Positions 1 to 64,000 are shown, counted from the stretch's first letter. The stretch is DNA of 64,000 nt from Perkinsus chesapeaki ATCC PRA-425 (GCA_013115145.1 JAAPAO010000026.1:1-64000); one strand, 5' to 3'. Program-made: numbers and translations. The notes: generated from the letters alone by a model not told the origin.

Positions 1-72
<72 letters not shown>
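1..72. repeat. (CTA)n microsatellite, truncated by the window edge
   Basis: Perfect CTA trinucleotide run from base 1. Confidence 0.98.
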
Positions 73-73
<1 letters not shown>

Positions 74-2105
74 CATTCCGCAACTGAATACAAATAGGGC
101 AAATAGAGAGTATCTTCTGTTGACTATGGGGAACAGTAATGTTTTTAACGGTGATACCTCTGGAATTGGTGTACCTGATTATTATTACTATGCATCATCA
201 CTGGGGTGGTGAATGATGATGAGATGTTACCTGGTATAACATCACTTTTAGGGCAAGGTGGCAATGCTAAATACAGGAATGAACCCATAATTGAGAGCAT
301 ACCAGATAACCAAAATGACAGTAATAGGTATCTGATAGGTAAACTACAACATTCTACATTACTAAATCACTAGTATCATTACTCGTTGGCATCAGTTAGG
401 TTCTGAGCTCTAGAGGTAAAAAGAAGTCCAAGAGCAACATTTAATAACCCAGCCCCCACATAGGAGAAAAAATATGTACCAAAAAACCTGATAACGACCA
501 GAATTAAGTGTAATATTGTCAATTGGATATTACAATGACATATTCCGAGAGAGCATTGAGCGAAATTGGCCACCACCATGGGGACCGTCTCGATCATTGA
601 GACTATTGTTATCATTTTGGTCGTTATCATTCACTACACCATCCAAGGCACTTGATCTTGTTGGATCACGACAGCAAAAGTAACTATTAAAATAAAGAGT
701 ATACATCAGTTACTATCAGTAATACAACAACAACTACTACTTACCCAGATCTACCTATTATTATGTATGATCCAACAACATCTAATGGATATAAAAAAGC
801 TGCTATACAACATGCTAATATATATATAGTCTGACCACGAAATGCTGTAGCAGCACCGAACACCAGATAGTATCTATTAGCACATTTAACGTACGTATAG
901 ATGGTGTTCTTACTACCACTTACATATGAAAAGAGCTACCTAGACCCCCAATAAGCAGTAAAAACTTAGCCTGGGTATTAATCTCAAACCATCTATGGAT
1001 AATAGGATATATCATACATATCAATGCTTCTATACCCAACCTAAGTAAACATAAGTAATAATAATAACAACATACAGTACAATGATGAGAATAATTATTA
1101 TGTAAAATATGATGATGTGTTTTTGTCGTTGATGGTATTACATAAGCATGCCTCTTACTATGGCTGCTTGACCGTACGCTGATACCTCATTAACATAAGA
1201 TGAGCGTAAACCAGCTTCAATAAGTCCTTTACATATTGATAGAACAATTCTGACGACAACAGCATATAAAAGACTAATAGTAAAGATTAAGATGTATCTT
1301 CTTTATTACATAATTTTGAGCCAGTATGTAGAATCACGATAATAAGGGCTAACAGGAGGAGGAGGGAGGGCATTGAACTCTTTATCTTCATCTTCCTGCT
1401 GTTGACGACGTTGTTGACCATATTGTGACCAAGTTGATGAAGACCTCCCCTTCAAACCAGCAGCAGTTTCTATCTCAGAACTTTCTGTAGTAAACCGATG
1501 CCACGAACTCCGGCTATCAGTACGGGCGAGAGAGCTGGTTTGACTATCACGTCGTAATCGTTGATAATAGTATATGCTTGCACTGCTGCTCTGTCGCCTC
1601 CTTGTATTATCAAAATCATATACCATTTCATCCTCGCAGATAGATACTGAACGTTGTGCCTGATATTATAGTAGACTCAATGTGAAGTGAATGTATAATA
1701 TAAGTTACTCTATCATCAATTGGTGCACTGCTCCTTTCATGTAAGGTTTCTACTCCTTCAATCAACCTTCGTTTCTTCCCTCTAACTGCTGCTGCTGTTG
1801 CTAGTGATGGTGGTATTAATGGTACACCACTTACAGTAGCTCTTCGATTGAGATTGTTAGGTATTGTTGTAGGAAATGGTGAAGCTTGAATTCCATCTGA
1901 CATAATTATAAACCACCGTACAAGTAACAAATATACCGAAATGTTATTTACCATCACAAGGAAAAGATGGATTCGGCATTGCTGGAGGTAATCCATTTGC
2001 CAATACGTCCTCATCGGTACCGTCTGATGATGATGACGAAGAAGAAGGATATGAATTTGCCTTATAATTATTTGATGTTAGATGTCTGTGATGGTCGGAG
2101 GGCAT
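70..2105 (-). CDS. Multi-pass membrane transporter-like protein, paralogue A (MFS-like?), 3' part runs off the window
   Basis: Spliced exons give MPSDHHRH...MVYDF...YWLKIM, GLIEAG, RWFEINTQAKFL, AFLYP, CRDPT, RFFGTYF...GAG and PPCPKSDVIPG. These motifs recur in the same order in paralogues B and C. There are many hydrophobic segments. The family was not identified with certainty. Confidence 0.7.
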
Positions 2106-4084
2106 TGACGATAGAGAAAGCTAATGATACAAGACAAGAGAAAAAAGACGGCTATATTGCACGGGTATCTCATATCAGCGATGATGATAATCATCATGCT
2201 TATAATGTACAGCATGATGATAAGAAGCGGTATCATTATTGATTGCAGCAGCAGCAGCACCTAGTAGCACAAAGCAACCACTAATAACAATGGTCTATAC
2301 ACAGTACTCAACAGGTACATAACACGTTCCGAAAATAAGTGAATGCTAGCCAGTAACACATTGAATGAATGATAATAATATAATTGGAAGGATCATAATG
2401 ATGATGATGATGAGGTGGATATAAGGTGAGTAATCTATAATGACGACCAGCTACTCTTTAGCGTAAATTTATAATATACGATAAGTCATTCCCACTGGTT
2501 ACAAACGATGTTGATGATGACGACGATGTGATACAATAAAATAGTCAATCAGCTAGATGAAAATCGATCATGATTTATTGCCTCTGCTTTTTATAGTCAA
2601 TGAGCCATACTGTACTCAATGGCAAAAATGATATAATGGAAAGTACCTAACATATATATCAGTTGTTGGTAACATACAATATAACTTATATACCAATAAG
2701 ATAATTGCGGCTATTATGTTTTCACCCTGGCAATAGTCACCAGTTATTTTGCCGATAATTATGTCTATGATACTTTGGAGAACAAACCCGAAGGATCTGA
2801 GCCCTTTAATATGGGCTGATATTTGTAAATGATATCTGTGATAAAATGGTGAATAATATGAGGGGAAGATTATTGTTACGGAGTAGGTTGATATATTTGA
2901 TGAACTGCTGATGGTAGATGTGCTTTAAAGGGCATTAAGCCCATTCCAGTGAGAATAATTGATAACGCCACAATCAAGTAATGATAAATCTCTACGTTAT
3001 TCACTTGTGCCCAATCATCTATACCATCTTCATCCACCTGAATCGTAACTTTAATATTTTTATGATAACATTTTGTAATATCACAGATTTAATAAAGTTG
3101 AGTGTCCCCAAATATACCCATCCATCAGGACCAACATTGTCAGTAACTGCTGCAGCTGATAGTACAATAGAATATGAAAGAGCCAATATTAGAGATATGA
3201 TACCAAATACGAGAACCTATAAAACAGTAATATTATAATGTACCACATTGTTATGAACTCACAGCTTTAATGGTGAAATAACCCTTGTAAACAGCCAATC
3301 CTAGTAAGAATGATATTACACCGTCAACAAATAAAGCAAAACCTGTAACCAAACCAGAGCTCTTCGGACCAATACGAGGTGTTGATATGTATAATACGAA
3401 ATCAATATAAACATAAGCTTCAACCTGACAAGGAATAAAGAAGCATCGGCGTCTAGGCATAAACCGATTGGATTGGATCTCCACAATATCTGATATTCTG
3501 TGAACTACGCAGGACTTCTGATGTAATTCCGTGAATGCTATATTCTTATGAAGGGTCAACCAACGTACACCAGCGTACTAAAGGCCAAAGTTTTTCCATC
3601 AGACTGTAGGCCAATGAAATGCACAACTGAAGAAGTGAAACTTACCATTCCACATAATACAAGTAGGATTGCATATGGGCGAAAGCGACTATTAGTGAAT
3701 GGAAGAATGACAGTTTTCCAAGGTGATACATATGGTGTAGGAGTGCCTGATAAAAGAATGGTCCGTAATAGTAGCAATTCTTTCATTGTAATCTTACCAG
3801 GAATAACATCACTACGTGGACATGGTGGTATACCCAGATAACAGAATGCTCCAACTAAAGATATCATACCAAGAGACCAGAATGCTAATATTGTATATCT
3901 GAAATTGAGGGTATACCAAATTGATGGGCATGTAGTACTCGCCAAGGTTTAGGCTCTGAGCCTGTGACTGTATTATAACGCCTAATATTATCAATAATAT
4001 CCCTGCACCAGTATAAAACCCAAAGTATATTCCGTGAAACCTGAAAATAGGTATTATGTAATATCGTGGTCATAATCCATTGGT

Positions 4085-6070
4085 AGCTTTTAATAAAGTG
4101 TACGAGCTCTACAAATGCGGTACCTAGACTACTTGAGGAGTTTCTCGAAACGAGGAGCTTCGATCGGAGTTCGATGTCGTTTCTTTAACATAAATACAGG
4201 TCACGCGAGCTGTTGCGTTAGAATTGAAGCGTACCCCAAAAACGCACTTACTCGGTGAACGCAATAAGATTAGCCTGAGATTGTCAGGCTGACAATAAGC
4301 CTGTTATGGTTATCCAGGTTGTGATCCACAACTTGTGGGTGCACTATGATTCATATACGATTGCCGCTTCGTACACCAAGTGCGATCCGTGAGACTCTCA
4401 CGGTGAGAGTCATACACCAAACGTTTATACAGAGTATATTTCATACAATGCCAAAATCCATACACTTAAGTTTCATTCTCGCCTAGTTTTTAAATTGTAT
4501 ACCTTATACTCCATTCCAAATTTGAATCTACGCTTCATTTGTTGCGCCTAAGGATCGAGTCTCATAGCCACAATTCGATCCATAGACTACCATTGGCTTA
4601 GCGCTCGACATACTCGTCAACATAATCCACTTCAATGCTTACTGTTTACTCGAAGTGTGCCACGCAGCGTAGCTGAGATGCTCCAGAGAGTCCCCGAGCA
4701 CATGTAATAAGCAGCTCTAACATTCAGGTCAGTATAGCATAGTGGTAATGTACAATTCTAGAATCTGGAAGGGCGCTGGTTAGATTCTCGTCGAGAATTT
4801 CTCGAGTGATGAGGATTGAAAGCCAGCACTGCTGAATCAGCAGGTTCAGGTAGAGGAACTCTACGACCTGCGGGCACTATACTGGGTTCAGCAGTTGATT
4901 CAATCAACTTGATTGATCTGTACTGACAGTACAGTACTGTCTACTTTTGTGCATGACGTACGAGTGATTGTGGTGTCGGCTACGTATCTTAGCGTCACGC
5001 TAGTAGCTTCAGTATTAATCATTTATATGAATACTTACGTAATTATTGTAGCTGTTATTATCTTACATCCTTCATAAGATAGACGGTGTTTGTTTATAAG
5101 TCTCACTAATCATCAAACCGTCATAGAACTGGCCCGAGAATTTTCGGAACATGTCGCAGAGCGGCTAGTTCACGCATCATGTTGCCAAACCTTCCTAAAG
5201 CAACGTGCAACTTGCACGGAATGAAAATTTATAGCGTCGAGGTGTATACGAGAATGGTGCGTATGAAGTTGATACAGTGTAAGAATCTAATGTGTAACAA
5301 TTTGTCGTGTATGGTATTACAGTGTATGACCTGGTGGGGTATGAATCGAAGTGTTGGATTTATATGCATCCACATTGCAAGCACTGTAGCATTGCAGGCA
5401 GTGCAAAGCACGTAATGTCCGACGTGTGATGCTTTCACTGCACTCGACTCATTTGTGCGAGTGCAAGTGGCCATTGCGCAAGAAGCACTCAACTCACTGC
5501 GCGTAATACACTACACATGCGACCAATTTGGGCGAAAACCGCCATATAAATGCATTGGAGGGCACGCAGTGCTTGGAAGTGCAAAACCACTACAACGGCA
5601 CGATGCGCTCGCCCGGGAATTGCTAGCTTGTGTTACTGAGGAACGCTGAGGATCGGGCTAGGAATAAGAATTGCTAAAGAGCTGCATTTCTGTACGCAGG
5701 TCGCTGGAGCGATTGATTTTTTCCTCTTCTATTGCGTAGGCTTGTTTGTGTGTCGCTCGCTCGGCTGCCGTCACAGCAGTAGTGTGTCTCCAAGCCTGTG
5801 TGATAACTCTGTCTGAGTGTTACCACGTGTGACTACTAGCCATTCTATGTTTGGTGGATGCGCTGTCAGCGCAGCGCTGAGCGACACCACGATTGCGCGT
5901 TCTATCAATGCCCAAGGGTGGAAAGTGTTGCGTTAGAAACATGGGTGGGATTAAAATTTAATCCCCTTGAAAACCTTCCATTTAATCATTAAATGAAAGG
6001 TTTGCAAGGGTTTGCAGTGAAAATGTAGACTTGTGCGGAACGGCTATCACTCTAGACTCGGTGTCCCATT
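4085..6070. mobile_element. ~2 kb foreign insert in paralogue B, possibly a decayed non-LTR (CRE-like) retroelement
   Basis: Absent from the equivalent position of paralogues A and C and lacks the microsatellite-rich intron style. A broken + strand frame reads CPTCD...CDQFG...CIGG...RHDALAREL, resembling the CCHC region of RLE-type non-LTR elements. No clear termini were found. Confidence 0.35.
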
Positions 6071-6813
6071 AACGTGAAATCTGGTAAGCGTTTCTATGAA
6101 ACAGCCGGGTGTCTATGCTCCATAAAAAGTACGAAGGAGGTCCCGCAAGAAGGAATAGATGGACAGTTCCAATCCACAGCTCTAATAGTCCAACTCTGGT
6201 CACGGGTAACGATTACGCCCCTTTTCATGGATGTTGCATACTTCATTCAACACGATTGTTACCTTGCTAGAGTTCTTCCTAGCCTCTCATCTCCGCTCAT
6301 TCGGCCATCACTATATCTACGAGCAATACGTAGGTTCGACAACGATGATGACGGCGCTTCAAGTTGTGGGGAAATATTATGATCATCATTTGTGGGGTCA
6401 TGCACGCGGAAGTAACTATAATACACCATAATGTTGAACGCTCAATTAATGCGATGATTTCCTACGCAGATCTCGCAACCATAGCGAACGCTCCTATGGA
6501 TGATAGTGGGTATAATAGGCCGGCAAGACCATGATTAATGATAAAGATAGCTACACCACCAGGTGCCCAGGATGTAACACTGTTCTGCCATATAAAGTAG
6601 TATCTAAGAACTGTTAAATACCTATTGCTGTTGTCCCTTGTCGTGATATATTATTATTCTTACATGTATATTGGCACTGAGATTGCTCCAATGAAGAGCA
6701 AAAACTTAGCCTGAGAATGTAACTCAAACCATCTGAAGCATAATGGTGTCAAGCAATAGGTGACAATCTCCACTGAGTACCTGGGAGCGACAAGAAAAGA
6801 GCTAAACTCCGCA

Positions 6814-6990
6814 CGGGTAGCATCTGTCGAAGATAGGGTGTCCAAAATTCTGTCGCTTAATCAAGCATACCAATCGATTCCCCATGTTCTAGGGACTTCA
6901 AAAATGGATTTCTTAGAGTTGGCTTACATCTGTATGATTTTTTATTGTCACATATAGAAATGGCGCGCAGAATGTAAAAAGCGCGCGCCC
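6814..6990 (+). repeat. Left terminal inverted repeat
   Basis: CGGGTAGCATCTGTCGAAGATAGGG...GCGCGCGCCC, inverted at 12632-12806. Confidence 0.95.
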
Positions 6991-7292
6991 GATATAAGTT
7001 GCACACCTCAATTCCACCGGCAAACCGACGATACAACAACACAAAACACAAACTTTGAAGCCCAGACGGCTTCAACTTATGAATTCTTACAACAAAACGA
7101 AAAAAAAACGGTTAGTGACTCGAGTCCGACGAACTACCATCTTCATCTGACATCGCAAGCGCCAGATGTTGAATCACATTCACTGGCTAATATGCTTATG
7201 CTGGTGTCAGACTCAGACCTGTCAGTTTCAACTTTCCCGATCTCTCGCTCTTTTGCCCTCTCAGCCTCATCCCACCTCAAGTTCCAGTTATA

Positions 7293-9768
7293 CTACACCA
7301 TGCAATCAACAAGCCGATCTGGAAAAGCTTTGTTTTCCGGGTTTACTTTGAACCGTAAGTTCCATATGCGCTGGAGTCTCGCATGGAGAGCTTCCCCGGA
7401 CTGCTCCGAAGAAAGGCCCAGGCCAGCTTCTGGCACCGACTCGTAGTTCAATAAATACTCTTTCACATGGTGAAGTACAACGTGAACTTTGAGAGTGCGT
7501 ACTAGACTAGTTGCATCCCATGCAGAGCCGAACCTCTCGATAGACCGCTCCCATCCATCTACTCTGTAAAGTCCAAGACACTTCTCTTTGAACTCGTGAA
7601 AAGCCTTCAATGCATTCACCAACAGAGTAGCCTTGGGAGAGAACGGTATCTTGTCATCCGCGATAACGTCAAGTAGGCGAGAGCAGCTGTTACCCTCGAG
7701 TGCGCCTTCAAAGTAGGCTGAACGCCCAATGTTGTTATCGGCAAGGGCCTTGCAGTGCCTGGTATATAGTGATCCTTTGCTGGTGCACTCGTCAGAAGGC
7801 CTTGCAAGGCTGTACAACTTATTCACAATACCAAACATCAGATGCAGAGGCGGGAGAGTTAGAAGTTCAAGAGGAGATTTGTCCCATTGTATCACTGGCT
7901 GGGCGACCACGCTATGAGCTCCATCCTTCAGATCCTGCATATGCCTTGTCCAAGTTCTACGATGCCCTGGTTCAGCTGTGTCTCGGGTACTACAGCAGAA
8001 AGGGCACGACAAGCATCGGCGAGACCTTCAAATCACACGCAATTTGTTTCGCCATTCCAAGGTGAACCATCTTCTTGAAAGCATAGCGGAGCGTTACGGT
8101 GGTGAAATCGACGAAAGATCAAGAGAGTGAAACACCCGATGCCCCGTCACGCACGCGCAATGTTTCGACACAACCTGTCGGTCGCATGCGTGCAATTTCT
8201 TAGCGACGCCGATCGATATGACTAGCACGAAGCTGTTGCCAACAACCATGTTTCATGCGGAGCAGAAATGTACCGCTGGCATAGGTTGATGATTTTAACC
8301 ACTCCCCCCCCCCCGATCCGGGAGATGTGCACGGGTACATCAATTACAGCATAGCCGAACGATGTACGCGTGCGCATAGAAACATCAGCGAGTAAGGAGT
8401 TACCGCTAGGGCAACAGAGTTTGTCCCTCGGTTTCCGACCCAACCGGATCGACTCCATCACCCGCTGTGTTTCTCCTATCCCACACTCTCGTGTGAGAGG
8501 AGATTTCATTGATGGAATCGCAACCAAAGATCTGTTCCAGATTATGCCTTGTCTCCGCGCCCTCACCCATACCAATGACGAAGTTCTTGAGAACACTATT
8601 AGGGGCGGGGATGTACTTCGATCCTTCCTCCATGGTCACGATGTTGACAGATACCTTGAGGAACTGCTGACCACCATCAAACTGCAGTTTCAGCCTAGTC
8701 ACGCGGTTAGCTTCGTTACCAGTCACCACACCAAATAACGCCTCGACATCATTGCATATACCAAAAGGGGTAGAGATTGGATCAGCCTGAGTGTCTGACT
8801 GCAATAGAAGCTTTTCCGGCCGAAATAGGTGACCGAAAATTTCCCATCGTTCCTCCCATGCATTCCTCAGACCACCCTTGGGGAACTGAATACCCTCACG
8901 TCGCAAGACTTTGCAGAGTTCTCGAGCACTCTTCTGACCGAGTCCCAGGTGTCCTAGGCGCAGAAGATCTCGTGCCCCCTCGCGACTCAATTCAGTTGAC
9001 TTCAGGCGAGGTCGATAGGAGACTGGGCATAATGCAAGGAACTCGTTAGAACCCAGGGATACACCAGGAAGGACCAGGAAGGACCACTCGTTAGAACCAA
9101 GGAAGAGCCGAAGGATGAGAGCCACCGGCTTCTGTTGCAGCCTCCTCGAACTTCTCCTTCAGGCGCTGTGCCACCATCTTGTCAACATACTTCCGGGCTT
9201 TCGCCCTTTCAGCAAATATCTTGCCTGCTGCGTGAGGACGCTTCAGAGCCAGCTTGCAGAGCTTGTCGTTGTGCTCATTCTCTGGTAAGCCGCACCGCGT
9301 GCATATCTTCTTGATGGGCGAGTGCTTAGCAGGTCTACCGGGCTTGGGTGTGTCGGACTTGAACTTTTCCTTCTCGTTGGATAAGCACTTGGAGGCAATG
9401 CAACATATCTTGCACCGATTACCCTCAGCACAAACTACAGACGTTCGGGTCTCAACAACGTCATAGTCCCTTGCGAGGCTGTCGTAGCACTGGCGCTTCT
9501 CCCGAGCCCATATGCCGTAATCGGTTATGCCTCTCTCAAAGTCGCCCAGCCGAGTGCTACACGGGTTGCAGAGCACCTTAGGAAGACGAATGTTTGCCAA
9601 CTCCCGTTTAAAGTCGAACTGATAGAACCTCAAGGCTCGGTCGCATAATTGTGCGCTCGGCGGAGACCTCTTTGTTTGTCGCCTTACCAGTTTAAGCCGC
9701 GTGAAGCAGAACCGGCAAACGCAGTACAGCTTACTGATGTGGTAGTCATCAACAGCAGGGGTGGGCAC
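7293..9768 (-). pseudogene. Chapaev (CMC superfamily) DDE transposase, disrupted
   Basis: N-terminal H-x5-CxCRFC...LPKVLCNPC...C...CKIC zinc motif. Core motifs LKLQFDGGQQFLKV, IACDLK, CPFC, PPLHLMFGIVNKLY, LKVHVVLHHV and SEQSGEALH. It has a frameshift after ACDLKV, a stop in MV*YN and no in-frame ATG. Probable introns lie at ~9040-9125 and ~8070-8490. Confidence 0.8.
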
Positions 9769-9771
9769 CTC

Positions 9772-9920
9772 GATCCGGTCCGGTCAGTCCGGTTTGTCCG
9801 GTTTGTCCGGTCCGTCCGTCCGGCGGAACGGAGCCGACCGGATTAAGCAACCCGTCTTGAGTCCAGTCCGGTTCGGGTCTGTCCGGTCCGATCCGGTTAG
9901 TCCGGTCAGTCCGGTCATCT
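9772..9920. repeat. Array of TCCGG/GTCCGG short repeats
   Basis: About a dozen TCCGG cores with short spacers, directly 5' of the Chapaev frame. Confidence 0.85.
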
Positions 9921-10289
9921 GGCTATGGTGCCGTTCGTTGCCAGTGCATCTTTTGGGCGCGCGCAATCTCTAGTAATGCAGCGCGCGCCTTAAATGGGAT
10001 CTGTGTGATTCACATTGCGAGCAGATAATACGCCGACCAAATTACGCATAGTATGATATTATTCTTGTCGAGTTGGGTCAAGCAACGGCTGCTTTATAAT
10101 TCGCATCGAATCATTGGCTGTGGTTAACTGACTCCTTCCATCGAATTTCTGCCAGCAGCAGCCCTCCAAACGCAATGTTAGCTAGCCCCCTACCCAGTGG
10201 CACCCCAAATGGGTCCCCACCCACCTTAAGGAAAAGTAGTACGCAATCTACAGGGTATCCGTTCCTCGGTAAATTTCAGCAGGTAGACC

Positions 10290-12400
10290 GAGTAAAAGGC
10301 AAAAAATGAGAAGGAGCACTATTCCGGACCGTTTTACCTTGGAATTCGCGGACCAGTTCGAGAAAATAGAAAACGGCTACGTTGAATGCAGAAGATGCGG
10401 CTGAGAGGTCAGATTTACACATGGAAGTTACAAAAATATGATTAATCATAAGTGTGAGAATGCGCGCCGTACACGAAAACGAGGGAAAACCGATGCGGAG
10501 GGATCTAAAATGATGGATCAATTTGTTGAAGAAGGCTTTCACGAGAAGACCACCGAGCTTATTTTGCAAATGGTGAGTACCATCTTCCGGTCTACTTAGT
10601 AGACTCTACTAGCGTGCTCTCGCCGCTAGGTTGATTCGAAATTTTCGAAGATGTCAGATAATTACCGACTCCGTACCACCGTGCATAGTCGAAAAACGTG
10701 GGTTTCGTGATTTGCTTCAACACTTAACAAGGGGAAGTTACACATGCCCATCATCAAGAACAACAAGAAGGTGAGTCCCTATTGTCAAGCCCTTATCATT
10801 GAGTGGCGCAGTGTTAGAAAATTGGATAAGCTGCATGAACAATGCCAGCAGAGTACGAAAGACAAATTATCTCCCGATGTCGTGTGCAACGCAGTGTCAT
10901 TGACAGCTGACGTATGGACGAGAAAACATAGAAGCTCCCTCTTGGGTGTCATGTGCCACTATCGGCAAACTTCAACCGTCGACTTTAATCAATCGATCGA
11001 TAAGGTTAGAATAGTTTGAAAACGTTGGAAAGGCTGGTTGGGTAAGGTTGTCCGGGCCGGCGACCTGAAGACGGCAGCAATAGCCTTGCACCCTATAAAA
11101 GGGTCCCACACCGCAGAGAAGCATTTCGAAGTGCTCACGGGAGCCATTAGCAGAATGCAGCAACTGGACAGGGTAATATATGATGATCGTTGCAGCACAT
11201 CGATAATATATGCACTGCTAGTAGGTTTATTTTATTGTGACTGATAGAGGGAGTGCCATCAAGAAGTGTTGGACAAATGAAGAACTACTCTCCAACGAAT
11301 TACCCAAGCTGCAAGCATAGCTACCATGTGCAGCGCATTCTTTACACTTGTGCGTGTGTAATGCACTAAGTATGTTTCGGAAGAACCCTGCTGCATTGGC
11401 GAAGCGAAATGGTTCAGATGGTATAGACAATTTGATTGATGGCCTAAATCCACCTCAACCCACAAATAGTGATGATATCGCAAGCACATCAGATGATGAA
11501 GAGGAAATTTCAAGTCTTTTTGAAGGCTATGGCTCCGAGAAGTCAGATGATGAGGATGAAGATTGGCCAGAGGAGGGTAATGATGCAGCGTGGGAAGAAG
11601 GGGTGGAGCTGGTGGGGCCAAACTCCAACTCCCAAACGGTAGTTGAGCGAGCTATCGACAAAACCAGAAATATGGTTAAGCTTTTGCGTAAATCTGCTCT
11701 GGCCCGAGATACAGCTGAAAATATCAGAGCTAGAATGGAGAGCCCTCCCCCGATGCCCTTGGCTCTTGATGTACGAACAAGGTGGAATAGTTGCCTCCAC
11801 ATGATAAAAGAAGTCCTGAAAAATCAGGCTACATATGAAAGACTACACAGTGAGGTCCGTCGGATCACTGACAAGCATTCCCCCGTGCGTAAAATAATTA
11901 CTCAGTGTGATCTGTCTGCAATGGATTACGAGACCCTCACGAGCCTTGCTCTGTGTTTGGAGCCTTTCAATGAAGTTACATCATATCTGGGAGTCACTAA
12001 GTTCAGCACGTTGCCAACTCTACTAATTAGCATTATGCTTGTCAAATCTTTCCTTGTACAATTGGAGAATAGCAACGAGCTACAACGGCAGCACAGGTTC
12101 TGTGCGAAGTTACTCCCTGCATTGAAACAAAAACTGGGCAAGTATTTCAGCTACACAACGGAAAATGACTGGGTGGTCTGTGCATGTTACTTGAATCCAG
12201 ATAGCCGAAATATGAGCGAGGCTTCTGAGGCGGTGGCCCCGGAGTATACCATCACTGATGCGAGGGGACGAAGCGCGGTTTTCGCTTGCTTACAAAGCTT
12301 AGGTTTACTTGACGACGAATCTGGTGGAAATACGCTGGCAGCTACTTCTGATGGAATCGAAAGATTGGACATTGGCGAGAGTTCGATGTCAGGTATATAA
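10290..12400 (+). pseudogene. hAT transposase, disrupted and C-terminally truncated
   Basis: BED-like CRRC...NH.C, PPCIVEKRGFRDLL, LTADVWT...LLGVMCHY, SHTAE, VTDRGS, PCAAHSLHLCV and LDVRTRWNS. In-frame stops lie in the BED region and before PCAAH. No C-terminal dimerisation or catalytic Glu motif is seen before the right TIR. Confidence 0.88.
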
Positions 12401-12631
12401 GAGTATTATAGCGGAACACGGAGGAAGTTCGGGGGGGTCTGCAGCACCTTGCGCAGAGCACTAGCAAGGTGCCTGCGCAGCACGTGACGCCCATAACGAG
12501 CGGGAATGTTAGGTATTTCGTGAGCTTAGGCCTGTGTTATATGTCGCTACGCATTGTAGACGTGATTTCCGGTTGTTTAACGGCTTCGGGAGCTTTGGGT
12601 CACCCTTCAGACGGTGTCGAGAGTCACTACT

Positions 12632-12806
12632 GGGCGCGCGCTTTTTACATTTTGCGCGCCATTTCTATATGTGACAATAAAATCATACAGATGTAAGCCA
12701 ACTCTAATAAATCCATTTTTGAAGTCCCTAGAACATGGGGAATCGATTGGTATGCTTGATTAAGCGACAGAATTTTGGACACCCTATCTTCGACAGATGC
12801 TACCCG
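12632..12806 (-). repeat. Right terminal inverted repeat
   Basis: Reverse complement of 6814-6990. Confidence 0.95.
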
Positions 12807-13389
12807 CTTCCGCAGTCTTTGAAGTGAGTAACAATGCAATAACAGCAAACGAAACTTACGGGACGATCCTTCCAACGAAGGATAAGCTGCCGATTACTGC
12901 GACTTCTAAAAATTGTGCTCCACGTAATGATGCTTCAAGAAACATCTTAGCAATACCAATGAATATTCTGACAAAAGTTATAATGCATGAATGGGTCTTA
13001 TTTTTATTACACCAGCTTAACCCAATATGTAGCATTTTCATATTCTCCTATTCTTCTTACGTTACCACCACTTTCATTATTACTCCTATTGCTGGACGAG
13101 AGCCTTCGCTGTTGCCGATTTGCAGATACAGACGACGAGGATTGGCAGTTGGATTGGCCGTTGCCACCCTCAAGTGTGACAGTGCCCCCTGCCCTTGTTG
13201 TAGTCGCCACCGCTGCACGTCGGTGGGTGATATTTCCACTTGCAACAACCAGAGGTACGCGTTCCGCTGTATCCAGTCTCACATGGTTAGTTAGTTTGGG
13301 CCCTTGGGGCTGCTGGCATACCCCTTCTGAGGTATAACCATCAGTGTGCTAATGATACGAGCATCGGTACCAATAACAACATACATATA

Positions 13390-16300
13390 TTACATTTTGT
13401 AATGTAGATGATGATACAACTTCTAGGGGTGGCGGCATAGCTGTTGATGATAGTCTACCACTAATAAGAGATACCATTATTACTACTTAAACATGATACT
13501 AAAGAATAGTGATGCGTCTAAATATACTCAACATGTTCATAAAGTTAGCAATTGAACATTACTCAATACATTTAACAACAAGCTATACAAACAGCGATGA
13601 AATAAATAGCGATATTTTACAAACAGTTTAAGCAGCGAAAGCTGTACCATTAAACCGACTCAGATGCCGCCATATCAATAATACCTCGCTAGTGGTCGAA
13701 CTATATAATAATATTGCTATTAGGCTGCTTATCACATAATAGGTAAAAGCAAATAGTCAAGGGTAAATTAACATTACTGGAATAGGTGTCCTCCTATTCC
13801 TCCATGATGATGGACTATGGAAGGGGTCTTCTGAATGGGCTTCGTTGGTGGGTGGTGAGTATGCTAATATTCAGATGATGATGTTGTATTATTATTAAGT
13901 ATGCTAATTAACCAATGTATAGCTAACGGTATGAAGGTAATAGGAACAATTATCTGAAAATGAGCATAATACAACATTAGGGTTATATTACATTACTATT
14001 ATTATTATTATTATTATTATTATTACTAGTAGTATTATTGTTAATAATGGTATTTCTCTATTATCCACATATATACCACTTACATTACGTGTACCCCATA
14101 TAACAATAGCCTGTACTATGAAGAATCCAATGCTTCTAAATGCTTTATAGTTACATGTAGCAAGTATATAGTATCTATAACGTATAAGAACAATGATCAC
14201 AGCAGCAATATACTGTTGTTGTTATTATTATTATCATTAATATATTACTCTGTGAGTTGATAATGATGATTTAGTATAGCCAATAGTTGAGTATCATAGG
14301 ATGCTCTACCAATTGCAAACAATATAACCAAAGCAAACAACATAACAAATTGCCCAGATGTCGGATCTTTATTCTTTATCCACTTATCCGGTACTATAGG
14401 GTCCTGAATAGTAATAATGACAGATAATACCAACAAACAGCAGCCCCAGATGCAGCAGAGTGCATATAGGACTACTAGTAGTACTTGGGCAAAGTTCTCT
14501 ATTATCCCTCTATTATTATAGAATATAATCATTCTAAATATGAAAAATAATACAAGTAAGACTGCCCCTATAAGAAGTACCTATAATAATAAGAGTAACA
14601 TTATTAATAACTAGTATTTATAATCTACTAATAATTCTTATTCTTACCGTTCTCGGTCTGACAATAGATTTATACACAGCCATACCCCACATCCACGATG
14701 CCAAACCTTGAACTATGAACAATGTGCCCATTATAAATGGTAGCGCTCTTTGCCCTAGATATGGTGTTACTAAGAATAATGTGAATTCACCATAGAAATA
14801 TGCTTCGACCTGATATCATTATCATCATCAATGAGCCAATGTCAGTTTTTATACTACCATGCCATTCGCAACTATAAGAGGTAGAAGTATTAAAAACACC
14901 CTGTGAGTGAATCCAAATATTAAGTTTTTCCTTATGGATACATTCGGTGGAGGGGATCCTGATAGAAGTAAGAATAATGATGAAAAATAATAATAACGGC
15001 AGCAGCAGCCGCCTCCGCCTCCTCCTCCCTCTACTTTGCCTACCAGGTATAATATCGCTTCTAGGACATGGTGGTACCATATGGAATATGAATACACCAG
15101 ATAATGGGAATAATGCCAGAAACCAGAAGTATATCTCTTTACGACTTAAACAAAAGCAACTGTATGATAATGTAAATATAATAACGATCCCTCACTTATT
15201 AAGTGTCACTCCCGATACTGTAAATATTGTAGTAGAGCTAATAGCAATAATAATAATGCCTGCCATGCCAAACAGAGCAAAATATACTCCGAAGAATCTA
15301 AATGAGATGACTAACACTCATTAGAGTATTGCTGCTGTATATATATTATTACTTTGCTACTACTCTCCCTAATGCAGCTTTGAATTCAAAAGCATTATGC
15401 CATATTGTTTGGGAAGGATCGGCCAATCTAATATCACCAACCAATCCTATTGTTTCACCGATCAATCCATGATGATGATGGTTATGATTATGATGGTGGT
15501 TATCAGTAGTATTATGATTAATACCATCGTTAACCTCTAATGGTCTTGTTGGATCACGGCATTTAAAGTATCTAAGGTCAGCATGTCGATACAGATGTAT
15601 CAATGAGCACGATAAGCCTTCTATGATGCCTTGCCCCCCCACCCACCTCAACCCCGAGTAATTCCAAGGTGGTATTGTTAATTGTAGACAGGGACTTTTA
15701 GACACTTACCAACACTTACAGACCTTACCACCAGCTTACCGCTACACCGACGTTACTATCATAGTACACTACTGTATGTGGTGAAAGAACAACAATTTAT
15801 TTTGCAGCCAAAAGATCTCCTGTTTCCGGAGTTCTTCACTCAAACTGGCTTCATTTAACAGTTGATAATACGTTTAGTCCGGAGTGTGAAGTTATGATAC
15901 CCGATCCTTAACAACAAATGGTCGGAATGAAAAACGATATAATGCAATATATATACGTAATAGATATACAATATATCCTTATAAAGCTTCTAAAGCTATA
16001 CGCCTCATTGACTGTACTCCCACATGTGACTCCATACATGGAGACACCTAGCGGGGTCCTTGAAAGTAATGGTATACGAATGAAAGTATGTTGGGACGTT
16101 GTAGAGGATAAGTATCCCGTCACCGTCATCACACGGCAAGCAACAACCAGTCTACCCAAACTCTGTAATAGGATGAAACTGGATGTTATCACATAGCAGC
16201 CCGTCCCCCAGAGCATCAGCAGCAGCACACTGCCTAACGATAGGACACTTGCACTTGCCGCTGACTATGTCGGGGGGGGACGGCAAAGGATGGGATTTAA

Positions 16301-17261
16301 ACGTTATGTGCTGGAAATTAGAGTCAAACTGATTCTTAATAAATTAACACATGAACAACTTTCATGTTTGTTGTTATTTCAGCAAACGTCTTCCTTGTTG
16401 TTTTGTTCTACTACTACTACATCCCTCATATTGCCTATTACCCGCATCTTCCTATTATTATATAACTACATACCTCCTCACATGGATATAATAGACCAGC
16501 AATAACAGCAGCTATAACATATAATGGTGTATTTGATACAGTATTATCAGCATGATTATTTACATATGCTAGTTGATAACTAATAATAGAAGCAACCATG
16601 TTGAACCTAATTGACCTTATTGTAATGTATGTATTACATATATATAGTTAATGATAATGCTCCCAGTGAGCTTAGGAATTTAGCCTGGCTGTGTACTTCA
16701 AACCATCTATATAACTTAGGTATTACAAAGAATGACATTGGTACTTCCGATCCAAATCTATCAATAATAATAATATTCATACACTATTACCCTATTATCC
16801 TTTATTATTATTACAATATAGCCCTGGAATAATACGCCATATCACCATGCACTGCTGCTTCCAACATGAATGATACTCTTATACCAGCTTCGACAAATAA
16901 TTGTGCTACACCAAGAGTAAAACTAATAACACCAAGAACAATATTAATAATAATAAAGTATTAAACCCAATATCTATTACACTATCTTAATCCAATAAGT
17001 GTAATCTTTATATAAAGCAGCATCAGCATCACCCATTGTTGGTGCCCCTGCTGCTGTACCGCCATCCTCCTCTGATCTTAGACTTGTTGCTACACTATGG
17101 TGCGATAGACGTCGCCGTTGCAGCGCTCTATTCCTTTTATTATCATCACCAGCACCACCAGCACCACCACCAGCAGCACCAGCAGCAGCAATAGGATATA
17201 CCATAGATACATATGATTTATCAGTTAATAATGATGATGATACTCCAGATGATTTACTCAA
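13390..17261 (-). CDS. Multi-pass membrane transporter-like protein, paralogue C
   Basis: MSKSSGV...YWIKIV, LFVEAG, RWFEVHSQAKFL, AGLLYP, CRDPT, RFFGVYF, PPCPRSDIIPG and LGQRALPFIMG. The 3' end is approximate. Confidence 0.72.
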
Positions 17262-17576
17262 CCTCTATAAAGCATTTATATTAACAATCCATTATACAAT
17301 AGCTACCAATAGTTACCTTATTATTATTATGATAATGATGACTATATAGCTGTTGTATATTGCTGCTGCTGCCCCCCGCCACCGCCGCTTCATCATCGTA
17401 GCCATAATCATTGTCATCAGCAATAAAGCCTATTGTCCCTTCTTCCACACCGTTTGTATCAACTTGATTAGAACCTCAGCAAAAATAGATATCAAGTATA
17501 ATATCGATTATTATCATTACTGGATGATGATAGTAATACCTTCGGTACTCCTATACTCATCATGCTAATTGGACAT

Positions 17577-17650
17577 TGGTAAACTTATTCGTGTGGTTAA
17601 AGTGATTGCCTCTCCATCAAAAGACCCCAGTTCAAACCCCGGCCATACCA
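17577..17650 (+). other. Degenerate tRNA-like sequence
   Basis: GTGTGGTTAAAG (A-box/D-loop-like), AGTTCAAACCC (B-box-like) and a 3' CCATACCA. The stems are imperfect. Confidence 0.3.
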
Positions 17651-17764
17651 CTTACTACAACTTATACTCAACAATATAGTATATTAAAAGGAACAACGAG
17701 TAATACATGACATGATAATGGTAGCAAGAGCCAATTAGGATGAGTAAACAGTAAATACAAATAA

Positions 17765-19960
17765 TCAACTTGGCATTGAGTCCTAAGTACATAATGTTAA
17801 ATAATAGAAAAGCTCAATATTATTATTACCACATGATGTAACTGCCTCCTCAATACCCTCTCATCATCATTAGGGTCATGTTCATCCTCCTGTTGTTGTG
17901 GCATAGAATCCTAAGATACTATATATTATCACTTATTCACAGTATGCTGCTATAATTCCTACTACTACCAAGTATTAGAGCTACCCTCATGCTAGTGCCA
18001 TTTATTGGATTCTTTGCAAATGGGTTTAAGTGTAAGCGTTTAAGATATTATCAGTCCGCCGCCCCTGCCCTCATTACCACATGATGTAGCTGTCTTCTTA
18101 ATACCCTCTCAGCATCATTAGGGTGATGTTCCTCCTCCTTCTCCTCCTCTTTTTCTTGTATTGCCTGTGATGATAAACCCTCTAGTGGTATAGAATCCTA
18201 TAAGCAGCAGCAGCAGTTACCTTATACTACTACGGCTGAGCGGCCATTAATTTCATATGGATCGAAAACAACAACGGGCCATACTCCATGGACACTTATA
18301 TACCGACAGACAGAGATATACACATGATGAATCATAGATTGTAGATATTGTTAATCATCACTTTGTACATATAATAGTTCGTAAATATCATATAATAGAT
18401 ATTATATAAGCTCTAATATAAAACCTAACTAGTAGTTCCCGTCGCTTTACTGCTAAGATACTGTTTAATAATACTACTGCTTTACTGCTAAGATACTGTT
18501 TAATAATACTACTGCTTTACTGCTAAGATACTGTTTAATAATACTACTGCTTTGCTCCTAAGATACTGTNNNNNNNNNNNNNNNNNNNNNNNNNNNNNNN
18601 NNNNNNNNNNNNNNNNNNNNNNNNNNNNNNNNNNNNNNNNNNNNNNNNNNNNNNNNNNNNNNNNNNNNTTAATAATACTACTGCTTTGCTCCTAAGATAC
18701 TGTGTAATAATACTACTGCTTTGCTCCTAAGATACTGTGTAATAATACTACTGCTTTGCTCCTAAGATACTGTGTAATAATACTACTGCTTTACTGCTAA
18801 GATACTGTTTGAATTAAACAACCCGGTGATCGTTAAAAACTGGCGTCATGTAGTTAGACGCAGCACCATCCTACGATTTGCTCATACCAGAATGGTAGAC
18901 ATGAGCCTCCACCATAACAACAACAATGCCCCTCGTTGTTGTTATAATTATTACCACATGATGTAATTGCCTTCTTAATACCCCTTCGTGTCCTATTATT
19001 AAATCCTCTACAGTCTTTATACCATTACTATTATCATCACCCTTCACCCCTCCGCCACCGGTATGATCAGCCTCACCAGGACCATGGCCACTACGTCTCT
19101 GATGACGTTATGTATGCCAATATTCCTCAATAGGCATTTACCCACCTTAGTGTTATTCCTGTGTGATGGGCCTTTAGTTCGTTTATTAGCCGATGGACAA
19201 TGGTGTCCAAGAGGACACTAAAGCCTCTATAGCCTTACACTCATATACAGTATTATTACCGTATCCATAACATCTAGACATATATGACAGTTTCTTTTCC
19301 ATAATGCTCCACCTCGTCTCTCTAATGCATTCATTACTTCAGGTGATAGATACTGTAGCATATATCCTACAGTGGTATATTAGCGATTAATACCTTAGTT
19401 GATGGTTTCCATGTTAAACCTCTTGTTGCTTCTGGTAATGACCATCTACCTAGCCTTACCGGTACCACTGAAATAACAACAACCTTAATAATGAGAAATC
19501 ACTTCTACAGGGTGATCATGATGAGTTATGTAATATGGTTATTAAAGGGATTCCCCCCTTATCGATAATTATTGTTATAAACCATATAACAGGTCCAATT
19601 AGTGTATGCTACTACGAGTTCAACGCTACTTTCATGTTTCTAAGGGACTAGAGTGTTACTATCTCAAGGACGGTACTTAGTTTATATGAGGTAGTAGAAC
19701 ATCTAAAGGTATGGACAGGCCCAGTTTCAAGAAGGCTGTATGGATAACTTATGCCCTTTTTAAACGTATGATGGCCCTTAAATATCTTATAATAATACTA
19801 CCCATTACAGCTAATGGTAACTTGTATTGGATTCCATTCTATTCGTTTACTTGATAAACCAGCACCACCATTATTCTTAACAGGTAATGTAGTATAATGT
19901 CTTCTACCACTTATTCTTGCACCATCTGGTTTATCAATATATCTCATCTGCCCTGCTACT
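17765..19960 (-). CDS. Hypothetical protein with Cys/His motif and tandemly duplicated C-terminal exons
   Basis: Exons include KRNCHICLDVMDT, three exons ending VLRRQLHHV and a final DSMPS* (stop at 17765-17767). The start is approximate. Confidence 0.55.
18444..18810. repeat. 35-bp minisatellite spanning an assembly gap
   Basis: Unit TAATAATACTACTGCTTT(AC|GC)T(G|C)CTAAGATACTGT(T|G) on both sides of the N run. Confidence 0.92.
18570..18668. other. Assembly gap (99 N)
   Basis: Run of n. Confidence 1.
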
Positions 19961-20132
19961 GCTGATGATGCTGTGATGGACTATCTCCGCGCTGATGGCG
20001 GTGATGATGACGATGCTGCTGCTGCTCTGGGCGTGCGCTTTTTACATAGCGTGATCGATGTTATATATTTAAACCTTCTTGGCGTCCTTTAACCCTTCTC
20101 CTTGTGGCTAAGGCTCTGCTGCTGGTATAACT

Positions 20133-20776
20133 ATGCGATATACTTACGAACCTCGTAACCCTGCTAAGGCTGTACGTGTCCGTGGATCTGATATCCGTGT
20201 TCACTACAAGAATACCTATGAGGTCTGCCAGGCTATTAAGGGCATGAACCTTAAGGCTGCTGAAACGTAATAGGGTGCTATTCTATATAAACCATCACTA
20301 CCTTTTTAGTTACCTTGAGGATGTTATGGAGCATAAACAGGTTGTCCCCTTCCGTAAATTCTGCGGTGGTGTCGGCCGTACTGCTCAAGCCAAGGCTTTC
20401 AAGGCTACTCAGGGTCGCTGGCCCACTAAGTCTTGCAAGGTCGTCCTTGGACTACTTCGTCAAGCTGAAGCTAATGCTGATTACAAGGGTGTTGATGCTG
20501 AGGGTTTAACTCTTACTCACGTTCAAGTTAATGAGGCTCAGAGAGGTCGTCGTCGTACTTATCGTGCTCATGGCCGTATTGGACCCTATATGAACTCTCC
20601 CGCTCATATTGAGTTTATCTTTGAGCAGGATGATGAGACTGTTGAGAAGCCTACCGAATCCACTAGGGTAATAAGGGTTAATAGGGTGACAGCGGTGGTT
20701 AAGTAGTATGTTTTATTAGATCGTTAAGTTCACCAAGAAGCAGTTCGCCAAGCGTCGCCTCCATATCGGTAACTAA
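20133..20776 (+). CDS. RPL17: 60S ribosomal protein L17 (uL22)
   Basis: Three exons: [30 protein letters not shown]...PFRKF...GRWPTKS...[14 protein letters not shown]...[18 protein letters not shown]. Confidence 0.97.
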
Positions 20777-21117
20777 GCGTGTTGTAAGACGATGATGATT
20801 GGAATAAGCAGCCAATACAGGATAATGCAACAACTAGCAGAGTTTCGGTGGTGCCTAAGCCTCTTGGATACCGATATACATTATATTGTGTTATAGTACA
20901 AGTTAACAACATATATAAAGGTGGAAGGGTATGTATATATGGGTACTACTCATATTGTAATCATGCATCACAATTAGAAAACAGTTGTATCGGCAAAAGT
21001 GTATTATCTCTTCACGTACATACCCCTATTCATGCTCCCTCAACTTGTTACTATTAACACTACATTATTAACTAATGTTAAAATGGTTATGAATAAAAAC
21101 TGTAATGACCATTACTC

Positions 21118-23977
21118 ACTCTCCTCCTTATCTTCTTCATCACTTCTTTCCTCAGTAACATCACATCTTGATGATGTCTGCTTTTGCATTTTATATCTAT
21201 TTATAATAACGATGACATATTACTTTATTATTATTACCGTAGTTGTCTTTGCCTCCTTATTAGTTCAAATTCATCCTTTGGTGCTGGCTCTAACCTATCT
21301 GACTGTATCCCCAATCTAGGTGTTTGTGTACCTATAGATAATACTCTATCATTATTAATATCCCCCCTATTACTACCTTCATCAGATTGTTTCCTATCTG
21401 GTATCAGTGGTACATTGAGATTAATATGTGTATCAGCTGATGACATCCGAACTGACGTCTCTTCCACACTAGCATTCTCCTTCTAATAACAATTATCTCT
21501 CAACTATCATATTTACTATTACCTGCTCCTCCTCCTCCTCCTTAACCACAGCCTTTTCTTCCTCTTTAACTATCTTAACCACTGCCTCAGGTATTCCAGC
21601 CGCTGCTGCTGCTGCTGTTGATGATGATGATCGCCCATTCTAATATATTCATATAGCCCTTCATGTATATTAACTATTACTTTATTATTATCATCCCCCT
21701 CATCTCCTATTAAACCCCTCCAGTATCTGTTACTATAATATATTATATTATAATGTATTATTACTTTTTTTCATTATCATAATACTCCACCATTTTAATA
21801 GCATGTTTAATAGCCTGTCTAAGCTCCTCTGCTGTCTCTACTCCCAATGCTGTTAATAGTGAAGTTGTTGTATTATTATCATTACTGCCCTCCACTTTAG
21901 GTGGTATAATCGGTAAATGGGTCATTGTTACTGTACCACCACCTAAAATCCCTCCATATATAACTACTACTACCTATACCCTACTTCATTACTACTACTA
22001 CCTGGTAACTCAACCGTCTTAGAGGCTGGTAATATATTCTTTTCAGCCCCTTTACCCTCTTCTCCCTTTGCTGTTTTATCCTTACTTGCAGCCGTTGCTG
22101 CTGTTGTCGCAGTGCTGCTACTGCTGCTGTTGTTGGTATCCTATTTGATGACTTACATATCTTACACATACATAATAACCCCCTCACCACCTTCCCATCT
22201 CTTGAGCTTTCAGACTTTCCCCCTTCAGTATTAGCATTACCCTAATACATATATCATTACTATAGCCCCTACTCTACCATACCTTTACCTCCTCCTTCTC
22301 CCGAGTCTGTTGTTGCTGGTGCTGCTGTTGATCCCCTCCCCCTCTAGCTGCTTGTTGTTGTTGTCTAGCCTGTGCCGCATCAGCTGCAGCATTCCTTGGT
22401 GGCTATTAGATATATATAATTAATATTATATTAACCATATTACCATATTAGTAGGTATTTCCGCTCTACATGTTGGACATACTTGTTGCATTACTAACCA
22501 TGATTTAAGACAGTCAATATGGAATCTATAACCATTATATAAATTTATTATTAAACTACCATCCCAGTCACTTACACATGACCACATGGTAGTTTCTTAC
22601 TACCCTCCCATAACTTATCTCGGCATATAATACAGGTATCTTGTTGCTCTAACTCTTCCTTAGTAGCATCTGGAAACCTACCAATAATACGATAATATCG
22701 ATACCCTATACCTTATTACTATTACCTTTCCTCCATATTAGCAGTTATGGCCCTATATTTCCTAAGACTATATAATCTAGTTATCAATTGTTTAGCTATC
22801 TGTAGTATATCAGCTATTGCATAGAAAGGTAATCTAGTCGGGTTTTGGGATAAGAATACCATCATAAAGCACTAATAATAATAAGAAGTAGTAGTAAGAT
22901 TATGATAATAATAACAGTAGTAGTATTATTACTAGATATGTAGTCATTTGACCAACATCACCCCATAGATCAACATGGAATAATAACTGTGTTTTACTTG
23001 TCCAACCATGCTCTAACCTCATATCAATAAGATGTATAATAAACTTAGTTAGTGTTGTTACTAAAGTAAACAGTATTATTACTATTACTAGTAGTAGTAT
23101 TAATATTACATGCTGTTAAACCCATAGTAATAGCCTCGAATAGACACCATGTGTAGAAGGAGGAACGTGAGCTAGATAGACCATAAAAGGTACCTAATAT
23201 ATAATAATATATCATTACTACTACTATAACATATATTTACTTATCCCTATTATATCTAATGTACCAGACATAAATATTAATGCTGCTAATCTTAATAATG
23301 ATGATAAACTTGTAAAACCAAGTTCAAATATCTACACAAATGATATGACTACTTATAATGATAATATTGTTATTATTACATGTCCGACACGTATTTGTGC
23401 CACTAGATGGAATACCTTTAAACATATAGCAAGACATACATACTTCATCAGTTGTACAGTACCAACCTCCTAAAACAATAAGCATCACTAATATTACTAT
23501 TGTTAGTGGTGGTGGTGGGGGGGTATTACTCTATCATTTATAGTAGGTGAATAGAATACCAAGAATAATATGGTATCGGCGACGAACCCACGACCAGAGT
23601 CAATTAGTTGCTACAATTGATAATATTGTTACAATATACCTCAGCTAACACTTACTACCTCAACCTCTAAATCACGCAAATGGCCAACGAATATCTGTAA
23701 TAGGATCTTATTAACAAGTAGTAGGCTTGCTAGAGCGAAGTTATAGATAATCTAAGATGATTATATAAGAATACGGTATGAAGGGATACTTACCGCTAGA
23801 GATATCTTATCCTGTGATAAATGTACTACTATAGGATAGAACTGTTCATACTGTAATGCAGCATGTATTATACATGCCCCAAGTATCTTTAAGATTCAAT
23901 AAATAAGTCTATATAATGCTATAACACCTCCTTACTAATGTGCTTAATATGTAATAAGCTGTAAAGGAGATATGCAT
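21118..23977 (-). CDS. HRD1: ERAD E3 ubiquitin ligase HRD1/synoviolin-like
   Basis: N-terminal transmembrane region (QYEQFYPIVVHLSQDKISLA, KVFHLVAQIRV), RFPDATKEEL and RING-H2 CIICRDKLWEGSKKLPCGH...CLKSWL...CPTCR. The 3' end is approximate. Confidence 0.9.
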
Positions 23978-24109
23978 TTTAGGTATTATATTAGGAGGAG
24001 GCATATAAAACCTATCCTACCTACTACTAAAAATACCATATAATTCAACATAAAGTTAACATAGAAACGTCATAAGTCAAAGAAGCTATTCTTAAGTGGA
24101 TTAGATGCT

Positions 24110-24836
24110 GCTTTATTATTATTCTTACTGCTTCCCCCTCTTAAAGCTTCCCTAGCCTTATTAAGACTACTAGGCTGAGATGTACGTCCAACATTCATTA
24201 ATGAATCTAATCAATAATATCCACACACATTCCATACACTATTACTTTTATTTTTCTTCCTATTCTTCCCTTTAGGATTGGCTGGTGTAGCCTTTGGTAC
24301 TTTTATTATTAGCTTCTCCTTGTTATTTTCCTCCATTATCGTGCTACTTTGACTAGGGGCCATCTAATATACTATTAATAAGATATTCAACAATACTAAT
24401 GCCTTACATCGATCACTTCAGGTTCTATTATACCATTATTAATCCTGGTAATACCATTACATATACCACATTTATATTCAACATATACCCCATTCTTTTT
24501 ACTATGTACTGTTATAGATGTAGTAGTTATGGTTGGTATTATACTGCTACAACATTGCTGACAATACCTTATAAGATAATAATACAATAATATACTAATC
24601 ATTTCAACACATACCGTTCCTTAAATTCATCATGTAATACTATACCATGCCTTTTAGCATGTCTATACATTTCCCTACCGGCATGCCTAGATACCTAATA
24701 TTAATATACCCTATCCTCCTCTCCTTCCTATATTACCATTGGTTCATCTACAGCTAAGCGTTGTGATACTGATGCTAGATAAGCGAGGGTATCCATATTA
24801 AGGCCTTTAACATCATTCATTTTATGTGATGACATA
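24110..24836 (-). CDS. RPP21: RNase P subunit Rpr2/Rpp21-like protein
   Basis: LAYLASVSQRL...VSRHAGREM...HDEFKER-YCQQCCSSIIP...YKCGICNGITRI fits the Rpr2 CxxC...CxxC pattern, followed by a Lys-rich tail. Confidence 0.7.
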
Positions 24837-24948
24837 TTAAGCTGATAAAAGGGTATTAATAAACTTAAACTCGATATTTAACATGGAGTAACAACATATT
24901 ATTATTACAGTAATAATCATGTTAAATGAAGCATAAAGCAATATACTA

Positions 24949-25942
24949 CTATTCCTCCCAATCAAAGCGTTTAGATGTCGAAAATGACCACTTTGGAGGT
25001 CTATTAATATATCCACTAGTATATACACCATACCTATTGATAGCCTAACATATACTATAATATATATTACTTATAAGCAGCTGGGCCTGGTGATATATCC
25101 TTTACAAACCCTCGTGCTGGATCAAGTTCCCTTCGTGGTTGCATACTCCATTTTGGTGTCCCTAATATATAACCTAATATACTGCCTTATTATTTACTAT
25201 ATCTTACATATAGGGCCTTTAGCTGTACAATGCTCAGGCCTATATTGCCCTATACCAGGACCTATTATTAGTATATTATTATACTAGATAATAAGTATAA
25301 CCTATATTTTTAGATTTAGGTGGTGGATGCCTAGATGTCATTGTCCATTTAGGATTCCTTAATAATGTCCCTTCCCCTGGCCTATATTACCATTATATAT
25401 CATATATAATATTATTATTACGTATATGCTCCTGGCCCAGGATTCTTACATACCGGTGGATCTCTAGATGCCCCCATGAATTTACATAATCTAGGCTTAG
25501 ATATAGTAGGATGATCCATGGTTACTGTGCTCCCTGAATTATTTAATGTATATTATTATATATAATAATATTACCAATACTATAATCAGCTGGGCCTGGC
25601 CTCTTTTCCTTTGAGGCAGGATCAACAGTTCTAGGTCGAAGTGAGAATCTATATAGTACTACTATATTATTATAATATATACTATTACGATGGGTTCTGC
25701 TTTATAGTAGCCTTATAGCAATGACTTAGATCAGGTGATAAAGAATCGGTATAGCACATTTTAGGCCTAATATAGTAGTTGATATAATCAATAATAATGT
25801 ATTATTGCCGTATTTGTGCTCCAAAGGTAGTCTTTTGTCTCATAGTCCATTTAGGTGATTCCTTATGTGTTTTCCTATACCCTCTATCTAGGCTCGATAA
25901 TGTGGGCATAGAGGCACTATGACCATCCTTTTTCTTAGGCAT
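24949..25942 (-). CDS. ODF3/SHIPPO-repeat (PGPGxY) flagellar protein
   Basis: Multiple PGPG(A/x)Y repeats and the ending PPKWSFSTSKRFDWEE*. Confidence 0.75.
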
Positions 25943-26184
25943 CTCTTAATAATAAAGATAAGCACTAAATTGTGTAACAATTGTCCCCCTCTATTTTACA
26001 ACGTACAGGGCGTGCGCACCTTACCAAACTTGCCTTCTGTTACTAGGGGAAATGATGTCTAACCTTTTTCTAGAATTATAGTGGACATTCACAAGCCTCA
26101 ATGGTGTATTGAACAGCCAGATCTCCGTTGTCGTGAAAAATTTATCGACACTTACTGGTAGTGGTTGTTGTTTTTGTTGTTGTA

Positions 26185-26790
26185 ATGATAAGATTCGTAT
26201 TGGTACAGAATAGGCAAGGTAAGACTAGATTATCTAAATGGTATGTACCTTATAATGCTGCTGAAAAGAATAAAGTAGAAGGTGAGATACATAGAGCTGT
26301 AGTATCTAGGGATAATAGGTAATAACTAATAACAATAACAATAATAACCATAATAAAAGGTCAACTAATTTCCTTGAGTATCGTAATTACAAAATAATAT
26401 ATCGTCGATACGCAGGGTTATTCTTTAGCTTCTGTGTAGATGTTAATGATAATGAGGTAGTAATATTAATAATATACAATAATACTAGCATCAACCTTAG
26501 ATGTGCGTATTGGAATTAATACATCTATTTGTTGAAGTATTAGATGGTTATTTTGGTAATGTATGTGAGCTTGATTTAGTATTCCATTTTGATAAGGTAA
26601 ACTATATACTATCTAGGCATTATATATTGATAGTTCCATACAGGTATATCATATACTAGATGAATTACTATTAGATGGTGAAATAGAGGATACTAGCTCA
26701 GCAGTGGTAGTATGGCAGGGATAAGGGAGAGTGTTAATATAGTCTTGATAGATACTGGAAAAGTTAAGACAATCGGATAAGCTTGATTGA
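26185..26790 (+). CDS. AP2S1: AP-2 adaptor complex sigma subunit
   Basis: [20 protein letters not shown]...[16 protein letters not shown]...[10 protein letters not shown]...[12 protein letters not shown]. Confidence 0.93.
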
Positions 26791-26933
26791 TTATTATAGT
26801 AGTTTTTACATTCACCACAGGATAATACCAGAACACATACAGTCTCAGTAACATTTATTTATATCATTTTTGTGTTCCTCATACCGACTTTTCCATAAAC
26901 AGCTTAACTTTATTTATAAAGGTATTGGTCGGT

Positions 26934-28117
26934 ATGGAATCATCTAGTTCTACAGTCCTTTCTTCTTCCTCCTCCTCGTCACCAGCGTCAGCATTGGATT
27001 CCTTTATTATACTAGCTTCCTCAACCACAGGGCAGGCTACTGTTAGGCTAATACAAGAGGTTATATAAATAAGGGGAAATAAAGGGGCTATAGGGATGGT
27101 GGTGCTAAATATGTGTTAGGTTATATCACACAAATCTATATATGTTTTTGGTGAGCTATTAGATGTACCTAATATAAAGGAAGTAATAAAAGTTAATAAG
27201 GAAAATGGGTATTATTGTTGATATCAGTTATCTGATAGTAATGACCATACAGCTAAAGGATGGTATAATATGCTGGAGCTATTTGCATATGGTGGCACTA
27301 TTAAAGACTATAATAATAGAGGTAATATAAAAGATAATATTATATAATAATAAATGTATAGATACTACAGCCCTACCATCACTTAACCCTATACAATATA
27401 GGAAATTGCAGTTATTAACATTACAAACATTAGCGTCTAAAAGGTAGTAGTTATATGACGCTAAACCTAATACCTTACCTTTAGCCCAAATAGTGAACTA
27501 CTCTACGCTACTGTAATAGAGTCCCTATGTCTTAGTAATAATAAGGATGTAGAGGAAGCTGTTATAGAGGCTATGGATGCAGGGATACTAGTAATAGAAT
27601 TGTTAAGGGTGGTGGTGGTGTTGTTAGGCTCATATAGTAGTGTGTTTTAGGACTGTACCTTAGACCCTATGAATAGTGTTATAAGAATAAAGTGGGTCGA
27701 TGGTAGGGATATTAGACTAGATAATATGGGTGGTATAATAGATGTAATAATACTATGATATTAAGTATTTATGAATATATGTTAGACGTTGAAGGGGTTC
27801 CTATACAAATCAAAGGGAGTAGCATTAGATATAGGGGATCCTAATAGAGTAGAGTCAGATGATGATATGATAACTAAACTATCTACAGTAATACCATCTA
27901 GCCTCACTGATTTAATATTTCATATTAGTTAACTAAGAGGTTAGACACTCTGCGGCATTCAATGGATGAATATAAGGCATTGGTTGATCAGGCTAATGCA
28001 TTAGGTAATACTACTAGGTAGTAATACTATACACTCATTTACACTAGTATAGGGAATGTAAAGGAATCAACAACAACAACAACAACAGCTAGTAGCTGTT
28101 CGACTACTAATATGTAA
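26934..28117 (+). CDS. CSN7: COP9 signalosome subunit 7 (PCI domain)
   Basis: LDSFIILASSTTGQATVRLIQEVISHKSIYVFGELLDVPNI...LELFAYGGT...KLQLLTL...DVEEAVIEAM...GRDIR. Confidence 0.85.
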
Positions 28118-28135
28118 TCATTCTTACTTCCATCA

Positions 28136-30600
28136 TGGAGATGATATCAATATCGAGTTTCATATTACATATTATTGGTATTAGTTTATATAAGGTGGAT
28201 GTATAGAAGTTATGGTATCTTGTTTTAAATGTTGTTGTTCATTACCTGTTATTTTAATTATCATATTATTATACCGTGATGTTGATGGTGCTCCAAGGCG
28301 TAGGAAGGTAGTAATATACTAATGTCATAGAATATCTAGTATACGTTATTATTAGACTGTAGTATGGACTGATATAGAGGATATAATAGTAAGTAAAGGC
28401 GACCTTACACCATCATTTAATAAGTATTAATAGTAGCTTTATATAATATAATAATACTATCTATAGGTCTATATATCATTACTCTTTGGATTTATGGTCA
28501 TCAGTAGAGTCTATCCTTATGAGTATTAAGTTGAATACCACAGCATATGGTATTAATACTGATTTTATAACACCATCTATATACATACAAGTTAAGGCTG
28601 TTATTACGATATTATAATATAGTAAGGTAATGATGTTAGGTAATAAGATAGATGATTATACACCATTACAGCCAATTGAATATATAGTATTATTAAACTA
28701 TACAGTAGATGCTATTAATATGGATGTATCAGTAGGAATAGGGGATCTATTGTAGTATAGTAGTATTATATAAGGTATTATTAATAGATCCAGTTAATGA
28801 TGGTTGGTTAATAAAGGCTAGGAGTGAGTATATTATAAAGATAAGGAGGCCACCTGATGTAATGACCTCCTCCTATATAAGGACATACCTCCCTTGTAGT
28901 TGAAACGTTTATTGCCTATTAAAGGATTATCTGTATATGATGACAGGGGTACATTAATACCACTACAGGGAAATGTTAGTGAATATATTATAGCACCAAA
29001 GGTAATAACATATACTCCTTGTTATCATTGGATACCCTAGTATTAGACACCTTATTCGACTCTATATATTTATCCACAATGTGATGAGCATGCCACTGGC
29101 TTTGTAGTAGGAGGCCAAGAACTACCCCTTGGTGCTGCATATACTGGGGGGCAGCAGCAATGTAGTGATGTTAAAGAGGTGGTAATAATGCTGTATTTGT
29201 AAGTGATAATGTATTAGTAGGGCGAAAGGATGTTAATATCATGTTATTATAGGGATAAAAAGTATACTAATGGTAATATGGTAAGTTATCCTTTTAATGG
29301 TAGTAAGGTTATTATCATCTATAGTGGGAGAGTATACCTGTTATGGTAACAATATATAAGACATATACAATGGTTAATGATAGGGATATAATAATAACAT
29401 TACAGGATGAAGAGGGAGGGGAATGCAGTGAGGACTTGAGGGAAATACGGTATTATTATATGCTCAATACTCAGGCTCTAGGCATCCTACAAGTAACCTT
29501 CCTGTTAATGGTAGCTTTTATTGTAAAGCTCTAAGGGACGTTATACACTTTACTCTTATTACAAGGCTCACAGAGGGTACTAGGGTGGAGGATTGGAGGG
29601 AAATGTGGTATAATTATTATAGGTTTGATAGGACGTATACTTTATGATAATAAGGAAAGGGATGGCATTGATATAATAAGTGATGTCCCTACAGAAGGTA
29701 TTAAGATAGTAATTATATAGTATAATTATATACAGCTATCAAGCTACCATATTCCCTCTCGGCAACCTTTACATTACACTTACCTTACGGATCTGTTATG
29801 GAGCCCCCATCCTATAAGATATGGAGTATAATAGTATATAGAAATAGTACATTAATATCAAGTAATACTATAATACAGTAGTAGTAGACTAATAATAAGG
29901 TAATACTACTACAACAACAGAGGTATTACCTCATAAACCCACTACTACACCATATACCACTGAAGGCTTATATACAACAACAACAACAGCAACAACAACA
30001 ACAACAACACCTACAAGCACTATACGGTATACCACTGATAAGGTTGTTGTTATTACTGAAGGACCAGTCGATTACAAAGATAAGCTGTACTGCTACTACC
30101 AGGCATAGATGGTTATAAAGTATGTTATATTTTAGTTGGTATAACTACCCTATGGAGGATATAAGGTTTAATATCAGCTGTGTAGATGAAGACACTTGTA
30201 GGTGTATATTAATGCAACAATACTTTCATATATGTGTTATATTAGATGAAGTAATAATAATAAAGCTGTTATAATTACCTTATATTAATATGTAGATTAC
30301 AACGCTCCGCCTACTAGTGTCAATGGAATCTGCGTTACATACCACTAAAGAGGTAGGCTTATACTCTTACTTAGAGGAAGTATGGTTATTATTAGGATCG
30401 AATAGAGCTCATAGAGGATGGTAAGGTTGTTAGTACTATAATATTGGATGAAGTTAGTGATGATATCACAGTACCGGTAGGAAGAACCCATACCGTATTT
30501 TCGTATATTAACCTAACATTCTAGGATGATGCTCTCTACACATATATGTTACTACGTTATGAATGCCACCACCATCATAATAGCATACTAGATATTATTT
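28136..30600 (+). CDS. Hypothetical multi-exon protein, probably secreted or membrane (beta-rich N-part, hydrophobic segments later)
   Basis: A chain of short GT-AG-bounded open exons with an N-terminal hydrophobic stretch and a hydrophobic block near 29.5-29.7 kb. No motif was recognised with confidence. Confidence 0.4.
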
Positions 30601-31022
30601 CCTCTAAGTAATATCGCATATTATCTTCATATACCCCTTCAATAGGCCTCATCCTTCCTCCTCCTCCTCTACTCTATATGATTACCCAATAATGATAGTA
30701 CATGCCAGTCATTGGAGCCATGCTTTACATGCTTATAAAAGGATAGTATTGCCACAAGCACCTTATACATTCCCTACAACACAATATCCACCGTACTATA
30801 CCATAATATTATCATCATTATCCTCCTATTACCATGTATCAGATACATACTCATAAACCCATCTGACCAGGAGCAGCAGCAGTGATGTCGGTTGCTCTTA
30901 ATCATGCTCTGCATGTTATTAATTAGTCTTATGTTTTTCTATTAATAGTTTCTCCACTATTCCACGGACTTGAGGATATTATATTAAATAATAGTAGTAT
31001 TAGTTTGTTTTAATTATACATA

Positions 31023-32252
<1,230 letters not shown>

Positions 32253-32545
32253 TGAACAATTCTTATATTTCACTGATGCTGATGCTGTTACCCGTATTGT
32301 TGTTGTTTGTACTAGCGCTATTAACTTAAGCTATTACCATCTGCTGTATATAGCATTGCTGCTGCTGATGCTGTTATTGTTGTTGTTGCCTACTACTTAG
32401 ATGTATGTTAATAATAATAACAACAGGCAAGAGCAACAGTAGTAGTAATAACTGGCACCATAATAATCATCATCTTATACATTCCCATCAATCTCAATGT
32501 GTTGTGCAGTTAATTGTATTTAAATTAGGATACACCTGTCATGAA

Positions 32546-35500
32546 TGTTATGAATGATTGTAGAGGGCAACATGCTCGATCAAGGCATATGAGACTAGCG
32601 GCAACTAATGGGAGAATAGACCTATTATACAGGCATGTGGATGAATGGATAAATGATACTATAACATTACAGGATGAGGATGCTACACAATACTTAGTAT
32701 AACAGGAACAATAATCATATTATATAGAGGTTGCTGATTATAGGTTGATGAAATATGTCACCTGTGTTCCGAATGGACAACATGTAGAGTAGTAGATAGT
32801 AATATTATAATAAACATGCTAAGAAAGATAGAACAATCATTAATAAATAACACAGTAATATTTAATATCAGCAGAAGCAGCAGCAATATTGATAAGTCGG
32901 CAGTAGATGCCCCACAGCTCCTATGCACGATTTGTGCTATTACACAATATAGGGTGTATCTATAGGAACAAAAGAGAGTATAGGGAAGCATACAGGTTAA
33001 GAGAGGATAATGGATGATATAATATATATGATGGATGGTAGGTATTTAACAGCAGCTGCAGACAATTTAATAGATAATGAAGATGATAATGTTGCAACTG
33101 AGCATCACAGTTACCTTTATTCGCTTAAGCATCTAAACCTAGCAGGTGTCCTGTCCAAGCTGGGAAGGCACGAGGAGGCTTTTGGCCATGCTTCTAAGTA
33201 TGGATAATATTACTATAGAATATTACATAGACCTTCGTTAGAGCAATAACGATACTTACTACTACTCAATCACATTCCTCATCATTATCATATCATTCCT
33301 CTATAACTAATTACTCAACAACTCAACTGTCAACTTGCTTCAATGGCGATGTTGCTGCTGATGTTCTTTGGGTAAAGGCAGCGGCTTATGATATCCTAGC
33401 GAGTGAGCTATCACATCTAGGACAAGTAATCTCAGGGGGTCACTCGATATTCACCTTTAATAACAAACACTTAGGTGAAGGATGCAGTACGGGCTCATTT
33501 ACAAGCCTATGAGTTTGCAGTAGCTGCAGCATCATCAGCTGGTGCAGCTGGGCCAAATGCCCATGGTTAGTGTTGATAGTATGCTCAAGTTGGAGTCGTA
33601 TAATAGTAGATACCCCAGCTGTAAGATCATATAGACATCGATATCTAATGGCAACACTTAAAGTACCCGAGCAACACCAACAACAGAGTACACAAGGAGA
33701 AGGAGGAGGTGAATACCAACTGTGGGAACATGTGTTATATAGTGTATAGGACTATACAGTCATAGTAGAGGGTCAATGTTACAAAGGCAGGATCAAGAAG
33801 AACAAGAAGAAGCACTCTATGAAGAGGATAAAGCATTAGTGATTAGAGTAGATATTAAGCTAGAGTCTTCCTCTGGTGAATATATGGTGTTCGGTATAGA
33901 ATAGAGCATTTGATGGTTATACAGTAGAGGCTTATGATAAAGGGGATGGTGTATTACTAAAAGCATACCAACAGCATCAACACAAGTCTACTCCTTGTGG
34001 GTGAGATATAGACCACCTTCACAGTCTTAACCATGTCTATAAGATACGCCCTCATTACTGATGGTGACCTGGCAGACTTGATGACACATTATCATCATCA
34101 TCATGGTAGCGTACAGTATACCTATCTCAGGGCGGCACTGTACTGTAGGCCATCAGACAGCATCATCATCATCATCACATACTACTACTAGAGACTTCCT
34201 ACGTGCTTTATGTGATAGTGTTATAATAAACACATCATTTGCAGGGAGAAGAAGAAAAAGGACAATAAAAATAATATATGAATCAAGACAGGTTATCCTC
34301 CATCATCGCATGATGAGATAACAGCACTGCTGCAACTGCTGCTGTACTAGGTATACCACAACCTTAGTATTCTTGGTGAAGCTTGTAACAACAACAACCG
34401 AAGAAGACATCACACCAATCGTAAGGGGCACCAATACTCGACTTATTCCTAAATATTGTCAGGCTCACGCCCCTCGACAGCAGCAGCTCGCGTACCCCTT
34501 CCACAACGGTTACAGGCTGCTGCTGCTGCTGTTACTAGGTCATCAACACACCGGTGAGATTATAATATAGGAATGCACATTATAGATCTTATAGAGGCAA
34601 TCGGTCCTCCTCCTCTGATTGGGGTAGCTCCTTTACTGGTGAAGATATACGACATCGTTCCTATATTCATGACTATGGTATATTATATTCCCACAACTCA
34701 GAGGTAACTAGCCCTGATAAGGTGTGTAGCACTGTTAATAGGGAGTTGAGGACGTTGATAGAAGAAGAAGCCATTGTAGTCACCAGACACCCACAGTGCC
34801 CAAAAGCCCAGCATGTTACCACCGTAGAGGTATGGCGTACCGCAATGGTGAATGCGGAGAGGTAGAGGAAGGCTTAAAGTCCATATACTGCCCGACTCGC
34901 TGGATACAGATACAGCGACCGAGTGTACCACGGGTTAGTCCACCAAAAGGCAGGCCACAGCGGCCACCAGGGGGAAGGAGGCTCGTACAAGGTAGACAGC
35001 AGTTAAGTGGGAATGTAAGCCGAGTATGATGGTAGGTGTTGTCGGGGTCCAGAGAACATCAAGACTTATAGTACCTACAACCCGTGATATAGCGACCATT
35101 ACGCCGACAACCACCACCACTGGGGTTGGCAATGGAAGGCAAGGGAAAGAGATAGGTGGGTAACATCGTTACAGATGGGGTTGGAGAGTATGTGGTTTTA
35201 GATAGTGGATGGAGGAAGGAGGAGGACATGGATCATCGAAGGCGATGGTAAGGGAGTAGATAGCTCTACAAGGAGGATGACATTAATCAGGGCTAACAAT
35301 AACAGAAGAAATTGTGCATCAAATCGAAGGGGTAGGGTTATTGTGAGATGTAAGTAGGAAGCTAAATCCCTAGCAGTCCCAGCAAGACATAACAACACTC
35401 CACGTGGGAGGACAACTCCAGCAGTAGCTCCAGAAGCCTCATCATCCTCGACTGCTGCTGCTGCAGTTGGGAGGGTACAGAGGCATGTTATGCATTACAC

Positions 35501-36540
35501 AGCATTTACAGGCCTACCAACCATTGGAGCGTCCACGACCCAGAAGTGCATTCATCCAACAACAACAGCAGCAAACAACAGCAAGTGGGAACTATCATCA
35601 TAACCAACAACAGCATCATCATCAACAACCAAGAATACCCTCTCGAGCATCACCACCGTCAAGGTTAGGAAACAGCATGCAAAGAGAGGAGCTCCATGTT
35701 GTCAGGCCACAATCAGCTAGACGCCCCGCTTCAGCAAGGAACAGCCACTTTAGACCACCATCAACTGATGCTACTCTTGACCATCCATCCGAGCAGCAAA
35801 TAGATAGATATTGGCGGTTCCTTGTCGGTGGGGAGAATTACGACCGTAGGAGTGGAGCAAGAGCTATGGGACAACAAAGTGTTAGGGCTACTACGACACC
35901 ACCTCATGAAGCCGAGGCCGATATCATCGAAGAGCAGGAAGCATCGTAGAGAGTATCAGCCAACTACTGTGGAGCCAGGGTTCGTGTAGGTAGGCAGAAA
36001 AGGTGTAGGATATGAAGGTTTATAGGGATGTCTTAAGGTACGATGATCCCACCGGTGATACACTTATAGATTCGGTTGAGGAGATTTTAGAGGAAGATCC
36101 AGAAGGGCTGGAAGAGGTGAGCACCCTACCTTATGTGTATGCCTATTGTTATAGCAGGAGGCTCTGTTCACGGAGGAAGATCTGATTCTGGAAAACTCAG
36201 AAGATATCTTACTCTATCCTCCTCCTCCTGTGGATGAGTACGATATTAACCGCTCACAGGTGGATGATCTATTCTTGATTGATGCTAAGTTCATTCGCTC
36301 AGCAGTCTGATGCGATATTCGAGCATGCTACTGATTGGGAGGAGGGCACGTTTGTTGAGGAATCTCCCGATCAACATCTACCCAACGAACACATTGTGCT
36401 GTTCCAGGCCGATTTGCGTAATTCTATTGTTCCTTTTCTAGGACGTTACCATTCACTCCCCCTCCAGCATGGCAAGAGAGCCTCGACCAAGCTCCCCGCC
36501 AGCCCGACGCCCCTCTGCTGGATGGGGCATCGATAAGCCA
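32546..36540 (+). CDS. Large hypothetical protein, TPR-like N-part plus low-complexity Q/P/R region
   Basis: HLNLAGVLSKLGRHEEAFGHA is TPR-like. There are many short exons and ORF 35467-35949. It could be more than one gene. Confidence 0.45.
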
Positions 36541-37147
36541 TCAAGCACGTCACCCATCAAAGGACAGTTTAAGTGATTTCATATCAGTTTGCTGACTTGC
36601 GCTAAATGTAGTCGAAAATCGGTATCTTTTTGGGAGAGCGGGAAGAGGGCAAAGGTGTTGACTGACAGTCGGATGGCGGCATGTCTTGTTTGGCAAGACA
36701 GCCTCTGAAGTTTGGGATTATCTCCTTTTAGGCTGCCAGTGACAACACCGGAGCCGAGCCCAATTAGTCACTCGTGCTCACTACAATCTACGTAGAGAGC
36801 CAAGCTGGCCCAGCAAACTATGAGTCACAAAGCAGGCTCCTCCTGATAAAGAAAAAATGTAAGTCAGGTTTCCTCTAAGCTGTAAGCCCATAGTAAACAC
36901 CACAAGCTCTTTAGTTATTGCAAAGGCGCAGCTTCACAACTTTCCATTGGGGGAAGATTCTCACCAGGAGCCTTGCCCGTCCAGGGGCACGTTCGCACAA
37001 AGTACACAGAGTAAGCGGGTAGCACAGACTCCAAGCTGCACTTCGCTCATTTACTCTACGAACAACAAGTGGTGCTCCGCATTTAACCTTTTTGATGCAC
37101 GGCAAATTGATGGAGAGTTGTAGACTTACAACACAACAGAATAGCAT

Positions 37148-37693
37148 TCATATTTTATTAACCTTTTCGATACCTTTACGTGACGCTTTCATGCCAAAAT
37201 CTGTTTTACAGGAGGGGCATTCTGAGCTCTCCTCCAGCAGCCAACGATCTATACATCTAGCATGGAAGTGATGTAGACATGGCAGAGTTCGCATGAAACA
37301 TTCTACTGCGAACTCCTCCATGCATATAGCACATGTTCTTTGCTGATGGGCATCGTTATACCGCCACCGTGGGAAAGTATCCAACACAGAGGGATCGATC
37401 CCACGATACTCAGTCAGCTTTGCAGCATCATCGTTGGTGATTGTGTCGAGGAACGCCTCGCCTTCGCCAGGTGGGGTTTCCTGGTGGATTGCGTGGTTGC
37501 GAGAGGAGGATGAGGACGACTCCCCAGTGGGTATTTGGGCCTCGGAAGATTCACTTTGGCAGAGAATATCTACAAATTGTGGAGGGGGCACCGTACGAGG
37601 CTCATCGCAGGGGTGGCTGGTTACTGCAACCCCGACATCGGAATGAAGAGAATTGAAGAAGTCCATCTCAACAATCTTGCAACAACCTGCCAC
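37148..37693 (-). CDS. RING-H2 E3 ligase-like protein
   Basis: CAICMEEF...LPCLHHFHARCIDRWL...CPSCK. Confidence 0.88.
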   Translation of the reverse strand: MAGCCKIVEMDFFNSLHSDVGVAVTSHPCDEPRTVPPPQFVDILCQSESSEAQIPTGESSSSSSRNHAIHQETPPGEGEAFLDTITNDDAAKLTEYRGIDPSVLDTFPRWRYNDAHQQRTCAICMEEFAVECFMRTLPCLHHFHARCIDRWLLEESSECPSCKTDFGMKASRKGIEKVNKI

Positions 37694-37999
37694 TTATATT
37701 ATTGACTGCTCAACAAATAGGAAGGTTTCAAGATCCATTGCCAAGCAAAAGACCTGGGAAGTGTTGTCGGATGGGAGTGTGCTGAAAGTAGTATCGGCAG
37801 CATTAAACAACAAACTCGATCGACTATAGTCAACAAAAAGGAGAGATAACAGAAATGCCATGATCGATCTCATTCTGAGAGGGCAACAATCCTTCACACA
37901 AACGTGATTGGGACCTACTTTAGAGATCTTCATCGATAATGTCGCCTGCAGCCATACTGATGCCTCCTTCTGCGTCGCCTACAGTGGTGGACAAAAGGA

Positions 38000-38957
38000 C
38001 CATGGGCTCCCATCGGTCGGCCTAGAACCAAAGCTCAAGAGTAGCACATCATATCATTTTACATCTTGGTCGAATAGGTAACATCCACCACAGGCCAGTG
38101 GCACAGGCCATAACCTTTAATGTGGGTATAACTACACGGGTGAAGAATCCAGCAACGTGAAGGGAACGCTCAGGCTCATCAGCCGGTGTACCCTAATATC
38201 TATTATCCATCCATATAGCCACTACTGTTTACCTCCTGCTCAACTGTGGGATGTGTAGCAGCTGCTGTTGAAGGAGCAGATGCTGTGTAACCATGGAAGG
38301 CTTGGCGCTCATCTGGCGCCCCCGCTAGGTCATGACCTACGCGAGTATCTTACACACAGCAATATCATCAACTTCTACTACCGTCTGTATTTCTTATCAT
38401 AACTGGTCTGCCATTGAACTGTAGGAAGTCCGTTATAACCAGTCTTTTAACAGGGTGATTTGATGGAAAGGGTGATATAAAGGATACCAAACCCCTACCA
38501 CACAAACTAGTTGATCATGCCTCGGCAATACCAACTCCTACTGTATAAAGCATTCCAGTCCTCGTCTACGCTCTTCTGTTATATTATTATCAAATTGTCC
38601 ATAAGTGCCCATACCATTCCTCGGTGGCAATGGATATCTGACCATAAGACACTATGAGCAACTCCACTGCTGTTGCCTTCCATAATACGGCGGGGCCATC
38701 CCAGTGAGCTCCTGGAAGTCCGTGGCCAACGCCTGGAACTCGCTGAATCGACGCTCAATATCATACCTGGTAACATAAACGCGTCAATCATAAACAAGCA
38801 GACGTTCCTACTGATGATGCCAACCATCACTGGCATCATCAGCTGTGACGTGTACGGTATATGTTGGAATGGCAGGGAGAGTGCCGCCGAATGATGGATC
38901 ACTCGGTGAAGATACAGTCACAGTCAGACTGCAGCCACCTTCTGATTCGTCTGTCAT
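38000..38957 (-). CDS. PX-domain (sorting-nexin-like) protein
   Basis: TYTVHVT...YDIERRFSEFQALATDF...LPPR. The 3' end is uncertain. Confidence 0.7.
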
Positions 38958-39223
38958 AATAACTGATAATTGAACGATGATCATAATAGGATTAATAACA
39001 CAACAGGAGTGCTTGGTGATGATGATGATGACATGCTTTATTATTATTTTAGCAACCTTCTTATACTGGAAACTTATTGATACATTATAACAATAATTAT
39101 CTGGCAGTGGCGGCAACTACACTACAGTGCAGCAGCAGCAGCAGTAGGTTAAGATAGGGTAAATAATACTATTGCACTATTGTTAGCTTCATAATAAGCT
39201 TCATCGTTTGTACGTATTATTAA

Positions 39224-40885
39224 TTACGCAAAGGTATCTCCTCGAATGCGTCGCACTAGACGGAGATCCTAAATCATGATACTAACCACATGCCTAACAG
39301 AGGCAGCAGCTTACTACCTTCGCCATTAGTGTAACTCTTTTGGCATGTATTGCCACTAGCATGGCATCTTCAAACAGGCCAACCTGGTGGAGATAACATC
39401 ATCATACCCTATCACCCCACCACTTCCTACTAAATATGCTTCAGCTGCAGTCTGTAATGCTATAAGAGCCTCTCTCGACCATCTATATGATAACATTATT
39501 AATTACTAATAAACTTGTTATATTACCTCCACTCATCACCGACAAATAAAAGTTGTATTTCCCTAACAACCCTAGCAAATGGTTTCTTCGGCACCAAGAG
39601 GTCCGTAGTGCGCTGCAAGACGACAGCCATAACAACACCCTCCTCCTATCATTTACACAACTCTACCTGGAATTGTCGTATCTCCTTTAGTGCCTTGGTA
39701 CCCGGTCGGAATCTGCCTACAGATCTGCCAGATCTACTACACCTATTGTAATTACCTTCTTTTCTTCCCTTCGTGTTGCTGCCCTCCACTAACTCTCCCC
39801 CCACCTACATCACCATTGATCCCATAGCTCTATTATCTATTACTAGTCCGCCCCGCTGTCTTCTTCTTGCCGGTTGTTGGCCTCCGTGCTTGTGGCTGCT
39901 GCTGCTGCTGCCTCGGTGCCCTATTTAACTACTTCACTTGTTATTAACCACCATACCACCTTACCGTTTAGGGCTTATCCTGTGTGCAGTCGGTGGTGTC
40001 CCTCTCATCTGTACTCGTCCTCTAGGGCCTACAATACCAACCATCATCATTATACCACCATCAGCATCAGCATCAGCAGCCTTACTAGCTGATTGCATAG
40101 CTGACGGTGGCGTCATTGCCGATGCGGAGGATGCAGTAGCTGCTGCTGTTGCCCTGCCTGCCCCCCTGCCTGGTGATGCTGCTCGTATTGGTGTCCTTCT
40201 AGGGGGAGGGGGTTGTGCCCTCCTCGGTGTGGGTACTGATTCCCCTGGGCTTTCTGGTTCACTAGACTCGGATGATGGCGATCGTGGTGGTGGTGGTGGA
40301 GGCTGCCTACAGTAAGGCTGAGCACGCCACTACACATTCAATCCTACCTTCCACGAGCAGCAGCTGCAGGTACACCTCGCCCGCCTATAACAGATTCCAT
40401 CGTTAACTGTGCTCCTCTCCTCCCTACCTGGTGTCACTGCCGCCTGCCTGGGTGGCGTCCTCCTTGCTCCTCCTCCACGTGGTGGTGGAGGGGGTAGCGC
40501 CCTCGGTGGTGTTGCCACTGACTCTTGTGGGCTCATCGGCTCACTGGACTCAGATGACCCGCCTGGTGATCCCCTAATATAGCAACCCTACCTGCTGCTG
40601 ATGATGATCCTTCCATTACCTATCATCTCCTCCTCTGCCTCTTCCCCCTCCTCCTCCTCGTGGTGGTGTCCGCCCTCCTCCTCCTCTGCCCCCACCTAAG
40701 AATTAGTTATCCCATACCCTCTCACTCATCAGCCTAACCTCCCGGAGAGAAGAGCTCAGATAGACGTGATAACATATAAGGGAGAAGAGTACTACTATAA
40801 AGAAAAGTAGCAGTAGTAGCAGCAGCCCACCTGGTGGAGGAGTGGATCCTGCTGAACTTGCTGTCCTTCTAAGCCGCGGTATCAT
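39224..40885 (-). CDS. CENH3: Centromeric histone H3 variant (CenH3/CENP-A) with long S/P/R-rich tail
   Basis: The fold reads [94 protein letters not shown]. It shows A in place of canonical Q (PFQR), W in place of F (RFQ), loss of T in EDT and a longer loop 1. The start is approximate. Confidence 0.82.
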
Positions 40886-40999
40886 TTCCAAAAGCCTAGC
40901 TTCCACTTAGCTATATTAAATGATACTAACCCAATATAAGTGGTGATAATGGTTATGACTTAATAACAACATTCAAGTAACAACATGTAGATTGAGGAA

Positions 41000-42260
41000 T
41001 TGAGGTATAAGTTATGCTATGAGTTATTATTATCAGTAGTAGGAGGAGGTAGCATCATTGTTACGGTGCTCATCTTTGTCAGCACCTACATTATGCTTTT
41101 TATCCGACTTCACTCGTTTATGTTTGCTATGTTCTAAAAGTAACACTATAAAGGCATACAGTGCTGTACCGAGGACCTTTTTTAACATCATGCACTATCT
41201 TCTTCTGCTTTGTCTTATCTTTTATTTTCCCATCCTTCTTCTTCCTCCTTTTATCCATTCTCTTCTCCTTCCACTCTAAATGCATTATAGCCCTTTTCTC
41301 CAATTCAACTGCCTTCTTTAACCCCTGCAACCACCACCAACAATGCTCGCTTAGCATTCACCGTATACTATTATTTTCCATTCTAGTAGACCTATTGATA
41401 CCCTAGTAGTCTACTTCTATTACTCATCACACTAACGATGAGACCAAAGAAAACCAGGCATGCCCTCGGTGGCAAAGCACCAATAGTACGGCTTATCAAC
41501 TTCTTACCGCCTTCCCCTTGGTTGCTATTAAATAGTCCCTTCTAGCAAATGCCCATTGCACTATCTCCTCTGAATCTGTATCACTATACTCTTCACCAGG
41601 CTTACTTGCCTTTATATCACCATCTATAACCGAACACCATAGCCTAACTATCATTAATATTATACCCTTCTTTTTCTTCTTCTGCCTCTTAATCTCTACT
41701 ATCTTTACTGGATCTATCTTTTGTAAATATGTCGACCTCCTTAACCTTCTAGCCTCTAACATAACCCTATACCCCCACCCTCCTATCCCTATTATCACCT
41801 TGCTCTTTAACCCTTCGTTTCTCTGCCTCCTCCAACTCTGCCATTTGTTTTGCCTTCTTCTTCGCCTCAGCTTCTTGTTGTTCCCGCTCCTAATAAGCCC
41901 CTATAACCAGTCCCTCGCCTGCCTCTTCTATACCCTTCTAGCAGCCTCCTTCTGTAACCTTTCAACTTCAGCATCATAATCCATTTCAAATTCATAATCA
42001 TCATAATCTTCCCCCTCCTCCTTCTCATGTACATCATATTCAGATACCTCCTCCTCGCCCCATGAGATCCTCTGTTTAGTACCACTCTTCAATGGTGGTG
42101 GAGAAGAAGAAGAAGTCACGGACGAAGCAGCCGCAGCAGTAGGTGATTTAGGCCTAGGAGCCCTGGAAGGACTCTTCTTGGCAGCCTTAGACTTAGATGA
42201 CCCCGTAGGATATAAAATAACTAATAAAATGGTCTCCATATCAATACAACCCAAATCATA
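41000..42260 (-). CDS. Lys/Glu-rich hypothetical protein, or the C-terminal part of the calpain gene
   Basis: Open charged exons (ORFs 41928-42254, 41496-41798, 41127-41357). Confidence 0.4.
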
Positions 42261-42499
42261 ATCTTATTTGACTGCTGTATGTAAGGACATGCTGGTCTGG
42301 ATGAACGTCGTTAATTTAAACGACATAACTACCTTACTAGTAAGTGGGACTACTTATTGCCTTTTTGGCCAAAATATGCCTTTATTTATACTGGATACCC
42401 TTCTCATCCAACCACTTCTTCCACACACTTTGATTCTCTTTAATCCATTCTGGTGCATTTAGATAAGGATCATATGGACACATAGACATTTGCCGATAA

Positions 42500-45400
42500 G
42501 CCAGTAACTGGGCGAATGTCCAGTCATTACTACCAGTTTACATTACATTCCTCCTCTGTTGCATTCCATCTTCCTCGTCATGTAATATAGCCTTCATTGC
42601 CACTCCTAGAGACAGCCTATCCCCCTCAACCTTCATGAATGCACTCGACATATCTATACATAAATTTGACAAAGGAGCGGTATGAGCCGATAGTACCAGG
42701 AGCATCTCCCATACTGCGTGAGAAGCAAGGTAGGCATGAGCTCTTCCTTCCCCTTCTACTATGGGCTAGAGCTGCCCTAGGCTGGCTCATGGACATGGCG
42801 AGCACCATTACCTATAACAGCGATGGATAATAATAAAGTTAGCATCCTAAGGGTATATATATTATTGTTATGTGAATAACAATACACATAAATTCCCCAA
42901 TAGACATTAATCTGTATAGTATTGCTCCTATATATAATGTTCTTACCTTGTCAAATATACTAGCAAAGTCATCAAAGCTCATCCAAAACATGCCATCATC
43001 TCCAGGAGCAAAACCAGTAGCTTCAACAACCTAATCGAATAGTTTAATAGGTTGATACATTAGCATTGATATAACCTCTGGATGAGAGCGCCATGTCGCC
43101 AGGTCACCATCAGACCATCGACCATTCCATTCCGTAGACTGATTACCTTCACCTTTACCATGGGGGTTGCGTAGCTGCACCTAAAACAAAGGTTGGATAG
43201 GAGAATAATGTACAGTGGAGCTTACCAAACGAATGCTACCAACACGACAAGCTGATATTAAACTATAGGCATGGCCAAGGACAAGACCATCGGGCCTGAG
43301 GAAGAGAATGACAATAGATGAAACGGTTAATCGATTAATTATTAATATCATTATTCCGTATCGAGTTAGTAGGAGTAGGGTTACCTAAAGTATCCCTGTA
43401 ATGACTTTGGTTGTTGAAAGCATGTTATACATGCTGCTAAGAGATAGTTCCTCTCATCATAGCTCAACAGCTTATCAAATAAGGCATCGTTATTATATCT
43501 GTTATCATTATAAAAGGCGTCCATTATATTATCCTTCTTACTGAGTAGACAGTATCCCACCTTTATCGGCCATTCCAGGCTGTACTGGTTTATAACCACA
43601 AGTAGGCCTATCTCTACTATGCCACTGTGCCCAACCTCTTTGCCATACCCCAACCTCCGCACGTGTCATATCCTTATCCAATGCCTTACGCTTAAACCTG
43701 CACAAAGGCTTACCCATGGTTTAATAAGTCCATAACGAGACCCACAATTCCACGCTAAGGACCCACCATTAATAGTTCAATACACTCCTACTCGCTGGGA
43801 TTCGAACCCTACTCGCCCGAAGGGGAAACGTGAATGTCAACCGTTTACACTACTAGATCGAGTGTTAACTTACTCATAGACTTGTGAATAGCCAGTCATT
43901 GTCATAAATGCGAATGGTTCATGTCCACCTGCTATCTTACTATACGATCCTACAAACTTAGCCATTGCCTTCTCTAGTATGAGACACCTGATGCACGTTA
44001 TAAAAGGAGACTAATGCCTATAACAGCCACGTACCACATTTCGTTACCATGGGGTGCTGCAAAGAGTGGTTTATACCGCATACGTGGTTTAACTCTACCA
44101 TCGTAACTGATCAATGATGAGGGAGTAAAGGGTAGTAGTAATGATAAAAATAACAAGCAATACACTCTCTTTCCTTGCTCATTGATCCTATAAGGCACCT
44201 GGGAGTAATCTGTATAATACCTAGTAATAAAGTAAAGAGCGGTATGAGATAGTAGTACTATGCTACTTGCAAGGGACGTAATCATCTATTGTAATATCCT
44301 CCCATCTGCATTTAGTGTGATCATAAAGGCTCACTGTATACTTCCCTATTGGTGATATTACCTTATAATAATATACCACACCAACCTCAATACAAGCCTA
44401 TCATCACCTTAGGATTTATCCTCTCTACAACAGAGTCTGGGAACTCAGCCAGACAGGCCATACTAGCCAATAGCCAACAATCCCCCACCACTCCTTGTGT
44501 GAGGTCATTTGGCTCAATAGTATCATCAAATAGATTAACCTATCCTATACTTATATTATCTACTGGTGTATTATATCATACCTCCTCATCATGACTTAGT
44601 CCACAGTTCATCCTTATTAGATCCGGTATCCTAACCCATACTGCTTCATCTCTCTCCTTTGGTGTTAGCCTTAACCTCGACTTAGGATCCTCGCTATTAA
44701 CAGGGCCTATACGATACACATAACCCTATCACCATACAGGATAGTGTAGCATGAGCTCGCAGACGATGCTGATACCGTGAAAGGCAAGGGTAAGTGTGCA
44801 ATGCATGCTGGATTCAACTTTGAGTTCCCAAAGTGACGTCTTGTTAAATGAACACGGTTAAGTCCAGTTAAGTAATTCGCTAAATTACAGAGATTATGAG
44901 AATCAATATTGATGTTTTACATACATCAAGGCAATGTTTTACAAAGTCAAAGTGGCGTTCTAACCCTCATTACTACCAATAGTGTTTCTAGAGTCCAATG
45001 GTGAGAACTCCTTATCAATAAATAATCCATCCATCCCAGGCCTTGGTACCTAACACTTACCATTAACCTATTAACACTACCTTCTACTTTACTTTATCAG
45101 GAGGAGGGGCATCCATTGTATTCTGTGATGCCTTCATAGTCCTCCACCACCTACACCATAAACCCTTATCACCACTACACCATACATCCCTTGCCCCCCG
45201 CCCCCCCGCCGGTGATCTCCTCTACATATGCCTTTCAGTATGTCTACGTATCTTCCTTTTATTCATCCATCTCCTTAGCCTAGCCCTTATACTCCATCTT
45301 TCATGCCTATCTATCTCCATCAACTGCCATGACTGCCGCCGCCGCCGACCATGATCACAGACACCTCCAGTGTGCCTTATCTTCCTATACACCATTATCA

Positions 45401-46560
45401 TAAAGCCCCCCCTTCCCATTTGCACTATATTGGCTTGTATAGGAGGAGATCACCGTGACAAGGGCACGATATCTCTATTATTAGCTCAACTACTGCTGCT
45501 GTATCATTCCCTTGTATTATTACCTTGACCCTTTACTTCCCTTATATCCCCCTTCAGCAGCAGCAGCAGCATGATTAACCTGATAAATATATACAATATT
45601 TCAAACACAACTAGGCTATGCACTATTCCCCTCAGATCGATATGGTGGTTTCATATGCTCAACCACTTGCGCATTAGGCACTAATACGGCTATTACCTTT
45701 CTATGTAGAGGTGAAGATGATGCTGGCGCGGCGGCGGCAGTAGGTGGACTTTGTATACTAGGCTGTTGTTGTTGCTGGTGGTGGTAATGGTGATGATGTG
45801 TTGTTGCTGGTGTGGCTATCACTGCCTTCTTATTATTATCCAGTTTATATGCAGCCCAGGCCAATTGTAAAGTACCATATCTTTTATCAGTAGCAGTACA
45901 ATAATATGAATACTCTCCTATCATCACCACTCTACTACCCCTCTATCGCCATCTCTTACCTGGTCTAGTATGCGAGCTAACCTTAACATATCCCGGAGGT
46001 GGTGAGGGGGCTAACAGTAATAATAACACCACCGAGGCCCAAGCGTCCCTTACCTCCACCTTGCTCTTCCCTACTACTATATGCATCCCATGCCATCTCC
46101 AATGTACTATACCTATTAAAGTTTATACCATTACCCCTATAACCAGCCCTTACTTCTGCCCCTGTATTGGATCATAATAGCTTACATGTCCTGGTCTAGA
46201 ATGTGACTGTACTACTACGAATCCTGGTGGCAGTGATGACGTACCCCCTTGTTGGTGTATCTATGCCCACTCAGGCCCTTCCTACCTCTACAACCTACCT
46301 CTTTGATGACTGTATTATGGACTACTTGGGGTGCATGACTCTGATGATGATGCTGCTGCTGCAGCACACTATGCCTCTGACACACCACAATACACCCCTA
46401 AGCCCCTATACTATTACCGTATTAACCCCTCCTATTGGAGCTACTCCTCCATTCACTATAGCAGGATTCCTATAACCATCATTACCCTTATTTACCACTT
46501 CCTTATATTACCTTTGATAATAATAACTATCTCTAGTAGGGTAGTAGCTAGGCATAGCAT
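42500..46560 (-). CDS. Calpain-like cysteine protease (CysPc) with N-terminal extension
   Basis: FIDKEFSP, DLTQGVVGDCWLLAS, LEKAMAKFVGSYSKIAGG, GLVLGHAYSL, QLRNPHG...EWNGRWSD and DDGMFWMSFDDF. The ends are approximate. Confidence 0.88.
43790..43863 (-). other. Degenerate type II (long variable arm) tRNA-like element in a calpain intron
   Basis: GGG-TTCGAAT-CCC T-arm, CCC-TTC-GGG variable arm and ACTCG/CGAGT closing stem. The D and anticodon arms are broken. Confidence 0.45.
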
Positions 46561-46647
46561 TGGACAATAACAACTATACTTAATGATACACCAGCAGCAG
46601 CAGGCTAACACAAGTCATATGGGTATAATAGAGTAGTTGTATGATTA

Positions 46648-46938
46648 TCATTCACGGCAACAATAAGAATCAAGCTTATCCAGCTTATCTATAATAGGTT
46701 CAATCAATAACAAATTACCCAGATACCATGGTCTCCTAAGATATGCCAGCTTTAACACTATTAAAGCCATCGCCCCCCCTGTTATATGAAGTAACAGCAG
46801 CAGCATCAACAGTGCTGGCCTGGCGAGAGTATGAAGAAATGGTATTGAGGATTGAATCTGAATGGCTAACAATAGGCTGATAGGCCAAGGCCGGCGGTAA
46901 TTCAACGGGAGCTCAATCCGTAATGAATATAGCTCCAT
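46648..46938 (-). CDS. Small hypothetical protein
   Basis: ATG-started ORF after a pyrimidine tract, with probable internal introns. No motif was recognised. Confidence 0.3.
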   Translation of the reverse strand: MELYSLRIELPLNYRRPWPISLLLAIQIQSSIPFLHTLARPALLMLLLLLHITGGAMALIVLKLAYLRRPWYLGNLLLIEPIIDKLDKLDSYCCRE

Positions 46939-47049
46939 AACTTACCATGTATCATTTTCTAACATCATTTAAGAAGTGGATGATGGTGCTTTATTATTAG
47001 TAACCCCCGCAGAACTGCTGCTGCTGCTGTCATTAGACTGCTGCTGCCT

Positions 47050-47910
47050 TCCAACCATCTGATGATACTATTACTAAACCACCCCTCCTCTATATCCTTA
47101 TTACTTTCTTTTCTATAGCCTCCCAATTATTATATATACCTGCCCCTAGAGTACCGGTAATGAACCCTAGCACCGATCCTCGACCAAAGCCAATGCCTTG
47201 AACTGGTCCCAAACCACCACCAATAACCGTACCAATCAAAGCACAACGATCGGTATTAACTTGACCTGGACCACATCCATGCCGAAACGTTACTGTGTGT
47301 TGTTGCGTACTAGCATTATATCTTATCCTATATGCCCTGTCTAGGAAGCCTTCATAATCAACATCACCACGCACCATTCTACCGTACCTTTTATATAATC
47401 TATATTAGTAATGGATGATATTACTATTACCACATAGCTGGTGTTAGGAAGAATAACCCACCCAGAGCCCATCTAGGACTCAAGGCCAGACGAGACACAT
47501 TAGGTTTACGTAGGACAAGACCGAACAGGGATGACCCTATTAGACCAAAGCCGGCACCAAGCTGCATAAATAATAATGAGGTGGTAGAGTGGCAAGATGG
47601 CTGACCTGTGCACACTTAACAGCTACATGAATGAAGACCTCGGCCTCTGGATCGGGGATCAGCTTCTCAGGATCATCCGCCAATTTCTTATCATCATCAG
47701 ACTTGAAAGAGAATAAGTTACGCCAGTACCTGAAAACAGCTGAACACGGAAGCGGGCCATCTTTAAACCTATGAACCCCAGGTTCAATCCTCACCCAGCC
47801 GAGTTCTGTATCCCTCTTAAGAGCCTTTCACCATCCAATTGGTGGGGCTTCTCATGCACAGTCTCCGCCTCCGACACTGCTGCTGGTTGATCGGTATTAT
47901 CAGCCATATA
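47050..47910 (-). CDS. DUF1757-like membrane protein, copy 2 (may extend upstream to ~48200)
   Basis: IPDPEAEVFIHVAVKCAQ...FLDRAYRIRYN..Q..TDR...IG resembles the DUF1757 pattern (recalled from memory). Confidence 0.6.
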
Positions 47911-48293
47911 TAACAAACACTACAATAGCCTAATGCTCATACATTACAACATAACACTTGAATGGGAATTAGGGAGCTTCACAAAAATGATATATCTCGA
48001 CATTGTCTCGACATGCACGTCCTCATGCTGCCTGCCTTGCCTTATCTATAAAGAAATCACCAACCTATCAACAAAGCCCAGCTCATCTGTTACCCTAATA
48101 CATCCCTATTACTGTTATTCTCACAGCCTCCTTATCAGACTTCAACTTCTTAGATGCATCGGTAGCCTACCAATCGATTGAGAAATAAATGTCGAGTAAA
48201 TATGCTCCTCCACGAGAATGGCAATACTAATATCTTATAAGTATATTAACAATACTAGACGATAATATTATATAAATGATATAAACCACAGCA

Positions 48294-48990
48294 CTAGTTC
48301 CAGCCATCACCTACTGTATCCTTTAAAGCCTTTTTATTATTCTCTATCAATCCATATATTGTACCACTCAAAAAGCCAAATACCATACCCTTAGGAACAC
48401 CATGCATTCCAAGTAATACCGGTGCTAATGTAGCACCAGATGCAGCACCAATAATGGAGCATTTATCTACGTCCACTCGCCCTACCAAAGCCCATCCACC
48501 ACTACACCTTAGCTTTACTACCATCAACACTAAATTTCTTTTTTAACCTTCCTACAATACTATCATCCTCTTTAACTTGTATCCCTCCCAACATATCATA
48601 CCTATCAACCCTATCAATATTAGCGAATATCAGCTTATCACTTACCAAGCTAGAGGTGTCAGAATAGCAGCACCACCCAGGATCCACACTGGGCTTACTG
48701 CACACCTTAACATACCTATTCTTCGTAATGCCAATGCTCCTACTGTCGAGATTGCCGCACCACTGATAGCACCAACCTAGACCAAACCATCTACCGTCTG
48801 ATGTATCATTTCCCGGCCTACCTGAGCACTTTTAATTGCTATTTTTGCCATTGGCTCTATATCCGTATGTTGAGCTTTAACAGTTGCCCATATAGATGTG
48901 AAGGCACTGTCAATACTCCTGAATGAAGGTAATAATTAAGGAGAGTAAGAGTAGATAACTCCTACTTCCCTATTGGAGATAACACTTCAT
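48294..48990 (-). CDS. DUF1757-like membrane protein, copy 1
   Basis: DIEPMAKIAIKSAQ, AVSPVWILGG...LTPLAW and VDVDKCSIIGAASG...GFLSGT are collinear with copy 2. Confidence 0.55.
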
Positions 48991-49169
48991 TTATTATATC
49001 AGTTGTAGTCCTGCCATCTACTGTTGTGGACATAGCTATGTAATACTATTCATTAATAATATTATCAATAAAACCCTTATATAATTGTATAGAAGCAGCA
49101 GCAGCGGCGCTGTCCACGCAATACACATGGCATTATATAATAATATACACTATCAATAGTTCAACATTA

Positions 49170-49940
<771 letters not shown>

Positions 49941-50994
49941 TCAACAACAAAACAACAGTCTCGCTCACATAGACACGAGCAACAACGCGCTTTTGCAGTA
50001 GCGCACGCCCGGATAGTCGAGTTCACGGGACACCACGGTCCTAGCGGGCTGCTGAGGATATTTGCTGAATCAGTGGTAGTAGATTCGATGATGAATGCAC
50101 TTAAGGTATATGCCTGAGCGGTGAAGAGTGCAAGATTGTCTACTATTTTAATAAATATAGGCTTCTGACTCACAAGTTCTGAGTAACGATCGGTGTTATT
50201 CCATCAACGTCAACTTATGGTACTGTGACTGTCTGGGTCACACTCTGCATCATAGCTCAGAAGAAAGGGCTTTTACTAGTCGCAACTCGCAAATACAAAG
50301 AGAAGTTCAGAAAATGTTGAAATAACCCTGAATTGGATGCGAATAATAACGATGCAGCGCACCTGCTAGCGTACTAGATCATATAGTCTGGATATACGCA
50401 ATGATGATGATAGCAATGATGGGGAGTGATTAACTATTTATCAAGTAGTACTTAAACACAACAATAATAAAAAGAATTGCAAGGACAGTAGGACCGACCC
50501 TACTCTCTATTGAGACCTGAACAGGCAGCTCCACAGGTAAACTTTACCTGAACTGCTGAACTGCTTTACCTAGAACTGCTTGGAGTCTCCAAGCAGTTCC
50601 AATGCATGCCTAGGTTTTTTTCTGGATGATGTTGGTTTACCAGTGAAATAATGCTAACTTACGGTTCCCTGATTGAGAATCTCAATTTGAGATGGTATAT
50701 GTGAGTCACATGATGTCGCATCTTTGGGCTAAAGAAACAAATCCCAGTGACTGGGACTCAGTTAGTCGGCTATAGGTGCGGCCTGACTCTGATCGCACAA
50801 TTTTCGACGGTTTTTTATAAATTTACTGGGCGAGCGGAATATGCATGGCTGGCATGATAATTGGAATTAATCGAGGTCAATTTATTGGGCAGATTAATTC
50901 GCGCCCTGATGCACAGGCGTGCGTGCAGAATATAACACAATCGCGCGCGCGTGCAAACATCCTGCGTACATTAAACCACTCAGGATCTAAACTG

Positions 50995-51216
50995 AGACGC
51001 CAGGGTCCTTTCTAGTAAACCAAGCCCGAGCCCAGCGGCCGGCCCGTGCTAGTAGCGACAAGAGACTTGTATAAGCGCTAGTAGCGCGGTCTCCAAACCC
51101 CTTTTTTCCACCCGCCCGCCCAGGCGGTGCACCTCTAGCCCAGGCTCTTGGTGCACGGGTCAGGCAGCTGCCTAGCTTTCCGCTAGAACAGCAACCCGAC
51201 CTACTACCCAACGCCT
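50995..51216 (-). ncRNA. Candidate structured RNA element of unknown class
   Basis: A GC-rich island whose ends pair (AGGCGUUGGGU with ACCCUGGCGUCU), enclosing several hairpins. G-U pairs favour the minus strand. Confidence 0.4.
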
Positions 51217-51689
51217 GTTCGGAAGGAAGGAGAAATAAATAGTTTAAAGACTTAAACTGACGAAAAATCAGCATTTAACTCGTTATATTGAAAGAATAAT
51301 AAAAAAAAATTGGTAGGTGATATAATTTTGTAATGAGGTTTACATTCTGGAACGCTGTGTATAAATCATATCGTAATGAGATATATAATATATTATGAGC
51401 AAACTGAAGGTATCTTGTATCAGTTTCATTCATCTACCTCTCAAACGTTGAGTAAGTCTATACCCAAATACTAATAACTAATGACAACAACTTCAGCCTA
51501 CTAACTCTAAACAGGTCAACTCACTGGAGCTGACGTCCCTCATTATCAGTGTATTAATCTATCAATTGTACTAAACTCAGTAAGGCTTTATTTGAAATAT
51601 AAATTTCCAGTGGTTGTGGTAGGTATGGGCTAGATTCATGCAGCAGCAGCAGTATAATGGTGGTGGTTATCAGTCGTTAGTAGCAGTAG

Positions 51690-54600
51690 CATAGCTACTA
51701 ATTGATTCTTGTTCTTCACATCCTGGACTTATCCGTTTCGCTGCTCTAATTTGCAGTCTAGCCCATTCCTCCTATAATAATATTATCATAATACTATTAT
51801 ATGTATTACTATTGAGTTGGCATTCCTGTTAATTGATGGTGGCATCCATGGTACACTGCCAGACACTGGTCGACTATTAGCTGCCGCTGCATTGCTACAT
51901 GTTGGTGGATGAAAGGCTTGCATTGCTGAAACAACGACAAAGACCATTAATCTACCATAATTCCTCCAACTCTTGCATACAATAACCTCTACGTTTCCCA
52001 ATAGACTATCCTCTTACCTGTAGTTGGTCCCGCTCCTCCACCACCCCTGGACTGCTGCTGCTGCTTAGCCTGTTGTTGGCCTGTCCTACTGCTACTAGAC
52101 GCTCCCTCCGTAAAGGTCCTTAAATTAAAGGATGGTACTTTAGGTACTCTAAGCCTTTGTCGGAAGTCTACAACGTAAGTAATACAATACCAGACTAGAA
52201 TAACCTTACTATGTTGTCCATTATTGCAGCTGGTTGCTATTGCTGTGCGTTGCTGATGATAAGCTGTAGGTGGACCAAAGCTGCCAGCTGCCTGCTGTTT
52301 AGTTGGCCTGAATGTTACCCCAGTGGGTGGTGGTGGGCTAAAGGGTGGTATCTACACCAAGCAATGGATAACAATATAAATATTAACCACATACGAATTG
52401 AGATTGCTTATGAAGTGTTATTGGTGGAGGCGATGCCAGAGAGATGCTCTCAGCTGCTCGTAACTACCCTATTCAGTTATTACAGCTATTATTGTTACCT
52501 ACCGGCCTAGATGGTCCAAAGAAGGACGGTGTCCTTGACCTATGCGATAGAGCTGTAGGGGACACTAGACTGCCTAATGCTGTCATAGGTACATCTAATA
52601 CAACATTACAATAATTAAACAATATACAGCAGCTACGCTTCGCTATGGATCCTTGCACTATGTGCATTGATGCTCCTCCTGGATGGGGAAGACTCCTAAT
52701 CCTCTGGTGAGCTAATAATGGTGTTCCTGGCCTCGGGAACCCTACATACCGAGCCTTCACCACCGCCATGTTAGAAGATTACCAAAGTTAACCGCAGATT
52801 CACGGAATCTTCTGGGTGGAGCTGCACCTAGGCGAGGGGGGGATCCTCCGAAGCCCCGCGTTGGTGTATGTGCTAATAAGGACGGTGGTGAGGCTGCTAC
52901 TGATCTAGCTGATAGTGATGGTGTTCTCATCTGGTTATATGATAATATATTTTAATAGTAACATAACATATACCTTAGTCACCTGGTCACATCTTATATA
53001 ACCTCCACGTCTACTATCGACTTCATTAACCTGAAGAAAGAAGCACGGTAATAGTAGGAATGAATAAGCTCATACAATAGTCGATTATAAATACAACTAT
53101 CTGGTGGGGTTTGGTAATAATAATATTAGGTAAAAAGTAGTGTACTTTAGGATCATATACATACTGTCACTTGTACATTATATTATACATGTGTATTATT
53201 AATATATTAAAAAGTACTATAATAACTGTATTCGAATAATTACACAGTTACCACCTTTTGTATGGTATCCATCCTATTTGATGATGAGCTGCTGCCGCCT
53301 GATGATGATGCCACCGATAACCGCCTAAATATCATCAGTAAGACCATCATCCCCGACTACACTACATCATTACCTCGTAGCCGTCCCTCCTGCTGGTCTA
53401 CATTTACCGCCAGAATCAATGCACATAGAATCATAACATGGCATGGAATGACAGGAACCTAGACCATGGCAAATAAGGTATAACGGTAATAGGATGAGTA
53501 CTTAGACTGCCTGTTGAGAGTCGATAAGGTCGAATAGCAAAGGCTGACAATAGGTCATCGTTAGGCACTGGTCCTCCAGTAATACGAGTCACATCATTAG
53601 CGTTTATTGGGGAATTCTCCTATATAAATATTATACCATATTTCCTTCACATCATACCTCCATTAATACAGTCTTTTCCATAGATGGACTGTTAACCGCT
53701 GATAATGTCTCTAACCTATTGAAACACTCATAAACCACAGTAACTAGTAGGCTTACTGATCAATATCAACCATTCTTCGTCTTTCTTCAAGTACCCTAGC
53801 CCAATAGGATTCTATAACCTTCACACTATACCGTACACTACTACGCCATTTATTATACCTATATAACCACCTATTAATACCACCTTTCCAACAACAATAA
53901 CAATACCTACCCTCGAGTCGCTATTATCTTCCTCAGCCATGACTGTATGGCAATAGCAGCAACTCTCCTTCTCTCCCTTATTCGTATAATATATCGTTTA
54001 GCTGCTCTCTGTAACTTCACCAAAGCTGCCTTCACCCTCACCCTATAATAATAATACCATATTATCCAAATACCCTATCCTATACCCTACATCTCTTTCC
54101 GTTGCTTCATCCCCCTCCAAACTGCCTGTATTTGGCATGCCTTGATTGATCGTTTACAGTGTAACATATAGTTGAGGTGCTGATGATGATACATAATATA
54201 ACCTCCTATGGGCGGTCTCACCTCGTAAGCTGGACGCTTGAGGAAGACTTTGGAATTCCCCACCAAAAAGAGGAACTCCTTAACATCCTTATCGCCTAAT
54301 TACTCCACATTACATTTATAACACCATTTAATTACTCTCTATCTCCTTTGCCAATATCTCCATTGATGCCCTTATCCTATCCTTCAAGTCTCTAACATCC
54401 TTCCTATACTCACAACCCTCCATGCCATTGGCCAATACCGGCCAATAGTCCTGTGCAAAGTCACTGAGACCTATCCTAACTGGATACCTGATGAGACGTG
54501 TTATAGCAATAACCCTTCAATACCTTTACCCATTCCTAGCCACCTCTACCGCTTGAATAACCCCACCATATCGTAGTTGGTCTACAACTGAGCATCTTTC

Positions 54601-57600
54601 AAACCTGTACACATGACATGTCAATTTTAACCACTGTTGTGTATCCTTAAAGTCTAGATCTCCCAACAGCCAGGTATCCAAGACTTACCTATTCGGTAGG
54701 TTCTTCTGATTCGGCTTAATACACCTGATAAAGTGTGGGTTAGTCTCCTTTAATACTGTCATCAATGACGATAACTGTTCCCTAAATTCGCCTGCTACAG
54801 TGTATCTGAAAGATATCTTAATCCAACTTCAAACATCCAACCTCCCTCACAGTTTTTGTCTCTTCCTCGGCGGCGGTGCCCCTCCTCCAGCGGCCATCGA
54901 TGGTAGGCTCATATTAGAGTCCGATCGGAAGGTACGAAGACCCCTCTATAATATAAGTAACACTATTAACCGTTATATATTACCCTAAGTTCCTTATTAG
55001 TAGCCAAAGCTGTTACCAAGTCATTGGACATTGCATCCCTATTCTTATCTAGGAATTGCTCACAGGAATACTCTACTGGACCAGCAAAATGGCTAACCTA
55101 AGATAACATACTCCACCACCACCAACACTTCTTTGCTCCTACTATAAATGAGACCTTCTTTTGTTTAACAACTTCAAACATTCTCCTACTACGATGATTC
55201 AAGTTCTTCAAGTCCACTTCTCCTTTCTTTGTATGTGAATGTGACTTTGCTATTTTACCAAAGTAATTATCATCACTTCCCCCAACTACCTACAATACAA
55301 CACTACTAATACAAGCCTAATGAGCCTAATGACGTAATAGAAAATACCATGCCACGCATTCTTGCGAAATACCGCCTTCCGCAACTTGAAAAGCTAGGGT
55401 TACCGGTATGATGTCACGCTCTTAACGGACTCTAGGGAGACCTCCTTTTCGTGTGAGTGAGAAAATGAGCCTCAAAAGTTGCCTTGAATGCCTCCTCTGT
55501 ATTCTGGCTCTTTATCCCTCCTCCCCTATTATTACTTTACATTCTTCATCTAATAATGTTAACAAGCCATTTGGCCGTCCATCCAACAGAGCTATACCTA
55601 ATTCCTCAACTTACTGCTTACACCCTAGACCAAGTACTTACTGGCTTGATTATCAGGATAATCAAGAACAACTGATTCCCAATGTATGCCATCCTTGTGA
55701 TAGACTTGTTGTTCATGATTGAATACATAGTCAACAAAGAAGCCTTGTAGCCTCTCATTAGCATAATTAATACCTTATACCACTTTACCCATCCTTACTA
55801 CTACCAACAACAATATCCTTACATAACTGTTCAAATGTGTTGTTTCTATAGTATTCGAATCCAAATATATCAAGTACTCCACAGAACAATGACCCATCAT
55901 CAGTGAAGTCCGCCAACGAGGACGCAACACCTATCACATAATAGCCATACACCTCTTTCCATCCATTCCCATCCCAGCTACAAGAAATATACAGTTCATG
56001 GTATAGCTGTAATCGGTTCATGAAAACCCAGCTTTCGTGGAATTCGCCCAATTAAAGTTTTTTTTGCTTCCCTCCAGCCCCCTAACATCGCCATACTTAT
56101 CCTACTTTGTCGTCTACATCGCTCATTGGTCGACGGGGTTGATGTAACACAGGCTGAATTAGTCTTAACAACTACTCTAGTAAATACCAAACCATACAGG
56201 AACCTTGCTAAAGCATCACGCTGTTCAATAGCCTTCTCAACAGGTAATGGTATAACTGAATAACAACAGCAGAAACATCAACAATAGCCTTTCCAGCCCT
56301 CCTCTTCCCTCTCCTACCACAATGATCATCAACAGCGTTATAAGACTTGGAACAAAGGGACCTCTCCATCAACTCAGAGTCCAACTCCAATAAATCACAA
56401 GCCTATCAACAATGACTTACTCTTCTACTACATTATTACCATTTGTAATTCATCTTTATTGATAACTATAGATGATTCACTATCACCATCAGGTGCTGCA
56501 AACTCTACGTTACCCAACCCTACTTCAACATCCTCATTAACATCCATTCTACTTTATTACTTAATATAGCTGCAGCCATTCTAAATATATGTTCAATACC
56601 ATCCTTACCATATCCGATAACCGTCATGGCATGAACCGTCCCTAAAATGCTATATAGCCTCTTCCTAAGCATTATCGTTACTCTCAAAGCCTTCAAGATC
56701 TTCACCATGAGATAGCTTATGGACAGCTGTATCCCTTGTTAAATAGGAAAAACTGCATAAAGACTACACACCCTCCTACCTGCCCTCCACACTACTACCA
56801 AGCATGGTCTGATAACCCCCTTAGCTCTATATCCATCTTCTTAGTCCCTTCCGCGCCGCCGAGGATTTGTGGGTATGTGTATATGCCTAAGTAAATCCAT
56901 CCACACGTATCCAACTCAATCATTCTTTACATTTCTCCTCCCCATCGCCATCTCTCATCCTCCTACTAACTGCCGCAGCGGCGCATATTTGATAGAAAAT
57001 GTGGAAGTTCCGTTCGCCCTGTATTTGATTTGTTACCCTTATCTTCTCCAAAAGGTAACTATAATGACCACCACTATTTCACCCAAGCCATCTCCTATTA
57101 CTATTACGTCTCTATCCTAGCCCCCTTCAGCTTCAAATGATCCTTTTCACCATCAAATTGAAGCTGTATAAACTTACCAAATCTAGAAGAGTTATCATTC
57201 CTCAGTGTGCCTATGAGGCCACATTAATATGATAACCCCTACGAAGGACACTACATGCATTGCCGAATGCTTCCAATAGAGGATTGGACTCGAGGACCTG
57301 TCTGTTGATATCACCTTTAAATGCTCTACCACAAGCTGATAAGAATTGCATCACCTGCAACACTAATAAAACCCTCTATACTTTATCCTATCTTACCAAT
57401 TTGGTGGTTTCTGTCTTTCCTGCACCAGACTCCCCACTTATCAATATAGATTGGGATACCCCCTGCCTTACTGATGATTCACCACACATACCCTAATAAC
57501 ATGATAATACAATACCAACAACCATATGCTAACTACTCTATAAGCCTGTAATGCTGTAGAGAAGACGTGGGGAGTGTGGACCAGATCATCTGCATCTTTG

Positions 57601-58349
57601 AGGAATCTAAAGGTCCAGCATAGGTAGCTTAGGAGCTTATGTGGTCATCTTTACTTATCAACAACGTGCTTCTCATATAGACCTGGTATAGCTTTAAATG
57701 GGTTAACTGCCAGAAGTATTGGGCCACACATTGTATATAGCTCATCTCTATTAAAGCGATTCTAATAAATACAATGTCGACCATTATATTGTTAAGTGCT
57801 GCCCACTTGTAAGACTTGTAGTAAGGCAGGCTCATGAAGGTGCTTTAATGAGGTAAGGTCATCGACATCTTCCCTACCATATGCCCTTGATACAGGATAA
57901 CTAATAACAACGGTATATCCTAATAATAACACTGAGACCTCCTCACATTGGGCAATCCTTAGGGATGGTTACTTCAACATCATTTTTCTCCTAAATAACA
58001 TGACTTAACACCATATACAATATTAAATGTGATATTACTGTATTATTAGTCTGGTTAAGTCTAATAATTATTGAATTATTCTCATCGATTCCAATAACCT
58101 GATACCAACTTTTCCACAAAAATACATTTGAATACCCTCCCCTACCTCACCAACCTCCCATGCATCATCATTATCAACAGGTACCCATACGGTACTACCA
58201 ATCTCAAATGATGCTATACTATTCTTTAAAGGTGTTGATGACCATTCCCTTCCATATGCCTTCTTATGTTGCCTAGGTGTATGTTTATTATACTGGCCTC
58301 TAGGTCTGGTATCATGATGATGATGCCTCTTACTACGTCTATGTAGCAT
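51690..58349 (-). CDS. Myosin (motor + IQ motifs + tail)
   Basis: N-terminal SH3-like VWVP..DDAWE, P-loop [44 protein letters not shown]...[16 protein letters not shown] and IQ-like CQIQAVWRG. The tail end is uncertain. Confidence 0.93.
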
Positions 58350-58540
58350 TTATTATCAAAATACTATCATATGTCAAGAGTCAGCACTATACAGTATCTA
58401 ATCATGCGCTGTCAACTGCTTTTACAAGGGCTTCGCTCCGCTGTCAATAAATCAGCGCTCGCCTGAGACTGCGCATTTTCCCATTTTGCCTTCCTTCCAC
58501 CGGCCACCGGTTCTTCCCTACTACCACTTCGAACATAATA

Positions 58541-59077
58541 ATGTATACCCTCTCTATAATAACCGTCTTAACCATTCTACCAGTCTCATATAGCACTGCT
58601 ACGACTGATGGTAGGATACCAGTCGCTGGCCGCATATATCAAGGCACATACTCGAGCCCCCGAAATGGTAATAACCTAACTACCGTGGTAACCTTTGCCG
58701 ATAATGACTATGCGCTTAAAATGGACTTCTGGCGTCAGAACGAGCTTAACGTTGAGGACGGTACTCCTCGTATGAGTGCGCACTTTGATTTTAAAGCCAC
58801 TAATATCAAACCTGATAATAAACGTAAAGGGGCACCGAATGTATTTGTGCTCAGCCAAGAACTGTCCCCGACGAGGGTTGAATTGCTAAAGAGTCGACTC
58901 GGTAAGAGTAGATCGGATGTGATCAAAGAGTTCAACGAAAAGTTTGGGGATATACTCCACGCACAGGAAGATGACTTCAAGGAGTTGTTATATGAGCCAC
59001 ATCTAAGAGAAGCTAAGAGTGATAGAGTGGTGATGAGAATAAATGATAATGTATTGTATTTAGTAAGGTGTGATTGA
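58541..59077 (+). CDS. Intronless secreted protein, tandem copy 1
   Basis: 178-aa ORF with a signal-peptide-like start MYTLSIITVLTILPVSYS and the ending LYLVRCD. Confidence 0.8.
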   Translation: MYTLSIITVLTILPVSYSTATTDGRIPVAGRIYQGTYSSPRNGNNLTTVVTFADNDYALKMDFWRQNELNVEDGTPRMSAHFDFKATNIKPDNKRKGAPNVFVLSQELSPTRVELLKSRLGKSRSDVIKEFNEKFGDILHAQEDDFKELLYEPHLREAKSDRVVMRINDNVLYLVRCD

Positions 59078-59205
59078 ACATGTTGAGATAATCCGCTGTT
59101 GTTGTTATCCTTTGCTCCCTATTGTGTTATACAACTCTATTAAGTATCTTAACAGTATCACTAAATTCATACATTAAGGCCAAGGATCAGCTTTTTACCA
59201 CTGTA

Positions 59206-59685
59206 ATGTATACCCTCTCTATATTAATAACCATCTTGACTATCCTACCAATCTCATATAGCATTGCTACTACTGGTGACAGAAGGCCATTCGCTGGCCA
59301 CAGATACAATGGGACTTATCAGGTTGGAGATAAGGATATGTCTATTATGATAGGGTTCGATACTGCTGGAGGTGCAGTTAAGATAGATTTCTGGCATGGA
59401 CAGCTGCCTAGTATTGATTATAATGAACCTGATATGAGTTGCTTCTTCGCCTGTACTCTCCTCCACAGTCACAATCCAAAGGTTATCGAGTTACGGGAGA
59501 GGAGAGGTTGGCAGGATAGATATAAGATGGAACAGTTTAACAATAAATTCGGGAGTATACTTGTAGCGGGACCAAATGACTTCAATAAGCTATTATATGA
59601 GCCATCACTACCAAGAATGCCTAAAAGTGATAGAATACGTCTTGACATAGACGGTAATGTATTGGATCTAGTAAGGTGTGATTAA
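59206..59685 (+). CDS. Intronless secreted protein, tandem copy 2
   Basis: MYTLSILITILTILPISYS...LLYEP.L...KSDR...LDLVRCD. The 3' flank also resembles that of copy 1. Confidence 0.8.
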   Translation: MYTLSILITILTILPISYSIATTGDRRPFAGHRYNGTYQVGDKDMSIMIGFDTAGGAVKIDFWHGQLPSIDYNEPDMSCFFACTLLHSHNPKVIELRERRGWQDRYKMEQFNNKFGSILVAGPNDFNKLLYEPSLPRMPKSDRIRLDIDGNVLDLVRCD

Positions 59686-59999
59686 GCATGTTAAGATGTC
59701 CTTGTTGTTGTCCTTCCGCCATTGTTGTGTTATATCATTTATTAATGCAATGTGTATGGTTTGAAGTAGCATGGTGGACATTGTCATTATCCATCAAATG
59801 AGTGTCAAATCAGTGAGCTGAAAGCTCGTCACTGCGTTAATTGTTCCGCTTTAATAGTATCCTTGTTGTACCACTCCAAGCATAAGTATATAATGATACT
59901 AATCGAACTCAACATATCTTATATGAATAACATCACTCATGAATGAACGCTCATAAGCATGATAAGTTAACTCTGACATAGTCAACCACTAATGGGTCA

Positions 60000-62580
60000 A
60001 GTATCCCTAACCTTCCTATATTGTTGTACTATCATTGGTTGCTGCATTATATATCCTCCATACGGAGGTGTTGGCTGTGGGCCATGTGATGCCTGCACAG
60101 TATATTCATTAAACTGTGACATTAATCAATTACCAAAGGTAGCCTTGAAACTGAACTGTAGTGTAGTTGGGGAACAGCTGGTACGGAAGGCGGTGCCTGA
60201 ATTCATTTTATCACATACGCTTATAAAGCCCGTACTGTCTGTCTATATGCAGGATGTACGCCCACATGAACTGAAGACATCTGACACAATAAGCTCATTT
60301 TACAGTGCAATATCAAGTATCGTTACGCTAGAGACGAGTGTGGCACTCGGAAGGCCTATCTGATTGACAGCTGGATGCTGGTGAGGGCCGGAGGTGTTCT
60401 TATCAACCTATAGAAAATCTTATGAAGTCGACATATGGATATCTAAAACCTGTTTGGTTTGATTAACTCTAGTAGTAATTGGACCATTATCAACCCTCCT
60501 TATAGATGTAAACATATTACCAACACTAGGTATACGGTAGACCGTTGGTGGCTGCAACACCACCACCGATATACCCCCAAGCCCGTACATCTCTCATACC
60601 TGAGGGAGCCCTAGATCCCTGGATGTCCTCGCTCCTCCGTCATCATACGTTCTTGATCTTTCAACAGCCTGAAGAAGAGCCCACGAGTTGTCACGAAGAA
60701 GTGGCCTTCCAAGTGCCGGCGAAGATGATAAAAGTATCACATTCCTTTGGAGACATCATCCATCCCCTTACTGGCATATCGATAATCTTCGGCTTTTCCA
60801 CTATCACCACCTTCGCCGCCTCAGGTTGCTGTGGCTCTGGGCTCTTTAAACACCTCTCCCGCGAGCGGGCCTCCTCCTTCCCATTATTCCCCTCCTCCTT
60901 CCCATTATTCCCCTCCTCTTTCCCATTATTCCCCTCCTCTTTCCCATTATTCCCCTCCTCCTTGCCATCATTGCCCTCCAGCACAGTTACTTCACTTGCC
61001 GGTCTAGCTATTTCTGTATTATCGGATTTCGCTGGGCTACTTGCAGCATTAATTCGTTCCATCTCCTACTATCACAGTTAATGATCCCAATAACCACCCC
61101 CTCTCACATCTCACCTTTTCTGCTAGTATCATATCCCTAGCTTCACGATTGTGTTTCTCAACATACGACATAACTGCCTCCAGTGCCTTGTCGAATTCGG
61201 ATTTCTCACCGATTGGCTTCGGCATCTCCTCAACAGCAACTGGACCCTTCAAAGGGCCCTTCTTCCTTGGCGTATGCTTCTTAGGACTTTTATCCTCTCT
61301 AACATCAGCCCGAGGTGTCTTCTCTTTAGGAGGGGTTAGTGAGGAGAGTGGTATGGTCCAAGATACAGGTGCTGCTGCTGGAGGTGTGGTAGAGATGACC
61401 TATCACCACATCCGAAGATCCACCCGAACTCATTCCCCCGGGGAGCGTGATAGGAGCTATGTTCTTAGCGGGAAGATGACCATTAAATATAAGAATGAGG
61501 ATTCCCTTTGAGCCTAGTACACAACTGCAGGATGCGTGGCTACCTGTGAGCTGGGCAGCGGCGGCGGCGGTGTTGTTGTTGCAGATGGCTTGGTAAAACG
61601 AGGAGATGGTCCAACAACGATCTTTTCAGCCTATAATTCACCATCCAACTAACTTTTCTTCATTACCTCCTTTCCCCTTGACAATTCCTGCTCACACTCC
61701 TCCAACACTTCCTTCGATAGCCTAATGTATCCTGTTCACCCTCTCCCCTATACATATATGTCTACTTTTGATCATCCATAAACTTTTTTTCTGCCTCCTT
61801 ATAATGCTTTATCTCCTTATTAAGTGCCAACAGCTGAGCTTCATACTCCTTCATTAACATATCCTTCTCCATCTTGTGCTGTATAGAGTAAATACCACTA
61901 AACCATGGCCAGTGTACCCACTTTCGCCTTAGTCAATTTGATCCATTCCTTAACCTTCCCTAATCTCCCTATATAAGTCTCCCGTTGATCCTGACCATCC
62001 CCTCTTCCCTGCCTCCTACTACTCCACACCTACCTCCCATTTGTTCCTCGACGCTCTGAGCTCTTTCAGCTCCCCGCGTAGCTGCTGATTTCGATCATTA
62101 ACCGACGCCACCTATACGTTACAAAGTCCTTATTATTGATATCAATACTACCATTTCAAACGTAATCTCATTAGCAATGTCTGTTGAGTAACCCTATTAC
62201 CTCTGTCTCCAGTTTCTTAACTTTGAACGCTAATGCCACACACCTCCTACATGTCCCATCTTCTTGATTACTAATCATATCTAATAGTACCCTACCACCC
62301 TACCCATCACAACAGTATTACCCATAGCTTCAGTATGTGGCAAATGAGAGCGTATAGCACTCAAAGCCTTCCTAATCCTTAAAGTCAATATCTACCAATG
62401 AGCTCGAGAAGATTCATACCAAGCCCACCAACCTCTGGCGAGGATGTCGTATCATTCTCGAGTGTCTCATTCCTGACTGGTGTCTCTGGTACTACCTTAA
62501 CAGATCGAGGAACAGGGGAACGCGAAGTCATAGAAAAGGCAATGTCCTGATGAAAGATTGAGTTAGCACTAACCAAAGCA
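60000..62580 (-). CDS. Coiled-coil / low-complexity hypothetical protein
   Basis: Open charged exons (62385-62576, 61049-61252, 60691-61062). The ends are approximate. Confidence 0.5.
60871..60980 (-). repeat. 21-bp coding tandem repeat (GNNGKEE)n
   Basis: CTCCT(C/T)CTTCCCATTATTCCC repeated about five times in frame. Confidence 0.9.
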
Positions 62581-62639
62581 GCACTTCAAGGAGCATACAC
62601 AACGAGAACAACAGACATATTCATGTCGACTGTGATGGT

Positions 62640-64000
62640 CATCATTACTTCTTCTTTTTACCACCCTTCTTTCCTTTACTACCCTTCTTCCCTTTACTTG
62701 CCCCTAATGCCTACCAACAGCTATCCTATACCCCCCATTCTGACTACTGCTAGATACTCTACCTGTTCCAATGCTTCTAATGTAGTAGGTGAGCATCGTT
62801 CTGTCACTAATACCTCCTTAACGTGTGATAACCCTATCAAACCCTGTACTATACGTTGAGCACCGAAATCAGTGAAGAAATTGCCACTTAAATCGTATCT
62901 ATTACCGCCACTTTACCCAACCACCACCTTCTACTACTACCGTTCAATAGAGGTGCACGTCTGAAATGTAGCCATTATTTCTGACAGCACTTGCTCTCTT
63001 TCTTCTATTTTATTATCAGCCACATTCACCACCTTGCAACATCAGCTGTAAAATGCACCCCTTCCCCTATACTCCTCTACTTTGAGTTTTTTCGCTCGGC
63101 GTCCGCCTCGAGATAACAACTCCACCAGCCCTTCTGCGAGAAGCCTGTTGCCCCGTAGATTGAGATCTTCAATAATACTATAATACAGACAAATAAGACC
63201 AAGGCATGCGAGAGTAAGCCTACCAATTAACAAACATTAGTATTAAGGAGAGATACTGGGCACCATCGGGGCCTATGTCGCAGTACTGAAGGCTAAGGCC
63301 TCGTATAGAGCCATTCTGGGATAAACCTGCTGTACACATGCAGGTTAAAGCAGCAGCACTATGAGGCTAGGCACTACCTTCTGCTAGTGCTTCAACCCCA
63401 GCGGAACCGAATTTATTATGATCCAGTCTCAGCAAGGAGATGGACTTGTAACCATTATGGCCGAGACTGCGCCCCAGTATAGAGCACCCAAGACCTGACA
63501 AGAGCCATTGATAAGACAACTGATGATAGGGGGTTTACTGCTTATGAGGCCGTCTGTTATTTGAAGATCTTCAATAATACATCCACCGAACTGATAACAA
63601 TATAACGGGACGGATTGGTGATGATGCCTACCTTGGGGTCAGCGGGCATATCAAGATAGTTACACACACTCCTCACACCTTCATCACCCATAACACACTT
63701 CCATAACCTTAACGCTTTAAACTTATTGTAGTTGGACTGCCTCAATGCCTAACCAACCGGGAGCGAACAATGAGCAAGAGAAGGACGAGGATGCCCAGAG
63801 ACTACGTACCTCGCAGGTGATCCTAAATGACATTATATCCTGAGGACCGTGGAAATTCCAAGCCGGCAACTCTTCCCTGAAAATCGGCTCAACCGGTCTA
63901 ATCCGCCAGACCAGTCGGTTACTACCCTTCCTCTAGTATTGTGCTGATGATTGCCTCTAATTGAGGGAACCTAGGTAGTTCAAAGTCCTTCTGTAATTTC
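62640..64000 (-). CDS. Leucine-rich repeat (RI/RanGAP-like) protein, 5' part outside the window
   Basis: LRLWKCVMGDEG, LRLDHNKFGSAG, LSLQYCDIGPDGA, LNLRGNRLLAEG and DLSGNFFTDFGA, with a Lys-rich C-terminus. Confidence 0.82.

Follow-up and report, generated by a model that had tools for sequence, protein, structure and literature searches.

Positions 6812 to 12808 of a 64,000-nt stretch of the Perkinsus chesapeaki contig JAAPAO010000026.1 (the whole stretch is called the window here) raise the question whether transposases from two different superfamilies can share one DNA transposon. The host is a perkinsozoan alveolate and a parasite of bivalves (clams). Two cooperating superfamilies in one transposon would, if true, be a new kind of mobile element. 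A preliminary description of the locus had proposed either such a stable two-transposase family or a nested composite that moved as a unit, with a Chapaev-type frame on the minus strand and a hAT frame on the plus strand diverging head to head from a spacer of about 500 bp. Our analysis makes it probable instead that a hAT fragment was nested or captured in a dead Chapaev copy, as a one-off event.

Ends of the element and the Chapaev-type gene

The limits 6812-12808 and the near-identical terminal inverted repeats (TIRs) of about 175 bp were correctly recognised before. The left TIR of this Chapaev-type element occupies 6812-6990 (plus strand; tip CACGGGTAGC) with a GC hairpin at 6959-6990 as its inner edge, and the right TIR occupies 12632-12808 (minus strand; tip AGCGGGTAGC). 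The arms (177/179 nt) are 97.7% identical, with one 2-bp indel between them. The consensus termini read 5'-CACGGGT...ACCCGTG-3'. CACGGGT tips are present in three elements, those of the window, of L005 and of L009, and the same three show perfect 4-bp target-site duplications: TCCG in the window (6808-6811 and 12809-12812, by direct sequence reading), ATAT in L005 and AGTT in L009. At the right tip of the window element two bases are changed and the consensus CA is gone.

The same arm is found 3′ of the Chapaev gene end in P. olseni (L003) and P. marinus (L006), it bounds the L005 copy, and in L007, where hAT is absent, it lies about 255 bp upstream of the Chapaev ATG. Because the arm stands beside Chapaev genes without hAT, and in view of the CACGGGT tips and the 4-bp duplications, the outer TIRs, the CACGGGT termini and the 4-bp duplication are assigned to the Chapaev element and not to hAT. 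An outer 8-bp duplication (ACTCCGCA / CTTCCGCA, 6/8), which would tie the ends to hAT, was also considered; it was dropped because comparison with the second copy places the tips at CAC...GTG and gives a duplication of 4 bp. A supposed degenerate internal right TIR at 9943-10140 was rejected as well, since it has the hairpin alone in common with the arms.

The arms evolve in concert: 17 substitutions distinguish two copies, and each of them is common to both arms of its copy. Therefore arm identity gives no date for the insertion, and the recent mobilisation in trans which had been deduced from 98% identity is unsafe, all the more as the right tip has lost its CA.

The Chapaev open reading frame starts on the minus strand at 12372 (ATG 12372-12370), runs for 13 codons to 12336 (MSNLSIPSEVAAT; 12336-12372) and picks up again at 9755. 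These 13 codons match the N-termini of L007 (MTTLSIPPEVAAT), L008 and L005 (MSDLTIPSEVAAT). Between the right TIR and the ATG lies the 5′ untranslated or promoter region (12373-12631, minus strand), which is conserved to about 80-86% in L005 and has its equivalent in the spacing of about 255 bp in L007. The decayed gene body from codon 13 onward extends over 7143-9755 (minus strand) and was recognised by profile and motifs. It comprises a Chapa-like zinc-finger region (CVCRFC 9706-9723, CNPC 9559-9570), the D1 motif FDGGQQFLK (8655-8681), the D2 motif ACDLKVS (8020-8040), the C(2)C motif CPFC (7995-8006), PPLHLMFGIVN (7821-7853), the H(4)H motif HVVLHH (7467-7484) and the catalytic Glu motif SEQSGE (7392-7409), all in the minus-strand frame.

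An exhaustive phmmer search yields 475 relatives of this frame. The family profile aligns to the window at 9744-9145, 8951-8496 and 7919-7296, and shows the order D..D..PCxWC..PPELH..HxxxxH..SEQxxE; this catalytic-motif feature is the one defined for Chapaev (CMC/CMCT) in PMC12730594, and it is found both in the family profile and in the window. A profile of 33 relatives matches RAG1L (6b40) at E=4.5e-4 and RAG1 at E=0.002-0.06; the same profile gives no match to the solved Transib transposase or to any Pfam CACTA family. In the N-terminal domain the cysteine and histidine columns are conserved. The model of this domain reaches a pLDDT of 82; its top PDB matches are all ZAD domains, weak ones (E 0.75-2), its atlas match is the N-terminal region of RAG1 (TM 0.60 by matched row), and a zf-AD match is weak too (E=0.1). 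The presence of an N-terminal Chapa (NZD/ZAD-like) zinc-finger domain has moderate, not strong, support. Taken together, the 475 relatives, the motif profile, the RAG1L and RAG1 matches and the ZAD/RAG1-like N-terminal model identify the minus-strand frame as a predicted Chapaev/CMC transposase related to RAG1. Its features agree with the published definitions (PMC4411706, bioRxiv 10.64898/2026.01.24.700457, PMC12730594).

The gene is decayed. On the minus strand it has a frameshift near 9094-9125 (a 31-nt indel compared with a diverged copy), about 32 nt are deleted from the interval that separates D2 from CPFC, and the frame meets a stop too early, at 7290-7292. In addition, a foreign block of about 410 bp (8092-8501, approximate limits), which is a multi-copy genome repeat, splits the reading frame just upstream of the second catalytic Asp. 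At this site P0002, an intact relative from P. marinus, has 90 nt as against about 495 nt in the window; contig depth is 700-4000 at the repeat and 77-110 in single-copy parts, with several joints at 8121-8411.

The hAT-bearing block and its borders

Codon 13 of the Chapaev gene is interrupted by 2,580 bp of hAT-bearing DNA at 9756-12335 (plus strand). The insertion and its borders can be read directly: the junction at codon 13 is ...GCTGCCA|CTGTTGAT..., and in-silico removal of 9756-12335 yields MSNLSIPSEVAATVDDYH..., as in hAT-less relatives. The join restores MSNLSIPSEVAATVDDYHISKLYCVCRFC, aligned in frame with L007 and L008, and not a single nucleotide of the Chapaev sequence is lost or gained. 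In run X2 one contig joins 9755 to 12336, corresponding to the hAT-less form, with only 28 nt on its shorter side. Judged from these junctions, 9756-12335 is one inserted block nested in the Chapaev gene.

As Chapaev codons 1-13 (12372-12336) lie beyond the hAT frame, the two genes do not diverge from a common spacer. What had been taken for a spacer (9756-10305) belongs to the hAT-bearing block as its 5′ subterminal region, and the head-to-head look is a by-product of the nested insertion near the Chapaev start codon.

Neither an 8-bp nor a 4-bp duplication is present at the block borders 9756/12335. The left flank reads ATCAACAG and positions 12328-12335 read AAATACGC, with 3/8 matching. Such a seamless and duplication-free insertion is unlike normal hAT transposition with random truncation, and it fits the explanation preferred below less well. 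The same can be said of the deletion copy L005, which breaks within 0-2 nt of the codon-13 junction, a coincidence that is unexplained.

Within the block, a decayed and 3′-truncated hAT transposase frame extends over 10306-12335 (plus strand), as indicated by motifs, Pfam and atlas. The frame has a BED-like finger (CRRCG 10387-10401, HKCE 10447-10458) with a TGA stop between the two halves (10402-10404), followed by SLTADVWT (10897-10920), CAAHSLHL (11327-11350), a helical insertion domain and YLNPDSR (12188-12208); about 42 codons later the block ends. The annotated 342-aa product has a precomputed match to PF27039, and the match of the frame to PF14372 is weak (E=0.07). In the atlas the frame falls to hAT/ZBED clusters, with a structure TM of 0.78 by matched row and a feature score of 0.94, whereas the single-sequence AlphaFold model of the piece, with a pLDDT of 40, is too poor to be informative. 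Searches of Pfam, NCBIfam and PDB sequences with single pieces returned nothing beyond weak zf-AD and PF14372 matches, the word-indexed protein search with the hAT ORF found only itself, and no hAT relatives came up in the metagenome scan. The motifs, PF27039 and the atlas matches identify the plus-strand frame as a hAT transposase, RNase-H-like and with a helical insertion domain. The family calls of the preliminary description, Chapaev on the minus strand and hAT on the plus strand, are thus upheld by profile, motifs, PF27039 and atlas. The same holds for its remark that both frames carry stops: in the hAT frame these lie at 10402, 11017 and 11242-11247, with three or more frameshifts besides, and the two genes carry five or more lesions each.

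The PF05699 dimerisation domain, which contains the last catalytic residue, has no match in any frame. A C-terminal hAT domain with a "...S-E-R..." motif had seemed readable beyond 12336; this reading is wrong, because the DNA there is the Chapaev N-terminus and 5′ region read on the opposite strand. The left tip alone is present; a search around the frame for a matching right tip accompanied by an 8-bp duplication gave no candidates. Lacking the 3′ end, the C-terminal domain and the target duplication, the piece would have been unable to move or to work alone after its arrival.

The left arm of the block (9756-9990, plus strand; tip CAGGGGTGGGCACC) contains GTCCGG arrays at 9778-9917, with 9/11 of the window's GTCCGG hexamers located in this arm, and a GC hairpin at 9955-9990. 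Its tip CAGGGGTG conforms to the YARNG pattern of hAT ends, and the 8-mer ATCAACAG next to it to nTnnnnAn, the pattern of hAT target sites (PMC10368747). The block tip CAGGGGTGGGCACCT is also identical in 11/14 positions to the Chapaev tip CACGGGT-AGCATCT. The GCGCGC-N-GCGCGC hairpin occurs once in the block and otherwise only at the two TIR inner edges, for a chance expectation of zero; it is missing from about 100 kb of other loci except for the L005 TIRs, and its distance of about 200 bp from the block tip is that of the Chapaev arm. The intervening stretch of about 190 bp from tip to hairpin (9756-9954) shows no similarity to the TIR (score 6 against 4.6 +/- 2.8 in shuffles). Because of the 11/14 tip identity and the hairpin of the Chapaev family, the block's left arm may be something other than a pure hAT end. 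This likeness of hairpin and tip to Chapaev is again something that the preferred explanation does not account for easily.

Further copies and origin of the nested arrangement

The search for copies covered assembled contigs (source sample, run X2) and ten loci. In the source sample only one contig covers 8465-12652, and consequently there is no second copy of the hAT block in this sample at >=80% likeness. No hAT pieces occur in L004, L006, L009 and L010, and the Chapaev gene is uninterrupted and without hAT in L007, L008, L009 and a contig of run X2. L005, the second copy in the genome, has no hAT-specific DNA and shares only Chapaev sequence with the window. What looked like a hAT tail in L005 is the Chapaev 5′ region and is no proof that a composite has moved. 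Other copies of the block, of its arm or of the 410-bp repeat are absent across the examined loci. Run X2 also contains contigs which are 2-5% diverged over the hAT region, with the junctions out of view; these could represent an allele or a second dual copy, and in the latter case they would speak against the explanation given below.

Nothing here points to a stable two-transposase family: the source contigs contain a single hAT block (at >=80%), and relatives have an uninterrupted Chapaev gene. Of the idea of a nested composite moving as a unit, the nesting is retained and the movement as a unit is left without evidence, as L005 has no hAT DNA. No other dual copy and Chapaev elsewhere without hAT is essentially the situation which the preliminary description had itself named as pointing to a one-off nested insertion.

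In the explanation we favour, 6812-12808 would be one copy, now dead, of a cut-and-paste transposon of the Chapaev type (CMC clade, related to RAG1). Its Chapaev transposase, encoded on the minus strand with the start beside the right repeat, would be the enzyme that moves the element. After codon 13 this gene was broken by the 2,580-bp hAT piece, which keeps a terminus-like 5′ end, the subterminal array and most of a BED-finger transposase gene. We infer that the piece did not enter by normal hAT transposition but in a non-canonical way, e.g. by fragment capture at a double-strand break or by an aberrant one-ended event. During later decay the Chapaev gene would have gained the repeat of about 410 bp, indels and the premature stop, and the hAT gene stops and frameshifts. 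Since the insertion is nested and decayed, the two transposases would not be partners.

Other origins of the block have to be weighed against this. A complete hAT element could have transposed into codon 13 with an 8-bp duplication, and a later deletion could have taken the 3′ part together with exactly the second duplication copy. This is unlikely: the YARNG-type tip CAGGGGTG, the nTnnnnAn-type flank and the GTCCGG array agree with it, but a second ATCAACAG is not present (AAATACGC matches in only 3/8), the surroundings of the frame offer no hAT terminus accompanied by an 8-bp duplication, and the deletion must end exactly at the duplication border to give a seamless ORF. Alternatively, the block might be a piece of a hybrid that carries a hAT transposase gene behind Chapaev-type ends, so that a chimeric family would exist elsewhere and one element would be nested in another. 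The 11/14 tip and the hairpin at about 200 bp suggest such a hybrid, but the stretch between them is no more like the Chapaev arm than shuffled sequence is, the tip fits hAT too, and a second arm, a 4-bp duplication or another copy was not found, which makes the hybrid improbable. Just as improbable is the extension that, with a hybrid block, the breakpoint shared with L005 at codon 13 was a site cut by the Chapaev transposase itself. If true, one cut-and-paste system would here have mobilised or captured another in nature.

A two-transposase family that moves as a unit and is functional, or was so until recently, has very little to recommend it. The nearly identical arms and the intact 4-bp duplication could be cited in its favour, as could the X2 variant hAT contigs if they belong to a second copy. 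But arm identity is accounted for by concerted evolution, the block lies within the Chapaev ORF, which is thereby destroyed, the catalytic C-terminal part of the hAT gene is missing, there is just one copy in the source sample, and all examined relatives are without hAT. Finally, as the reading frame closes exactly once the block is taken out and its length of 2,580 bp is divisible by three, one could think of a large Chapaev intron containing a hAT relic. We consider the chance of this negligible. The coding-strand ends of the block are GC..TG and therefore not those of an intron, no GT..AG is within reach, and the joint has no positional ambiguity; moreover the relatives have no intron at this site, and the joined form is seen in X2, recorded as a DNA run.

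Comparison with known systems

Chapaev transposons form part of the CMC/CMCT clade according to the statements on them in PMC4411706 (citing Kapitonov & Jurka 2007) and PMC12730594. The Perkinsus element resembles them in the distant but significant similarity of its core to RAG1/RAG1L, in a Chapa/NZD-like finger with a ZAD-like fold, in its 5'-CA...TG-3' termini and in a short target duplication (4 bp; the range tested for Chapaev was 2-5 bp). It differs in its host, a perkinsozoan alveolate, whereas the papers cited describe Chapaev in animals, and in its long TIRs (about 177 bp here and about 790 bp in the relative L009) with concerted arms. In the literature we found no report of Chapaev in Perkinsus. 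What is now documented in this genus is a Chapaev family which has a core related to RAG1 and a Chapa zinc finger, and whose defined ends are flanked by a 4-bp duplication. Its long TIR arms clearly illustrate concerted evolution and warn against dating DNA-transposon insertions by arm identity.

With hAT elements such as Hermes and Ac (PMC10368747) the piece shares the BED-like finger, the DxWT and CxxH-type motifs, the helical insertion domain, the CAG-type tip, the short subterminal repeat array and the nTnnnnAn flank. In contrast to them it has one end only, no 8-bp duplication, no C-terminal domain and at least five breaks. It is the remnant of a BED-finger hAT family in the P. chesapeaki genome.

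Nested insertions, and the capture of filler DNA at double-strand breaks, are known to place an element or a piece of one inside another. The block is similar to such cases in being truncated and without target duplication, and in having inactivated its host element. It differs from them in that the insertion is seamless to the nucleotide and its breakpoint is shared (0-2 nt) with the independent L005 deletion.

The architecture that the preliminary description had in mind is of the kind known from ProtoRAG/TransibSU (PMC4411706), where a RAG1-related gene and a second gene on the other strand lie inside one TIR pair, as they do here. There, however, the second gene is RAG2-like and serves as a cofactor, and neither gene is broken, whereas in the window the second gene is an unrelated, truncated transposase inside the ORF of the first. 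As the evidence is that of an ordinary nested or captured insertion, the claim of a dual-transposase element should be dropped.

Terminal repeats and concerted evolution of the arms

The element is bounded by two inverted arms (6812-6990 and 12632-12808) which are 97.7% identical and differ by one 2-bp indel, confirming the inverted repeats of the preliminary description; no further copies of arm or interior were found elsewhere in the 64-kb window. These terminal inverted repeats (TIRs) enclose two broken frames: that on the minus strand is split among three phases, and that on the plus strand has stops and shifts. The public annotation places here a 627-aa gene on the minus strand (7143-9749) and a 342-aa gene on the plus strand (11372-12400). 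An exact match to the 342-aa product is found on a single public contig, JAAPAO010000026.1 (assembly GCA_013115145.1), with coordinates identical to those in the window; JAAPAO accessions belong to Perkinsus chesapeaki (PMC11513098). The same arm follows the 3' end of the orthologous gene in a P. olseni contig (L003, 783 bp) and at a P. marinus locus (L006). In L007, a Logan contig with 64% aa identity, the inner part of the arm precedes the Chapaev ATG by ~255 bp, and nothing intervenes. The P. chesapeaki genome itself harbours a second copy (L005:1615-3164, contig 733), which is reduced to 1.55 kb by an internal deletion and bounded by arms of its own (190 nt, 98% identical).

The tips and flanks read AACTCCG / CACGGGTAGC...GCTACCCGCT / TCCGCAG in the window copy, GAATAT / CACGGGTAGC...GCTACCCGTG / ATATGC in L005 and AGTT / CACGGGTG...CACCCGTG / AGTT in the distant relative L009. 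All three elements have perfect 4-bp duplications and tips CA...TG; the right tip of the window copy departs from the consensus in its final two bases. Target duplications in the CMCT clade are 2-5 bp long (PMC12730594), whereas those of hAT elements measure 8 bp. The 4-bp duplications and CA...TG tips fit the CMCT clade and not hAT; the outer ends are those of the Chapaev element. In X2, the contigs of a run from another study with the same organism label, a joint 6997->12629 brings the inner edge of the left TIR straight onto that of its right counterpart, which points to MITE-like derivatives consisting of nothing but the two arms. Contig depth in the TIR bins is 4-17x the single-copy depth.

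Between the window copy and L005 (arms 1615-1797 and 2982-3164) 17 positions differ with both arms of each copy agreeing, and the arm-to-arm differences within these copies number 8 and 2. The ~790-bp arms of L009 are 100% identical. The arms are therefore homogenised within copies, presumably by gene conversion between them. Recent mobilisation in trans, as previously proposed from the 98% arm identity, does not follow, because arms which evolve in concert provide no age clock here.

A hAT-bearing block in the Chapaev reading frame

When the Logan contigs of X2 were aligned to the element, a joint 9755->12336 was found. On the minus strand, 12372-12336 and then 9755 downward read MSNLSIPSEVAATVDDYHISKLYCVCRFCF..., and this joined N-terminus aligns residue for residue with L007 (MTTLSIPPEVAATVDDYHLSKLYCVCRFCF) and with a further Chapaev relative, L008. 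The Chapaev ORF therefore starts beside the right TIR and is interrupted in codon 13 by a block of 2,580 bp (9756-12335). An intron was considered and rejected: the coding-strand ends of the block are GC..TG, the relatives are intron-free there, and the joined form occurs in a run recorded as DNA.

The block begins with a tip, CAGGGGTGGGCACC (9756), and has two arrays with a 9-bp period (9778-9917), which contain nine of the window's 11 GTCCGG hexamers, a GC hairpin (9955-9990) and a plus-strand hAT frame with its ATG at 10306. This frame comprises a BED-like finger interrupted by a TGA at 10402, SLTADVWT (10897), CAAHSLHL (11327), a helical insertion domain, and YLNPDSR (12188). Its assignment to hAT is based on a precomputed PF27039 match, a weak PF14372 match, feature and structure matches in the atlas, and motifs recognised by eye. 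Next to the block tip stands the 8-mer ATCAACAG, which agrees with nTnnnnAn, the pattern of hAT target sites, and subterminal repeat arrays are a known hAT trait (PMC10368747). This BED-finger hAT relic (9756-12335) has a CAGGGGTG tip besides the GTCCGG subterminal array. The block ends abruptly ~42 codons past YLNPDSR. No dimerisation domain was found in it, neither the tip nor the GTCCGG array recurs in inverted form, and its borders show no 8-bp or 4-bp duplication. The block is a one-ended, 3'-truncated hAT fragment.

In X1, the contigs of the source sample, a single contig identical to the window covers 8465-12652, and no other sequence is at least 80% like the Chapaev 5' half or the hAT block. 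By contrast, X1 has extra copies of the TIRs and of the 3' part of Chapaev, among them the L005 joint 7873->12336. No hAT pieces were found in five other Chapaev loci (L002, L004, L006, L009, L010), and no relatives of the hAT ORF in a word-indexed protein search or in metagenome contigs. X2 has contigs 2-5% diverged from the window over parts of 10899-12060 (hAT frame) beside window-identical ones; the diverged ones, whose junctions are not displayed, may represent an allele or a second copy. Given the single X1 contig and the five loci lacking hAT, there is no evidence for a family with two head-to-head transposases, as had been suggested. The feature is real, but rather than a transposon with two transposases it represents a single dead Chapaev element in which a hAT fragment is nested or has been captured.

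Removal of the block restores the Chapaev ORF exactly and without any duplication. The breakpoint in codon 13 (...GCTGCCA / CTGTTGAT...) is shared with L005: the deletion junction of the latter (L005:2096-2099, GCC A·CT·CTT GAA, with 2-nt microhomology) and the insertion point of the block (9753-9755 / 12336) are 0-2 nt apart, which for random breakpoints over ~2.5 kb has a chance of about 0.2-0.4%. The coding-strand sequence of the site, CACTGTT, resembles an RSS-type heptamer at 6/7 positions, but the break falls 2 nt within it. We favour that a hAT fragment would have been captured at a break or have entered by an aberrant one-ended event. The seamless restoration and the neighbouring breakpoints would also suit a block derived from an element with Chapaev-like ends, as would the block tip, identical to the Chapaev tip at 11/14 positions, and the GC hairpin common to block and TIR edges. 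The ~190 bp from block tip to hairpin are unrelated to the Chapaev arm. We regard such an origin as improbable.

The hairpin pattern GCGCGC-N(6-24)-GCGCGC occurs three times in the 64 kb (6963-6988, 9957-9988, 12634-12659), where chance would give none. Two of these lie at the inner edges of the Chapaev TIRs and the third in the block, ~320 bp ahead of the hAT ATG; among the other loci only the L005 TIRs possess it. Its role may be that of a promoter element or of a binding site for a protein. Within the TIR, its GGGCGCGCGC part is the best conserved when P. chesapeaki, P. olseni and P. marinus are compared.

Decay of both genes

The Chapaev and hAT genes are both dead. In addition to the hAT block in codon 13, the Chapaev gene has a frameshift at ~9094-9125, where a 31-nt indel separates it from an X2 copy that is 9% diverged, a foreign multi-copy block of ~410 bp (~8092-8501; depth 700-4000 versus 77-110 in single-copy parts), a ~32-nt deletion between ACDLKVS and CPFC, and, at 7290-7292, a stop beyond which P0002, the intact P. 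marinus protein, continues. The hAT frame is truncated at its 3' end, shifted at least three times and interrupted by stops at 10402, 11017 and 11242-11247.

The ~410-bp repeat, whose borders are approximate, lies just upstream of the second catalytic Asp in the Chapaev ORF. Variant contig joints occur within it (8121->8411, 8282->8410, 8279->8372), and it may carry a 10-nt inverted pair on the minus strand, CACGAGAGTG (8493) / CACTCTCTTG (8120). No clear target duplication of this repeat was found.

Relatives and Chapaev identity

A distant full-length relative, L009:3877-8856 (ENA ERZ25072730, ctg83102; 37-46% aa identity), is nearly intact, with two ORFs (5883-6995, 6983-8143) and one frame change between them. 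Its left arm contains an extra ~530 bp (4459-4987), and the element is surrounded by a further pair of inverted repeats, which is imperfect (4521-4986 / 10487-10926). In P. marinus, a gene with an Integrase_H2C2 domain (L006:7222-8878) stands in place of the Chapaev 5' two-thirds, which suggests that this copy was shortened by retroelement insertion or rearrangement. No literature linking Chapaev with Perkinsus was found. The results of greater use are the Chapaev family itself, which has defined ends and occurs in an alveolate that parasitises bivalves, and the finding that its long arms evolve in concert.

Pieces of the minus-strand gene were not recognised in a Pfam search. With the C-terminal piece as query, exhaustive phmmer retrieved 475 relatives, many of them 650-750 aa long and matched at their C-terminus. 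Thirty-three full-length relatives share the invariant pattern D...D...PCxWC...PPELHLxLGxVN...HxxxxH...SEQxxE and four N-terminal Cys/His clusters. Between the second Asp and the Glu, their profile matches amphioxus RAG1L (6b40, E=4.5e-4) and, in vertebrates, RAG1 (E=0.002-0.06). The solved Transib transposase is not matched by the profile, nor are Pfam CACTA families by the relatives. The structure predicted for the N-terminal region of the window copy (mean pLDDT 82) matched, among solved structures, only ZAD domains, and these weakly (E 0.75-2); in the ESM Atlas its match is the RAG1 N-terminal region. Chapaev is defined by a Chapa/NZD zinc finger related to ZAD and by a core that contains C(2)C and H(3-4)H motifs and is only distantly like RAG1 (PMC4411706; bioRxiv 10.64898/2026.01.24.700457; PMC12730594). 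Because motifs, profile matches and ZAD-like N-terminal model fit this definition, the minus-strand frame was correctly assigned from the outset.
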